Source: a virus (taxonomy: Duplodnaviria; Caudoviricetes). From it: DNA of 56,592 nucleotides. Each line of letters begins with the position of its first letter. Position 1 is the stretch's first letter. The position numbers and the translations under genes were made by a program. The stretch is from the IMG/VR virus record IMGVR_UViG_3300037722_000781, positions 1 through 56,592 of that record; one strand, written 5' to 3'. The notes under the pieces are model-generated. The model searched no databases. It had not been told where the DNA came from and saw only the letters and a list, made by a program, of their open reading frames with translations. This document shows positions 1 to 56,592 of this stretch, piece after piece.

Positions 1-2
1 AT

Positions 3-866
3 CTGTGTCCCGAGCTGCCGGCGCCGGAACGTGAAAATCATCCAGAACTGTGAGCCGTTCGTGGCCCCGACGATGTTCTGGCCACGCGACCAGTAGGTGT
101 TGCTGAGCCGCACCCAGACGGGGCTGTATTCGCCCAGCGGCGGCTCGACATCAACTTCGAGAACCTGGAAGGTCTTCACGAAGGCCGCGACTTGGCCCAG
201 GCTGTCCGTCACCTCCAGCTTGTAATCGTGGCTGGTCGCGGATGAAAAATCGAGCACGCCGGCTTTCAGAATGTCGATCGTATCGCCCGGCCCGGCATCG
301 GCTGAAACGCGCCCGCCCGCGTCTGCTTCATCGGCCACGAACTGCGCCGTGAAGGGCGGAACGCCGCCTTCGACGGTGTGGCGCGTGATGATGCTGCCGT
401 TCGCCGCGTTTTCGAGGATGGAGCCGCCCGCCTCCAGCAGGCTACTGATCGGCGAGGCGACTTCGATATCCAGCGTCACCACGGTAGACTTGCCGTTGGC
501 ATCGGTGACGCGGACGCGCACCGGATGAGTGGTGGCATTGGCGTAGACGATCAGGGTATCGTCGGCCAGCGTGATTTCGCCGGTCAGCGGGTCGACATCG
601 AAGCGACCCCCGGCGTCCTGGTCTACCTCGTCTTCCTGGTCCCAGGCATAACCGAGCGGCGCCTGTCCGCCGATGCCTTCCAGCAAGGCGGCGACCTCGG
701 CGCCGTTTGCGTGAACCTCTGAAACCAGCAGCCCGGTATATGTGAGGCTCTGTGGGCCAAGGAAAATGAGGACGCGATCTATCAGCACGTCGCGCTTCGT
801 GCTGAGACCTTCGAGCGCGGCCACGCGGGCCACAAGCGTGGCGATCTGTTCCTGGGTGACAGGCAT
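3..866 (-). CDS. Cadherin-like repeat protein, runs off the left edge (putative virion adhesin)
   Basis: Manual translation, absent from the ORF track: MPVTQEQIATLVARVAALE...GRFDVDPLTGEITL...PVRVRVTDANG...ILENAANG...LDFSSATSHDYKLEVTDSLG; two bacterial cadherin-type repeats; open to window edge. Confidence 0.75.
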   Translation of the reverse strand, partial: MPVTQEQIATLVARVAALEGLSTKRDVLIDRVLIFLGPQSLTYTGLLVSEVHANGAEVAALLEGIGGQAPLGYAWDQEDEVDQDAGGRFDVDPLTGEITLADDTLIVYANATTHPVRVRVTDANGKSTVVTLDIEVASPISSLLEAGGSILENAANGSIITRHTVEGGVPPFTAQFVADEADAGGRVSADAGPGDTIDILKAGVLDFSSATSHDYKLEVTDSLGQVAAFVKTFQVLEVDVEPPLGEYSPVWVRLSNTYWSRGQNIVGATNGSQFWMIFTFRRRQLGTQ

Positions 867-902
867 GGGGTATTCCGTTCTGTGGGGGTCAGGCGGAGGG
901 AG

Positions 903-1298
903 TCAGAGAGGCGGCGGAGGGGATGCCATGATGAAAAGCGAGCCATTCATCAGGAAGTAGAGCAGGGCCAGGCCGGCGAGGCTGAGAGCCCCGCCAAGGA
1001 GCCAGACCACACGGCCCAGAACTTGCTCCCGGTCGCTGTGGCGCTTCTCCAGCAGCTCGTCCAGCTTATCGTCGGTGGACTCGGCGTCCTTGCTGACGCG
1101 ATCGTGCAGCTTACCGATGGCAAGCGCCACTTCGGCACGGAAGTCGTGGCGCTGCCGCGTCGCCTCCCGGCGCTCTTCGGCGCAGTCGTTTTCATGCTGG
1201 GACAACCGATCATCAATCCTCTTGACTTGCTCCCGAACCATGTCGAGCGCTACACGGATGCCGTTGCCATTGGGGCGCTCGCCATCGCCCGCTCCCAT
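903..1298 (-). CDS. Coiled-coil protein with C-terminal transmembrane helix (holin/lysis-associated candidate)
   Basis: MGAGDGERP... start overlaps upstream stop (TAATG); charged coiled coil then VVWLLGGALSLAGLALLYFL. Confidence 0.6.
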   Translation of the reverse strand: MGAGDGERPNGNGIRVALDMVREQVKRIDDRLSQHENDCAEERREATRQRHDFRAEVALAIGKLHDRVSKDAESTDDKLDELLEKRHSDREQVLGRVVWLLGGALSLAGLALLYFLMNGSLFIMASPPPPL

Positions 1299-1759
1299 TA
1301 CAGCGCCTCCCATCCCTCGATGCGCTTGTCGGACAGCGCGATGGATGCGGTGACGCCCGTGCGCTCGCTGAGAAAGACCAGGGCCGGTTCCAGAAAGACT
1401 TGCTTGAGCGTCACCACACCGGCTGGCGTGCTGTAACGCTGCCCGGCGGAGAACCATTCGATGCCTTCGAGCCAGTAGCCCGTAATCTGGCTGCCAGGGA
1501 CGGAGCCGACAGGCAGGCCCTTTTTGCGGATATTGAATATGTCTACATTGATGGTGCTTATTGCCCCGTCCGGCTCGCGATCCGATCCGTTCCAGACGGC
1601 AAAAACCATCACCTCGGGCGCGACCGGCTGGCCGCGCGCCTTCATCAGGCGCTCGATGATTCGGGCTTCTTGGGGGGAGAGGTGGATTTCCTTGCCGTCC
1701 AGCAGGATCGCGCCAGTGGCCCGGCACTTCCAGGCAAGGGTTTTCTTAGATGCCGTCAT
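1298..1759 (-). CDS. OmpR/PhoB-type winged-helix DNA-binding protein without receiver domain
   Basis: GKEIHLSPQEARIIERLM...VWNG...TINVDIFNIRKK matches the Trans_reg_C pattern. Confidence 0.7.
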   Translation of the reverse strand: MTASKKTLAWKCRATGAILLDGKEIHLSPQEARIIERLMKARGQPVAPEVMVFAVWNGSDREPDGAISTINVDIFNIRKKGLPVGSVPGSQITGYWLEGIEWFSAGQRYSTPAGVVTLKQVFLEPALVFLSERTGVTASIALSDKRIEGWEAL

Positions 1760-1808
1760 GGCCCGGCACCTTCAGCGGGGTTTCCCGCCAGCCGCTGGCG
1801 CGCGTCGA

Positions 1809-2201
1809 TCACGCGCCCATCTCAGAAGCTGTCGCGGTCATGTAGACCGGCACGCCCCTCCATAGGCCGGACCAGATGTCGGCGCTAAAGCCCTTGCCGG
1901 CCGGGCGCATAATGCGGTCGAGCGTGACCGGCACGGGGACATTGACCCAGACGCAATCGCCGGCCACCGTATAGGCTTGGATACTGGCGTTGGCCTGGGC
2001 TCTTTCACCCACAGCCGTCAGCTCGGCGAACTCCATGACGGGCAGCAGATCGAAACAGAAGACCGTGGCCCGGACTTCTTGGCCCGGCTCAAAGGCCCCC
2101 GCCTGTGGCGCCGAAACCACAGGTAGAACAGCCAATAGGGCCGCGAGTGCCAAATGACACACTTTCGGCCCGTTAACCTTCATTAACGTAGGCGTTGCCA
2201 T
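1809..2201 (-). CDS. Hypothetical exported protein
   Basis: Signal-peptide-like LALAALLAVLPVVSAPQAGA; RBS GGAGG. Confidence 0.6.
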   Translation of the reverse strand: MATPTLMKVNGPKVCHLALAALLAVLPVVSAPQAGAFEPGQEVRATVFCFDLLPVMEFAELTAVGERAQANASIQAYTVAGDCVWVNVPVPVTLDRIMRPAGKGFSADIWSGLWRGVPVYMTATASEMGA

Positions 2202-2341
2202 GCTGACCCTCCCATTAGGGTTGGCGTGCCCTAGCCAGGTCTCGCGTCCGCCATAGCTACGGCGAAGGCGGATCGGGCTGGGCGGGGGCCCAGGCCTCTG
2301 CTGACGACAGAGGCTTGGGCGCCGGAGGACTGGAGGTTGCT

Positions 2342-2539
2342 ATGCTCCCAACTCAGAACATGATTTCAGCGGGCTTGCGGGTGTTCCGCGCTACCCAGCC
2401 CGCCGACGAAGCGGCCGAGAACAAGCTGGTGAGCGATATCTGGCTCGCCATGGAGGCCACCAGACAGGCCGCTCGGGCTAACCCATCGCCAGAGCAGCGT
2501 GAGGATGCTACAGCCTTCAAGGCGGCGCTGGACGGCTAG
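2342..2539 (+). CDS. Small hypothetical protein, counter-oriented (moron-like)
   Basis: GGAGG RBS, 65 aa ORF. Confidence 0.5.
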   Translation: MLPTQNMISAGLRVFRATQPADEAAENKLVSDIWLAMEATRQAARANPSPEQREDATAFKAALDG

Positions 2540-2829
2540 CGCGATTGGCGCAGACGTTCCTTGGCCGCGTCGATGTCGCCGTTGACGATCACGGCCTTGT
2601 CTTTCAGGGCCTCCAGAAGCACTTCGGTTTCGCTGGGCTCTTTGACCTGCTGGGCAAGGTGGGCCTCATATTCGGCCATGATGGCGGCCTGCCGGGCCTT
2701 GTCCGGCGCCGGGCCAAGGGTCTTCTCGGGCCAGCCGGTCAGCTCCATTTCGCCGGTCTCCAGGTTCTCTTTCGTGCGGATGCCGGGCTCGTGGTTGAAC
2801 TTCCAGCCCAGGGCCATGGCGAGGCTCAT
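2536..2829 (-). CDS. Tail-fibre chaperone/assembly-like protein
   Basis: Directly downstream of and coupled to the tail fibre gene; WP...P motif then helix. Confidence 0.5.
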   Translation of the reverse strand: MSLAMALGWKFNHEPGIRTKENLETGEMELTGWPEKTLGPAPDKARQAAIMAEYEAHLAQQVKEPSETEVLLEALKDKAVIVNGDIDAAKERLRQSR

Positions 2830-3926
2830 CACAGAATCTCCCGGACGGTGATTGTGGACTTGGGGATGCCGCCGAACAGCCGCGCCCCGCCGGAGCCGTT
2901 GAAGGTGGTCGTGCCAGCAGTTGAGTTGCCCGCATGCACCTTGAAGGTGATCTCGCTGGTGCCAGGGGAAGGCATGCTGTGCTTGAAGGACAGCCGCATC
3001 GCGCTACCGCTGCCCGCGTTCTGCACTGAGGCGGCATGAAGTGCTGCCGCCACCGCGTCTTGAAACAGAGCGGCGATCATCTGCCCGCCGCCCGCGCTGC
3101 TGGCCAACTGCAGGCTCACATCGATTTCGAGCGTGCTGGTCGAATAGTATGGCGTGAAGGCGAACTCTATGTACGGGTCGCCTTCGTCGTTCTGTGGCGT
3201 CGTGTCATCGAAAACCATCAGGGTAGTGCCGGTGTCGACCGCGATAAAGGGCTGGCTCCGCTCCTGCACTACCAGGGCATTGTCGGCGTCGCGGAAGCGG
3301 AACACCTCGGTTGCGCCGAACATAAGCGCGATATAGGATGTGCCCGCGTTGTAGAAGGCCTTCAATGAGGCGTAGTTGGCTTCCGAGGCAGAGCCGAAGT
3401 TGATCGTCGCCTCGTCGGCATCGGGGTGCAGGAACGACATGCCAACGTCGGCGTCGTCCTCGATCGTCAGGTGATCCGCACCCGCCGGGGCCGCTATGGC
3501 ACCAGCCGAGCCCATGAAGATGTGCAGCGGCCCGTCCGGCGTGCTGGTCGTGTCGCCGACCAGCAGCGGGTTGTCCATATTGATCTTCGTATCCGAGACG
3601 ACCAGCCGTTCGGAGGTCGCTGTATCGGTAATGCCCGACGAAGCACTGGCCAGATCGACGCCCGAAACCGGGTCGGCGGTCCAGATCGTCACGTCGCCGG
3701 CATCTTTCAGGACCAGCTTGTAATTCTCGCCGTCGAGATAGACCACATCGAAGCGCCCCGCCGCGTCCGCCACGATGGGATTGGCATGCGGCGTCGTCAG
3801 GGTCTCTTCCGAATAGGTCGCCTTGGGCGTCGAAGTACCGGACTCGTAGCTGTAGAGCAGCGCACCCGAGATAGGGTCGCCGTTGCTGTCGAGCGCCGTC
3901 AGGACCGGCTGGGTGAGCAGGGGCAT
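2829..3926 (-). CDS. Tail fibre/tailspike with podovirus N-terminal virion-binding domain
   Basis: DSNGDPISGALLYSYESGTSTPKATY...NPIVADAAGR...YKLVLKD head-binding-type N-terminus; beta-rich C-terminus ending STITVREI. Confidence 0.85.
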   Translation of the reverse strand: MPLLTQPVLTALDSNGDPISGALLYSYESGTSTPKATYSEETLTTPHANPIVADAAGRFDVVYLDGENYKLVLKDAGDVTIWTADPVSGVDLASASSGITDTATSERLVVSDTKINMDNPLLVGDTTSTPDGPLHIFMGSAGAIAAPAGADHLTIEDDADVGMSFLHPDADEATINFGSASEANYASLKAFYNAGTSYIALMFGATEVFRFRDADNALVVQERSQPFIAVDTGTTLMVFDDTTPQNDEGDPYIEFAFTPYYSTSTLEIDVSLQLASSAGGGQMIAALFQDAVAAALHAASVQNAGSGSAMRLSFKHSMPSPGTSEITFKVHAGNSTAGTTTFNGSGGARLFGGIPKSTITVREIL

Positions 3927-4013
3927 CGAGGCAAACCCTTGGTTGGGAAGGGGCGAAACGGGCCGGCGAAATTCCGGTTGCAAGCAGGCCCCCAACAGCC
4001 CCACATTTGGGGC

Positions 4014-4328
4014 ATGCTGAGAACAGCCATCGTGGCGGCGGCCCTGCTGCTGGCCGCCTGTGAGATAGACAGCGGTATCGACTATGCCGCCGAAGCCAGG
4101 GCCGATGACGCGCTCTGCCAGTCCTGGGGCCTGCAATACGGCAGCGACGATTACGGGCTCTGCCGCATGCAGCTAAGCTCTGACCGGGAAGCCCGCTATC
4201 GGGCGGCTCTCGGGGCCTGGGGCGCCATGAGCGGGTTTCAGACGCCAACCCTGCAGCCGCGCCGCACCCTGCCCAGGCAAACCCACTGCGCCGTGGTGGG
4301 CGACTGGCTCAACTGCACGAGCTATTGA
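4014..4328 (+). CDS. Lipoprotein (moron-like)
   Basis: Lipobox LLAAC; counter-oriented between ejection genes and tail fibre. Confidence 0.7.
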   Translation: MLRTAIVAAALLLAACEIDSGIDYAAEARADDALCQSWGLQYGSDDYGLCRMQLSSDREARYRAALGAWGAMSGFQTPTLQPRRTLPRQTHCAVVGDWLNCTSY

Positions 4329-4360
4329 TCACCAGCCCTCCAGGGACGTAAAATCCGGCC

Positions 4361-4600
4361 ATGGACGGCTCTGTCGGCGACTTCTTCCGCACCATGGGCG
4401 CCGTGCTGGCGGCCAACCTGCTGACCGTCCTGTTCATCTATGCCCTCACCCAATACGGCAAGCTTGAGCGGGCCGGGCAGGAACGCCAGCCGGGGGCAGG
4501 ACAGCACATCGGGACCGTCCTGCTGGTGCTGGGGTTTCTCTTTGCAGGCCTCTATGCGGCCGGCTTCTTCGACGGCGCGCTGGCCCGCTTCACTGAGTAG
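4361..4600 (+). CDS. Two-TM membrane protein (superinfection-exclusion-like position)
   Basis: Two hydrophobic helices; own promoter TTGATC-N18-TAAAAT ending 6 nt before ATG (leaderless). Confidence 0.7.
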   Translation: MDGSVGDFFRTMGAVLAANLLTVLFIYALTQYGKLERAGQERQPGAGQHIGTVLLVLGFLFAGLYAAGFFDGALARFTE

Positions 4601-6689
4601 CTTCGCGCGTCGTCTGCTGCGCAGCGCCCACCGCGACCGGGATATCGAGCGACCGCAGAGCCTCCATCATGCGCTTGGAGCGCACGACATGCTGGACGGC
4701 CTTCTGCATCGTTTCCGGGTTGCCGCTCACCAGTTTCTCGGCCACGCTCTGCGCCACTCTCTGATCGATCTTGCGGCGCGCGAAGGCCCCCGCGACACTG
4801 GCGATCGCGATGGCCTGCCAGCCGATATCCTGGCCCGTGAAGGCCTGGATCCCCGCCACGCCGCCACCGGCCATGCCACCAGCCAAGCCTAGTTCAAACA
4901 GTTGCCGCGCCGTGGTGCTGTTGCCTTGGACGGCCGAGCGCGCCCGGTCCATCAAGGACTCCACGCGCAAGAAGCCCTCCAGCTCCTTGGCCTTCTCGGC
5001 CCCCACGGCAAGCCCGATCTTCTGCCGTGCCTGAGGCGAGCCATAGATGGCCGAGACGACATTGCGGTTGTCGCTGATCCGGCTGATGCGCTCCAGCAGG
5101 CCCGTCACAAAGCCTTCCTCGAAAAGCTTCTTTTCCGCCGGGCTCATCTTTTTCAGGGCCGCAGCCGCTTCGGCTGGTGCCATGGTGCTGGAGATAAAGG
5201 TGTCACCTGCCTCCAGGGCATCCTGGGCACCAAAGAAACGCGCCGCTCCCGCGCGGGCCTCGGCATAGGACGGCACGACGCTGTCCAGTTCAGCAACCAA
5301 TTGGTTCTTGAGGTCGCGGGCGTCGGCTGCCGCGCTCTTACGCCCGGCCCGGTCCAGGGTCGCGATCTGATCGTCCAGGTTGCGCTTGACGTGATCCCAG
5401 AACTGCAGGCTCGGCAAAGCCCTGGAGCCGTCCGGCTGAACCGCCGGAATGAGCTTTTCGTCCTTCGTTACGAAGGGATTCTTGACCGGCTTGAAGCCAT
5501 CGGCCGCCGCCCGGTTGGCGCCCGTCCGGGTTGCCCGGCGGATCGCCGCCTGGACGTCCGGTGCTTGGCTGATCTGCTCCAGGGTGTCGCTCCAGACGGC
5601 CTCGCCCTCCTGGTAGGCTTTCGCGTAAGCCGGCTTGTTGGCCTTCCGGGCCGCCGCCTGCAGGGCCTCTCGCGTGCTTAGCTCGCCCCCAGCCGTAACC
5701 CGGTGGCCAAGGAAGCCTTTCAGGAAGCCCCCGATGCGCTCGCCCTGCCCGGCGTAGCGCTCGCTGATGGCACTGGTCAGGGTTTGCCGGCCCTCCGGCG
5801 AGGTATTGGCCGCCGAACGGGCTAGAGCCCTGGTGGTCTCCCCGCCCCGGTCGATGTTCATGACCGGCTGGCCGCGCGCCTGCGCCGCCGTGGCCTCGGC
5901 CTCGCTCAAGGCCGGCTGTGGCAAGCGCTGATCCCGCTCCAGGGCAATCCTGACACGGCGCTGCGCTTCTGCTTCCGGGTTGACCGCACCACGAAATGGC
6001 GTAGTCGCCTTGCCCAGCAGGGCCTTGCCGCCCCTGACCGCTGCTGCCGTCCCGGTGATGGCCGCCGGCACCGCAGCGCCCGTCACGCCACCCACCGCCG
6101 CGCCAGTCACGGCGCTTTTCAGGCGGTCCTCCATCCCTTCGCCGGAGCCGAAGCCATAGACCGTGCCATAGCCCGCGCCCGCCTTGGCACCCTGGACGGC
6201 GCGCCGCACCAAGGAAGTCCCCTCGGCCACCTTGGGCAGAAGGCCGGCCCCGGCCAGCGCCATGCCGCCGCCCACCTCGCCGGCTATCCGCAGGGACGGG
6301 TCGATCGATTCATCCCGCGCCCGTTCGGCCGCCAGCCGCTCGCTATAGGTGCCCTCGCCCTGCCCGCCCACTCCGGTCACACGGGAAGCGGCGGCCGCGA
6401 ACTCATCGGCCAAGGTGCCGGTCATGCCGCTGGCCAGCGAGCGCACCAGATCGTCCACCGTCGATTTCGAGGCCTGGAACTTCAGATACTCGGGCGTCGC
6501 CGGGCCGGTTTCCTGCTGCACCGGCTCACGCTCCAGCAACAGGTCCGTATAGGAGCCCCGTGGGGCGGCTTGGGAAGGCGCCTGAGTGGCGTCGGGCTGC
6601 GGAGGGGCGCCGGGCACCCCTTGCCCCACAGGCCCGCCCTGAGGCGCTACGGGCGCGCTCTCTAGCAATAGATCGGTGTACTGGCCCAT
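4590..6689 (-). CDS. DNA ejection/internal virion protein (P22 gp16-position)
   Basis: 699 aa Ala/Gly-rich helical protein with GNSTTARQ motif; last of three ejection-type genes. Confidence 0.75.
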   Translation of the reverse strand: MGQYTDLLLESAPVAPQGGPVGQGVPGAPPQPDATQAPSQAAPRGSYTDLLLEREPVQQETGPATPEYLKFQASKSTVDDLVRSLASGMTGTLADEFAAAASRVTGVGGQGEGTYSERLAAERARDESIDPSLRIAGEVGGGMALAGAGLLPKVAEGTSLVRRAVQGAKAGAGYGTVYGFGSGEGMEDRLKSAVTGAAVGGVTGAAVPAAITGTAAAVRGGKALLGKATTPFRGAVNPEAEAQRRVRIALERDQRLPQPALSEAEATAAQARGQPVMNIDRGGETTRALARSAANTSPEGRQTLTSAISERYAGQGERIGGFLKGFLGHRVTAGGELSTREALQAAARKANKPAYAKAYQEGEAVWSDTLEQISQAPDVQAAIRRATRTGANRAAADGFKPVKNPFVTKDEKLIPAVQPDGSRALPSLQFWDHVKRNLDDQIATLDRAGRKSAAADARDLKNQLVAELDSVVPSYAEARAGAARFFGAQDALEAGDTFISSTMAPAEAAAALKKMSPAEKKLFEEGFVTGLLERISRISDNRNVVSAIYGSPQARQKIGLAVGAEKAKELEGFLRVESLMDRARSAVQGNSTTARQLFELGLAGGMAGGGVAGIQAFTGQDIGWQAIAIASVAGAFARRKIDQRVAQSVAEKLVSGNPETMQKAVQHVVRSKRMMEALRSLDIPVAVGAAQQTTREATQ

Positions 6690-6733
6690 TTGCCTGCCAA
6701 TATTTCACGTGAAATGGGTACGGGAGACCGACA

Positions 6734-8473
6734 TTAGCGAGCCGCCGGGACTGAAAAGTACCGATCCCCGCGTTTCACCACTTCAAACCCCCGCGCCACC
6801 TCGGCTTCAACGGCCTTGCTCCATGTCGGGTGACTGTGCCCTTTAAGCAGGATGTAACTTTCAGCAGGCAGGCCATAGCGCCGCTGCTCTTCTGGTGTCG
6901 TCTCGGCGACAGAGCCCATGTGCCCCTGGTTCTCTCCCGCCTCCGGGCCGGCTGGCGTCATGCCGGCGGCACGCGCTCGGGTGTCGTCGTAATTGGCCCC
7001 CTCTGGGTCAAAAGGGGCGCCCGAGCGGCTACCCCCGGAGCCGCTGATAGAGCCGCCGCCGGAGTTGCCGCCGCCGCCTTCACCACCGCCCATCCCGAAC
7101 ACGGCCTGCAGCCGGGCCTTGACTTCGGCCCGCACGGCGGCGTCGTCCAACTCGGGGCTGGCCGCGCGCACCTGCTGCTCGATCTGCGCCCCCTGCTGTT
7201 CGATGACCTCCGGCATAGTCTCTAGCGGCGTCTGGGCCGCATAGGACATGGGATCGAGGCCCTGCTTGAGCGCGAAGCTGTGACGCGCGGCGGCGAACGT
7301 GAGTTGTTTCGTCACATCGTCCATCTTGGACTTAAACTCAGTCGGGCTATCGCCGTCGAATACGCCCTCGCCAGCATCGGGGGCCGCCTTGCGGATACGA
7401 TTGGCCTCGGCCTCGCTCATCTGAGCGCCCGTGATTTCCTTGATGTAAGTATTGATGTTTTCGATGGCGAGACGCTGAAAAGTCGAAAAGTCGGAAAGGA
7501 CCGCTTCGTCACTTTCGGACAGCTTAAACCCAAGTTTCTCCTTCCCGGCAGCCCAAGCAGTATTGAGCCGGGTGCCAATCTCTAGATATTCCGGCTTGAA
7601 CGACGCGCGAATTTGGTGAATTCTGGCAAGACCCTCCGCCGCATTGATTTGTTTCTGCTGCAGATTGGTCTTGGTCGTGGGCGTCAGGTCGCCCGCCCCC
7701 GCCGCGCCCACGGAGCCGGTCACGAGCGTGAATCCGCCCTGCCCGTCGCTCTGCAGCTTGAGCCCGGTCGGGATCGGCTGCAGGGTGCCGCCCGAAGCCT
7801 GAATCTCGGCCTCGGTGGCGAACTGGAGCTGGTTCGTCTCGCTGTTGAACGCGCCCTTGGTTGTGACCTTCTCGGGCTTGTCCGGCTTGAAGCGCGGCCC
7901 GCCGCCGATCCGCTGCCAACCCTGGGCGGTCAGCTCTTCCTGCACTTCCTGGTCGCCCAGCGTGCGGGTCCGCGTCGGGGCCGCCTTGGGCTGGAACAGG
8001 TCCGGCACCTCACCGCCCAGGGCCGCGATCTCGGCTCGGGCCTCGGCCAGGAAGGCGTCGGAATAGTCGGGCGGGAAAGCAGCTCCGGGAGCGGCTTCCT
8101 GCAGGGCCGGCAAGCTGCGTTGATAGAGCGTGGAACGCTGCTCGGGCGATGCCATTTCCAGGGTCTCGATGATACCCGAGACGACGCCCGCCTTCTGCTT
8201 GGCCACATCCATGTCATACTGCTGCTGGCCCTGGCGGAATTTCTGCGCCCCCATGGCCTGCTCGGGCGCATAGCCGTAAATTCGCGCCAGCGCATTTTCA
8301 TCGCCCTGCACGGCCGCTGGCAAGTCCTGGCCCAGACGCCGTTGGGATTCCATCTTCTGGCGCATCAGGGCGTTCTCCATGCCCTGCCGTTCCTCGGCCT
8401 TCTGCTGGGCACGGATGGTCAGTGCGTTGTTGACCACGCGCCCGATGTTCGGCTGGTAAACCTGCTGCACCAT
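6734..8473 (-). CDS. DNA ejection protein (gp20-position) with appended C-terminal domain
   Basis: 579 aa Gln-rich helical protein, TGAQMSEAEA motif, Gly linker near C-terminus. Confidence 0.7.
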   Translation of the reverse strand: MVQQVYQPNIGRVVNNALTIRAQQKAEERQGMENALMRQKMESQRRLGQDLPAAVQGDENALARIYGYAPEQAMGAQKFRQGQQQYDMDVAKQKAGVVSGIIETLEMASPEQRSTLYQRSLPALQEAAPGAAFPPDYSDAFLAEARAEIAALGGEVPDLFQPKAAPTRTRTLGDQEVQEELTAQGWQRIGGGPRFKPDKPEKVTTKGAFNSETNQLQFATEAEIQASGGTLQPIPTGLKLQSDGQGGFTLVTGSVGAAGAGDLTPTTKTNLQQKQINAAEGLARIHQIRASFKPEYLEIGTRLNTAWAAGKEKLGFKLSESDEAVLSDFSTFQRLAIENINTYIKEITGAQMSEAEANRIRKAAPDAGEGVFDGDSPTEFKSKMDDVTKQLTFAAARHSFALKQGLDPMSYAAQTPLETMPEVIEQQGAQIEQQVRAASPELDDAAVRAEVKARLQAVFGMGGGEGGGGNSGGGSISGSGGSRSGAPFDPEGANYDDTRARAAGMTPAGPEAGENQGHMGSVAETTPEEQRRYGLPAESYILLKGHSHPTWSKAVEAEVARGFEVVKRGDRYFSVPAAR

Positions 8474-8476
8474 CGC

Positions 8477-9163
8477 TCAGCTCCAGTAGCCGCGGCCGAA
8501 ATAGGCTTCGTCGTTCTGTGTCGGCCGGCGCAGGGCGTTTTCCAGGATCATGGCATTCAGCGCGTTCTCCACCCCGGCGTTGACCGAAGAGGCCGCGCCC
8601 GTGAAACCCTCGCCCGTCGCCTGCCCGGCGGCCATGATCGGCGCCATGCCGGTTCCGGTAGAGCCCAGCACGTTGGAGCCCAGCGTCGATTCCAGCCCGG
8701 CCGAGCGCGAGGCCGCATCCAGGCCGAATCCCGCCAGTTGCGCGAGGCGATTCTGATAGTTGCCGAACTCGCTTGAAGCCAGGCCCTCGCCATAGCGCTG
8801 CACGGCCTTGATCTGTGGGCCGGACAGCGTGCGGCCACGGGCCGAAGCGGAACGATCCAGCGCCTTGATGCCCTCACCCAGGCGGAACTGATAGCCAGGC
8901 GTCTCGGTAAAGCCCGCGAAGTCGCCCCTGGTCGTGGCCGCGAGCCGGTTATAGGCCTCGGTGCCGGGCTCCAGAAAGGGCTTCAGATAGGACAGGCCGC
9001 GCTTGGTCGCGCCCCTGGCCTCCAGCAGGTTGACATCATAGAGCCCGCCGGCCCGCTCGGCCGCCTCACGCTCGGCCGCGGCAGCCTGCGAAGAAGCATA
9101 AATACCCGCACCGGCGCTGATAGCCGAGGACGCCAGCAGGGCCGCGCCTAGTCCGATAGCCAT
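8477..9163 (-). CDS. DNA transfer protein (P22 gp7-like)
   Basis: Gly/Ala hydrophobic N-terminus; TPGYQFRLGEG...RSASARG...SG...YGEGLASSEF motif. Confidence 0.85.
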   Translation of the reverse strand: MAIGLGAALLASSAISAGAGIYASSQAAAAEREAAERAGGLYDVNLLEARGATKRGLSYLKPFLEPGTEAYNRLAATTRGDFAGFTETPGYQFRLGEGIKALDRSASARGRTLSGPQIKAVQRYGEGLASSEFGNYQNRLAQLAGFGLDAASRSAGLESTLGSNVLGSTGTGMAPIMAAGQATGEGFTGAASSVNAGVENALNAMILENALRRPTQNDEAYFGRGYWS

Positions 9164-9409
9164 CTAGCTTACCTCCATCACCCCGGCGTCCCGGAGCCCT
9201 TGCAGCAATGCGTTGAAATCCGCCTGAGCGGTACTGTCAGCCCAACCCGTCGCATCCGCCTGTGCGGGCATTTTCAGCACCCCACCGGCCCGGTTCTGGC
9301 GCGCCCCTGTCAGCCGGCCGATGATCTCGCTCCAGAACAGGTGGGCCTCCTGGTCGAAGGCCTCGCCGCGCTGTATTGTCTGCGGAATCTCCAGGCTGCG
9401 GTTAGCCAC
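9164..9409 (-). CDS. Tail needle/plug-position protein with head-fibre-type trimer motif
   Basis: C-terminal DFNALLQGLRDAGVM; lies downstream of the gp10-like gene. Confidence 0.55.
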   Translation of the reverse strand: MANRSLEIPQTIQRGEAFDQEAHLFWSEIIGRLTGARQNRAGGVLKMPAQADATGWADSTAQADFNALLQGLRDAGVMEVS

Positions 9410-10022
9410 CAGGCGCCTTCTTTCTTAGGGCCGAGCGCACTTCCGCGGCGATCTTCTCCTGCGCCGGTGTGAAAAACCCGCCGGCGTAGTCCTCACCACG
9501 GCCCAGCATCACCGCATGAATGGCCTGGTCAGCCCAAGAGCGATCAACCCAGGTTTCGAATGGCCGCTGCTCGCCATAGCGCTCGCGCGCCTGCTCGTAC
9601 TGCCATCGCAGATCATCCATTTGGTCAGCATCAAAGCTGTCAACGAACTGCCGCTTGAGCGAACGAAACTCCGGATCGTCCTGTGTCAGAAAGTGCAAAT
9701 GCTCGCCTTCGATCATCTGTTCCGTCGTGGCCCAGGGCGCCGTTTTGTTCGTGTTGAACTTGATGGCCGGACGCCCTTCTCCATAAAATGGATTGTCTGG
9801 CTCCGTCGCTGGAAAAGCCTCAACCGGGTAAGGCCCCGTCCCCGTCGAAATGATGGTGCGCATGTCGCCCAGCCTGGGATTTTGCGCAAAGACGCGCGCT
9901 GTGGCATGCCTAAGCGCATTGTCTCCGCCGCGCATCTCAAAGCCGTACGGGCGCTGCAATTGCGACAGAGCGTTTTCCTCCGGGTTAAGGGTGTTCATCC
10001 TAGAAAGAAAGTTCTCAGCCAC
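9402..10022 (-). CDS. Putative internal virion protein
   Basis: 206 aa, within tail/ejection block; ENAL/DNAL motifs; GEHLH segment. Confidence 0.6.
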   Translation of the reverse strand: MAENFLSRMNTLNPEENALSQLQRPYGFEMRGGDNALRHATARVFAQNPRLGDMRTIISTGTGPYPVEAFPATEPDNPFYGEGRPAIKFNTNKTAPWATTEQMIEGEHLHFLTQDDPEFRSLKRQFVDSFDADQMDDLRWQYEQARERYGEQRPFETWVDRSWADQAIHAVMLGRGEDYAGGFFTPAQEKIAAEVRSALRKKAPGG

Positions 10023-11433
10023 TGACCGCCTGCCCGTCCATGTAGCCGCCCCGGATCGTCACCGGCACGGGATCCGAGACCGTCACGCGGAAGACCCGCT
10101 CCCGGAAGCTGCCCAGCCGTGTCCAGAAGGCCCGTTTCTTGAACTTGCCCATCTTGCCGAAGCCGCGCCAGCGCTCCTTGGACCAGGTATGGCCGCCGTC
10201 ATCCGACCATTGCAACATGGCCTGCGGATCGCTGCCCTGACCGCTCACCAATCCCTGTCCTGGGCCGATATCCAGCTCGAAGCGGTTCACCGTCACGAGA
10301 TCGCGGTTGCTGTGCGCGGGCGCGAAGGTGAAAAGCCGCTGAATCGTCGTGCCATTATCATCCCCATAGGTGGGGTCCATGTCGAACAGCGCCCCGGTGT
10401 CGCAGCAGGACACGATGTGCTTGCCATAGACGAAAGCGTGTCTCAGCGGACGCCACTGGCCCAAGCTGGCGTTCTCTGCCGTGCGGCTGTCCCGCTCGTG
10501 CCACAGGCCCGTCGTGGCGTCGAAAACCCAGGTGGCATTACGCCGGAAACTCAGGCAGTAGAAGCTGTGGCCTTCCTGCGTGTAGGCGAAAGCAACTGCT
10601 TCTTCCACATTGTCGTAGCTCTCGATCTTGCTCTCGACCGCGTGCGTCGAAACCCGGATGGGCTGAAATCCATTGTTGCGGTAAACGACGTAGCCGCCTT
10701 CACTGGCCGGGCCACGGCCGAGCCAGAACACCGAATTGTCCAGCCGGGCGATCGACTCCACCGCCACCACGCCGCGTTCGATCACCGCGCCCGACACGCG
10801 CTCCAGCGGGAAATCGGGGTCGCCGGAGTTATACCAGATTTCGATCGTGCCCCGGCCGAACAGCCACGCGACCTGGTGGTCGACCACGACCGCGACCAAG
10901 TTGTCCGGCGCCGCTTCGGCGGTGGCGAAGTCCAGCGCGTCGAAGGTCGTGCCGTTGTACTGGCCCGAGATGAAAAACTCGCCCGTGCGCGGCTGAATGA
11001 AGATGAAATAGCCGTCCAGGTAGGCAACATCGACCGCACCCGGAAAGTCCGGGTCGGTGATCTGCACCAGACTCATGCCGTCATAGATGTAGCCCTTCTC
11101 GCCCGACACGATGGCCAGTTGGGTGCCGTTGTCCGCCATCTTGGCTGGGCCTTCGCCGGCGATCGTGCCCAGCAGCGATGCCACGCCGTTCGCATCCACG
11201 CGGTAGACCTCAGTCCCAGAGACGACGAACAACACCTCGTTCATGACGTGCTCACCACGAAGTGGGCCGGCGGACGCGACGGAAAAGAGCGCTAGGCCCG
11301 GCGTACCCAAGAGCACCACGGGCGTCTTTTCGTCGCGCGGCGCCTTCTCGGCATAGAGGTTGACCACCTGCTGCGCCGAGATAGGGCGCGCGCGGTGCTG
11401 GTAGGCCTGGATCGCGAAAGGGGCTGGTTGCAC
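10015..11433 (-). CDS. Packaged-DNA stabilisation protein/tail hub (P22 gp10-like)
   Basis: TPGL, MADNG, LDFATAEAAPD, QEGHSFY, WVFDATTGLWHER, WSDDGGHTWS, WTRLG motifs. Confidence 0.92.
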   Translation of the reverse strand: MQPAPFAIQAYQHRARPISAQQVVNLYAEKAPRDEKTPVVLLGTPGLALFSVASAGPLRGEHVMNEVLFVVSGTEVYRVDANGVASLLGTIAGEGPAKMADNGTQLAIVSGEKGYIYDGMSLVQITDPDFPGAVDVAYLDGYFIFIQPRTGEFFISGQYNGTTFDALDFATAEAAPDNLVAVVVDHQVAWLFGRGTIEIWYNSGDPDFPLERVSGAVIERGVVAVESIARLDNSVFWLGRGPASEGGYVVYRNNGFQPIRVSTHAVESKIESYDNVEEAVAFAYTQEGHSFYCLSFRRNATWVFDATTGLWHERDSRTAENASLGQWRPLRHAFVYGKHIVSCCDTGALFDMDPTYGDDNGTTIQRLFTFAPAHSNRDLVTVNRFELDIGPGQGLVSGQGSDPQAMLQWSDDGGHTWSKERWRGFGKMGKFKKRAFWTRLGSFRERVFRVTVSDPVPVTIRGGYMDGQAVSG

Positions 11434-11439
11434 GGGCGG

Positions 11440-11826
11440 TCACCGATAGGGGTAGTTGCTTTCCATGCGGCGCAGCATGGGGTCGACCGGCACCTCCGGT
11501 GCTTCGGCGATCATGGAATGCAGAACGGCTTCCCAATTTCTCACGTCCTGCACCAGGTCGGCATCCGCGCCGGAGCCGAACTCGTTGGCGATGTGCTTGG
11601 CCAGGATCAGGCGCAGCCCGAGCCGGTGCGTGTCCGGCACCACCACGTCATCAACAAGCGCCAGATCGACGTGGCTCGCCATGATGCCCTTGGCCACCCA
11701 GCCGTGCAGAATCTCGTTCAGCAGCGCGAGATTGTCCGCCACGGCCTCGGCCGACAGTTCCTCGCCCTCAGCCAATACCCTGGCCCGGCGGGACGCGCGG
11801 GTGATAACGTCGAGAGCTGTTGCCAT
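11440..11826 (-). CDS. Head-to-tail adaptor (P22 gp4-like)
   Basis: MATALDVITRASRRARVLAEGEELSAE...LALLNEILHGW. Confidence 0.85.
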   Translation of the reverse strand: MATALDVITRASRRARVLAEGEELSAEAVADNLALLNEILHGWVAKGIMASHVDLALVDDVVVPDTHRLGLRLILAKHIANEFGSGADADLVQDVRNWEAVLHSMIAEAPEVPVDPMLRRMESNYPYR

Positions 11827-11829
11827 GGT

Positions 11830-12510
11830 CTAGCCCTCCATCTGGGCCGCAACGGCGTCATTCGCGCGGCGCACAAGCTCGCCGAAGTTGCCGCACCAGA
11901 CCTTGCGGCCGACGTGCCACAGCGTCATGTCGGGATCGAGGAAGACCTTGCCGCCGGACGCGCGCCAGAGCCGGCAGAAAAACGCATCCTCGCCGGTCAG
12001 CTTGCCGTCCGCGATCGGCGCCTGAAAGAGCCCGTAAACCTCTCGCCCGTCAGCGGCCTGATAGCGCGTGTCAGGATGTGCCTTGATCAGCTTCTCGATC
12101 GCGCGTCGGCGGATTTTCAGGAAGCCGGTTCCCATGTAATCCACCTCCACCAAACCGCTGGAGCTGGGCTTTAGCCCGGCCACGTTGTAGGTCTCCACGC
12201 CCTCGCGCTTTTGTGGGTAGGCGCCGCCGATCACATCATGGGGCGAGAGCGCCAGCCGCAACGCCGCCTCGGGCTGCCAGCCGATATCGGCGTCGATGAA
12301 CAGCATGTCGGTCGCGTCCGTGGCGAGGAACCAGGAGACAAGCTGATTGCGCGCGTCATGCACCAGCGCGTTGCCGATGATGACGCCGTGCGTATAGTGC
12401 ACGCCGTTCCGGGCCAGCAGGGCCGTCGTGTCGATCAAGCTCTGGTCGTACTCGCTTACCGTCTCGCCGGAGTGGCTCGGTGTCGCGATATACAAATGCC
12501 TGGCCGTCAT
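11830..12510 (-). CDS. GT-A fold glycosyltransferase-like protein
   Basis: YIATP, ARNQLV, LFIDAD (DxD), GTGFLKI, GEDAFFC, LWHVG. Confidence 0.85.
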   Translation of the reverse strand: MTARHLYIATPSHSGETVSEYDQSLIDTTALLARNGVHYTHGVIIGNALVHDARNQLVSWFLATDATDMLFIDADIGWQPEAALRLALSPHDVIGGAYPQKREGVETYNVAGLKPSSSGLVEVDYMGTGFLKIRRRAIEKLIKAHPDTRYQAADGREVYGLFQAPIADGKLTGEDAFFCRLWRASGGKVFLDPDMTLWHVGRKVWCGNFGELVRRANDAVAAQMEG

Positions 12511-12863
12511 TCCGGCGCGTCCAGTGCTTCCAGCATGGCGATCATCTGCTTGGTCGTGGTGCCCGGCACTGGCCCCTTGCCGGCGCGGCGCTTGATCTCG
12601 GCCCGAAGTTCCTTGAAGCCGTAGTGGCCATAGGGCGGGAGCATGGTTGCCTCTGTGCCGTCTGTGTCGGAGGCTTCCTTGGCGGGCGGCCTCTTCCAAG
12701 TCGGCGCCTCACCCACTGCCGCCGGGCTATCGGCCCATCCCTCAGGCCGCACACCGTCAAACAGGTCTTTTTCGATCGTGCCGTCAGCCGCGCGGCGGTA
12801 GCCGTAGCAGGGGCTGGCATACGCGCGTAGCCGGCGCTGAATTTCACCGTCGCTAGGCTGCAT
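12507..12863 (-). CDS. Hypothetical protein with C-terminal helix-extension-helix-like tail
   Basis: PEGWADSP motif; ELRAEIKRRAGK...TKQMIAML. Confidence 0.6.
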   Translation of the reverse strand: MQPSDGEIQRRLRAYASPCYGYRRAADGTIEKDLFDGVRPEGWADSPAAVGEAPTWKRPPAKEASDTDGTEATMLPPYGHYGFKELRAEIKRRAGKGPVPGTTTKQMIAMLEALDAPE

Positions 12864-13596
12864 GGGAGGTTGTCCCTTCGTTGTCTTGGGCCAGGAGGGC
12901 CTGCGCCAAGTGCTCGCCGACCAGCTCGACCTTGATCGCTATCGCCATGGCGGGGATCAGTTCGGCTAGGTATTCGGCTTGGACCAGCATGGCCGGCGAG
13001 GTCAGCCAGGAACGGCCCCCAGCCTCGACATGGACCACGTCCGCCGGAATGTCGCCGCCATAGACATGCGAAGTAGCACAGCGGTGGTAGCAACTATCGG
13101 CGCCATAGAGGGCAACGCGGCGATAGCCGATCACGGCAGCCAGTATCGGAGCGCGGGTCATGACCGTGGACCCGCCCGGGATATCGTCAGGCGCCATCTT
13201 CTCGTCGCCCTGCGGCGGGTTGTAGAGCGTCACATCCTGCCCGGCCAAGGCATCAAAGACGGCCGGATTGCAAATCGAGGCCACGAACCAGCGCGTGCCC
13301 GGAGCAGGACGGCGGAACAGCTCCGCCATGGCATCCTCGGGATCGAGCACCATCACGTAATCGGCCATGCGGCCCTGATCCTGCAGCCAGTTGTAGGCAC
13401 CATTGAGCGCCATGACCTGGCCCGGCCAGGCAAGGATTTCGTCCAGATGTTCACGGGCGGACGAACCGCCGCCCACGACCGCCAGCGGCTCGTTCCGCTC
13501 CGCTTCGGCGGCCAGCCAGGGGAGCCCCAGACCGGCCGCCATCTCGCGATTGCGCCGTACCACCTCAGGCGGGCAGACGCAAATAACCCGGCGCAT
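12853..13596 (-). CDS. DUF115/Maf-type (MptE-like, sialyltransferase-related) protein
   Basis: AVVGGGSS, MALNGAY, VMVLDP, GGSTV, GYRRVALYGADS. Confidence 0.75.
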   Translation of the reverse strand: MRRVICVCPPEVVRRNREMAAGLGLPWLAAEAERNEPLAVVGGGSSAREHLDEILAWPGQVMALNGAYNWLQDQGRMADYVMVLDPEDAMAELFRRPAPGTRWFVASICNPAVFDALAGQDVTLYNPPQGDEKMAPDDIPGGSTVMTRAPILAAVIGYRRVALYGADSCYHRCATSHVYGGDIPADVVHVEAGGRSWLTSPAMLVQAEYLAELIPAMAIAIKVELVGEHLAQALLAQDNEGTTSHAA

Positions 13597-13799
13597 CAGG
13601 TTGCGCAGAGCCCCTTGGTGCGCAAGAGCGCGATCACGGCGTTGACCGCCGTCGACAGGTTCGTGACCGTGATGTCCGAACTGGCGATTGCCACGCCCTG
13701 TGCGGTTGCCTCGGTGCCGTGGAAGCCGATCGGATCGGTCGCGCTCTGGCCGATGATCTGGCCGTCGGGACGGCCGTCGGAAAGCTGAGGACCAGCCAT
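13596..13799 (-). CDS. Small capsid decoration/head-fibre protein
   Basis: Directly after coat; GQSATDPIGFHG and C-terminal VNAVIALLRTKGL. Confidence 0.65.
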   Translation of the reverse strand: MAGPQLSDGRPDGQIIGQSATDPIGFHGTEATAQGVAIASSDITVTNLSTAVNAVIALLRTKGLCAT

Positions 13800-13864
13800 T
13801 GTGTTCACTCCATCTTGAAAGGGGAAAGCGGGAAAGGGGCGCTACGGCCCCTCGCCCGTCAGGG

Positions 13865-15091
13865 TTACGTCGAGCCGCTCGCGCGGGTCGCCAGATCAGG
13901 ATAAATTGAGCGGACTCCATAGAGGACATCGAATCGCCACATGCTGCGGTCGTTGGTGCCGTCATACGTGCTGATGACACGCACCGAGAGCCCGTTGTAG
14001 GACTCGCGGGCCTTCTTGACCGCCGCATCCGGCAGTTCCATCGGCACCATGGCCAGCGCGAAAGCCGACTTGTGGAAAGCGAGGTTCTGCCGGTAGGACG
14101 TGACCGCCGTGCCCATGTAAACGATCGTCGCGCCATCGCCCGGAGCCGCCGAAACGGTCTGATAAGGACCGCTGGTGATGATCGGCGGGCTGATGGTGAG
14201 CGTCGTATCGAGCGTCGTGGTGCCGTTCGTGGTCACGTCCGCCTTCAGCACGAACTGCTGCAGGAAGCTGAGCGTGGCCTTGGACACGGGATTGACCGCA
14301 AACACGCCGTCGATCGTGAACACGTCGCCCTGCTTCAGATCCTCAGAGGCCGTCCAGCCATCGGTCACGAGCGACTGCTCGCCGGTGTCCTTGGATGTCA
14401 GGTAGGTGACACCCTGACCAGCGCCATCCACCAGCGGCGTGCCGGTGCCGGTGCCAACCGTGTGCGCCACGACGTTCTGGGCCATGTACATGTCCATGTT
14501 GCCCGTCATGGGCAACTTGGCCTTCTGCAGGGCCGTCCTGGCCACATCGGAGATCGCCGGCAACTGTGAGAACGAGCCGATCAGCCCCCAGTGGTCGGTC
14601 GGGGACAGGACCATGTTCCGCGGCAGAGGCACGGCCATCTCGTCAAGCCGCAACGGGGCCTCGGTGAGATCGGCGAAGCTGTTAATCGTCTGGCCCGGGT
14701 CGCCGACCCAGTTCCACACGTCCTTGTAGAGGCCGAACAGGTCCATATCGACCCTATTGGCGATCTGGATCATGGCCGGCTTGACGTAACGCTCCGAGAA
14801 CTTGTCGATGGTGAGCGTCAGGTCGCGCGAGAGGAAGTCGATATCAACGCCGCGCTGGCGATCCACCGTGAGCGACACCCTGCCCTCGGTGGTATCCTGC
14901 ACTTGCGCAACGTTGCCTTCGCGGACGGTGTAGCGCACCGGCCGGCGAATCCTGACCGTCTCGCCGATCTTGGTCTCGCCAAACTCGGCTTCGTAGTCCC
15001 GGTGCACCAAGTTGGCCATCACCAGGGAGTTCTCCAGTTGCCGCAACGCCTCCTTGGCGATCACGTCCGGAGTGAGAAGGGTATTGCTCAT
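13865..15091 (-). CDS. Major capsid protein (P22 coat family)
   Basis: MSNTLLTPDVIAKEALRQLEN, KIGETVRIRRP, QNLAFHKSAF, RFDVLYG. Confidence 0.95.
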   Translation of the reverse strand: MSNTLLTPDVIAKEALRQLENSLVMANLVHRDYEAEFGETKIGETVRIRRPVRYTVREGNVAQVQDTTEGRVSLTVDRQRGVDIDFLSRDLTLTIDKFSERYVKPAMIQIANRVDMDLFGLYKDVWNWVGDPGQTINSFADLTEAPLRLDEMAVPLPRNMVLSPTDHWGLIGSFSQLPAISDVARTALQKAKLPMTGNMDMYMAQNVVAHTVGTGTGTPLVDGAGQGVTYLTSKDTGEQSLVTDGWTASEDLKQGDVFTIDGVFAVNPVSKATLSFLQQFVLKADVTTNGTTTLDTTLTISPPIITSGPYQTVSAAPGDGATIVYMGTAVTSYRQNLAFHKSAFALAMVPMELPDAAVKKARESYNGLSVRVISTYDGTNDRSMWRFDVLYGVRSIYPDLATRASGST

Positions 15092-15174
15092 TTGGGTCTC
15101 CATCGGACCCGCCGCGTCCTAGGCCGGGCGGGTTCTGGGAATGCCGACGCCTCACGGCGTGGGCTGTTGCGGGA

Positions 15175-16113
15175 TCAGGCGCCGATGCCTTCCTTGCGGT
15201 TCATCTCCGCGCGGTACTGCTCATACGGCAGGTCTTCGGTCTTCGTGACCGGCACGTCCCCGCCGCCAAGCGGCTTCACGGGAGCGGGCGCCTCTGTGGT
15301 TTTCGCTGGCTTGGGAGATGGTCTTGCGATCCTTTCCTCCAGCCGGCCGATCTCACGCACCTGAGCGATCTCGCCCATTTGGGCGATGCGGCGCGCCTCG
15401 TCGGGATGGGTGCCGAGGTGATAGGCGATGTCCGGACCCAGATCACTCTCCATGATGGCGCCGGCCATCCGGTTCGTGCAGGGCCAGGTCGGAACCTCCT
15501 GGTTCACCACGTCATCGAAATCGTCGTACTTGTCGCGGGCGGCCTCGCAGCGCTCCTCGTAGGAAGCGGCAATCTTGTCCGCCTCCTGGTTCTGCGTTGC
15601 CGTCTGGTCCGCCTTGCGGCGGGACTCCTGTTCCCGTTCCAGCCGTTGCACGGCCCGGGCTTCCGCTTGGTCAAGCACGTACTGATCGCGTGCGTTGAAG
15701 TAGTCGTCCTCGGTATCGAACGCATCCCGCTTGGGCGCAGCCGGGGGGGCAGGCTTCTGAGACTCACCGCCGCGCATGCCCTTGATCTCGCCGCGAAGTT
15801 CGGCAATCTCACGGTCACGCACAGCAAGCTCGGAATCGAAGTGCTGCCTGTCCTGGTGGCGCTGTCTTGAGAGTCGGCCAAAATCTCGGTCAAGCTTGCT
15901 GCCCTTCCTGGGCTTCGGCTTGTCGGCGTCGGTCTCTTCGCCGGTGTCCGCCTCTGTGTCCTGGCCCTCAGTGGGCTCAGGCTTCGCGGGAGCGGCCTCC
16001 GCGCGCTTCCCCTCTTCGCCTTCGACCGGCGCGGGCGTGGTGCCCTCGACCGGCTGTGTCGGCTCGGGAGAAGTCTCCGGGCCTGCAGTCTGGCCCTCCG
16101 TCTCTTGCGTCAT
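15175..16113 (-). CDS. Scaffolding protein
   Basis: Acidic N-terminus, coiled coil, GPDIAYHLG, between portal and coat. Confidence 0.85.
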   Translation of the reverse strand: MTQETEGQTAGPETSPEPTQPVEGTTPAPVEGEEGKRAEAAPAKPEPTEGQDTEADTGEETDADKPKPRKGSKLDRDFGRLSRQRHQDRQHFDSELAVRDREIAELRGEIKGMRGGESQKPAPPAAPKRDAFDTEDDYFNARDQYVLDQAEARAVQRLEREQESRRKADQTATQNQEADKIAASYEERCEAARDKYDDFDDVVNQEVPTWPCTNRMAGAIMESDLGPDIAYHLGTHPDEARRIAQMGEIAQVREIGRLEERIARPSPKPAKTTEAPAPVKPLGGGDVPVTKTEDLPYEQYRAEMNRKEGIGA

Positions 16114-16141
16114 CGTGCTTCCTTTCGGAGTTGACCGTCCA

Positions 16142-18217
16142 TCACTGCATGACGGACGGCTCGGTCATCGGGGACCGGCCTTCAAGCGCTTCAAGCACCT
16201 GGGCCACAACCTGGCTGGTCAGGTTCTCGAAGGCCTCCCCGGTCATCTGAAGCTGAATTTGCGCCAGCATGGCTTCCACCTCGGCCTTCACGGCGTCGGC
16301 TTCGGCTTCCTTGGCCTCGGCTTCGGATTTCTGCAGCTCGATCTGCTGCTTCATCATCTGCATCTCGCCCAGAACCTGCTGCATCTGCTGCGCCTGGTCG
16401 GGCTGCTGCTGTTCCTCGCCTTCCTCGGGCTCGGCAATGCCTGGAGGCAGCGCCTTGCGCAGGCGCTTGGCAAATTCCTCGGCACCCGGCCAGTCCATGT
16501 TTTTGGCGATCAGGTCGGCCACCAGAGCGGCCGTCGCGGGCGCGGCCTGCACGAAGGCCAGCATGGAATCGGCCGCCTCGGCACGCTTGGTCGTGAAACT
16601 CGGGCCGGTATCGACCTTCACGTCGTACTTGCCGACCGACAGGTCCATCACGGCCGTGCTGCCGTCGTTCTTCTTGAACGGCGCATAGAGCCGAACCGTT
16701 TCTTCGGTGTCGTCCTCGTTCAGGATGCGCACAATGCGCTCGCTGTCATAGATGCGCGGGATCAGGTCGACCAGGATGCGCCCGCCGTGGCGGATCGCGT
16801 GACTGAGATTGTCGGTATAGACGTAAGTGCCAACATCACCCTGCCGCTCGCGGGCCAGGATCGCCTTGCCGGACTTCTCCGCACTCTCCGCACCCAGCGA
16901 AGAGTCGTAGATGCCCATGGTCGATTTCATGTCATCCGCGGCGATGCCGGATTCCTGCCAGAGCGCTACCGGCGGGCTCGGGGGCGGCTCACGCACGGGG
17001 CGCCCTGCCTGATCGTCCCAATTGTACAGCAGATAGGGCTTGTTGGTGGTGTGCGCGTTGTCCCACTGCGGCTTGTGGTTCTCGACCATCTTTGGCGTCG
17101 CCAGATAGGGCGACTTGCTGCCGATACCGATCGCCTCCGCGCCGGCCGAGCGCCAGAAATTGTAGAGCCGCTGCGGGTCTTTGGCGAAGCGCACCAAGCC
17201 ATGGACCCGCGTATAGTCGCCTACGTTGATCTCGACGCCGATCACCGGCACGAAAGGGATATACTTCCCCGGATAGGGCAACGGCCCTTCGAGCACATGC
17301 ACGCCGGAAAGCTTGTAGACCTCGATCTTATGGCCCTCCGCCATGCGGTCGCGGCGCACTTCGAGGCCCTGGCTTTCGACCAGCAGCTTGCCGACATCCC
17401 AGGCGCTGCGCTTCAAGCCCGCCAGGTCGAGTTCCAGGAACCGCCCAGCCGCCATGGCGGCCTTGCCCAGCTCGGCCAGATCGACCACTTGCCCGTCGCT
17501 CAGTTGCGCGATGCGCTTCTTGATCTGGGTCTTGACCCAATATTCGGCTATCCGCACGTCCTTGTCGCGCCGCCAATGCGAGAGCCAGTTGCTGTCCCGC
17601 TCCGGCAGCCTCACCTCAAAGTCAGCCTTCGACTTGCTGGGCCAGCGCTTCTCGTATTCGGTAAGCGGCATGAACTCGGTAAAGAAAAGATGGCCCATGT
17701 CGCTCTTGTCGATCTCGCGCGCGTTATGATCCGCGAAGACCGCAAAGGGGCTCTGAATGCGCTTGAACTTGATGTCCTGGTCAAAAGACATCTCGTCGCA
17801 GTAGTCGGTCAGGATGCGAAACCAGCCGACGCCGCAGCGGGTCTGATTCTCGGCCGCCTGCACATAGGCCGCCTTGGCGTCCGACTCCTGCTCGATATGC
17901 CGGATCAGCCCCTGGAACACCTTGGCGATATCGGGGTCGGACTTGTCATCAACCGGGCGAACCTTGACCGACGGCGTGTTGAGCCGGATATCGCCCGTCA
18001 CCTGGCTCACGAACTGCGGCATGCGGTTGATCGTGAGCATCGGCCGGCCCTGGGCCTTGCGCTGGTTCGCGATATCCTCGGGCCACTGCTCGCCGGCCGC
18101 AAACTTCATGTCGTCAAGCTGCGGCTCGCGGTTCGGCTCCTCAAAGGCCGCGATCTGCTCGAAACGCTCGCGTGCCTCGTCAAGGATTTCCTGTTCCTTC
18201 TCCTTCGAAAGCGCCAT
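16142..18217 (-). CDS. Portal protein (P22-like)
   Basis: GEQWP, RPMLTIN, GLVRFAKDPQRLYN, SGKAILAR, GKYDV...GPSFTTKR. Confidence 0.95.
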   Translation of the reverse strand: MALSKEKEQEILDEARERFEQIAAFEEPNREPQLDDMKFAAGEQWPEDIANQRKAQGRPMLTINRMPQFVSQVTGDIRLNTPSVKVRPVDDKSDPDIAKVFQGLIRHIEQESDAKAAYVQAAENQTRCGVGWFRILTDYCDEMSFDQDIKFKRIQSPFAVFADHNAREIDKSDMGHLFFTEFMPLTEYEKRWPSKSKADFEVRLPERDSNWLSHWRRDKDVRIAEYWVKTQIKKRIAQLSDGQVVDLAELGKAAMAAGRFLELDLAGLKRSAWDVGKLLVESQGLEVRRDRMAEGHKIEVYKLSGVHVLEGPLPYPGKYIPFVPVIGVEINVGDYTRVHGLVRFAKDPQRLYNFWRSAGAEAIGIGSKSPYLATPKMVENHKPQWDNAHTTNKPYLLYNWDDQAGRPVREPPPSPPVALWQESGIAADDMKSTMGIYDSSLGAESAEKSGKAILARERQGDVGTYVYTDNLSHAIRHGGRILVDLIPRIYDSERIVRILNEDDTEETVRLYAPFKKNDGSTAVMDLSVGKYDVKVDTGPSFTTKRAEAADSMLAFVQAAPATAALVADLIAKNMDWPGAEEFAKRLRKALPPGIAEPEEGEEQQQPDQAQQMQQVLGEMQMMKQQIELQKSEAEAKEAEADAVKAEVEAMLAQIQLQMTGEAFENLTSQVVAQVLEALEGRSPMTEPSVMQ

Positions 18218-18219
18218 GC

Positions 18220-19767
18220 TCAGCCGCCCATCCAGGCGTTGGGGCTGTGCACGACAGAGCGGAAGTCATCGACTTTCACACGCGGCTGAATTGTCAGCGC
18301 CAGTACCGCCGCGTCGCCACGATCCGGGGAATGGCCGAGCCGCTTGATGATGTCTTTCTTGCTTTCCACCAAAATGCCTCTCGTGGTCAGCCGCCAGCGC
18401 GGCGTGCAGAGGTCCGCCAGCAACTTCGGGTCATCTGGCAGGGCGATATCGATGCCATGCTCGGGGTCCAGGGCTTCGCGCATGCCCCACCACCATTCGG
18501 CCCGCCTGTTGTAAAAGCCCAGCTTGCCGGAACGATCGCGCGCGCTACTGTCTTCGACGCCGTTTGCAGCCTCAGCCGGGACACCAGCCTTCATCAAATG
18601 CCCGTAGGCTTCTGCGCCCCACCCGCCGCCAACATCGACATTGACTTGGGCGCCATCACGAAGATGCTGCACGACCATGCCAGCCACCCTCGGGCCGTCT
18701 GGCGTGTCCTTGCCGGGAACGCAAATCAGCTTGCCGAACCATTTGTCGTGCCGCGGCGACAACACGGTTTCGGCCGGGCCACCCTGGGCAACGTCAACTC
18801 CCATGGTGAGCATCGGCGACTTAGGGCGCTCCGGCGTCCAGCGTTGCACCGCAAGCCGCGCCCACTCGCGCGGGATTACCTGCCAAGGGTGGTCCTCACG
18901 CCCTGCCAGGAAGCTACCGCGCAGCATCTGCGACCGCAGCGGCTCCGGCAGCGCCTGGAGGGTTGCCTTATAGCCGGTGGCCATCAGGTAGGGGTTATCG
19001 TCAACGCTCGACGGGATGAACGTTCGCGAGCGCGGCGCCACAGGCTCACCCGAGACCATGACCACGCGCGGCCCATCTACCTCAGTGTCATGGCCCTCGG
19101 CATCCGATATAAACCAGCGCAGTTCGCCGGGCATCGCCGGGTGCGGGTAACCATCATCGAGCCACGGCGCCCAAAAGTGATTGACCCATTCGCCATCCGT
19201 GCTTTGTGGCGGGTTTGTCGCGGCAATCACACGGCAACGCTGCGTCGGATCAGTTGTCCGGTTCCAGGTAATGACAAAGCGGAACTGGAACTCCAGAAAC
19301 TCGACCACCTCATCGAAGGCCATAAGGTCGTGCGGCTGACCCTTATAGGCGTTTTCGTCGCCCAGGTGCTGCATGCCGCCCCAGCGCAACAGCCTGCTCC
19401 CTGGCAACGCCCAACGCTTGTCTTGCGTGTTGCGCCCGGCGCTGCCGCCGACAATTTCGGAAGTGCGCTCCAGAAACGCCTGAAGTTGGGCAAACTCACG
19501 ACGGAAAACGATGGAGCGGTGGTGCTGGGTCAGAGCTAACCCGATAATCAGGTCGGTCTTCCCGCCGCCTGCGGCACCGCCATAAAGCAGCAAGTCAGCC
19601 TGGCTTTCATAGGCCTGCTGTTGCGGCGTAGGCGTATAGGGGTCGCCAACATTGACCAGCGGGCGCCAAGGCGTCGCCTTCATGTCGTCGGCGATCAGAC
19701 GATCTATCTCGGCGCGCTCGGCCGGGGGTAGCTCGTCATAGCGCGCGACAAGCTCGGAAACGTTCAT
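18220..19767 (-). CDS. terL: Terminase large subunit
   Basis: Walker A GGAAGGGKT, Walker B AFDE, ATNPP, nuclease GVDVA and SPDRGDA. Confidence 0.96.
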   Translation of the reverse strand: MNVSELVARYDELPPAERAEIDRLIADDMKATPWRPLVNVGDPYTPTPQQQAYESQADLLLYGGAAGGGKTDLIIGLALTQHHRSIVFRREFAQLQAFLERTSEIVGGSAGRNTQDKRWALPGSRLLRWGGMQHLGDENAYKGQPHDLMAFDEVVEFLEFQFRFVITWNRTTDPTQRCRVIAATNPPQSTDGEWVNHFWAPWLDDGYPHPAMPGELRWFISDAEGHDTEVDGPRVVMVSGEPVAPRSRTFIPSSVDDNPYLMATGYKATLQALPEPLRSQMLRGSFLAGREDHPWQVIPREWARLAVQRWTPERPKSPMLTMGVDVAQGGPAETVLSPRHDKWFGKLICVPGKDTPDGPRVAGMVVQHLRDGAQVNVDVGGGWGAEAYGHLMKAGVPAEAANGVEDSSARDRSGKLGFYNRRAEWWWGMREALDPEHGIDIALPDDPKLLADLCTPRWRLTTRGILVESKKDIIKRLGHSPDRGDAAVLALTIQPRVKVDDFRSVVHSPNAWMGG

Positions 19768-20411
19768 TGACCCTTTGCCGCAAGGATCGCCGCCAGCCGC
19801 TGCTGCCGTTCCACAGGCGAGAGTGCCGAGACATCGGCTGTCTCGATCGGCCCGCCGCCCTCGCCAGTCAGCACCTTGCGCTCGACCAGCTTGCCGGCGC
19901 TCTGCAGCACCAGCTTGAGCGGCTCGACCTTGTTGATGAGCTTGAATTTCTTGACCCGGCGCTCAACGCGGGCGTCCCCTCCCTCGCCCACCACGATATT
20001 TTCGCATTCGATCTCACCGACAGCCGCTAGAAGCTCGCGCGGCAGATCGTCTAGGCGTTCGGCCCTCAGAAAGTCCTGCATGTTGACGTGGCCCAGGTTC
20101 TCCAGGGCCGCCAGCGCGCGAGCAGCACGAATACCCGCTTCCTCGTCGCCGAAAAAATGCTCCCGCGCCCAGGCGAGCGTGTCCCCGGCGTTCATGATCT
20201 TGCCGGTTTCAGGGTGGCGCGGACGCGGCCCCTGCAGAATGTTGCTGCAGAGCTTCTTGTACCAGGCGCCCCTGCCATAGGCAGCCGCGCACTCCAGCAC
20301 GCGGAGCGGTGTCAGGGCCGCCTTAGCGGCACGGACAGAGGAAGTGGATGGCCCCGGGCGGCGGCTTTTCGGGCTGCTCTTTCGCTTGGCCGTCCTGGGG
20401 TTATCCTTCAT
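19764..20411 (-). CDS. terS: Terminase small subunit
   Basis: Overlaps terL; KKFKLINK...LTGEGGGPIE typical TerS C-terminus. Confidence 0.75.
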   Translation of the reverse strand: MKDNPRTAKRKSSPKSRRPGPSTSSVRAAKAALTPLRVLECAAAYGRGAWYKKLCSNILQGPRPRHPETGKIMNAGDTLAWAREHFFGDEEAGIRAARALAALENLGHVNMQDFLRAERLDDLPRELLAAVGEIECENIVVGEGGDARVERRVKKFKLINKVEPLKLVLQSAGKLVERKVLTGEGGGPIETADVSALSPVERQQRLAAILAAKGQ

Positions 20412-20703
20412 CGTCCCGTCTGACATAAAGTTCGGCGCGCGCCTCATAGGTCTCGCCGCTGCTCACGGTCACGACCACGCAACTGACCGTGTATTCAGTG
20501 CCCGCCGTGCCGCCCGAAATGGTCACATTGGCCTTGCGGCTGCTGTCCGACAGCGTATCGCCAGCAAAGGTCAGCCCCGTGGGCGTGCTGGCCCAGGTGG
20601 CGGTCGATATCGTATCGCCGGCCAGCGCGGCCCGGAAGTCGAGCGCATAGACCTTGCTCTCGCCAACCGTCTTGTCCGGGAACTGCTTCGGGAGCGTCTT
20701 CAC
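20401..20703 (-). CDS. Small beta-sandwich virion protein (fibre-adaptor-like)
   Basis: KTVGESKVYALDF...ISTATW...ISGGTAGTEYTVSC. Confidence 0.6.
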   Translation of the reverse strand: MKTLPKQFPDKTVGESKVYALDFRAALAGDTISTATWASTPTGLTFAGDTLSDSSRKANVTISGGTAGTEYTVSCVVVTVSSGETYEARAELYVRRDDEG

Positions 20704-20951
20704 CGCGTCACCAGCAAGGTACGGCTTTCAGCCGATACGGCGAGGGCACGCTGTTCGCCCAGCACCAGCAAGGATCGCTCCGGGCCGGCTTCCAGCACGA
20801 ATGGCTCGCTCAGGCCGATACCGGCGTAGAGGAACAGCAGCATGAGCCGGTCACTCGCGCTCACGCCCGTCGCCGGATTGGCCACAGGAAAGCCGAGCGG
20901 CAAGCCCAGGCCCACCATGGAAAAACGCTTGTTGCGCGTGTCGGCAGCCAT
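20700..20951 (-). CDS. Hypothetical virion-associated protein
   Basis: Translationally coupled in the 20.4-24.4 kb block. Confidence 0.55.
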   Translation of the reverse strand: MAADTRNKRFSMVGLGLPLGFPVANPATGVSASDRLMLLFLYAGIGLSEPFVLEAGPERSLLVLGEQRALAVSAESRTLLVTR

Positions 20952-22579
20952 CAAGCCCACTCGGCTCTAACTGCGGTTGTCCCGTCATCCGAGACGGCCG
21001 CGGTCGCGATATTGCCGCTGTCGGCATCGTTGCGCAGCGCCTGGGTGGTAGCCGTCTGGGTGATCTTGTTGCGCGCCAGAGTGGCAACCCAGGCAACCTG
21101 TTCCGCGATCGGCGCGTTGGCGGCCGGGACCGCTGTCGGGACCGCGTTCGCGTCGACCGCCAGGACATCGACCATCTCGGCATTGACTTCAGCGGCGGAT
21201 ATGTTGTTCAGCGCCGCCAGCCCGGCATCCAGTTCCGCCTTGGTCGGCGCGTCGTAGGCATTGAGCGCATCCGCCGCCTCGCTCTGCACCTCGGCATCCC
21301 AGGCGGCGTTCCACGGTATCGCGGTGTATTGACCACCCGTGCCGCCAGCCTCAGTCAGCCCTGCGCCGGCAGCGCCGATCTCGGCCGTATCGAGCAGGAT
21401 GGCCGCGCTGTCGCTCTTCACGGCCGCGATGTCAGCCGACACGCTGGCACCAGCCGGTGTGCCGAGCTTGTCCGCCTCTGTCTGAACATTGGCAATGTCG
21501 GTCGCGATGTCCGTATCGGCCGGCGTGCCGATGAGCGTGCTCACCTGCTCGGCAAAGCTGCCGGGCTCCGCAGTGGCGAGCAGTTGGCCCGAATCGGTGG
21601 TGAAGAGGTCGATATGGGTGTTGATCGCCGCGAAGGCCGCTGCGGCTGCGGACAGCGCGTGGGTAACCGACGGGGCGATGATGTCGATGTTGTCGGTGGT
21701 TGCGATCGTGAAAACGCCAGGATCCACTGTCAGGGTGACAGTCTTGGTGGAGCCTACGTAGCCGGCGATGTGCCCGAAGCACTTCTGGGTCGCGGTCGCG
21801 ACATCGGTGATGACCGCCGTGCAATCCTTGTAGGCGTCATCATCCGCCGAGCCGTCCGTAAGCGTGAAGCTGGTCTGGCTCGCCAGCGTGGCAATGGTGG
21901 TGGCTTGCAACAGCTCCGGCGGCGTACCCCCCGCGCCCGTTGTCCACTCCGCGTCACCCCGGTTGCGGATTGCCTCCAGCGAGTCCGTGGCGCTGCTGAA
22001 GGTGGCGCCGGCCATGTCAACGAGGTTGGCCGCGACGGTCGCGCCGGAGCCCAGATCGGAGGGCGTGCCCAGGCGGCTTTCCAGGTCGTCAACGAGGTTG
22101 TCCAGCGTCGTGCTGGTGTCCGTCTCGATCGCTGTGACACTGGCCGCCTGGGCATCGGCGTCAAGCCCGCCGGCATCGGATATGATGAGACCGCCGGCCG
22201 CGTCCGCAGCGGCAGCAGGCAGCGCCGTCAGGCCAAGGCGGACAGCATCATCGAAATCAGCCGCGTGCTGGGCGCTCGCGTTGCCATAGGTCTGCACGAC
22301 GAAGGCCTGATTCTCGACCGCCGCGTCGACCACCTGGATGGTGATGCGCGCAGCCTGCATCTCGGTAGCGGACAGCGCCCAGGTCCAGAGCACCGAGCCG
22401 GCGCCGCCAACAGCGACGGGCAGGGTGGCGATGTTGGCCACGTTGCCGCCGTCCTTGCTGACCTTCACGTCGCCCGTGGCCGGCGTCCAGTCGCCCGTGG
22501 CCGCAAAGTCGGTGTCATCGACTTTCGGTATCGGCGCCTCGAAGCTGAAAGCCACGCCATATTTCGCCAGCAGGTGCAT
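20951..22579 (-). CDS. Long Ala/Thr/Asp-rich fibre-like protein
   Basis: 542 aa; N-terminal VSKDGG beta domain, repeated LGTP-x-ADIAAV coiled segments. Confidence 0.65.
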   Translation of the reverse strand: MHLLAKYGVAFSFEAPIPKVDDTDFAATGDWTPATGDVKVSKDGGNVANIATLPVAVGGAGSVLWTWALSATEMQAARITIQVVDAAVENQAFVVQTYGNASAQHAADFDDAVRLGLTALPAAAADAAGGLIISDAGGLDADAQAASVTAIETDTSTTLDNLVDDLESRLGTPSDLGSGATVAANLVDMAGATFSSATDSLEAIRNRGDAEWTTGAGGTPPELLQATTIATLASQTSFTLTDGSADDDAYKDCTAVITDVATATQKCFGHIAGYVGSTKTVTLTVDPGVFTIATTDNIDIIAPSVTHALSAAAAAFAAINTHIDLFTTDSGQLLATAEPGSFAEQVSTLIGTPADTDIATDIANVQTEADKLGTPAGASVSADIAAVKSDSAAILLDTAEIGAAGAGLTEAGGTGGQYTAIPWNAAWDAEVQSEAADALNAYDAPTKAELDAGLAALNNISAAEVNAEMVDVLAVDANAVPTAVPAANAPIAEQVAWVATLARNKITQTATTQALRNDADSGNIATAAVSDDGTTAVRAEWA

Positions 22580-23979
22580 TAGATGCCTCTCGCTATGCCG
22601 CGCGCCACGCCGCGAGCTATACCGCGTCGATTGTCATTGGCCCCACCGGACGGCGCCACGAAGGCCGCGAACTCGATCGAGACCAGACTCTGACGGGCAG
22701 GCGTGGCAGCCACAGTGGCGCTCACCGTGGCCCCGCCGGCCGTGGCCCTGATCTCGTAAGAGCCCGCAATGGTGTGCTCGACGCCACCCGTCGCGACATC
22801 GGCGAACTCGGTGCCGTTGGCGTAGTGCGTGTACGAACTGGCGATATTGGCCATCGCGCAATTGACCAGCAGGGCGTCATCGGCCGCCGTGGTAACGGTG
22901 CCGCCAACTGTCGTGTCCGTCTCGCCGGTGAAGTGATCGGTGTCGACAACCGCGCCCTGGCCAAGGCCGGAGGCCATGATCGCGATCAGGGAGAGGGGGC
23001 CGCTGTCAGTTCCGGAATCGGCCCGGATTGTGTAAGTGCCGCTGGCCGGAATATCGGCGTCCTTCAACCGCCAGGCCTGGATGTTGACGCAAATGCTGTC
23101 GGGGCAGTGCGCGAAGACGCCGAGATAGTCAAACGTAACTTCATCGCCGCCGCCGGGATCGAGCGTCACGCTATCGACGACCTCTTCGGCCGTCGGGTCC
23201 GACTCGTCTCCGGTGAAGGCGATGATCTGGCGGTTGGCCGCGCCGGCGACATTGAAGTTCTCAATGTCGACCGTGGTGCCCGTGTTCGCGAAGTTCGAGC
23301 CGGTTTCTTCGATGACAATGCCGCCGGCCGGCTCCGCCGCTGGCCGCACTACCAGCGTGTTCGTGACGTAGGCTTCGCTCTCGGACAGCGTGAAGTTGTC
23401 CGGGTCGTCGCTCGCCGCCGTCAGCGCGCGGAAAGCCGCGCCGCATGAGCAACTGCTGTTGGTGCCGGTGGCGCTCTCGACGGACACCAAGTCCGTATAG
23501 TTGGTCGGTGCGGCAGTGAAGCTGGCGCTGTCATCCGCCAGCGCGCCGACCGCAATAAAGAGGTTGTCTTCCGCGCCCCAGGACGCGGTGACGGGCGGCA
23601 CGTTGGGCGATATGTTGATCTGGACAGCGGCAGTGCCGATCTCGATCCCGGAAAGGTTCTTGAACCACTCGGCAGCCGGAATCCGGACGACAATGGCCGT
23701 GCCCACAGTGGCACTATCGACCACCGCCGTCGCCGTGCCGCCGTCTTCCGTGCCGGCCGCGACCTTCGCATAGATGGCCAGGTTCGCTATGTCGGAGCGG
23801 TTGACCTGCGCCATGACCTGCGTGAAGCCGGCGGGCGGCGTGGCGATGTTGTTGGTCGCCGCGCCCAGCCAGCTATAGACGACGATCAGAGCATCGTTCG
23901 CATCAACAGTGGCGGGGAGATTGGCCGCCTGGTTGACTGTCGCGGAGCCTATTACGGTAGTGGTCGTGGAGTAGGCCAT
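22579..23979 (-). CDS. Two-domain beta-rich structural protein with C-terminal RG[IV]A repeats
   Basis: 466 aa Thr/Ala-rich; TPPAGFT motif; ends RRGIARGVARGIARGI. Confidence 0.65.
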   Translation of the reverse strand: MAYSTTTTVIGSATVNQAANLPATVDANDALIVVYSWLGAATNNIATPPAGFTQVMAQVNRSDIANLAIYAKVAAGTEDGGTATAVVDSATVGTAIVVRIPAAEWFKNLSGIEIGTAAVQINISPNVPPVTASWGAEDNLFIAVGALADDSASFTAAPTNYTDLVSVESATGTNSSCSCGAAFRALTAASDDPDNFTLSESEAYVTNTLVVRPAAEPAGGIVIEETGSNFANTGTTVDIENFNVAGAANRQIIAFTGDESDPTAEEVVDSVTLDPGGGDEVTFDYLGVFAHCPDSICVNIQAWRLKDADIPASGTYTIRADSGTDSGPLSLIAIMASGLGQGAVVDTDHFTGETDTTVGGTVTTAADDALLVNCAMANIASSYTHYANGTEFADVATGGVEHTIAGSYEIRATAGGATVSATVAATPARQSLVSIEFAAFVAPSGGANDNRRGIARGVARGIARGI

Positions 23980-24383
23980 CAGCCCACCTTGGTTGACGCC
24001 ACCACGGCCTCAAGTTTCGCAATCGCGTTCGCAATCGAAGGCGACGCCGGATCGACGGGACTTTCCGCCAAGGCGTTCAACGCGGTCGTGGCTTCTGTCA
24101 GAGCTACGGTAACGCGTTGGAATATCCGGACCACGTCCACCGTATCATCGCGCCACTGCTGTTTGGCTTCTTCCGCCACGCCGGCGACAGTCGCCAATTC
24201 GGCCATGCGGTCAAGCGTGCCCTGCGTCTTGTCGGCGAAGCCCGCCATCTCGCTCGCCGTGATCCGCTGGCCGTTCGCCGCGTCGACCAGGTTCTGCGAA
24301 AACGTGCGCACCCGACGGACCAGCAGGACCACTTCCGCGAAAGTTTCTGCCGGCAACGGGGAAACCGGAAATTCATCGGCCAT
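23979..24383 (-). CDS. Hypothetical helical protein
   Basis: AGGAG RBS; coupled to downstream gene. Confidence 0.6.
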   Translation of the reverse strand: MADEFPVSPLPAETFAEVVLLVRRVRTFSQNLVDAANGQRITASEMAGFADKTQGTLDRMAELATVAGVAEEAKQQWRDDTVDVVRIFQRVTVALTEATTALNALAESPVDPASPSIANAIAKLEAVVASTKVG

Positions 24384-24425
24384 ACCATGGCTCCTTGACA
24401 AAAAGACAACCAGAGCGTTCAGTTG

Positions 24426-24809
24426 ATGGGCGCCATGACCCGTTCCAGCTTCATTGACCGCCCACAGGAGGTCGTCATGTGGTTTCTGTTCTGGCCCGTC
24501 TTCGTCTGGACGTGCGTCTATGCTGGCTTCCTGCTGGGCGACCCTGAGCCCGCCCCGTGGCCGGTCAGCGCGGGCCTGTGGCTCGTCGGCGTCGCGGTCT
24601 TCGGCCTCATCGGCTGGAGCGCGCGGCCCAGGCCAGCCCTGGCGCTAACGGACGAGCGCGTCAGACGGCCGACTGGCCGCAGGGCGGCAGAGATGATCGC
24701 CACCGTCCTGCTATCGCCCATCATCTTCATGGGCGTGTGCGCCATGGTGATCGAGGCCGCGGTCCGGCCCGAACGGCACGGCCCGGACAGCAGATGGCCG
24801 CTGGTTTGA
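24426..24809 (+). CDS. Membrane protein (3 TM)
   Basis: Hydrophobic helices; TTGACA at 24395-24400 upstream. Confidence 0.65.
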   Translation: MGAMTRSSFIDRPQEVVMWFLFWPVFVWTCVYAGFLLGDPEPAPWPVSAGLWLVGVAVFGLIGWSARPRPALALTDERVRRPTGRRAAEMIATVLLSPIIFMGVCAMVIEAAVRPERHGPDSRWPLV

Positions 24810-25008
24810 ACCTTCTTCGCGTCTGCTACCATTTCATGCTCCCAAGGGCCGGCATCCTGGTGGATAGCTCCATCTGGCCGAAAGTCCTGCCCGTCTTTCC
24901 TGTACCGCCGGCCATACCCTCCTGGCCGGCTGAATTTGCTTAACTATTTTCCCGTACCGCGCGCCCCGGGTCTGGGGTAAGCTACCCAGCCCTGCAATGG
25001 AGGCGATC

Positions 25009-25200
25009 ATGCGAATTTTCACCCTGGCCGCTCTTGGCTGGACCGTCATTGCCACCGTGTTTCTCACCGGCATGGTGCCGGACGAGCGCTGGGCCGAGCG
25101 CTACTGGATCAGTGGCATGCTGATCTGGGCTGCCGGGATTCTGCTGCTGCTGCTCGTGCGCGTGGCCGTGCATGGGCTCAAGCGCGCCCTGGAGCACTGA
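25009..25200 (+). CDS. Small two-TM protein
   Basis: GGAGG RBS; two hydrophobic segments. Confidence 0.65.
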   Translation: MRIFTLAALGWTVIATVFLTGMVPDERWAERYWISGMLIWAAGILLLLLVRVAVHGLKRALEH

Positions 25201-25346
25201 TGCCGTTCATCCTGACCGTGATCGGCACTTGCGTCTGGGCCTACGGCTTCATCTACCTGAGCCACACCGGGTCGATGTTCTGGTTCACCGTCGGCGTCGT
25301 CATCCTGGTCCTGGCCTGCGGCTGGCCCCACAGGAACCGCCGATGA
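25200..25346 (+). CDS. Small two-TM protein (48 aa, below ORF-track cutoff)
   Basis: TGATG coupling; MPFILTVIGTCVWAYGFIYLSHTGSMFWFTVGVVILVLACGWPHRNRR. Confidence 0.65.
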   Translation: MPFILTVIGTCVWAYGFIYLSHTGSMFWFTVGVVILVLACGWPHRNRR

Positions 25347-25356
25347 TGACGCCCCG

Positions 25357-25557
25357 ATGACCGAGGCAGACAGAATCGACGCGCTGTTCGACTGCGCCAT
25401 GGTCCTGGCGGTTTTCGCGGTCCTGGCTATCCTGGGCTTCGGCGGCGTCGCCGGGCTGCGCTGGCTTGGCCTCGATATGTCCTACTGGTGGGCCGGGCTA
25501 CCGGCTGCACTGGCGCTGCTGTTCCTGGCGTGGCTGCTGATCAAGGCCCGGATATGA
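25357..25557 (+). CDS. Small two-TM protein
   Basis: Two hydrophobic segments. Confidence 0.65.
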   Translation: MTEADRIDALFDCAMVLAVFAVLAILGFGGVAGLRWLGLDMSYWWAGLPAALALLFLAWLLIKARI

Positions 25558-25787
25558 ATAGCCGGGAACTCGCAGCCGAGACCGCCGCCCGCCTGGCCGA
25601 TCGCTGGCTGGCTGGTGAGCATGAAGCCGTCATGCGCGAGATCGCGTCAGCGAGCCGTCCGGAGCTGGCCGCCTGGATAGGCGCTTGCATCGCGCTGCAC
25701 ATCACTGGGCAGGACGGCCGGGACGCCGCTCCCTTCCTTGAACTGCTCTGGAGCACCGCCAAGACCAGGAAGGCGAAGAGAGCATGA
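25554..25787 (+). CDS. Hypothetical protein
   Basis: ATGA coupling on both sides. Confidence 0.55.
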   Translation: MNSRELAAETAARLADRWLAGEHEAVMREIASASRPELAAWIGACIALHITGQDGRDAAPFLELLWSTAKTRKAKRA

Positions 25788-26014
25788 CGCAGCCACCGGA
25801 ACGCCCTGGACGGTCGGCCGCCCTGACCATCGCCGGGCTGCTCGTCGCCGTCGTGCTGCTGCTGAACGGCTGCTGGCTGACCAGCCTACCCATGATTATC
25901 GGACAGAGCGTCGGCAATCTGGCAATCGATGCCGGGATAGCGGCGCAGAAACACGGCGAAGCGGGCGGCAAAGCAGAGACCATGCCTGAGAAACCGCCGG
26001 GCAGGGTGCCTTAG
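25784..26014 (+). CDS. Membrane/lipoprotein candidate
   Basis: LLVAVVLLLNGC lipobox-like. Confidence 0.5.
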   Translation: MTQPPERPGRSAALTIAGLLVAVVLLLNGCWLTSLPMIIGQSVGNLAIDAGIAAQKHGEAGGKAETMPEKPPGRVP

Positions 26015-26113
26015 TCGTCGTAAGGCCTGTGGCGCTGCGCAGCATCATAGGCCACGCGGCTTACAACCTGCAGCGCAGGGTCGACCATGATGATGGAATG
26101 GGTGTCCATACCC

Positions 26114-26293
26114 TCAACCACCCTTGCCCTTCGCCCGAGCCGCGTGCATGGCCCGGTAGACCTTGATTGCCAATTCGGCGTAAGTGCCCCGCACGTCAAT
26201 CTCAACACCCTCGCCGCAAGCAGCGTCCACGCCAGCCTCGATCATCTCCTCCGTGATCTCGGCTTCGTCGGGCTCCGGCTCATCAGGCGACAT
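26114..26293 (-). CDS. Hypothetical phage protein
   Basis: EITEEMIEAG...VYRAM motif common in small phage proteins. Confidence 0.55.
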   Translation of the reverse strand: MSPDEPEPDEAEITEEMIEAGVDAACGEGVEIDVRGTYAELAIKVYRAMHAARAKGKGG

Positions 26294-26489
26294 CAGATTC
26301 AGCCTCCTTCTCCTTTGCCGGCCTGGTCTCAAAGAAACCGCGCCCAACCTGAAAGTCATAGTTGACGTGCGGCAGATCAGGGACGAAGTGTTCGAGGCCA
26401 TTCAGCGCCAGCACGATCCGCTCCAGCGCCGCGACGCGCCGCTCCAGCTCGGCAACGCGCGATGAGTCCGGCTGTTTCGCTCCCGCCAT
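26283..26489 (-). CDS. Hypothetical coiled-coil protein
   Basis: RVAELERRVAALE. Confidence 0.5.
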   Translation of the reverse strand: MAGAKQPDSSRVAELERRVAALERIVLALNGLEHFVPDLPHVNYDFQVGRGFFETRPAKEKEAESDVA

Positions 26490-26682
26490 GCTTCAGCCCT
26501 TTCCCTTACCCTTCGCCCGGTCAGCCTTGCGGAACTCCTTGGCCACCTTCTTGGACGGGCAATCGGCAGGTCCGGGCATCACCCAGGCTCCATCATCTTG
26601 AACTTGGCCGCCTCCAGCAAGCCCAGACTCGTGTGCGGGTCGGGGCTGGCCGCGTAGTATTTGGTCACCCTTGCGCCGCGAT

Positions 26683-27000
26683 CTACCTAGTCGCGCTCGT
26701 CAAAGCCAAGCCAGCAGCAGACCGAGCCCGTTTGGACATCTTTGGGTCGCGCAACACTCTGGCGACAGCTGATGCAATCTTGCCATTCTCATCGTCGACT
26801 TTCTCGACCAACCCGAGAACGACCGCGTCCTCGCGGTTAAGCAGCAGCTCCGCAGTGTGGTCGCGGGAGAGCGCGAGCAGGATGCTGATGCAGTCCGACC
26901 GATGCTTGGTGACCTGAGGCTCATGCAGCCCCTCGATACCCTGCTGCACCACGATGTCGCGGATCAGGCGATAGCGGGCGGCCTTGTTCCTTTTGGCCAT
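26683..27000 (-). CDS. Hypothetical protein
   Basis: Coupled ORF. Confidence 0.5.
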   Translation of the reverse strand: MAKRNKAARYRLIRDIVVQQGIEGLHEPQVTKHRSDCISILLALSRDHTAELLLNREDAVVLGLVEKVDDENGKIASAVARVLRDPKMSKRARSAAGLALTSATR

Positions 27001-27335
27001 CACGCGGCCTCCGCTTCCTCGCCGCCCACTGGCATCGGACCAAAGGGCCGAACCTTCCCGTAGCGGCTGGAAAACTCGTGCTCTTCGGCATCGAACCGGG
27101 CAACGGTCCGGCCATCGGCATTCATGACGTAGGCCCGGCCCGGCACGAAATAGCGCTCGCCCTCGTCATCGCCCACATGACGCACAATGGCCACGGCATG
27201 CGCCTCGCCATCGGGGTCGTCCCCGTCCACGAGACGCAGGAAGCTGATCTCCTCCAGGTTCCCGACCAAATGAAACTGCTTGGCGGGCTCGTCATCGGCC
27301 ATCTGCTCGACCGACATGATCTTCAGCGTGAACAT
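27000..27335 (-). CDS. Hypothetical protein
   Basis: GAGG RBS; AYVMNADGRTV motif. Confidence 0.65.
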   Translation of the reverse strand: MFTLKIMSVEQMADDEPAKQFHLVGNLEEISFLRLVDGDDPDGEAHAVAIVRHVGDDEGERYFVPGRAYVMNADGRTVARFDAEEHEFSSRYGKVRPFGPMPVGGEEAEAA

Positions 27336-27365
27336 GGTCTAGTCCTCGTTCTGGTAGTGCCTGCT

Positions 27366-27617
27366 TCAGGGCAGCAGGCTGGCCCGGTAAGCTTTCATCA
27401 AGGCCCTGCGGCCAGGGACGCGGAAGAACGCCAGCGCCAGCTCGTTGAGATCGACATCGCAGCGCTCGCAGACGCCAAGCCAGCGGTTGTCGTTGGCGTA
27501 GCACTGCCACTGATGATGCGATGGTGCTCCGCAGCGGCTACACGGCACGCGGCCGATGCCGCGCGGTGTGTAGCGCTCGCGGCGGCCGACGTAGGCTGGC
27601 TTCACACGGCTACCCAC
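27366..27617 (-). CDS. Cys-rich zinc-binding protein
   Basis: CSRC, QWQC, CERC. Confidence 0.55.
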   Translation of the reverse strand: MGSRVKPAYVGRRERYTPRGIGRVPCSRCGAPSHHQWQCYANDNRWLGVCERCDVDLNELALAFFRVPGRRALMKAYRASLLP

Positions 27618-27795
27618 TCAGCGCTTCCTTGGCCAGCAGCATGACCCTCAGGTACTCGGCCACGTAGCCGGGCACAGCCACGCGGCCCGTTGCCCAGGCC
27701 GATACCGTGTTGCGATGCACGCCAAGGCGCCGGCCCAGCTCGTTGCCGGACCAACCAAGAATCTGAAGAGCGGCAGTCAGAGCGGCGGCGGTCAT
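27610..27795 (-). CDS. XRE-type HTH protein
   Basis: LGWSGNELGRRLGVHRNTVSAWATG. Confidence 0.8.
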   Translation of the reverse strand: MTAAALTAALQILGWSGNELGRRLGVHRNTVSAWATGRVAVPGYVAEYLRVMLLAKEALSG

Positions 27796-28136
27796 CCTCG
27801 GCGGCGGGCGAAGGGACAGTAGCCCTTGGGCGGCAACGGGCGGCGCCAGCTCATGCGGCCGAAACCCTCAGCCTCAGGATGCATCCCCAGAGCCCACCCC
27901 TCGCCTTCCGGCTTGCTGTCCTCCTGTGTGCCGCAGGGCGCTTCCTCATATTCCGTCTCGCCCCACTCCCACGCCATGCAGTCGCTACCGACACAGAAGC
28001 GGGGGCCGCGAGGGGCAACCATTTTCAAGTCGCCATAAGTCTCAACAATGTCTTGCCTGGGCTCGCCGCACCCATCCGGCCCGCAGCAGTGTTTTCCGCG
28101 CGCCGCCTCGTCCGTAACCAGCATTTTCACCTCCAT
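27792..28136 (-). CDS. Cys-rich phage protein (paralog of 43079-43378)
   Basis: CVGSDCMAWEW...GYC. Confidence 0.6.
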   Translation of the reverse strand: MEVKMLVTDEAARGKHCCGPDGCGEPRQDIVETYGDLKMVAPRGPRFCVGSDCMAWEWGETEYEEAPCGTQEDSKPEGEGWALGMHPEAEGFGRMSWRRPLPPKGYCPFARRRG

Positions 28137-28195
28137 TGTGATACCAGCACGTCACTTTACCACAATGGCGGTGCGGCTAGTAGCCTAAACCGCCC

Positions 28196-28891
28196 TCACA
28201 GCCCCGTCCCGCCAATGCTGCGGTTGCCGCGGCTGGCCAGCGAGCGCATGGCACGGGCCGCCCGGTTGGCGCCCACCACGTCGCGGAAACCCTGCGTGAG
28301 AGGCTTGGGCGCGATCTCGCCCCCCACCACGCCCGGCAGCGGCCCGAAGAGGCTGTTGGCCAGCGAAAGCCCGCCCGCCACCGTGCTGACACCGGGGATC
28401 CCCGAGTAGCTCAGGCCCTCCAGGACATCGCCCCCGAGCTGGCCGAAGCCGATCTGCGCTCGTGCCCGTGAGGCCAATGCGTTGTTGTCCACAGGCGAGC
28501 CAGGGCCTACCTCGGGGCCGCGCCCGTCGCCTCTGCCATAAGCCGACAGGGCATTGTCCGGCACGCCAGCATGAGCAAGGTTGAAGCCCTCGATCCGGCC
28601 CATCGCTTCCGGCGTCGGGTTGTCGCTGAACGCACCCACGTTGCCGAAGTCAGCCTGGGTGAAGAACGCCCGCGTCAGGTTGCGTGCGTAGGCCGCCCCA
28701 GGGCCGGGCTGGGACGTGTCCGGGACAGGCAGGCCCGTGTAGGGGTCGTACAGCCCTTGCGCCCCGCCACCGCGCTCCCGAACGTCACGGCGGGCATTGT
28801 CCTGCACGGATTGGAGCGGGATCAGCCCTTCGGCCGGGCGCTGCGGCTTTCCGTAGCCGGCTGCCTTCACATCTGCGGAGGTGAGGGGCAT
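28196..28891 (-). CDS. Gly/Pro-rich protein, putative displaced internal virion protein
   Basis: 231 aa; DNAL and NNAL motifs; glycine-rich IPGVSTVAGGLSLA. Confidence 0.6.
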   Translation of the reverse strand: MPLTSADVKAAGYGKPQRPAEGLIPLQSVQDNARRDVRERGGGAQGLYDPYTGLPVPDTSQPGPGAAYARNLTRAFFTQADFGNVGAFSDNPTPEAMGRIEGFNLAHAGVPDNALSAYGRGDGRGPEVGPGSPVDNNALASRARAQIGFGQLGGDVLEGLSYSGIPGVSTVAGGLSLANSLFGPLPGVVGGEIAPKPLTQGFRDVVGANRAARAMRSLASRGNRSIGGTGL

Positions 28892-29654
28892 TCAGTCGCT
28901 CCAGGTTCGCGCGCGGTAGCCAGAGTCAGTTCCTAGCCGCTTGAGGTTGTTTCATGACAGGAATGGAAGTTTCATGCCGCAGCCGCCTTGCTTTCCAGCC
29001 ACGTCAGCCTGTTGGCGTGCTTGGTGAGGCCAAAGCCGCGCGGCAGCGGAAATGGGTCATCCGTCGCTAACGGCCTTCACAAAACGCCCGTCACGCTCGT
29101 AGAACGCCGCATGATGAGGCCCGCAGAGCATCACCATTTGGGCTGGGTGCTCTAGCGTGCTGACCGCCTCTGCCATTGACGGCAACGCCCCCGACAAGAC
29201 CCGAAAGTCCTGGACCATCACGGCCGCTACGGCACTCGCTTTCTCTGAATCCATCACCCCACCTCCGCGAACGCCACGCCCATCTTAGCCTGCACTGCCT
29301 CTAATTCGCCTTCCGCCACGGATAGTTCGGTGTCCCACTTGCGCCAATCCGCGTCCGTCTTGGCCAGGCTGCGCTTGATGCGGGCGTGCTTTACTGCTGC
29401 CTTGCAGGATGAGAGCTGCTGGGGAAGCGTGCGGAAGTCGTCAGCCGCCATAGCCTTCGATGAAACCATAGTCCGCCTCGATGACGGTTCCGATACCATC
29501 CACGATAATCGGCCGGTATTCGTTCAGCATCTCAGCCTCCAGGCATGCCAAAAGCAACATTGTTGCGCCGATTGTCATGGACATTGTAGGCCGGGCGCAC
29601 TACATCTATCCTGTAACCAGGGCCATGGTGGCCCGCCCTCAAGGGAGAGATCAA

Positions 29655-29942
29655 ATGACCACCATCACCACCGGCAGCCCAAAGCAGATCACCTGGGCCG
29701 AGAAGATCAAGAGCCAGGTTATGGCCGACACAGAGCGCTACCTGACGGGCCAGCTGGAGCGCCTGCCAGAGACGGCTCGTCAGCAGAACGAGCAGCAGAT
29801 TGCCGCCATCCTGGGTTGGCTCCGTGGTCAGACCGATGCCCGCTGGTGGATCGACAACGGGCGGACTCCTGATGGCCATATCGGCGGCGAGCCCCAGGTC
29901 CGCCACCTGATGCGGCAGGCCGTCCTGGCGCTCTCCCATTAA
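29655..29942 (+). CDS. Hypothetical phage protein
   Basis: TGSPKQITWAEKIK...ARWWIDN family pattern; GGGAGA RBS. Confidence 0.7.
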   Translation: MTTITTGSPKQITWAEKIKSQVMADTERYLTGQLERLPETARQQNEQQIAAILGWLRGQTDARWWIDNGRTPDGHIGGEPQVRHLMRQAVLALSH

Positions 29943-29957
29943 CGGAGGATTAGGTCG

Positions 29958-30203
29958 ATGACCCGCCACGATCAGCAGATCAAGAACATGCTCCGCGTCT
30001 ACCACCGGCTGCCTGACGGTCTGATCGAGATCGAGACTGTCGCAATGACCCGAGAGCAATTTCTCGGCGCTCTCGGCGCCGGCATCCCTGCCGAGTTCGA
30101 CCGGCAGCATGTCTACACCGAGACAATGCTGGGCTGGCCCGATGCCAAGGTCGAGTGGTACGGCCTCGAAGCCCCCGGCGATGTCGGCTTTCCCGCCCGC
30201 TAA
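29958..30203 (+). CDS. Hypothetical protein
   Basis: GGAGG RBS. Confidence 0.65.
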   Translation: MTRHDQQIKNMLRVYHRLPDGLIEIETVAMTREQFLGALGAGIPAEFDRQHVYTETMLGWPDAKVEWYGLEAPGDVGFPAR

Positions 30204-30206
30204 CTC

Positions 30207-30434
30207 ATGTCCCCCGCCGAGTTTCGCGCCGCCCGTACCCGCCTGGGCCTCTCGCACGCCGAGATGGCCCGGGCGCTCGGCTATCGGGACAGGCAAAGCT
30301 CCCGCCGCATGGAGACAGCCCCGCACCGCTCCAGCCACCGGCCCGTCCCGCCTCGCGTCGCGGCACTGCTCAGCCTTGTGCTGGCCCTGCCCGAGAAGGC
30401 CCGTAAGGCTTGGCTGGCGGAGCGTGGCGTCTAG
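30207..30434 (+). CDS. XRE-type HTH protein
   Basis: MSPAEFRAARTRLGLSHAEMARALG. Confidence 0.8.
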   Translation: MSPAEFRAARTRLGLSHAEMARALGYRDRQSSRRMETAPHRSSHRPVPPRVAALLSLVLALPEKARKAWLAERGV

Positions 30435-30567
30435 CCCAGGCATGCCAACAGCCCGCGCGGTGGCGAGTTGCGGGCTGGCTTCAGGGAGTCGCGGCACAAA
30501 AGCTGCCGCAGCGTGGCCCGTGTGGGATTTTGGGCCTACGCGAGGCCAACTTGGGCCTGCGCTGAGG

Positions 30568-30597
30568 ATTATAAGCCGGAGTTGGGCGGGATTGCAA
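30568..30597 (-). promoter_or_regulatory. Putative late promoter (sigma70-type)
   Basis: Minus strand TTGCAA-N18-TATAAT just downstream of the NusG-like gene. Confidence 0.65.
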
Positions 30598-30714
30598 GGG
30601 GTTAATTCCCATCCGGCGGCGGCTGTTCTCGCCACTCACCACATTTCGGGCAGCCCCAGCCGTGCCCCTGCTCGCGCAAGTTCTCCATCCATCGCAGCGT
30701 GTGCATGCAACCCG

Positions 30715-30915
30715 TCACTTGCCCATCCTTTCAATGGCCTCTATAATTCCGTACTGAACCGATCTCGCGACAACAGTCAAACTCAAGATCACCGCAAAAG
30801 CGCCCCACTCTTGCGCTAAAAGTGCAACGAAAAGACCAACAAACCAGACCGCCAGCCCAATTTTTTCCGGGGTCGTTAACTTGTCGTCGCCGTCTTCAGT
30901 ACTAACCGCCATCAC
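30715..30915 (-). CDS. Small two-TM protein
   Basis: Two hydrophobic segments. Confidence 0.55.
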   Translation of the reverse strand: MMAVSTEDGDDKLTTPEKIGLAVWFVGLFVALLAQEWGAFAVILSLTVVARSVQYGIIEAIERMGK

Positions 30916-31436
30916 GCCACCCCTATCAGTTCATTGGCCAGCGTCACCTGGCACGGCCGCCCGAACAGCGTCAGCAGCAGCTTGGACCGCTGCTTGCCGT
31001 CCGGCTCGGCGAACAGCCCGACATGGCCCACCCACGCGCCGTCCAGTACCTCGACTTTCTCGCCGGGCTGGAATATCCTGGGATGTCCCGGGGCGGGGCC
31101 TTCAATCCGTATGTAGCCGTCCTCTTCCCTGGCCCGGATGGCGTCCAGGCACTCTTGCGGGAACGGCGTGGGATCCTCGCTGGCCCCGGTCAGCACATCG
31201 CAGACGCCCCTTGTAGCCCGCACGGAACGCCATACAGGCGCTTGGTGCCCGATGGCCATGTAGTGCGGGAATAATGGCTCAACGCGCCCCGTGGGCAGCA
31301 GGCAGCGCGGCAAGTAGGTCTCATAGCCCTGGTCCTGCAGCCGGTATTCCGCGACGGTTTCCTTGTGCGGCAGGTAGCGGAGCCAGAACCACAGCAGCGG
31401 CGCGTCATCGCGGGCAAGGGCGGCGGTGTGGCTCAC
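30912..31436 (-). CDS. NusG/RfaH-family transcription antiterminator
   Basis: NGN (ETYLP, PLFPHY, ATRGV) plus KOW (FQPGEKVEVLDGAWVG) and LFGR. Confidence 0.88.
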   Translation of the reverse strand: MSHTAALARDDAPLLWFWLRYLPHKETVAEYRLQDQGYETYLPRCLLPTGRVEPLFPHYMAIGHQAPVWRSVRATRGVCDVLTGASEDPTPFPQECLDAIRAREEDGYIRIEGPAPGHPRIFQPGEKVEVLDGAWVGHVGLFAEPDGKQRSKLLLTLFGRPCQVTLANELIGVA

Positions 31437-31678
31437 TTGCCTTCGTCCAGGATGTGCTGGAGGGCGGCTTGCCAGGCGGCCCAGAAATTCGTTTCGCTGT
31501 CCGTTCGCAAGTATCGCATCGCCGCTTTGTACATACCCTCGCTCGGCTCTTGCAGGGCCTGCAGGGCGGCTTTCATCGCCTCAATGGCCAGCTCTCTTTC
31601 AACCTGTGGGTTATCGTCCCAAGAAGCGTCGAAATAGCGTTCGTCATACGCCCTCGCAACACGTTCCAGGTCCGTCAT
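31433..31678 (-). CDS. Hypothetical phage protein
   Basis: EPSEGM...WQAAL pattern. Confidence 0.55.
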   Translation of the reverse strand: MTDLERVARAYDERYFDASWDDNPQVERELAIEAMKAALQALQEPSEGMYKAAMRYLRTDSETNFWAAWQAALQHILDEGK

Positions 31679-31698
31679 TGGTCCACCCTCCCGGCGCG

Positions 31699-31995
31699 TC
31701 ATGGCCCAGATCCATGCGGAGGCACGGGCCTCCCGCCCAAGTGCAGCGCGGCATTGTCCCGCCGCAGCCGTTCAATCTCCCCCGCCTGCTCTTTGGCGAG
31801 GGCCAGGAGGTCGGCTATGTCCTGCCAACTGGCGGCGATAAATTCCTGATCCTTCTTGGCGTTGATGCTGACCGTGATCCAGCCGATCGGCCCAACAGCA
31901 AAGTCCACGCGCTGCCCACCAGCGGCCTTGACCCACGGCCCTTCCGTAGCAGCCGCGTGCCGCGCTTCGATCTCAGCTAGGTGGGCGGGGGTCAT
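31699..31995 (-). CDS. Ead/Ea22-like protein
   Basis: AATEGPW...FIAAS...DLLA...EIERLR. Confidence 0.6.
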   Translation of the reverse strand: MTPAHLAEIEARHAAATEGPWVKAAGGQRVDFAVGPIGWITVSINAKKDQEFIAASWQDIADLLALAKEQAGEIERLRRDNAALHLGGRPVPPHGSGP

Positions 31996-32258
31996 GACAT
32001 CATCCTTTTTCGATACCGCTGCCGTTGGCGCCATGCTTTTTCTGCCTTCTTCCCGCCTGCAAAATATGGTTTACTTTGGTGGAAATTCTTGGGCCGCTTA
32101 ATTCCGAGATTTCGAGCCTGCCCTGCCGTGTGATCGAAACTACGCCCGACCATATCGGCCACCTGGTGCCCCGTTAGCAATGGGCTAGGCCACAATCGCC
32201 TGAGCATCGCCTTCTGCTCTTGCGTCCAAGCCTTGTATGGAACACCACGGCGCGGCAT
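31992..32258 (-). CDS. GcrA-like HTH protein
   Basis: WTQEQKAMLRRLW...VADMVGRS...ARNLGI. Confidence 0.55.
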   Translation of the reverse strand: MPRRGVPYKAWTQEQKAMLRRLWPSPLLTGHQVADMVGRSFDHTAGQARNLGIKRPKNFHQSKPYFAGGKKAEKAWRQRQRYRKRMMS

Positions 32259-32828
32259 CGCCCTACCCCGCCCCCATGGCTGTCTGGTTGCCTGGGGAGC
32301 CGGTGGCGTTTAGATGTGCGGATATCATGGCCGTATCCTCACGCAAGCGAGCACCAAAACGCCGGCAATAATTGTCCCGCCGTACCCAGCGAGCCGCCAC
32401 AGCCCGATAGGCATGGCGTCCCAGAAGAACCACACCGCCGCGATGGCAAGAACGCCGAGCAGAGCATAGCCCATGTCGTGCAAAACATCCTTCGCTGCCC
32501 GGTGGTCAATTTCGATTCGCATCGCTCACCTCCATCTCTTCGCCAGCCCGCCGCTTGCTGGCCTCACGCTGGCGCTCGCGGGCGGCGTTCGTGCTGCCCT
32601 TGTAGCGCTTCGGTGAACCCCAATACTTGTCAACCGCCACGTCGCGTCGCCTCTGGTAGGCCTTGCGCTCTTCGCGCGTAGCCTGGCTCCAGGGCTTGCC
32701 AAGGGGCTCTATCTTGAGCACCTCGCGGTCGAACTTGTCCTGCTCGGCACGGGCCTCGGCTGCCGCGGCCTGTGAGGTGATCCACCTATTTCTTCGCTTC
32801 ATGCCTATCCGGCTTTCACCCATGCTAA

Positions 32829-33176
32829 CTAAATCTCGGCTTTTACAGTCGAGCGGTGGTGTTTCGCCGCTTTTACGCGGCGTTCATGACGATTGCCGCC
32901 AATCACTCGGGCTTCTTTAGCATGTCGCACTAGCGCATCGGCGATAGCCAATGCTTGCTGCGGCTGCATACCGAGCCACGCCACAGGTTTGCCGAAATTG
33001 ATGATCACTTGGCCGCTGGCGTTTGTGATCCCAAATTGGATTTCGCCCTCATCGTCCTTAGACAAATGGCCTTCGGGGAATTTGCCGGTCGCGCCGAATA
33101 CCGACTTTGAGCGCTCGATGGCCTCCAAAATACGCGGGTCAAATGGGCCTTGCCCGTCACCGTGATTGCTCGCCAT
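32829..33176 (-). CDS. Hypothetical phage protein
   Basis: GATGKFPEG...DDEGEI...INFGKPVAWLGM. Confidence 0.65.
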   Translation of the reverse strand: MASNHGDGQGPFDPRILEAIERSKSVFGATGKFPEGHLSKDDEGEIQFGITNASGQVIINFGKPVAWLGMQPQQALAIADALVRHAKEARVIGGNRHERRVKAAKHHRSTVKAEI

Positions 33177-33182
33177 GTGCCT

Positions 33183-33428
33183 CTACTCCTTGTATCTGTG
33201 GGTTAAATCCGGGTACGCATGCTTCGCTTCATTACGCCGCTTCCTGGCCACCTGTGCCAGCCACACGGCCGGGTCTTTCTTCGATCGCGCCTGCACCAGC
33301 AGCCGCTCAACTTCCTTCACGTCGTTGCCGCATTTGAACAGCAGCTTGCCGCACATGCTGGCCACGCCGATTTCGCGCGCTATGGCGAAGAGATTCGAGA
33401 GCTGCGCTTGCTGCAATGCTGTCCTCAA
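33183..33428 (-). CDS. Small protein resembling the C-terminal helical domain of alphaproteobacterial phage replication proteins
   Basis: GGAGA RBS, TTG start; GKLL...LVQARSKKDPAVWL. Confidence 0.45.
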   Translation of the reverse strand: MRTALQQAQLSNLFAIAREIGVASMCGKLLFKCGNDVKEVERLLVQARSKKDPAVWLAQVARKRRNEAKHAYPDLTHRYKE

Positions 33429-33737
33429 GCTTCAATCTCCATATCAAGACAACCCGTATCTTTCCCCCGTCAAACGAGGGGCGGGTCCGAAGAGTGCAGT
33501 TTCAAGCGAGCGTTTATCGTGGCGCCCCGTATCGTGGGGCCAGACGCTTTCCCTCAAGCGGTAAGCTTGACCTCTTGGCGGGCCTTCATATTGGGTTCAG
33601 AGCCGTCATTTATCCGGGCGCCCCTGCACGGGCATTCCCGAGGGCCGGGTTTATCAGCCCCGCTCGCAATCCGGCTTTTTCTGGAGACCTTTCGGCGCCA
33701 TGCTGAAAACCGGCCAACAGTGAGCGACACATCGGGC

Positions 33738-33831
33738 TTGACATTTCGTTCCGGTAGTGAAACGATACGGCATACACGCCTAGCCAAGGGGCCTCCAGGG
33801 CTGTCGCTACTGACTGGGGGCCTCTTTCTTT
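33738..33831 (+). ncRNA. OOP-like antisense RNA unit (promoter, about 60-nt RNA, terminator)
   Basis: TTGACA-N17-AACGAT, then stem GGGGCCTCCAG/CTGGGGGCCTC and TTTCTTT, antisense to the leftward operon. Confidence 0.5.
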
Positions 33832-33839
33832 CCATATCC

Positions 33840-34136
33840 CTACTCCGCCGCCAGCCTAGCTGGCGCTTGCTTGGTGTATCCGGCCCGGTCGTATCGGAGG
33901 CCGCCGTACATCTTCCTGCGGCAGGCCTCCTGGGCCTTGGTCTCGCGGCAATCGAATCTCGAGTGTGGGCCGCCTCTCGACTCGTGGTTGGGCGGGAGAT
34001 CTAAGCGACGCCGGATCGTCTGCACGGTGCGTTGCCCTATCCCGATCTCCAGACCGATCTTGCGGTCTGACAGACCCTTACCGTGCAGAGCCGTGACACG
34101 CCGCTCGCGCTCCCTTGTCGCTTCCCAGCCACTCAT
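33840..34136 (-). CDS. HTH protein
   Basis: GLSDRKIGLEIGIGQRTVQTIRRRLDL. Confidence 0.65.
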   Translation of the reverse strand: MSGWEATRERERRVTALHGKGLSDRKIGLEIGIGQRTVQTIRRRLDLPPNHESRGGPHSRFDCRETKAQEACRRKMYGGLRYDRAGYTKQAPARLAAE

Positions 34137-34148
34137 TTCGTTCTCCAA

Positions 34149-34385
34149 TTAGGCGGTGCGTTTCTGTGGTATCATGTGCGCGTTCTCGGGCAGGACGCCG
34201 ACGCGGACCACGTCTTTACGACAGTTGCCGTCCTCCGCCCGAATCGTCCCATGCCAAAATGGCACACCGCAATCAGGGCACCTCGAATGCTCGTAGTACC
34301 CTCGCCTGTTGCCGGTCCCTAGGCGCAAGGGGGCGGACAGCATGAACTCCATGGTGCAGCGCTTGCACTGCTTGAAGCCTTCCAT
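34149..34385 (-). CDS. Zinc-ribbon protein
   Basis: CKRC and CPDC. Confidence 0.5.
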   Translation of the reverse strand: MEGFKQCKRCTMEFMLSAPLRLGTGNRRGYYEHSRCPDCGVPFWHGTIRAEDGNCRKDVVRVGVLPENAHMIPQKRTA

Positions 34386-34682
34386 TACCTCTCGCCCTCC
34401 AGCAGCGTTTCGGCTTTCGCTCGCGCCCATTCGGCCATTACCTGTGCAGCACCTCGCTGGCTAGTGGCCTTCAAGGCCTTGGCCCAGGCGACGGCCAGGA
34501 GAATGTCGCGCTTGGCTTTGGTCATTGCGCGGCTTCCTGTTCCGGCTCGGCGTCGCGACGCATCAACACAGTGTTGAACGCATCGTGGTGCGTGCCCGCG
34601 AAGTCGCCACAAACTGTCCAGCCCACCGCTTCCCAAAGTGGCACGGCGTCTTTCGGGACATGGGCTATGGTGAAGTCGGTTT

Positions 34683-35453
34683 TCATGGGAGCAGGGCCTG
34701 TTGCTGCGGCTTCGGGCGCGGCTCACCGAACAGCTTGCCCTGGCGCTGTGCCTCTTCGATGCGCTTGCACGCGATGTCGAAGAAGCGCGGTTCCATCTCG
34801 ATACCGACGAATTTGCGCCCGAGATTCATGCAGGCAACACCAGTCGTGCCGCTGCCCATGAAGGGGTCAAGCACAACCTGACCAGTGGTAGAAAATAGGC
34901 TTACCAACTCGCACATCAGCGGCAATGGCTTCTGAGTTGGATGGTCGCCGTTCGCATTTTTGCGGAATGTGAAGTTTCCTGGGCGACCTCCGCCGTTCCA
35001 CTTCGAATGGCCTGGCCCACACCAGACAGCTACCATCATTTCGTGGCCTACTGACGGCCCTTGTCCGTTGAACTGAGGCATTGCGTCTGGCTTAACCCAA
35101 ACCATTGCGCGCTTATATTTTGCTCCCGCATCCTGAAAAGCGTCTCGCCACGAACGAACACCCTCTGCTATACAAAAAACAATTGCCCATCCATTGCAGG
35201 CGGTTTTTATGGCTTGAGCGGTTTGTGGGCGGATCAGATCAATGGCTGAAAAACCTAGCTCGCCAATAGCATGCACACTCTTGAGTTTTTTGATGTCCAA
35301 GCGTACGAGAGACGTGCGGCCAAAGTTCTTCTGCATAACCTCGTCATAAGGCGGGTCCGTCACCACGGCATCGACCTTGCCAAGCGTCGGCAGAATCTCC
35401 AGGCAATCGCCGCAGTAGAGCGTTGCATCGCCGATGGTGACGGGCTCGCTCAT
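34683..35453 (-). CDS. Orphan N6-adenine/N4-cytosine DNA methyltransferase (beta class)
   Basis: TDPPY, HPTQKP, DPFMGSGTTG. Confidence 0.95.
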   Translation of the reverse strand: MSEPVTIGDATLYCGDCLEILPTLGKVDAVVTDPPYDEVMQKNFGRTSLVRLDIKKLKSVHAIGELGFSAIDLIRPQTAQAIKTACNGWAIVFCIAEGVRSWRDAFQDAGAKYKRAMVWVKPDAMPQFNGQGPSVGHEMMVAVWCGPGHSKWNGGGRPGNFTFRKNANGDHPTQKPLPLMCELVSLFSTTGQVVLDPFMGSGTTGVACMNLGRKFVGIEMEPRFFDIACKRIEEAQRQGKLFGEPRPKPQQQALLP

Positions 35454-35932
35454 TCCTGCCGCTCCGCCGCCCTGGGCCATGGCGATTCGTAGGGCGGGCG
35501 CTTAAAGGGCCGGGACGCAATGACGCGGCCGTTGTGGGCGGATATGGGGCGCTTAGGGGAGTTCTGCGGGCCACCTGACTGCCGGTTAAAACGTCGTGGC
35601 AGACCTTCGGCGGCTGCCCGCTTGCTACGGGGCTTGGCCAGTCCGCAGAGCCCCCCTAAGCGTCCCTTCTTTTGAATGCGCTTTACCTTGGCGATGCGCT
35701 GCACGTCGCTACCGGCTGTCGTGGCGCGCGTTCCGCTTGTCTTCGTCCGGTGGCAGGGCTCGGCATGAACGAGCCTGTCGGGCTTCCCTGGGCCACCCAA
35801 GGCTATCGGGATGCTGTGCTCTTCGTCTATCCGCTGGCCGGGCAACATGGGCTCGCCGCAGATGGCGCACTTACCGTCCTGGGCCTGCCACATGGCGGCG
35901 CGCTCGGCTTTGCTGAGGCGGGCGCGCTTCAT
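35450..35932 (-). CDS. HNH-family protein
   Basis: CAICG...EHSIPIALGG...CHRTKT. Confidence 0.8.
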   Translation of the reverse strand: MKRARLSKAERAAMWQAQDGKCAICGEPMLPGQRIDEEHSIPIALGGPGKPDRLVHAEPCHRTKTSGTRATTAGSDVQRIAKVKRIQKKGRLGGLCGLAKPRSKRAAAEGLPRRFNRQSGGPQNSPKRPISAHNGRVIASRPFKRPPYESPWPRAAERQE

Positions 35933-36297
35933 GCCGCCACCTTCCCGCGCAAGGGCATGAACGCCGATAGATATTCCTCGACTTCTGAAAGCGAGCTGCA
36001 CATCGCCACGTAAGCGCCGGCCTTCACCAGCGAGCGGGTGGTTTCATGCTGCCGTTCTGAAAGCTTTCGTCCCGGAGCCTTCAATTCGATGAAGATGGCC
36101 CGCCCCCGATGTATAATTTCGACATCTGGGACGCCTGCTTTCTGGCCCATGGCCTTTGCAACACCGGCCTCTGCTTTCGAGCGCTTGAACCCGTTCGAAA
36201 TGGCAAACCACTCCGCGTCCTCGGGCAGCGCAATGTCGAGGTACTGCGCCACGCTTCTTTGCAGGGCTTCCTCGGGCCTGTTGCGGATGCGGGTCAT
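35929..36297 (-). CDS. VRR-NUC nuclease
   Basis: EEALQ, AGVPD, FIELK, LSERQ. Confidence 0.88.
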   Translation of the reverse strand: MTRIRNRPEEALQRSVAQYLDIALPEDAEWFAISNGFKRSKAEAGVAKAMGQKAGVPDVEIIHRGRAIFIELKAPGRKLSERQHETTRSLVKAGAYVAMCSSLSEVEEYLSAFMPLRGKVAA

Positions 36298-36332
36298 GCG
36301 GCTACCTCACCCCTGTCGCGGCAGAGCGGCCG

Positions 36333-37085
36333 TCATGCGGCCTTCCGCTTCGCCGCTTTCTTCGCCGTCGTGGGCTTGGCCTTCTCTGTGCTGTCCGGCG
36401 CTGTCTTCGGTGGCGTGGCCGAGAGCCACTTTGGCGCCGTCCTGTTCAGAGAATCGTCAGCGCGTACGGGCATCAGAATACCGACCACATGGCTGCATCC
36501 ATCGAACCTCACGAACGTGGGTTCGGCAGGCCCCGTGGAATGAATGGAAATTGCCGCCACCCTGCTGCTGCGCAGCCTCGTCGCCAGCGCGGCGAAATCT
36601 GCGATGTAGCGCGGGCTGAACGCGGCCAGCCCGGGCGCCGTGTCTTCCTTTGGCAGCACGCGGCGCCAATCGGGAAACGTGCCGTCGATCGCACAGTAAG
36701 GGTGCTGGGCTACAACCGCGTGCGCGCCTTGCCCCTCGCCGAAAGCCTTGACATTGCTAAGATAATCGTCAAAGCTATAGTCCTCGACGCGCTTTGTAAC
36801 GGACGCCACCTTGCCGTTGCGCAGCAGCAGCATCCGCGCCGGCCCGGGCTTCGTTGGGCGACATGCCGCGATGGTTTCTTTTTCGAGCCGGACAATCTCT
36901 GGTGCATCGCAGGAGCCGGCTTCATCGCGGATCACCAGCATGCGGTTCCCATCGGTCGCCACCAGCAACACGCCGCCGCTGGCGCAGGGCTCGACTAGGA
37001 ATCCTTGGAGATAGTATCGTGTCTCGTCCTTCGACACGAACGGCTGAATGAGACTCGCATATTCGGCAGTAATCAGGATTGTCAT
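36333..37085 (-). CDS. DNA polymerase III beta-clamp-like protein (partial domain set)
   Basis: SKDETRYYLQG, VATDG, IDGTFPDWRRVLP, GILMPVR. Confidence 0.8.
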   Translation of the reverse strand: MTILITAEYASLIQPFVSKDETRYYLQGFLVEPCASGGVLLVATDGNRMLVIRDEAGSCDAPEIVRLEKETIAACRPTKPGPARMLLLRNGKVASVTKRVEDYSFDDYLSNVKAFGEGQGAHAVVAQHPYCAIDGTFPDWRRVLPKEDTAPGLAAFSPRYIADFAALATRLRSSRVAAISIHSTGPAEPTFVRFDGCSHVVGILMPVRADDSLNRTAPKWLSATPPKTAPDSTEKAKPTTAKKAAKRKAA

Positions 37086-37890
37086 TGCACTACCTCAATC
37101 CACAGAAGTTGAAACGGCAGAGCGGCCGGCACAGGGGAGGCTGAAGCCGACACGCTCTGCCGCTTGCGACGGCGGGAGATGAACACCGTCGCACCCGGCA
37201 CTGGGGGGCCGGGACGCTGCTTGGGCAGACGGCGCGGCGGTAGCTGCGCCCCGAGGCAGCCAAGCGCTTGGCCGGGGCCGCTTTCCAAGTGCGCCGCGCC
37301 GTCCACCGAAACAGCGAAAAGTCCCCCGACGCCACATGGACGCCGGGGGTTGCCGAAGACCGGCAAGGAAGCCGCAGCAACGGGGGTTGCGGTTGCTACG
37401 GCACAGGGAGACGTAAAGGGCCTGGGAAGGCCCTGAGATGCCCCGTTGATAAACGCGCCGCAGCCACGGGGCCACGACATGCGGGCGCGAGCAGGAATGC
37501 TCTTGTCGGCGAAGGCACCGGGCGCTCAGACGTCGCCGGCGGCGCCGACCAGGGTGTTGAAGGTGTGGCAAATGGGGGTATAGTTCACAGGCCGGCACTC
37601 GACCGGACCCGCACGAATCGTCGTGGCCGTCATCGCAGTTCTCCTTCGCGAAGTTGAACGAGTTGCCCCATAGCGGCCCTCTCAGGCCATGCGCGCCGGG
37701 GCCGTGCGCTGCATTCTGTGGGAAGGCGGTCATGCGGCGGACCCCTCGATAGCCGCGTGCAGCCGTCGCAGCTCTTGCTGCAGATATGCCTCTGCGGCTG
37801 TTTCGGCGACGAACCAAAGGCCATCATCTTCGGCTTGCTGATCCGCGATTTCGCGGGCCAGAAGGTAGCGCTGCAGGGCAATATCCTTGT

Positions 37891-38931
37891 TCACTGCTGC
37901 GGCTTTCTCTTCGCAACGCGTCGCCGGGCGGTCTCTTGCTCAAGCCACCGCGCAGCGCCGCACATAGCATCCTCTTGGCAACTGGACGGGCCGCCGATGC
38001 GAAGGTCGCCGCGCGCAACGCAATAGGCCATGCCGGTGCCGTCGTCGTAAACTTCGCAGCCAAGCAGCATCAGGGCGCGCTCCAGGGCCTCTGCTGTGCG
38101 ATTAAATCGCAAGCTGTAGTTGCGATTGGGCAATCCGCTAAGCTGTCGCATCAATCATCCTCCAGCGCTTGTGCTGGCCAATAGGCGGCAATTCTGTTAA
38201 TCTCTTTGCCGAGCTTTTCGGCCGTGTTAAGTGCGCCGTGGTCGTAGCCGTTGCCGTAGCTGTTCATGTCAAAACGGTCGCCCTCTAGCTCTTTCATCTC
38301 GGTTATGTCCTGGCGGACCTGCTCGGCAAAATCGAAGCACGCTTTGGCGGCAGCTTTCAGTGCGCGGTCTAATTCGTCGCTCACTGCCCCCTCCCCCTCA
38401 GCGTCACCACGTTCGCCGCCTTCGGGCTACGCCGGGATACGGCCGGGTATTCGTCGTCGTGGCAGTAGACTGTCGCACCAGAGGCCCAATGCTCGGCAGG
38501 CGGGCTCATCCGCGCGACCTGTTCACGCACACGCGCATGCCACCTGTCGCGCTCGCGGCGCTTGCCAAGCTCATAGCAGGCCCAGGCTGTCACGGCGGCA
38601 AAGAGAAGGGCGAGGATAGGGAGGGTCATTCTCTCCAATCCTTGTGCCCTTTGAGCGCCGTTTTGATAATGCGCAGCCGATCACTCAGATCGAGGCGCTG
38701 TTCCCTGAGAACCTTGAGGGCCGTGAAGGCAGCGTCCAATTCATCCCGGTATTGCCCATGGGTGAACTCGCCGCGCAAAAAATTGACCTGATCAATTGGC
38801 AGCCGGCGCGGAGGATCAGCCGGTCCCGGCGGCCCTTTGTCGCAATGGTGCGAGACGAGAATGGTGTCGCCTTCATGCCACGCTGCGCGCGCACCGCAGT
38901 ATGAGCACTGCTCATTGACCGTCAGCATCAC
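37891..38931 (-). other. Four coupled small hypothetical ORFs (37891-38154, 38151-38384, 38381-38638, 38626-38931)
   Basis: Overlapping start/stop codons within the leftward early operon. Confidence 0.55.
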
Positions 38932-38943
38932 CTCGCCTCCCCA

Positions 38944-39429
38944 TCACTTCACCGCCTGCGGCCGGCTGCGGCGCGTCTCTCGCATAGCGCAGCACTTGTC
39001 GAAGAACTCGCGGGCCAGCAGGTGGTTGTTCTGTGCGGCCGCGATGATGGACTCCAGCTCTGCATCATCGACATGGCCGTCGGCGAGGGCGTCCAGCACC
39101 CTGCCCTGCACTTCGCCCAGCACGCAGCCCTTGGCCAGACAGAGGCCGGGCAAGTCGCTGGGCTCCGGGATCTCGCGCTCCGCCGCGCACTGGCGCGCGA
39201 TGCTGTCGTAGACGGCCCTGAAGCGGGCTGGGTGGCCCTTGGCCGTCAGTGCGCCGTCCAGGCGGGCCGCGTCCTCCAAGGCCAGCCGGCGCTCACCGCA
39301 GGGGCTTGACGCGGGGTAGAAGTAGGAGTGCTTGCGGCCCGTCGCATCGCGAATTTCATCCGGCGACAGGGCGTTGATGGCCTCCAGCAGGGCAGCCTCT
39401 ATGCTGCCGGCTTCGCGGCGGTAGGTCAT
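38944..39429 (-). CDS. CII/YmfL-like regulatory protein
   Basis: Downstream of cro; C-terminal ALADGHVDDAE motif. Confidence 0.6.
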   Translation of the reverse strand: MTYRREAGSIEAALLEAINALSPDEIRDATGRKHSYFYPASSPCGERRLALEDAARLDGALTAKGHPARFRAVYDSIARQCAAEREIPEPSDLPGLCLAKGCVLGEVQGRVLDALADGHVDDAELESIIAAAQNNHLLAREFFDKCCAMRETRRSRPQAVK

Positions 39430-39743
39430 TTGGGGATGCCGTCCAGGGCGGCGCGGGCTGTGGTAGTGGCCACCTTCAAACGGCCGTTCCATTCGTGCAT
39501 GCTAATGCCGGCCTTACCCGGTGGGTTGACCGCCTCCAAGCAACCCTCCAGAGCGCGCACAAGGGCGTCGTGGTTGTTCCACGCGAGCTTCATGCGTGCC
39601 GCCACGGCGTTGCAGTCGTACACGCCCGGAAACATTGTCATGGCCACCTGCGGCCCCTTGTCAGCAGGGCGCAAGCTGGGCGGCACGACACTTGTCCCGC
39701 GCACGATTTCAAGCCTTTCCGGCAACTTCGCTTGTTCGCTCAT
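39426..39743 (-). CDS. Hypothetical phage protein
   Basis: NHDALVRALE motif. Confidence 0.55.
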   Translation of the reverse strand: MSEQAKLPERLEIVRGTSVVPPSLRPADKGPQVAMTMFPGVYDCNAVAARMKLAWNNHDALVRALEGCLEAVNPPGKAGISMHEWNGRLKVATTTARAALDGIPK

Positions 39744-40294
39744 TGTCCGTTCCCCATAAATTCCGGCCCGCTATTCACGTTGCGGCCCAAGGGCTTCCGG
39801 CCCACCTTGGAGCCATGCGAAGCTGTTGTTTCAGACCGATCGGAGAGGTGGTCGCCGTCGTGATCCGTCGCGTCATTGAGCGCGAAGGGACGGCCTATCG
39901 CCGCCGCCATGTGGTGGCCCAGGTAGGCCCGGCAGCAAACGACAACGGCCCAGGCCAGCGCCAGCGAGAGCAGCAGGCCGGCTATCAGGGTCTCCACCAG
40001 CACGGTGAAGGCCTTGCCGAGCAGAAGTCCGCCGAGCAGCCCGGCTCCCACAAGAACGGGGGTGGCGCTTAAGATGAGCAGGCCCGCCAGGACTATGGTA
40101 CTGGCCTTTGGCCAAGCCCTTGTATCTAGGGCGAAAGTGGAGTTATGCCCGGCTTCCACAGCCAAAGCACGAAAAAGTGACCTTTTTCTGTCACATTCAC
40201 GACGCGAATATGTCAGGCTGAGTTCGCCGGCCAAGGCGGTCGGGTTAGGCGTTGGGGATGCGCTATGCCAAGTAGGCATGGGGAAAACTGCCGA

Positions 40295-40606
40295 TCAGCC
40301 GTTAACAATTCGGGCGGTCTCGCCAGGATCGGCGGGGCCGTTCGCAGTTTTGTCCTCTTCTGGAGTCCTAAGGCCTTCGGGCAGCTTCAACGCCGCCGGC
40401 AGGATGGCCCCGGCCCGCTGCCCGAGCAGGATGGCGAACATGCGCCAGCGGGGCGGGATGTGGTTGTTTTCCTGCCATTTACGGGCGCGTTCCGCCCACT
40501 TCTTCTGGATTTCCGGCGTGTCGGCTTCGCCTGCCAGCTTGGCGATCTCAGGGCCGAAGCTGTGATAGCCGCCCAGCGCCTTGATGAAATCGGCTTGCGT
40601 CGTCAT
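40295..40606 (-). CDS. Cro-like HTH protein
   Basis: FIKALGG...RKWQENNHIPPRW; divergent from the repressor. Confidence 0.7.
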   Translation of the reverse strand: MTTQADFIKALGGYHSFGPEIAKLAGEADTPEIQKKWAERARKWQENNHIPPRWRMFAILLGQRAGAILPAALKLPEGLRTPEEDKTANGPADPGETARIVNG

Positions 40607-40612
40607 ACGCCT

Positions 40613-40641
40613 AAAGTCGGAAAAATCTTCCGAAATGTCAA
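40613..40641 (-). promoter_or_regulatory. PR-like promoter with palindromic operator TCGGAA-N5-TTCCGA (40617-40633)
   Basis: Minus strand TTGACA-N17-GACTTT ending 6 nt before the cro ATG. Confidence 0.7.
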
Positions 40642-40690
40642 GGAAAATTCAGCGGGCGACAGCCGCGTTGGCTACCGCCATGATTTTCCT

Positions 40691-41011
40691 ATGGAAAGAG
40701 ACCCCTATGCGGTGGTTTGCGGCCGGCGCCTCAAAGCTGCCCGGCTCGCCAAGGGCTACCCAAAGCGCCCTGCCTTCGTGCGGCTGACCAGGCCCGTACG
40801 CAATCCCGAAGAGGTGCGCCGAGAGACCGATAATCTGCGTAAATGGGAAAACGGCGAGGCGCTAGTGCCAGCCGAATACGTGAATCACCTGCGTCGCGTA
40901 ATGGGGATCTTCCCCAATTGGGTTTTCTCTGGGACCGGTGACGGGATGGATCCAGAGCTGGTGGCCAAGGCCATCGAGATCATGGAAGACGAGACCGAGC
41001 CCGCGGACTAA
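40691..41011 (+). CDS. CI-like XRE repressor with no S24 peptidase domain
   Basis: GRRLKAARLAKG...LRKWENGE...PNWVFSG. Confidence 0.75.
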   Translation: MERDPYAVVCGRRLKAARLAKGYPKRPAFVRLTRPVRNPEEVRRETDNLRKWENGEALVPAEYVNHLRRVMGIFPNWVFSGTGDGMDPELVAKAIEIMEDETEPAD

Positions 41012-41037
41012 CCTTCCGAACCCGGCCTATTCTGGCC

Positions 41038-41080
41038 CGGAAAAAAATTCCTTGACATAGCGGAAGAAAATTCCGATACT
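41038..41080 (+). promoter_or_regulatory. PL-like promoter with operators CGGAA-N5-TTCC[GT] (41038-41052, 41061-41075)
   Basis: TTGACA(41052-57)-N17-GATACT(41075-80), the same hexamers as lambda PL. Confidence 0.8.
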
Positions 41081-41106
41081 CTGCTTCATCACTGATGGAG
41101 CGAGCG

Positions 41107-41490
41107 ATGGCATTCGAGGAAATCAAGCACCACGCCGGGCGCGGTTTTCGGCTCGCCCCCGATCAGGTCAAGATTGGTGCCTCCTTCGCCGGCAACCGCG
41201 CCTCCCCCTACATCACCCTAGGCCGCGACGTTTGCGCCAGTCTCGGGCTAGAACGCGGCTCTCGGGTTTCAATCGCCAAGGGCACCGACAACGACCACGG
41301 GTGGCTACGTCTGGCTAAGGCCCAGGACGGCTTTACCGTTTTCAAACATGGGGCACCGAACAGGGCGCTGAGGCTGTCGCTGTCCGTAATATCGGACGGG
41401 CAGAAGCACGGCAGCGAAGCCTGCGAGCACCGCATCGAGGACGGCGCGCTCTACATCCGCCTGCCCGAGTGGTGCAACGGCGCCGCCTAA
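41107..41490 (+). CDS. First gene of the PL operon, hypothetical
   Basis: GGAG RBS. Confidence 0.65.
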   Translation: MAFEEIKHHAGRGFRLAPDQVKIGASFAGNRASPYITLGRDVCASLGLERGSRVSIAKGTDNDHGWLRLAKAQDGFTVFKHGAPNRALRLSLSVISDGQKHGSEACEHRIEDGALYIRLPEWCNGAA

Positions 41491-41504
41491 CCCCGGAGCC
41501 CGCC

Positions 41505-42469
41505 ATGTCCACCGCCCGCCAAGCCCAGGAGACAGCCGTGACGCACAAAATTGAGCCACTGGTCTTTCAGCCGGACAGCAAGACACCGGGGTTCGAGATT
41601 CGCAAGCGGACGATGCTGCTCGGGCGCGCTCAGTTCCCGCCGTACAGCATCATGCTCTGGCACGATGGCTTTGAGGCCGAGCGCTACACGAGCCTTGATG
41701 AGCTTGAGGTCATCCGCGACTGGCTGAACGATCTCATTGAGGGGGCGCAGGGATGAGCACCGCCCGCCAAGCCATCCGCCGCCGCCGTCAGGCCCGCAAG
41801 CCGAAGTCCCGGCGCAAGTCCGAGCGAAAGCAGGGCAAGAAGGCGAAGTAGCATGGCAACGAAAGAAGCGATGATGCCCGACACGCCGACAGCCGAACAT
41901 GCCGACTGGCGCGAGATGATGACTCTCTCGGGCGAACAGGCCGACGACATGGCCGCTGTCCTTGATAAACACTTCAAGGTGTTTGCCCAGCCGCCGCTCA
42001 ATCGTGGCGATGATGACAAGCTTTCACTGAAAGGCGACCACCCCTGTCTGAACTGTGGTGAGCCGCAGACCGGGCTGCTCGGCAATTTTCGCTGGGGCCT
42101 CATCCATGGTGAGGGCGTCTGCCTCAACTGTGGCTGGCCGGCGCGGCTCTACCATTTTTTCAAGAACAGCACGGGCGAAGACATGGGCACGCTGACGATG
42201 CTGTTTCAGTACCACCCTGACTACGTAGAGCAGCGCCAGCAGCGCGCCAAGGGCAAGTAGGAGCGAGAGAGATGGCTTATCAGCTCTGGGACATTTCGGA
42301 CGGCACGCTACGTGGCCCGTTGCGGGAATACAGGTCAAAGCGGACGGCCGCACGGGTCGCGTTGGAAAAGGGCTGGTTTATCCACGACACCGAACGCGCC
42401 GTGGCCCCCATAGAAGGCGAAGACTGGCAAGCGTTCGCCCAACGCAAGTTGCCGTCTAGCGTCATTTAA
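41505..42469 (+). other. Small early ORFs (41505-41756, 41753-41851, 41853-42260 Cys-rich, 42272-42469)
   Basis: Coupled ORFs with RBSs; CLNC twice in 41853-42260. Confidence 0.55.
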
Positions 42470-42543
42470 CACCCGCCACGCCGGGCGGCTGGACCGCGAT
42501 TTCCTGAGTGCTAAGCCCAGCCGCCCGAATGCAGGAGAGAGAT

Positions 42544-43086
42544 GTGCATACCGAGGAAGAGACGCAGAAATGGGCAGCAAAGGGAAACCCGCGCTTTGGC
42601 CATAGCAAGGGCTATGTTCGCCTCAATTGTCCAGCACACCCAAATGCTGATGCAAAGGGCTGGGTCTATGAACACACCCTGATTGCGTCTAACGCACTGA
42701 GGCGCGGGCTCCGGCGGGGTGAAACAGTTCACCACATCAATGGCCGCCCGGCTGACAATAGGCCCAACAACTTGCTGGTCTGCACACATCAATATCACCG
42801 GGCGCTTCACTCAAGGCTGCACCTGTCAGACGCATGGCCGCAATTTACAAGACCGCCGAATAAGCGGCCGGCATGCCGGCGCTGCGGCGCGGCTATCGGC
42901 TACAACAGCCGATCCGGACTTTGTTTGGCGCACTACTGGGACAATCTCAAGCGGTTCCCCGCCGTGTGTAGTGTTGAAAACTGCAACGCACCAGCCGGGC
43001 ATCGCTCTGGCCTTTGCTTGGCGCACGTTAAGCAAAGAGCGAATAGGCGCCGATACACTCCTTCTTGGGATTACAGCAATGCATGA
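42544..43086 (+). CDS. HNH endonuclease with C-terminal zinc-finger repeats
   Basis: VYEH...VHHINGRPADNRPNNL; two SGLCLAH repeats. Confidence 0.85.
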   Translation: MHTEEETQKWAAKGNPRFGHSKGYVRLNCPAHPNADAKGWVYEHTLIASNALRRGLRRGETVHHINGRPADNRPNNLLVCTHQYHRALHSRLHLSDAWPQFTRPPNKRPACRRCGAAIGYNSRSGLCLAHYWDNLKRFPAVCSVENCNAPAGHRSGLCLAHVKQRANRRRYTPSWDYSNA

Positions 43087-43378
43087 TGAAGAAACTGCTC
43101 GGCTGCTCTGGTGCCCTTGGGCGCGGGTCCAGGTGGGCTATGGCGGAGACGGTGGTGGTGCTTTCGCGGCGGTCAATCGGACGTGGGACTGGATACGCAA
43201 GCATCTCGGTTGGGAGACTGGCGACGATGAAAGCGAAGTCTGCAACTGCATCGCCAGCAAGTGCGCGGCGTGGCGGTGGGTGAGAGAAGAAGTCCCCGGC
43301 GTGCCACGGCTTACCCAGCGCAGCCAAACGCGCGGCTTCTGCGGCCTCGCCGGCAGCCCGAGCGGGAGAGAGACGTGA
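43079..43378 (+). CDS. Cys-rich phage protein
   Basis: WCP...CIASKCAAWRW...GFCGLAG. Confidence 0.65.
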   Translation: MHDEETARLLWCPWARVQVGYGGDGGGAFAAVNRTWDWIRKHLGWETGDDESEVCNCIASKCAAWRWVREEVPGVPRLTQRSQTRGFCGLAGSPSGRET

Positions 43379-43755
43379 GCGAGCATACACCGACGCCGTG
43401 GCACACCCGCTTGGCTACCCGCCCCGTTGATGGGGAATACGACTGTGCCATCGTCACCAACATCAATGGCTGCCCGGCCATCGTCGCGGAATGTTTTGGG
43501 CGCGTCTCCGAACTAGCCCGACTGGATGCGGTCGCCAACGCCGCCTTCATCGTCCGCGCCGTCAACAGCCACGATGCCTTGGTGGCGGCACTGGATTTTG
43601 CTGCTGACACTCTCAATAGCGTCATTCCAGATATCGACGCAGTGGCCGAAATCCGAAACCCCGGCCCAATCGCAGGCCCGGCCTATCGCAAGCTTGACGC
43701 GGCGCGGATGGCTGTGAGCGAGGCCCGCGCCGCCCTGTCTACCCTCAAGGGATAG
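43375..43755 (+). CDS. HTPxPW-type phage protein
   Basis: HTPTPW...ANAAFIVRAVNSHDALV. Confidence 0.65.
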   Translation: MSEHTPTPWHTRLATRPVDGEYDCAIVTNINGCPAIVAECFGRVSELARLDAVANAAFIVRAVNSHDALVAALDFAADTLNSVIPDIDAVAEIRNPGPIAGPAYRKLDAARMAVSEARAALSTLKG

Positions 43756-43759
43756 CCCA

Positions 43760-46002
43760 ATGTACAGCATCGTAATTCTCGCCTGCCTCTCCACCATCGC
43801 ACCGCGCGACTGTACGGAGCAGACCGCGCGCGTGGTGATGCAAGGCCCGGATGCGCCCAACAGCATAGCATGCGGATTCCTGGGACAGGCGTTTTTTGCA
43901 GACAGCGCGCTGGAGCTGCATGCCGATGAGTATATCAAAACGATCTGCAGGCGCACCGTGACGGCGCCCGCGCTGGCGAACACAGGAGACTGACATGCCA
44001 CTGGACAACACACCCTGGGCACTGCCCGCCGTCAAGCCAGCGACATTTGACCCCGTGTTGCGCGAAGGCCTCGCTGGGCTGGCGCAGCTATCCGAGGCGC
44101 TGCGGCATCCGGAGTGGTGGACCGCGCGCAATCACAAATGGGCCTACCGCGTCTCGCTAGAGACCACTGACTGCGGCACAGCCGGCTGTGCCATCGGCGT
44201 GGCGAAGATTCTGTGGCCCGCGCAAGCAAAGAGCGTTAGCTGTCTAGCTCGCCACGAATTCTTCGCCATAGACTTAGCCGAAGACCACAACATCTTTTTC
44301 GCCGTTGGCGAAGAAACGTACCTCCCGATGACACAAGTCACCCCCGCCATGGTCGCTGACGCCATCGACGCGCTGCTGGCGGCGAAGGGCTGGAAGGGCT
44401 GACTGATGTTCTTCGACGGCCGCTCTCTCGACTCTCTCGCCGACTCCCGAGACATCGCGGAGGACTTGCGGCTGACCCTGCAGCAGTGGCGGGAGAAGTG
44501 GCGGCGCTGGGTTGACTACCACGGGATGGTGCCGGACGACGAAGATATCACCAGCTTCTTGGATGAGATCGACGGCATTCTAGCAGGGCAGATCAAATCT
44601 GCCAAGGAAGCCGAAGAGTTTTCACCGGAAGCCCGTGACGAGCAAGAGCACACCGACCGCGAGCGGCGGATAATCAGGGACGCACAGGCGTAGGAGCCGG
44701 GGATGGTAGCGGTTACGAAAGAGCATTTGGACAAACTCTTGGACGCCTTTGTTCCATTGATGAAATTTGGCCTACAGGAACAGGATATTTCCGTGCCAGT
44801 AAGCCCAAACTGCATGGCAACCGTGCGGTTTTCCGGCACGCCATCGCGCGGCGCGATCAGAAACCTATGCGAAACGCTCAAAATGCTGGAGCCGCACTTT
44901 ACGGAGTCAGAAGAAGAGGTTTTCACAAAAGAGGCATTCAAAAGGCTGTCGCTGGAGGCTCTGGAGCTAGCGGCCTCGACGCCGAAGGAGCAGCCATGAC
45001 CGGCACCGCCGCAGCCGTCACCTTCCTGACCGTTTCGGCCGGGCTGCTGCTGGGCTTGGCTGTGCATGTGGTGCGGTGGTGGCGATGAAACTTAAACCGG
45101 CAGCCCGGGGCACGCTAGAGCTAATCGGCTCTGGACGTGCTGTGATCGAGGTGGACCACAAGGCTCATTGCGGACGAGTCGATACGATCGACGGAGTAAC
45201 CATCCGCGACCCAGAATTTCCCGACAGGAAAATGCTGCTGCCAGGAGTTTGGACATTATTCCAGGCCGGTTTAATCGACGCCTTTGGCTTGATCACAGAA
45301 GCCGGGCAGCGCGCCCGGGAGGACAGCGAGAAATGAAATTCAGCGATGAAACCGCCGCCCGCCTGCTGGCCCACGGCATGGCTCCGGTTAACGCCAGCCA
45401 CAAGGAAGAGGCGCGCCGCTCCGGCTTCACGGCAACGCTATACGGGCTGCTGGGGGCCGCCGTGCTGGTGCTGGCGCTGTGGTTCGGGGGGCTGTGATGG
45501 ACAGCACGCAAGCACTCGACCGCGCGGCCCTGGGCATTCTCAGCTCGTGCCATTCCATGCGGCTTTCGGTGGAGCGCGGCGGGCAACTGACCGGCGATGC
45601 CCGAAGGCATTTACTGCTCGCGCGGGCCTACATGGACGCCGTGTTGCGCGGGGACATCCCGGACGCGGCGAAGTGCTATGAGGCCATGTACACGGAGATG
45701 TATCGCAAGGGAGAGGCGGCATGAAACGGGCCAACCCAAACAATTTTTCCGGCGACGGCGCAAACGGCGGCTGCTTCTTTCAGATCGAATCCGATGGGAT
45801 GCAGGAAGGGGCTGCATTTTTGGAAGTTGGCTGGTCATGCGTTCATGTCTATCGCGGCCTCATCCCCATAACTTGGCTGGCTGAATTGATCGCCATTGCT
45901 ACTGCGCACGAGGGCGGCATAGCCGGTTTCTTGCGCGAACACGACTACGGCGACCCGAGCTATGCGCTTATGTGCGATCCGAAGATGCCAGAGGGAGACT
46001 GA
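43760..46002 (+). other. Run of small hypothetical early ORFs (43760-43993, 43995-44402, 44406-44693, 44703-44999, about 45085-45336, 45333-45497, 45497-45724, 45721-46002)
   Basis: Tightly packed + strand ORFs with RBSs and overlapping stops/starts. Confidence 0.55.
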
Positions 46003-46004
46003 GC

Positions 46005-46769
46005 ATGAACGCAAGCGTACCACAGCCGGCCGGCATCGGCCATAATTCGCCCCCCGAGCCCACGCCATTCGAGCGCGTCCGTGACAGGATCAGCAACCTT
46101 TACGCTGAAGCGGCCATGTGGCTGGACGGCGAGCCCATCGCCACTCAGGGCCAGGCGGATGACTTGTCCAATTTGCTGAACATGATCCGCGATGCCAAGC
46201 AGGAAGCTGAGGAAGCGCGCAAGGCAGAGGCCAAGCCGTTCGATGACGGCAAGGCTGAGGTGCAGGCCAGGTATGCGCCGCTGATCGCCGATACCAAATC
46301 TGTCAAGGGCATGACGACGCTCGCCGTGGAGGCCTGCAAAAAGGCCTTGGCGCCGTGGCTGGAGAAGCTGGCGGACGAGAAGGAAGCCATCGCCCGCAAG
46401 GCCCGTGAGGAAGCCGACGCCCAGCGGCAGGCCGCCAAGGAAGCCGTCAGGGCCGCCCAGGCGGCTACGGACTTGGCCGCCAGGGAAGCGGCGGAGCAAC
46501 GGCTGCAGGAAGCCAAGAAGGCCGAGGCGCTGGCGAAGAAGGCCGAGAGCGACACCGCGAAGTCCGGCGGCGGTGTGGGCCGGCGGGTATCTCTGCATAC
46601 CTACTACATTGCGGAGATCCACGACCTGAAAGAGTTCGCCGGCCACGTCTGGACCAACTACCGGGATGACATACGGACGTACCTCGCCCAGCGGGCGCAG
46701 TGGCTTGTCGACCAGGGCAAGCGGGACATCCCCGGTGTCACAGTGAGAGAAGATAGGAGGGCTCAATAG
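46005..46769 (+). CDS. Coiled-coil recombination-module protein
   Basis: GIGHNSPP N-terminus, long coiled coil, IPGV C-terminus. Confidence 0.7.
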   Translation: MNASVPQPAGIGHNSPPEPTPFERVRDRISNLYAEAAMWLDGEPIATQGQADDLSNLLNMIRDAKQEAEEARKAEAKPFDDGKAEVQARYAPLIADTKSVKGMTTLAVEACKKALAPWLEKLADEKEAIARKAREEADAQRQAAKEAVRAAQAATDLAAREAAEQRLQEAKKAEALAKKAESDTAKSGGGVGRRVSLHTYYIAEIHDLKEFAGHVWTNYRDDIRTYLAQRAQWLVDQGKRDIPGVTVREDRRAQ

Positions 46770-47297
46770 ATGGCCTATCATGGCACTTTCGCTCGGCACG
46801 AGCCGGGCAACTACGGCGGCAAGCTGATCGTCACGACCGACAAGGGCGAGTGGAAGATGGACAACAGCTTGCCGCAAGGCACGCCCCTGCCCGCCCCCGG
46901 GACTCCAGTCGCCTTCGAGGCCGAGAAGAAGGGCAACTACTGGAAATGCAAGAGCATGACGCCCGCGAACGGCGCGGCCTACCAGGCGCCCGTCCCGGCT
47001 GCCCCAGCGGCCCACTACCAAGCGCCGCCACCGGCTTACCAGCCGACGCCCAGCGCCGTGCAGGTGGACCAGAAGGATGTCCATATCTTCATCACGGGCG
47101 TGCTGCAGCGCTTCTATGCCCAGCAGGGCATGCCCACGGCCACCGGCGTCTATGACGACATCATGCGGCTCAAGAGCGCCTATCTGGCGGCCATGACGGG
47201 AGGCCCACGGCCACAGGCGCCGGGAGAAGCCCCCGCCCCCGGCGGCCCGCCCCCAGGGCACCCGGCCAATATGGATGACATCCCATGGACGGGGTGA
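46770..47297 (+). CDS. Single-stranded DNA-binding protein-like
   Basis: OB-like N-terminus, Pro/Ala linker, acidic aromatic tail DDIPW. Confidence 0.6.
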   Translation: MAYHGTFARHEPGNYGGKLIVTTDKGEWKMDNSLPQGTPLPAPGTPVAFEAEKKGNYWKCKSMTPANGAAYQAPVPAAPAAHYQAPPPAYQPTPSAVQVDQKDVHIFITGVLQRFYAQQGMPTATGVYDDIMRLKSAYLAAMTGGPRPQAPGEAPAPGGPPPGHPANMDDIPWTG

Positions 47298-47614
47298 TCC
47301 CGGTTGACGAGCTGACCGAACGCTTCCGGCTGGCGGCCGAAGAATGGGCCGCCCGTGACGGCGAGGCGTGCCGGCTGGAGGAAATGAAAAAGATAATCTT
47401 CTCCGAGCTGGTCAACCAATCCGAAGCTTCCTCAGTGGCGGCCCGGGAACACGAGGCCTACGCGAATACGGTCTACCGCAGCCATATCGACGCCATGGTG
47501 ACGGCGCGCTCGGCCGCGAACGTCGCGAAAGCCAAGATGCAGTCCATGCAGATGAAGTTCGAAATGTGGCGCACCAAGAACGCACCGCGCCGGGCCGAGA
47601 TAGGAATCAGGTAG
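47294..47614 (+). CDS. Helical recombination-mediator-like protein
   Basis: SVAAREHEAYA...FEMWRTKNA; follows the SSB-like gene. Confidence 0.5.
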   Translation: MIPVDELTERFRLAAEEWAARDGEACRLEEMKKIIFSELVNQSEASSVAAREHEAYANTVYRSHIDAMVTARSAANVAKAKMQSMQMKFEMWRTKNAPRRAEIGIR

Positions 47615-47805
47615 CAGCATGACCGCCATCACCACAGCCGGCCTAAATTTCCAGGCCATCGATTACGTGCAGTGGATTGCCTGGGCCGAGTGCGAGTACG
47701 CCCAGATCCGAGACGACTGGCCCGGCCCAGGGCTGCCATGGTGGCAAGCGGCTTACAAGCGCGGGCTGTCGCCAGAACAAGCCGCAAGAGAAGCGGAGCG
47801 CGACC

Positions 47806-48420
47806 ATGGCTGACAAGCCCATCATTTTCAGCGGCCCAATGGTGCGCGCAATTCTGGACGGCCGCAAGACACAGACGCGGCGGGTGCTGAAAAAGCAGGA
47901 CTGGACGGCCGGAATCATCCAGCGCTGGCCGCGGCAGAAAGCTGGTGTGCCTTACCAGTCCGGCGACCGCCTCTGGGTGCGCGAAGCCCTGAAACTCGAT
48001 GAGAGCGATCATCTGCTCTATGCAGTCGATGAGGCCCCCGTGCCGCACGATTGTATCCCCGTTGGCTTCAGCGTCAGTCGGCGATCGGTGCCGGGCATGT
48101 TCATGTGTCGCTGGGCTTCGCGCCTTACGCTCCAGGTGAGCGCCGTCAAGGTCGAGCGGCTACAGGAGATCAGCGAAGAGGACGCGCTGGCGGAAGGGAT
48201 AGAGCGGCTTCGCTTCCCTGACCGCGGCGATTGGGGATGGCCACAGCACCGGTTCCGCGTTCTCTGGGACTCCCCCAACGCCAAGCGCGGCCACGGCTGG
48301 GACAGCAACCCATGGGTGGTTGCGGTGACCTTCAAGCCGTACCTCTGCAATATCGACAAATTCAGCGGGCTGCCGCCAGAGACGGCGGCGAAGGAGGCGG
48401 ACGATGCGGCTGAGTCCTAA
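47806..48420 (+). CDS. ASCH/PUA-like phage protein
   Basis: PIIFSGPMVRAILDGRKTQTRR, GDRLWVRE, VERLQEISEEDALAEG, WDSNPWV. Confidence 0.8.
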   Translation: MADKPIIFSGPMVRAILDGRKTQTRRVLKKQDWTAGIIQRWPRQKAGVPYQSGDRLWVREALKLDESDHLLYAVDEAPVPHDCIPVGFSVSRRSVPGMFMCRWASRLTLQVSAVKVERLQEISEEDALAEGIERLRFPDRGDWGWPQHRFRVLWDSPNAKRGHGWDSNPWVVAVTFKPYLCNIDKFSGLPPETAAKEADDAAES

Positions 48421-50115
48421 CTTGTCAACCAACAGGGCGCGGGCTGACTACCTCGAAAGCGTCCTCGAAGATATCAGGGCCAAGGTTCATGCGCACGGTA
48501 AATCTACGCTGACGCACGGCCTGCGCAACGAAATCCGAGACATGTGCGATTTGGCCCTGGCGCGAATGCGAAAGATGAGAGAGGCCGGCCGCGCCGCTCT
48601 CCAGGAGCAAGCCGATGACTGAGCAGAGCAACGCAAACTATCTCATATTGGCCGACAGGGCGGATGACCCGGGAGCCATGTCGGCGGCTATTTGCATCCT
48701 GGTGGCGCGTCTCGAAGCGGCGGAGGAACGGGCGAGCATGTTGCGTGCACGAGAGGCCACCCAGGGCAACCGCGCAGTGAGGGCAGAGGCCGCCCTTGCC
48801 AAAGCCGAGGCGGCCAACGTTGGGCTGCGGGAGGCGCTGGAGCAAATGGTGGACGAAAAAGTTGACTACATGCAAATCAACAAGCTCGGCAACCCAGAGG
48901 CTCAGCACACTATCAAAGCTGCCCGCAAAGCCCTCGCCACCCCCGCCCCTTCGCGTGTAGCCGATCTGGTGGCCGTCATGCGTCAAATCAAGCACCTCGT
49001 GAATGACAATCTGGAGCGCCTGCACCCAGACACAATTGAGCGAGAGATCAACCGCATTGCCGATCAAGCACTCGCGCCTTTCCCGGAGCCGGAGCCGGAG
49101 GTGAAAGATGGGTAAATGGACAGACGGTTCGCTCGAAGATGTTGCGCGGCTCATTGACCCGGAAGCCTTCGAGGACACGCCTTACCACGGCAGCAGCACA
49201 TACGCGTATCGTCGTGAGTCGGCCTACCGCAGGGCGCGCGGGTATCTCGACTCGCTGGAGATAGCATTTGACACGACGCATCAGGCTGGCATCCGCCAGG
49301 GCCGCGTCAAGGAGCTGCTGGCGGTGGCGGAGTGGTGTGAGGCGGAGGCGGCGGAACAAGAGAACTATCGTATCCGTGCGGTCGCTAACGGCAATGAGCA
49401 GAGGGCGCTTGAGATGAAGTGCCGATCCCAGGGGTTGGACGCTTGCGCCACCCATTGCCGCGCAGAGGCGGCGGAGCTGGCGAGCGAGGGCGATGCTATA
49501 GAGGACAAGTCCAATGAGTGAAGGTCTGATCGGGCTATTTCTGGTCGTCGCTGGTGCTGCTGGGACATGGCGTAACTGGGCAGGCTGGGCCATTCTTGCT
49601 GGCATCGGTGGGGCCATGCTTACCGCCGCTGTGATGGACGCACTGCCATGACTGACTCCCTCCCCGCTCTCCTGGCCCGCCTGGAGGCTGCGGACGCGGG
49701 CAGCCGGGCGTTCTGGTGCCATGCGTGCGGCTACGTCGCCGTGGTGGCCCCGCATCATCACTCGACCGAACTGAGATCTTCCTTGCAAGACTGTAACCAC
49801 CCGGCCGAGTGGGGCACGCCCGACGATTGCGCCGCAGCTATCCGCGCACAGGCGGCCCAAGCAGCAGAGAAGGAAGGATAGGAGATGGGCCAGACTTACG
49901 GACACACGCTTGAATACCAGACGGGGCGCACCTCTGTCAGCGGCGCTTCGTCTCCGCTGGTAGCCCGCGCGCACGTCTATGAGATTGCCATCAGGGCCGG
50001 CGACTACACGCCGCCGAAGCTACGGCGCCACTGGTGGCAGTTCTGGCGGCCGGCGGCATGGCCTCAGGGCGTCGCCGAAGCACTGGCGGCGATCCAGGAA
50101 GCCAAGGACGCCTAG
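48407..50115 (+). other. Small hypothetical ORFs (48407-48622, 48615-49115, 49108-49521, 49648-49881, 49885-50115)
   Basis: Coupled + strand ORFs. Confidence 0.55.
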
Positions 50116-50173
50116 CCCATGACCACCTGACATACGAGGAAGCGGCCGGCATTGAACGAAAGGATACCAGGCC

Positions 50174-50479
50174 ATGGTGATGGACGTGCCGAAGCCCTTC
50201 ACGGTGAAGCGGCTAGCCGAGCGTTGGGAATGCTCGGAGCAGCACGTCCGTGACCTTATCCACAGGCGGGAGGTGGTTGCCTTCAAGTGCGGCCGGCTGC
50301 TTAGAATAGCCGCTTCCGAAGTTGCGCGCTTCGAGGGCGGGGAATGCGGCGCAAGCTCTACAAGGGAAGCTGGTACGCCGTCTGGACAGAGGACGGCCGG
50401 ACCCGGCGAGTCGCGCTTCGGACCAAGGATCGTGCGACTGCCGAACAGCGACTTGCCGATCTCCAGCGGCAACCGGTAG
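50174..50479 (+). CDS. xis: Excisionase (HTH_17/MerR-like)
   Basis: FTVKRLAERWECSEQHVRDLI...FKCGRLLRI; overlaps int. Confidence 0.8.
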   Translation: MVMDVPKPFTVKRLAERWECSEQHVRDLIHRREVVAFKCGRLLRIAASEVARFEGGECGASSTREAGTPSGQRTAGPGESRFGPRIVRLPNSDLPISSGNR

Positions 50480-51291
50480 GAGATACCGTTGATGCCATCT
50501 ATTCGGAATACGTCAAGGAACTGGCCGCCAAGGGTAAGGATGCCCCGCGCGCCAAAGAAGCCTGGAAAGCCCTGGAAAGACTTTTTGGCGCTCTCCGTCC
50601 TGATCAGGTCACCAAGAGCCTATGCCGGGCTTACGCCATTGAGCGGCGCCGCTACGGCCGGTCGGATGGCACGATCGCCAAGGAGCTGTCCTGCCTGCGG
50701 GCGGCCCTGAGATGGCAGAACAGGCACACCCCGGCCGATATCGAGCAGCCCAGGCGGCCACCGCCCCGCGAGCGCCGGCTGGCCAGGGCGGAGTACCGCC
50801 GGCTTCGGCTGGCAGCCAAGGCCGGGGGCCTGCACCTCTATGTCTTCGTGGTCCTGGGGGTTGCCACGGCGGGGCGGAAACAGGCCTTGCTGGACCTGAC
50901 CTGGGATCGCGTGGACTTCGGGAGGGGGGAAATCAGGCTGGCGCACGGCCAGGGCGGGAAGGGACGGGCCACGGTGCCGATGACCAGGCATGCCCGCAGG
51001 GTGCTCAGGCTGGCCCACAGAGCCCGAGAGACAGTCTTTGTGGTCGAGTATGCCGGGAGGCCGGTCGGGTCGGTCAAGCGCGCCTTCGCCAGCGCCTGCC
51101 AGCGGGCGGGGCTGCCTGGCGTGACCCCGCACGTCCTGCGCCACACCGCAGCTGTCTGGATGGCCGAGGCCGGGGTGCCGATGGACGAGATAGCGCAGTA
51201 CCTCGGCCACTCAGATCCCAGGATCACCTACCGGGTCTACGCCCGCTACTCCCCGAGCTATCTGCGCCGCGCCGCGGCAGCCCTGGAATAG
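50344..51291 (+). CDS. int: Tyrosine integrase
   Basis: TAGR, K, HVLRHT, LGH, VYARY catalytic residues. Confidence 0.95.
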   Translation: MRRKLYKGSWYAVWTEDGRTRRVALRTKDRATAEQRLADLQRQPVGDTVDAIYSEYVKELAAKGKDAPRAKEAWKALERLFGALRPDQVTKSLCRAYAIERRRYGRSDGTIAKELSCLRAALRWQNRHTPADIEQPRRPPPRERRLARAEYRRLRLAAKAGGLHLYVFVVLGVATAGRKQALLDLTWDRVDFGRGEIRLAHGQGGKGRATVPMTRHARRVLRLAHRARETVFVVEYAGRPVGSVKRAFASACQRAGLPGVTPHVLRHTAAVWMAEAGVPMDEIAQYLGHSDPRITYRVYARYSPSYLRRAAAALE

Positions 51292-51414
51292 GCAGTTCCC
51301 TCTGGGGAAAGGGCACCAAACGCCCCGGAAGTTCCTGTGCCGTTCATGGCCAAATAGGGCAGAAATGCCTGTACGCACTACAGTATATCAATATACTGGC
51401 TGACGGGAACTGCG

Positions 51415-51459
51415 TTCACACGGCAGGGGTCGCTGGTTCAATCCCAGCCGCGCCCACCA
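51415..51459 (+). other. attP core: 3' half of tRNA-Val(CAC)
   Basis: TTCACACGGCAGGGGTCGCTGGTTCAATCCCAGCCGCGCCCACCA with no 5' half; flanked by AGGCAGTTCCCT repeats at 51290-51301 and 51487-51498 and an inverted GGGAACTGC at 51405-51413. Confidence 0.88.
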
Positions 51460-51527
51460 GACTTTCCAAGCAGTTAGCCGCAAAACAGGCAGTTCCCTTT
51501 GGTAGAATTTCACCATGGGAGCCGCCA

Positions 51528-51914
51528 GTGCTTACGAACGCGGAAATCTCTCGCTTCTGGGATAAGGTCGCCGTGCGCGGGCCGGATGACTGCTGGGAAT
51601 GGCAGGCCGGTTGCTTCAAGCGTGGCTACGGCGCCTTTGCCTTCGATGGCCACAAGCCCGGCTATGCGCACCGCTTCTCCTACGAGCTGCACCACGGGCC
51701 GATCCCTGAGGGCATGCGTGTGCTGCACGAGTGCGACAACCCGCCGTGCGTCAACCCGAAGCACCTCAGGGCAGGCACCCAGAAGGACAACATCCAGGAC
51801 GCCGTGAACAAGGACCGCTGGATGACCGAAGCGCGGCAGGCCCACCTGGAGAAGGTCGCCAGCGGCACGGTTGCCAGAGGCTCACATGGGCACTTTGAGC
51901 CGGGCTGGAAATGA
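51528..51914 (+). CDS. HNH endonuclease
   Basis: RFWDKV...CWEW...AHRFSY...HECDNPPCVNPKHL...DN. Confidence 0.9.
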   Translation: MLTNAEISRFWDKVAVRGPDDCWEWQAGCFKRGYGAFAFDGHKPGYAHRFSYELHHGPIPEGMRVLHECDNPPCVNPKHLRAGTQKDNIQDAVNKDRWMTEARQAHLEKVASGTVARGSHGHFEPGWK

Positions 51915-51959
51915 CCGGCCCGCCTAACCCCGGCTGTCCGGCAAGAGAGAGGTAGAGAC

Positions 51960-52187
51960 ATGGGATACCGAAATGAAGACGGCACTTGGCATGACAGGTG
52001 CCTAGAGAAAGTGCATCCGAATGAGCCCATTTTTGTTTTACGAGCGCAGGACAAGCTTGCGCCGGCGCTGGTGAGGGCGTGGGCCGATCTGGCGCGGTTG
52101 CACGGCTGCCCGCCCAGCAAGGTGAGTGAGGCCCACAAGACAGCCGACGCCATGGAAGTCTGGCAAGTTCGGAAGTTCCCAGACTAG
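51960..52187 (+). CDS. Conserved-type small phage protein
   Basis: NEPIFVLRAQDKLAP motif. Confidence 0.7.
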   Translation: MGYRNEDGTWHDRCLEKVHPNEPIFVLRAQDKLAPALVRAWADLARLHGCPPSKVSEAHKTADAMEVWQVRKFPD

Positions 52188-52226
52188 CCCGCCCCGGCTC
52201 TGTCCTGCTGTTAGAGAGAGGTTGCT

Positions 52227-52682
52227 ATGACGAAGGTGATAATGATTCAGGGGACCGCCTGCCAGGAGCACCAGTGCGGCACCTGCGGCGTGTGGTTCGC
52301 CATCCCTGACATCATCATTGATAGTTGCCGGCGCGAAGGCGGGTTTTTTAGTTGCCCCAATGGACATAGCCGCGGCTGGGAGAAAAAGGACTGCGAGACT
52401 GAGACCGATAAAATCCGCCGCGAGCGCGACAGGCTCCAGCAACGTCTTGCCCAGAAGGATGACGACATAGCTTTCCAGCGCGAGCAGCGAGCGGCGGCCG
52501 AACGCTCGGCCATCGCCTACAAGGGCCAAGCGACCCGCCTTCGCAAGCACGCCAAGGCCGGCACCTGCCCGTGCTGCAAGCGAACCTTCCGGCAGCTCGC
52601 CCTGCATATGAAGCACAAGCACCCGGACTTTTCGCCAGAGGCACCCGAGCTAAAGGTGGTGGCCGGCGGCAAGCCCGCCTAA
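52227..52682 (+). CDS. Zinc-finger coiled-coil protein
   Basis: CGTC, CPNGH, coiled coil, CPCC...HMKHKH. Confidence 0.75.
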   Translation: MTKVIMIQGTACQEHQCGTCGVWFAIPDIIIDSCRREGGFFSCPNGHSRGWEKKDCETETDKIRRERDRLQQRLAQKDDDIAFQREQRAAAERSAIAYKGQATRLRKHAKAGTCPCCKRTFRQLALHMKHKHPDFSPEAPELKVVAGGKPA

Positions 52683-52712
52683 CCCCGGCTGTCCGGCAAG
52701 AGAGAGGTAGAG

Positions 52713-52919
52713 ATGGCACACACAAGAGTGGACAACCCCTACAACAGTACGCCGTTTTCATCGTGCTGCGGCATAGCTTCGCAAGACGCAAACGGGCGGC
52801 CCGACGATCATTGCCATAAATGCGGGCAAGCAATGACGCACCACGATAATGGGCTGCCGCCACGTAAGCCGGGGCACTGCCTTATGTGCGGCAAAGCGTA
52901 CTCGGTTTGCTACTGCTAA
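52713..52919 (+). CDS. Small Cys-rich protein
   Basis: CC, CHKC, CLMC, CYC. Confidence 0.6.
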   Translation: MAHTRVDNPYNSTPFSSCCGIASQDANGRPDDHCHKCGQAMTHHDNGLPPRKPGHCLMCGKAYSVCYC

Positions 52920-52953
52920 CCCAGGCCCGCCTAGCACCCCTGGAGGAATGGCC

Positions 52954-54055
52954 ATGACGGATGGAGACAGGCTGGCGGAGATCAAGGCGCGGCGGGAAAC
53001 GTGGGGGATCCGCTATTTCTTGCCTGACGGCCGATATCAAACCGCCAAGCCGGACGTTGATTGGCTTCTAGCCGAGCTAGAGGCTGCGTGGAAGCGAAAG
53101 ACGGAACTGAGCCAGGCTGCGGCCGATCTAGCCAGGCCTCACGATTGTGTACAGCGCGACGGGGTTACACCTCTAGTGCTCTATGTCAGCCCTGAGAACG
53201 CCGAAGAGGTGATTGCGGCCTTCCATGAAATCTACCCGAATTGCAAGACGGTGGAACTGCCATGACCACCCCCACCCCACCGGCCGGCCCGAGCCCAGCA
53301 GCCTTGGCGACAGCGCGGCAGATTGCCCACTTTCACAAGGGCTGCCAGAACGTGGCCGACGCTGGCGCGCTGATCCTGGACATCGCCCTCGCCCTTGACG
53401 CAGCGCGGCGGGAAGGGGCGGCCGGGGAGCGGGAGGAATGCGCGAGGGCGCTTTGCCTTCACTGTGCGGAAGGCGATACCCCTGGCGACTACGGCGAGCC
53501 ATTCAACTGCTGCCATATGCGGGTGAGCCGCAACGGATTCCCTACCTATACAAAATGCGGCGCCGCCGTAATCCACGCCAGAGCTATAGATACCATTGGT
53601 GAGTGACGGTGAGATGGCAATCAGAATCAGAACAGTTGACGGCGTGCGCGTGGCCCTGTGCGCTGTCGAGAGCGATGCCAAGCTGGGCGACCTTTACCTA
53701 GACGACGGCGACCACTATGCCTTGGCCGCCAAGTTCCGGCGCGACTGGCAAGGGCAGGTGAACGACTTCGGCTATCCCGAGGAATGGGCCGCCATGGACA
53801 CGCAAAAGGTACGCGACGCGCGGGAAGTTTTCAAGGAATTGGACGCACGCGCGCCGGCCGGGGATGCGACCGCCAAGGAGGAATAGCATGAACACCCAAG
53901 CACTCTGGCGCCTGATCGGCGAGGGCGTGGCGGGGGAGCGGCTGGGGCCACAATGTGGTGATCTGCCGGAACAGCGCCGGGAGCCGCCGCCCAAGACCTA
54001 CACCGGCTGGCGCCTGGCGCCCATGGAGGAAGCCGACGATCTCGGCTGGTACTAG
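52954..54055 (+). other. Small hypothetical ORFs (52954-53265, 53262-53606, 53614-53886, 53888-54055)
   Basis: Coupled ORFs with RBSs. Confidence 0.55.
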
Positions 54056-54111
54056 CCCGCCCCCGCCTATCAGCCATTGCTTTTCCGGGGGGAGTTGGGT
54101 AGGATGGGGGT

Positions 54112-54248
54112 GGTTGTGGCGACATGGCATTCGAGCCGGGAGGCAGTTGACAACTGTAGGCCCGGCCCATGGCGTCGGATCAAGTGATGGTCGGGAGGCC
54201 TGCGGTGCGAGTCCGCACAGACCGGGGTTAGTCACCGGCCCACAGCCA
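54112..54248 (+). ncRNA. tRNA-like structured ncRNA A
   Basis: Promoter TTGCTT-N17-TAGGAT (54077-54105); closing stem GGTTGTGG/CCACAGCC; internal hairpins including TGCGG-TGCGAGT-CCGCA; downstream GC hairpin AAGCCCCGC/GCGGGGCTT. Confidence 0.6.
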
Positions 54249-54430
54249 GCAAGCCCCGCCGGGCCGTAGCGCCAGCGGGGCTTCTGCTTGGGCGAACTGT
54301 TCGGAATTTCCGAAGAGTTGCCCCGCCCCTGCTCCGGCAGCACTCTCGGCCAGACCCGACCATTTTGCTGACGCCCGCAATATGGTCTTATGGTGGCACT
54401 CCAGGCCGGCCCACAACCAAAAAGCCACGT

Positions 54431-54730
54431 CTACTCAGGCGGCAGCACAGGCCCCACAGGCGGCTGCTCAACGGCCGCAGCCCTATCCAGGCAGATATCC
54501 GTCCAGGCCCCCCAGCGGTCCGCTGAGACGCCGTAGCGGTCGACCACGGCACCCACGGGGCTGGCCCGGCAGATGTACCACTCGGCGTTCTCGAGGCCGG
54601 CAGCGGCGGCTTCACGGCCCTGGGTGGCAATGCCCTGGCGGATCGCGTCGCCCTGGGGTGTCAGGCCGCAGCCGGCGAGCAGGAACAGGGCCAGCAGGGC
54701 GCCGGCCCAAGTACGGATAGGTCGCAGCAT
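54431..54730 (-). CDS. Lipoprotein
   Basis: Lipobox LLAGC. Confidence 0.7.
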   Translation of the reverse strand: MLRPIRTWAGALLALFLLAGCGLTPQGDAIRQGIATQGREAAAAGLENAEWYICRASPVGAVVDRYGVSADRWGAWTDICLDRAAAVEQPPVGPVLPPE

Positions 54731-54912
54731 TTCAGAAATCCCTATGATGGTGGGCAGGACGAAACGGGGGGCTCACCAGCAGGCTCGGCAAGCCTGTCCG
54801 GTCACACTTAAGCTTGATTTTTCTGAGAGTTTCTCTATAGATAGTCGGGCTGAAGCGGCGCTCGCAACGCCAGCCTCAGCCCTAACCACACCAACCGATG
54901 GAGCCGGTTGCC

Positions 54913-55377
54913 ATGGCTACTCTGACGCTATCTCTGCACGTCAAATCACTCAAGTCTGACATCGAGCGACGACTGTGGATCCTCACCGCGCCAGAGCCCA
55001 ACTCCGGCTGCTGGCTTTGGACAGGCGCGGTTAATCCTCATGGATATGCAAAGATCAGAATCGATGGCACGGACTGGCTTGGCCACAGGCTCGCATATGA
55101 GCTTTTCGTCGGCCCCATTCCCCGCGGGTTAGAGTTGGACCACAAATGCCGCGTTCGAAGCTGCATAAATCCAGACCACATGGAGCCGGTGACGGGCCGC
55201 GAGAATATTCTGCGGGGTGAAAGCGTCTCGGCCCAGAACGCTCGGAAGACTCACTGTAACCACGGTCACAAGTTCATGCCCGAAAACACCTACGTTTACC
55301 CAAATGGCCACCGCGTCTGCAGGGCGTGTAAGAGACGCATTGACCGAACAAGATATGCCAAGCAAACAAGCGGGTAG
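54913..55377 (+). CDS. HNH endonuclease with C-terminal zinc-finger
   Basis: PEPNSGCWLW...HRLAY...LDHKCRVRSCINPDH...EN; THCNHGH...CRAC. Confidence 0.9.
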   Translation: MATLTLSLHVKSLKSDIERRLWILTAPEPNSGCWLWTGAVNPHGYAKIRIDGTDWLGHRLAYELFVGPIPRGLELDHKCRVRSCINPDHMEPVTGRENILRGESVSAQNARKTHCNHGHKFMPENTYVYPNGHRVCRACKRRIDRTRYAKQTSG

Positions 55378-55480
55378 CCGGCCGCACGGGAAAAGCTTGG
55401 CATTCGGGTACTCCTGTGCTAAGTGGTCAGGTATGGAATCACCGCTCGCCAGCAAACGAACGACACGGGGCTGACACAGC

Positions 55481-55557
55481 GCCCCGTTAGCTCAATTGGC
55501 AGAGCAGCGTCCTTGTAAGTCGCCGGGTCCGGGTTCGAATCCTCGGGCGGGGCTCCA
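55481..55557 (+). tRNA. tRNA-Thr(TGT)
   Basis: GCCCCGT/GCGGGGC acceptor, loop CTTGTAA, GGTTCGAATCC, CCA; one anticodon-stem mismatch and a T-stem bulge. Confidence 0.85.
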
Positions 55558-55609
55558 GCCTTCAGAGGCCGACATGCGATCATCTAGTAGCCGCCGATAC
55601 CGTCTCTTA

Positions 55610-55696
55610 GGAGAGTGAACCAGCAGGGATGCTGGCGACGGCTGCTACCCGTTCGGCACCTCACGGTGTGTGGCTCAAGACCACCGCTCTCCGCCA
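55610..55696 (+). tRNA. tRNA-Ser(GCT), 8/4 structure
   Basis: 8-bp acceptor GGAGAGTG/CGCTCTCC, 6-bp D stem, loop CTGCTAC, long V arm, 4-bp T stem GTGG/CCAC, G73-CCA. Confidence 0.8.
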
Positions 55697-55782
55697 GGAG
55701 GGCGCCGCTGAATGGCCGGCAACTGGTCCCGAAAACCAGGGTAACCGCAAGGTTAGGGGTTCGATCCCTCCGCCCTCCGCCA
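55697..55782 (+). tRNA. tRNA-Ser(CGA), 8/4 structure, C33
   Basis: GGAGGGCG/CGCCCTCC, loop CCCGAAA, V arm TAACC-GCAA-GGTTA, 4-bp T stem, G73-CCA. Confidence 0.8.
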
Positions 55783-55792
55783 ACCTCCCCAA

Positions 55793-55880
55793 GGGCCTCT
55801 ATCCGGCCGGCGGGCTGTAACCCCGTTGCTCACAATTGGCCGGTGGCTGGCGAGAGGTTCGATTCCTCGGAGGCTCACCA
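55793..55880 (+). tRNA. tRNA-Tyr(GTA)-like RNA lacking a D arm
   Basis: GGGCCTC/GAGGCTC acceptor, GCGGG-CTGTAAC-CCCGT, GGTTCGATTCC, ACCA; only 10 nt between acceptor and anticodon stem. Confidence 0.65.
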
Positions 55881-55882
55881 AT

Positions 55883-55959
55883 GCGAGCGTGGCCAAACGG
55901 TAAAGGCAGCTCCCTCAAAAGGAGAAGACATGCAGGTTCGAATCCTGCCGCTCGCACCA
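55883..55959 (+). tRNA. tRNA-Leu(CAA), short variable loop
   Basis: GCGAGCG/CGCTCGC, loop CTCAAAA, GCAGGTTCGAATCCTGC, ACCA. Confidence 0.85.
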
Positions 55960-55961
55960 GC

Positions 55962-56038
55962 GCCGGGGTAGCCCAACGGTAGGAGGCGGGTGCCTTAGGA
56001 GCATCACAGTGTCGGTTCGAATCCGACCCCCGGTACCA
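55962..56038 (+). tRNA. tRNA-Leu(TAG), short variable loop
   Basis: GCCGGGG/CCCCGGT, loop CTTAGGA, GTCGGTTCGAATCCGAC, ACCA. Confidence 0.85.
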
Positions 56039-56043
56039 ACAGC

Positions 56044-56079
56044 AGCCGGCCCCTCTTCGGAGCGGGCCGGTTGTGTTTT
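56044..56079 (+). terminator. Intrinsic terminator after the tRNA cluster
   Basis: AGCCGGCCC...GGGCCGGTT stem with TTCG loop, followed by GTGTTTT; near-identical copy at 56236-56265. Confidence 0.75.
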
Positions 56080-56105
56080 GGCCCGCCTTTGGTATAGTGG
56101 GGGCT

Positions 56106-56233
56106 GGCTTGTGGCGGCGCTGAAGGAAGCGCGCTCGGCAGTGGAAGTGAGGACCGCGACGACTGCCTGCCATGCGAACAAGCAGCGGGCGAGACAGTGA
56201 GCATAAGCCGGTTTCGAGTCCGGCCCACAGCCA
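56106..56233 (+). ncRNA. tRNA-like structured ncRNA B
   Basis: Extended -10 TGGTATAGT (56090-98); acceptor-like stem, D-like GCGCT/AGCGC, GCTC/GAGC stem enclosing about 60 nt, T arm GCCGG-TTTCGAGT-CCGGC; terminator follows. Confidence 0.65.
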
Positions 56234-56282
56234 GCAGCCGGCCCCTCCCCAAGAGCGGGCCGGTTCGCTTTAGGAATTTGTC

Positions 56283-56592
56283 ATGGACCTAGGCCAAGAA
56301 TGGGACGGCGTGCGGTGCTGGCTAGCCAACAACGGCTTTGCGGCGGCAGCGGAGCGACTTAAGCAGATTGCCAAAACCGGGACGCCAGAAGATGTTCTGC
56401 GCCGGCTTCAAGCCCAAGCCGCCCAAACTGCCGCATTCATGAGCCACCGGCCGGCCCCATTCCAGGGTCCGCCCCCGCCGCCAGCACGCGGCTTTTCGCT
56501 CAAAAAGAGGCTGGCCAAGGAACGCGAGAAACGCTTCCGCTGCGGTTGGGATGAAGCCAGCCCGTTCCTTACGCCAAAGATGCTGCAGGCGT
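56283..56592 (+). CDS. Hypothetical protein, runs off the right edge
   Basis: AGGA RBS; MDLGQEWDGVRCWLANNG... open to window end. Confidence 0.5.
   Translation, partial: MDLGQEWDGVRCWLANNGFAAAAERLKQIAKTGTPEDVLRRLQAQAAQTAAFMSHRPAPFQGPPPPPARGFSLKKRLAKEREKRFRCGWDEASPFLTPKMLQA

What the first reader, a model, noticed from the sequence alone, without database searches (positions are those of the whole stretch)
54077..56270. Two tRNA-mimic ncRNAs with shared termini but different cargo flank the tRNA cluster
Seen: RNA A (54112-54248) and RNA B (56106-56233) each sit between a predicted sigma70 promoter and a GC hairpin. They begin GG(C)TTGTGGCG and share an exact 17-nt 3' segment CCGGCCCACAGCCAGCA (54235-54251, 56220-56236) that pairs with the 5' end as an acceptor-like helix. 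B has a D-like arm and a T arm, but the anticodon loop is replaced by about 60 nt of extra hairpins. A has a different interior with a T-loop-like hairpin. Inference: a family of phage RNAs using a tRNA shell (RNase P/T-loop recognition, stability) to display variable domains, for example decoys for anticodon nucleases or other RNA-sensing defences. I do not recognise them as tmRNA, Y RNA or intron-containing tRNA.
Basis: partly seen in the sequence, partly recalled or inferred. Interest (0 to 1): 0.78.

Follow-up and report, generated by a model that had tools for sequence, protein, structure and literature searches.

The report
Paired tRNA-shaped phage small RNAs
A temperate phage of a probable alphaproteobacterium carries two stand-alone, roughly 130-140-base structured RNA genes beside its tRNA genes; they have the same ends and unrelated middles, match no catalogued RNA family, and most resemble the still-unexplained small stable RNAs of phage T4.

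Summary
RNA A (54112-54251) and RNA B (56104-56236) share an exact 17-nt 3' end, a 5' TTGTGGCG and a motif just upstream (GGTAKRRTGGGGG). In both, the ends pair as an 8-bp helix (pair probabilities 0.49-1.0). Each RNA runs straight into a strong GC hairpin. The interiors are not significantly alike. B has tRNA cloverleaf connectivity, with about 66 nt of extra hairpins in place of the anticodon arm. A shares only the terminal helix plus an adjacent 4-bp hairpin. That gives the same 8/4 geometry as three unusual tRNAs in the neighbouring cluster.

No Rfam family, ARAGORN call or homologue was found in any collection searched. There is therefore no covariation evidence and no expression evidence. 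Assembled contigs from other metagenomes hint at further alleles with the same ends and other middles, and at alleles that lack B.

Best reading (confidence 0.35): these are non-decoding RNAs with a tRNA-derived constant handle and an exchangeable inner domain, and they bind a tRNA-recognising protein. An anticodon-nuclease decoy is unlikely, because they have no anticodon loop. A Y-RNA-like reading is a live rival. The closest analogues are T4 RNAC and RNAD. This is a new variant of a known kind, of moderate interest.

The parts
54077..54105 (+). Promoter-like site of RNA A: TTGCTT (54077-54082), 17-nt spacer, TAGGAT (54100-54105). It is followed by GGGGG, and the helix starts 7 nt after the -10 hexamer.
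   Evidence: Read from the sequence. The conserved motif GGTAKRRTGGGGG has only these two exact sites in the window. The site is below the tool's consensus threshold.
54112..54251 (+). RNA A. Terminal helix 54112-54119 with 54240-54247. T-loop-like hairpin 54201-54217. 4-bp hairpin 54222-54238 next to the 3' strand. Shared 3' 17-mer 54235-54251.
   Evidence: No ORF overlapping it passes the GC3 filter.
54249..54287 (+). GC hairpin (terminator-like, weak U tract) that begins at the GCA of the shared 3' end.
   Evidence: Fold energy -25.4 kcal/mol.
54380..54429 (+). Third, degenerate short copy. It has CCGGCCCACAACCAAAAAGCC and an upstream GGTGGCAC, with no interior.
   Evidence: family D2; 83% identity to A's 24-nt 3' block. 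Its fold is not stable. Joints in contigs from runs X1 and X2 skip this region.
54898..55377 (+). Free-standing HNH endonuclease gene lying between RNA A and the tRNA cluster.
   Evidence: Pfam HNH_3, E = 4.2e-13. Contig joints that skip it are seen in runs of 3 studies other than the possible source (X2, X3, X4).
55481..56038 (+). tRNA cluster: Thr(UGU), two 8/4 Ser tRNAs (GCU, CGA), one 8/4 tRNA with anticodon GUA, Leu(CAA) and Leu(UAG). All six encode CCA.
56040..56055 (+). First copy of the 16-nt direct repeat CAGCAGCCGGCCCCTC. The second copy is at 56232-56247. The two copies bracket the B unit (rest of a terminator, promoter, RNA B).
   Evidence: family D14. In run X2 a contig joins 56039 to 56232 with 16 letters that fit both sides.
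56071..56098 (+). Promoter-like site of RNA B: TTGTGT, 16-nt spacer, TATAGT, followed by GGGGG.
   Evidence: The site is below the tool's consensus threshold.
56104..56236 (+). RNA B. Terminal helix 56106-56114 (U56110 bulged) with 56225-56232. D-like hairpin 56117-56132. Inserted three-way junction 56133-56202. T-like hairpin 56207-56224. Shared 3' 17-mer 56220-56236.
   Evidence: Fold z-score -2.85.
56234..56268 (+). GC hairpin (terminator-like). It is a paralogue of the hairpin that follows tRNA-Leu(UAG) at 56036-56081.
   Evidence: Fold energies -24.3 and -30.8 kcal/mol. Repeat families D4 and D14.

Best explanation
A and B are independently transcribed, non-decoding structured RNAs. Each has its own weak sigma-70-type promoter, its own terminator hairpin, and a transcription start at the first base of the terminal helix.

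They share a constant handle: an 8-bp terminal helix stacked on an adjacent 4-5-bp hairpin. This 12-13-bp branch is equivalent to the acceptor/T branch of the 8/4 tRNAs encoded beside them, and I infer that it derives from a tRNA. In B the D-like and T-like arms remain, so the RNA probably keeps a tRNA elbow, while the anticodon arm is replaced by a three-way junction. In A only the branch remains.

Inferred mechanism: the constant handle is bound by a protein that recognises the upper half of tRNAs. The exchangeable inner domain gives each RNA its specificity, acting as a sponge, decoy or adaptor during infection or lysogeny. The units behave like small independent insertions and are swapped or lost by recombination at their conserved ends and terminators.

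Shown: the anatomy, the shared ends, the unrelated interiors, and the absence from known families.
Inferred: transcription, tRNA ancestry, protein binding and function.
For: - Shared ends and upstream motif.
- The terminal helix is strongly predicted in both RNAs.
- The + strand folds 11.1 kcal/mol (A) and 5.6 kcal/mol (B) better than the - strand.
- B has cloverleaf connectivity: a 2-nt linker, a D-like arm with GG in its loop, a 4-nt variable linker, and a T-like arm with UUCGA in its loop that abuts the 3' strand.
- The three neighbouring tRNAs have 8-bp acceptor and 4-bp T stems. This type is reported for tRNA clusters of alphaproteobacterial phages (PMC5389517, passages read).
- The T4 precedent: RNAC (139 nt) and RNAD (119 nt) lie at the end of the T4 tRNA cluster, which also holds a homing endonuclease. 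RNAC folds with paired ends and a perfect T arm next to the 3' strand.
- No coding signal is present.
- The interiors are unrelated.
- Contigs of other runs give several hints (run at 80% likeness). One contig in X4 holds B with 1 differing letter over 158 nt in a different upstream context. One contig in X2 carries the same 3' end after a different 85 nt, with the hairpin stem GCCGG/CCGGC kept. One contig in X1 (the possible source sample) matches up to 54121 and again from 54235. One contig in X2 lacks B.
Against: - No homologue was found, so there is no covariation.
- The two copies carry identical helix strands and are not independent evidence for the helix.
- The Rfam tRNA and tRNA-Sec models give no hit on A or B even at E<=10 in searches of 181 and 201 nt.
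- ARAGORN calls nothing at default settings. At lowered thresholds it gives only noise-level calls: 20 calls in 2.7 kb.
- B's T-like loop has 8 nt. The loops at this position in A (9 nt) and in the X2 variant (9 nt) are not T-like.
- A's fold is no better than shuffles.
- The 3' strand runs into the terminator stem and there is no CCA.
- The window encodes no tRNA-handling protein that I could recognise. Of the 30 ORFs scanned against Pfam, the only nucleic-acid-related hits were the integrase, HNH-type endonucleases (one strong hit, one weak) and a NusG-like protein; 22 of the 30 had no hit.
- The contig joints were obtained at 80% likeness with short sides (21-44 letters). The tool warns that such joints often come from other organisms or repeats.
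Confidence: 0.35

Rival explanations
1. Y-RNA-like RNAs. The conserved terminal stem would be the binding site of a Ro60/Rsr ring protein, encoded by the host or in the missing 14% of the phage. The variable interiors would be effector modules, as in YrlA/YrlB pairs and in phage Y-RNA arrays.
For: - A phage that shares the 96-aa gene next to attP (66% identity) carries a TROVE gene preceded by three tandem units with shared ends and different middles. The third unit scores 43.5 bits on the YrlA model.
- Ten of 11 further Ro-phage loci looked at show arrays of such units. 27 units were extracted from 9 loci, counting L215's own record L226.
- Size (80-130 nt in the paper; A and B are 133-140 nt), paralogue sets, and a tRNA-like member all fit Chen et al. 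2014 (PMC4201824, passages read).
- A and B start ...GUGGCG, which is the most conserved 5' block of those units. A's UGUGGCGACA equals the start of two units in L234.
Against: - There is no TROVE gene in the 56.6-kb record, although the record is only 86% complete.
- The gene directly after B is not Ro.
- The YrlA model gives no hit on A or B at E<=10.
- Weight-matrix scans built from the 5' and 3' blocks of the units score A and B at about 0 bits or below, against a training median of 17.7 bits, and the window's best hits lie within the shuffle range.
- The boxes GUUACUUC and UGUUCCC are absent.
- The motif GNCGAAN0-1G is not matched exactly. A has GGCGACAUG. B has GCUGAAG inside a hairpin.
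- B's arm order is D...T, as in a tRNA, not the permuted T-AS-D order of YrlA.
- Only 1 of 9 related records carries TROVE or YrlA.
Confidence: 0.15
2. Ordinary trans-acting or protein-titrating small RNAs, unrelated to tRNA. The closing helix and terminator would merely protect the RNA from nucleases, and the resemblance of B to a cloverleaf would be coincidental.
For: - Each has its own promoter-like site and terminator hairpin.
- Neither matches tRNA models.
- The loops of the hairpin next to the 3' strand vary.
- Prophage-encoded small RNAs as independent insertions are common (established knowledge, recalled).
Against: - The RNAs are almost fully base-paired, with few long single-stranded stretches to act as seeds.
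- Identical ends combined with unrelated interiors are not expected for base-pairing RNAs.
- Their position on both sides of a tRNA cluster, and the 8/4 geometry shared with its tRNAs, would both be coincidences.
Confidence: 0.15
3. Decaying or rearranged tRNA genes and recombination scars with no function of their own. The region would be a hot spot of insertions and deletions around homing endonucleases, and the repeated ends would be leftover boundary sequences that promote recombination.
For: - A third, truncated copy exists.
- Contig joints in other runs skip B, the HNH gene and the region after A.
- The 16-nt direct repeats bracket the B unit.
- A's fold is not better than chance.
- There are no homologues elsewhere.
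Against: - The conserved motif just upstream places the predicted start exactly at the helix in both copies.
- B's fold is better than all 200 shuffles.
- B is nearly identical (1 differing letter in 158) in one contig of another study, in a different upstream context.
- The stem of the hairpin next to the 3' strand is kept across three unrelated interiors.
Confidence: 0.15
4. Miniature inverted-repeat transposable elements with a variable passenger.
For: - The ends are imperfect inverted repeats.
- Presence and absence vary between contigs.
Against: - The inverted repeat is only 8-10 bp, and there is no target-site duplication at either copy (read).
- Conservation extends asymmetrically into a promoter-like motif on one side and a terminator on the other.
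- The deletion seen in X2 runs between terminator repeats, not between the inverted repeats.
- No further copies exist in the window or in the collections searched.
Confidence: 0.03

Closest known systems
Phage T4 small stable RNAs RNAC (species 1, 139 nt) and RNAD (species 2, 119 nt)
   Same: - Two RNAs of about 120-140 nt lie at a phage tRNA cluster that also holds a homing endonuclease.
- RNAC folds with paired 5' and 3' ends, a T arm next to the 3' strand and long hairpins in place of the rest of the cloverleaf, like B.
- Their biological roles are unknown (PMC3014915 and PMC9697503, passages read).
   Different: - nhmmer finds no sequence similarity at E<=10.
- The T4 RNAs sit head to tail with the tRNAs, and RNAC has a canonical 7-nt UUCGAAU loop. 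That they are co-transcribed and processed with the tRNAs is recalled, not checked here.
- A and B have their own promoter-like sites and terminators and share ends with each other. The two T4 RNAs do not visibly share ends.
Bacterial and phage Y RNAs (YrlA/YrlB; Rfam RF02553)
   Same: - Length is about 80-130 nt, the 5' and 3' ends form a conserved stem, and paralogues have different inner modules, one of them tRNA-like.
- They are often next to tRNAs in phages (PMC4201824; arrays seen).
- A and B share the 5' block GUGGCG with them.
   Different: - There is no Ro60 gene in the record, no YrlA model hit, and the Ro motif and the conserved boxes are absent or inexact.
- In YrlA the terminal stem replaces the anticodon stem, so the order is permuted. 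In B the terminal stem is the acceptor-like stem.
8/4 'allo-type' tRNAs of alphaproteobacterial phages (Mukai et al. 2016, PMC5389517)
   Same: - An 8-bp terminal helix plus a 4-bp adjacent stem gives a 12-bp branch.
- Such tRNAs lie in the same cluster of this window.
- The paper notes that some irregular tRNAs may be regulatory non-coding RNAs.
   Different: - A and B have no anticodon arm, no encoded CCA and no long variable arm.
- They are 45-55 nt longer and are not detected by tRNA or tRNA-Sec models.
tmRNA tRNA-like domain
   Same: The acceptor-like ends and T arm enclose a large non-tRNA insert.
   Different: - The insert is only about 70 nt, with no plausible tag reading frame.
- ARAGORN and the Rfam tmRNA models do not match.

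Membership tests
tRNA / tRNA-Sec (RF00005, RF01852) | Covariance-model score at or above the gathering score, or an ARAGORN call | tested here: not met
   A and B get no hit at gathering score, at E<=10 over 2.7 kb, or at E<=10 over 181 and 201 nt. ARAGORN at default settings finds 3 tRNAs and none on A or B. At an 80% threshold it makes 20 calls in 2.7 kb, which is noise.
tRNA / tRNA-Sec (RF00005, RF01852) | Anticodon stem-loop with a 7-nt loop, and a 3' CCA (encoded, as in all six tRNAs of this cluster) | tested here: not met
   In B the position holds a 70-nt three-way junction. The 3' end reads A-GCA and is part of the terminator stem.
tmRNA (RF00023, RF04321) | ARAGORN or Rfam detection, and a tag reading frame | tested here: not met
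   Only spurious permuted-tmRNA calls appear at a 70% threshold.
Y RNA / YrlA (RF02553) | Encoded within about 4 kb of a Ro60 (TROVE) gene on the same strand (PMC4201824) | tested here: inconclusive
   There is no TROVE match in the 56592-base record. The record is estimated to be 86% complete, and B lies 356 nt from its end. The host is unknown.
Y RNA / YrlA (RF02553) | GNCGAAN0-1G motif near the 5' end | tested here: not met
   A reads GGCGACAUG. B reads GGCGGCG at that place, and GCUGAAG lies inside its D-like hairpin. The weight-matrix scan is not significant.
Y RNA / YrlA (RF02553) | Covariance-model match | tested here: not met
   There is no hit at E<=10. Positive controls score 43.5 bits in L215 and 32-40 bits in 4 of 10 Ro-phage loci.
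T4 RNAC/RNAD-type stable RNAs (no curated family) | Small stable RNA at a phage tRNA cluster, with paired ends and a T arm next to the 3' strand | tested here: inconclusive
   The architecture is shared by B and T4 RNAC. There is no sequence similarity. The stability and processing of A and B cannot be tested here.
8/4 allo-tRNA | 12-bp branch split 8/4, plus an anticodon arm and a long variable arm | tested here: not met
   The branch geometry is met in A (8 + 4, with a 1-nt spacer). B has 8 bp with one bulge, plus 5 bp. The anticodon and variable arms are absent.
MITE | Terminal inverted repeats of about 15 bp or more, target-site duplication, and many copies | tested here: not met
   The inverted repeat is 8-10 bp and there is no duplication. 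The window holds 2 full copies and 1 partial copy. None occurs elsewhere.

The most novel reading that the evidence does not exclude
A cassette system for non-coding RNA in temperate phages. A constant chassis (promoter-proximal motif, tRNA-derived terminal helix, terminator) would receive unrelated structured RNA domains, exchanged between related phages in nature. This would be an RNA counterpart of the hypervariable anti-defence gene loci of phages. Each cargo would titrate or redirect a different host factor through one shared tRNA-type protein handle. It would also suggest what T4 RNAC and RNAD are for.
Probability: 0.2. Interest if true: 0.8.

Novelty: new variant of a known kind. Interest (0 to 1): 0.55.

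Why it matters
Small stable RNAs embedded in phage tRNA clusters have been known since the 1970s in T4, and their function is still unknown. Finding an unrelated pair with the same placement and a tRNA-type shell, in a distant temperate phage, suggests a recurrent solution rather than an oddity of T4. Here the RNAs have their own promoters, identical ends and unrelated interiors.

If the constant ends are a protein handle and the interiors are exchangeable, this would be a compact model for how phages use tRNA mimicry outside translation. It would also be directly testable: express A and B, pull down their partners, delete them. Finally, it shows that current RNA family libraries and tRNA finders miss such genes.

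Tried and rejected
**Homologue searches that found nothing relevant**
- The exact 17-mer in IMG/VR gave 28 loci with 30 matches. All were unrelated coding or actinophage 5'-UTR contexts.
- The two-end pattern in metagenome contigs gave 17 loci, all coding or unrelated.
- The pattern for the upstream motif plus 5' end in IMG/VR gave 22 loci, none with the 3' partner.
- blastn against GenBank phages hit only tRNAs.
- nhmmer with A and B found nothing against 24 loci of portal relatives and relatives of the 151-aa protein or against 9 loci of relatives of the 96-aa protein. Against 119 phage tRNA-Ser loci totalling 0.99 Mb it gave one hit, at E=4.
- blastn of B against 5 and then 401 genomes of the class of G010 gave only 21-34-nt matches. 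The one I read lies in coding DNA.
- A apparent relative in L248 (CAGCCAGCAGC after the homologous tRNA cluster) was rejected, because the related loci L281 and L262 lack it.

**Relatives by protein**
- The portal protein has only relatives of 35-42% identity.
- The gene after B has no relatives.
- The locus most similar to the window around the 96-aa gene (L216) and the one with the closest 96-aa homologue (L214) hold ordinary genes at the corresponding place.

**Models and alignments**
- I abandoned a covariance model of A plus B because MAFFT misaligns the 5' ends.
- I abandoned a model of the cluster's tRNAs for the same reason.

**Expression and run data**
- No RNA holder is listed among the sequencing runs.
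- Parts of the stretch have no contig cover in runs X2-X4, and no conclusion is drawn from that.

**Peptides**
- Small peptides read by eye in A and B lack ribosome-binding sites and were rejected.

**Closed or unavailable resources**
These might show similar RNAs and could not be seen: Supplementary Figure S2 of PMC5389517 (tRNA clusters of alphaproteobacterial phages), the supplementary tables of PMC10690425 (8495 candidate structured RNAs from IMG/VR), and those of PMC4201824.
- The claim that such RNAs are not described rests on searches only.


Full report
**Context**

The window is a single IMG/VR virus record of 56592 bases, estimated to be 86% complete. It encodes a P22-type portal protein (E = 2.1e-188) and a tyrosine integrase.

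Just downstream of the integrase gene, positions 51409-51459 reproduce the 3' part of a tRNA. This fragment is found mainly in alphaproteobacterial genomes. I conclude that this is a temperate phage, probably of an alphaproteobacterium. The exact host is unknown.

The region from 51.5 to 56.6 kb holds small orphan genes, two HNH endonuclease genes, a minus-strand lipoprotein gene, a tRNA cluster and the two RNAs.

**The observation**

The 17-mer CCGGCCCACAGCCAGCA occurs exactly at 54235-54251 and 56220-56236. A third copy with three mismatches lies at 54406-54422.

Both RNAs begin GG(C)TTGTGGCG. Both are preceded by GGTAKRRTGGGGG, which has only these two exact sites in the window. That motif contains -10-like hexamers (TAGGAT, TATAGT), with TTGCTT and TTGTGT lying 17 and 16 nt upstream. 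These sites fall below the threshold of the consensus scan, which reported no promoter-like site in this region. If they are used, transcription starts at the first base of the terminal helix in both cases.

The 5' and 3' ends pair as 8 bp in both RNAs, with one bulged U in B. Pair probabilities are 0.65-1.0 in A and 0.49-1.0 in B. Such a helix occurs at 0.6% of window positions.

The last three bases of the shared 17-mer already belong to strong GC hairpins of -25.4 and -24.3 kcal/mol. The + strand folds better than the - strand by 11.1 and 5.6 kcal/mol. No overlapping ORF shows the strong third-position GC bias of this genome's genes.

The interiors are not significantly similar: 35 of 500 shuffles reach the global alignment score and 52 of 500 reach the local score. 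The description 'same ends, different cargo' is therefore correct.

**Anatomy**

B has the connectivity of a cloverleaf:
- the terminal helix;
- a 2-nt linker;
- a hairpin GCGCU-GAAGGA-AGCGC, with the GG expected of a D loop;
- a 4-bp helix that opens into two hairpins, 70 nt in all, where the anticodon arm would be;
- a 4-nt linker;
- a hairpin GCCGG-UUUCGAGU-CCGGC that abuts the 3' strand.

The T-like loop of B has one nucleotide too many. B folds better than all 200 shuffles (z = -2.85).

A is not a cloverleaf. It has the 8-bp helix, a 4-bp hairpin with a 9-nt loop next to the 3' strand, an internal hairpin whose loop UGCGAGU resembles B's T-like loop, and several other helices. Its fold energy is not unusual (z = -1.14).

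Three tRNAs of the adjacent cluster have an 8-bp acceptor stem and a 4-bp T stem. Mukai et al. describe this type for tRNA-Ser and tRNA-His in tRNA clusters of alphaproteobacterial phages (PMC5389517, passages read). A's 8 + 4 branch and B's 8 (with bulge) + 5 branch have this same geometry. Together with their position on both sides of the cluster, this is my main reason to think the constant part derives from a tRNA.

**Known families**

Rfam 15 gives no match on A or B at gathering score, at E<=10 over 2.7 kb, or at E<=10 over 181 and 201 nt. ARAGORN finds only three canonical tRNAs. With introns allowed and lowered thresholds it produces 20 calls in 2.7 kb, which cannot be trusted.

A and B are therefore not tRNA, tRNA-Sec, tmRNA or YrlA by the tests available.

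**Search for relatives**

No relative of A or B was found in any of these searches:
- GenBank phages;
- IMG/VR by the 17-mer (28 loci, all unrelated);
- IMG/VR by the upstream motif plus 5' end (22 loci);
- metagenome contigs by both ends (17 loci);
- loci around relatives of neighbouring or hallmark proteins;
- 119 phage tRNA-Ser loci, several of which hold close relatives (85-90% identity) of this window's 8/4 tRNA-Ser;
- 401 genomes of the class of G010.

There is therefore no covariation evidence. Because the two copies carry the same helix strands, they do not support each other independently.

**Assembled contigs of other sequencing runs**

It was run at 80% likeness and the sides of the joints are short, so it is weak. 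The tool warns that such joints can come from other organisms or repeats.
- One contig of run X4 (another study) holds 56081-56238 with a single differing letter, preceded by 113 letters that do not lie on this stretch.
- One contig of X2 matches from 56220 onward but has 85 different letters before it. The last of these keep the stem GCCGG that pairs with CCGGC, around a loop that is not T-like.
- One contig of X1 (the possible source sample, so not independent) matches up to 54121 and again from 54235 to 54283. These are A's two ends plus A's terminator. What lies between them is unknown.
- Another X1 contig follows the 17-mer with a different GC hairpin.
- One X2 contig joins 56039 to 56232 across the 16-nt direct repeat. 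This is an allele without the B unit.
- Contigs in X2, X3 and X4 skip the HNH gene.

Together these observations suggest a small population of related units with the same ends, which are exchanged or lost by recombination. I could not read the contigs themselves.

**The Y-RNA lead**

One phage (L215) shares the 96-aa gene next to attP. Downstream of that gene it carries a Ro60 (TROVE) gene preceded by three tandem RNA units with shared ends and different middles. The third unit matches YrlA at 43.5 bits.

Eleven further Ro-phage loci were looked at. Ten show arrays of such units upstream of the Ro gene, and 27 units were extracted from 9 loci, counting L215's own record L226.

This is the best-documented case of small RNAs with shared ends and different cargo (Chen et al. 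2014, PMC4201824, passages read). A and B also share the block GUGGCG with these units.

The other tests do not support membership:
- The resemblance stops at GUGGCG, and weight-matrix scans are not significant.
- The other conserved boxes are missing.
- The register of the terminal helix differs.
- B's arm order is that of a tRNA, not of the permuted YrlA.
- No TROVE gene is in the record.
- Only 1 of 9 related records has one.

I keep this reading as a rival at 0.15. The missing 14% of the genome starts right after B, and that leaves the rival open.

**Closest analogue**

In T4, RNAC (139 nt) and RNAD (119 nt) lie at the end of the tRNA cluster, which also contains the homing endonuclease gene segB. 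RNAC folds with paired ends and a perfect T arm next to the 3' strand. The roles of both RNAs are stated to be unknown in a 2010 review and a 2022 study (PMC3014915 and PMC9697503, passages read). nhmmer finds no sequence similarity to A or B.

**Verdict**

The feature is real and unannotated. Its anatomy fits non-decoding RNAs with a constant handle, probably tRNA-derived, and an exchangeable inner domain.

A role as a decoy for anticodon nucleases is unlikely without an anticodon loop. Binding by a protein that recognises the upper half of tRNAs is the most economical guess, but nothing here shows it.

Transcription, processing, partners and function are all untested, and the absence of homologues limits confidence. 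I rate it as a new variant of a known kind (small RNAs associated with phage tRNA clusters, tRNA-like or Y-like), with interest 0.55.

Supplementary files that might list similar RNAs could not be read.

Noticed in passing
window 55610-55696, 55697-55782, 55793-55880: Three tRNAs with an 8-bp acceptor stem and a 4-bp T stem: Ser(GCU), Ser(CGA) and one with anticodon GUA and discriminator A. Default ARAGORN and the Rfam tRNA model miss them. The tRNA-Sec model scores 30.1 and 22.3 bits on the second and third. They fit the 8/4 tRNAs described for alphaproteobacterial phages (PMC5389517).
   Followed up: partly
window 55793-55880; L248, L262 and L281 (minus strand, after tRNA-Gln): The GUA tRNA seems to lack a normal D arm. 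Instead, a long-range helix (CCGGCCG with UGGCCGG) encloses the anticodon arm. Homologues in three IMG/VR phages have CCCGUC with GACGGG at the same places. This looks like compensatory change. It was read by eye and not tested formally.
   Followed up: partly
window 54898-55377 (also 51516-51914 and 35450-36001): Free-standing HNH endonuclease genes. The one between RNA A and the tRNAs is skipped by contig joints in runs of three other studies, as expected of a homing endonuclease that is present or absent between strains.
   Followed up: partly
L215 8090-9865; L227-L237 upstream of the TROVE match: Ro60-encoding phages in IMG/VR carry tandem arrays of roughly 2 to 7 Y-RNA-like units. The units share ends (5' NNNG-U-GGYG(N)AG...GUUACUUC, 3' UGUUCCC-N'N'N') and have very different middles, and the terminal 3-4 bp covary. 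Only some units reach even weak scores on the Rfam YrlA model, so most are invisible to it.
   Followed up: partly
window 51918-51958 and 52673-52713 (weaker copy at 52187-52227): An exact 41-nt intergenic repeat, GCCCGCCTAACCCCGGCTGTCCGGCAAGAGAGAGGTAGAGA, ends at the start codons of two early genes. It may be a shared translation-initiation or regulatory leader.
   Followed up: no
window 51409-51459: A 51-nt copy of the 3' part of a host tRNA lies directly after the integrase gene. It is the likely attP core. Matches are spread over many alphaproteobacterial and a few gammaproteobacterial genomes, so it does not name the host.
   Followed up: partly
L003, L009, L012, L013, L017, L018, L020, L025, L029 (IMG/VR): The same 17-mer, on the opposite strand, recurs upstream of genes in a group of high-GC, probably actinobacterial phage contigs, up to four times in one contig. 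It looks like a conserved promoter or 5'-UTR motif of that group. I take the identity with this window's 17-mer to be coincidence.
   Followed up: no
L248, L262, L281 (minus strand, after the tRNA cluster): A conserved hairpin, GGGCATTGATCTGTGCCC, carries a -35-like TTGATC. It is followed by TATGAT and then by a hypervariable leader of about 180 nt before a conserved phosphatase-like gene. L281 also has a 176-nt highly structured insert (-79 kcal/mol) between two tRNAs.
   Followed up: no
window 30912-31436 (minus strand): A phage-encoded NusG-like protein (Pfam NusG, E = 3.4e-9).
   Followed up: no
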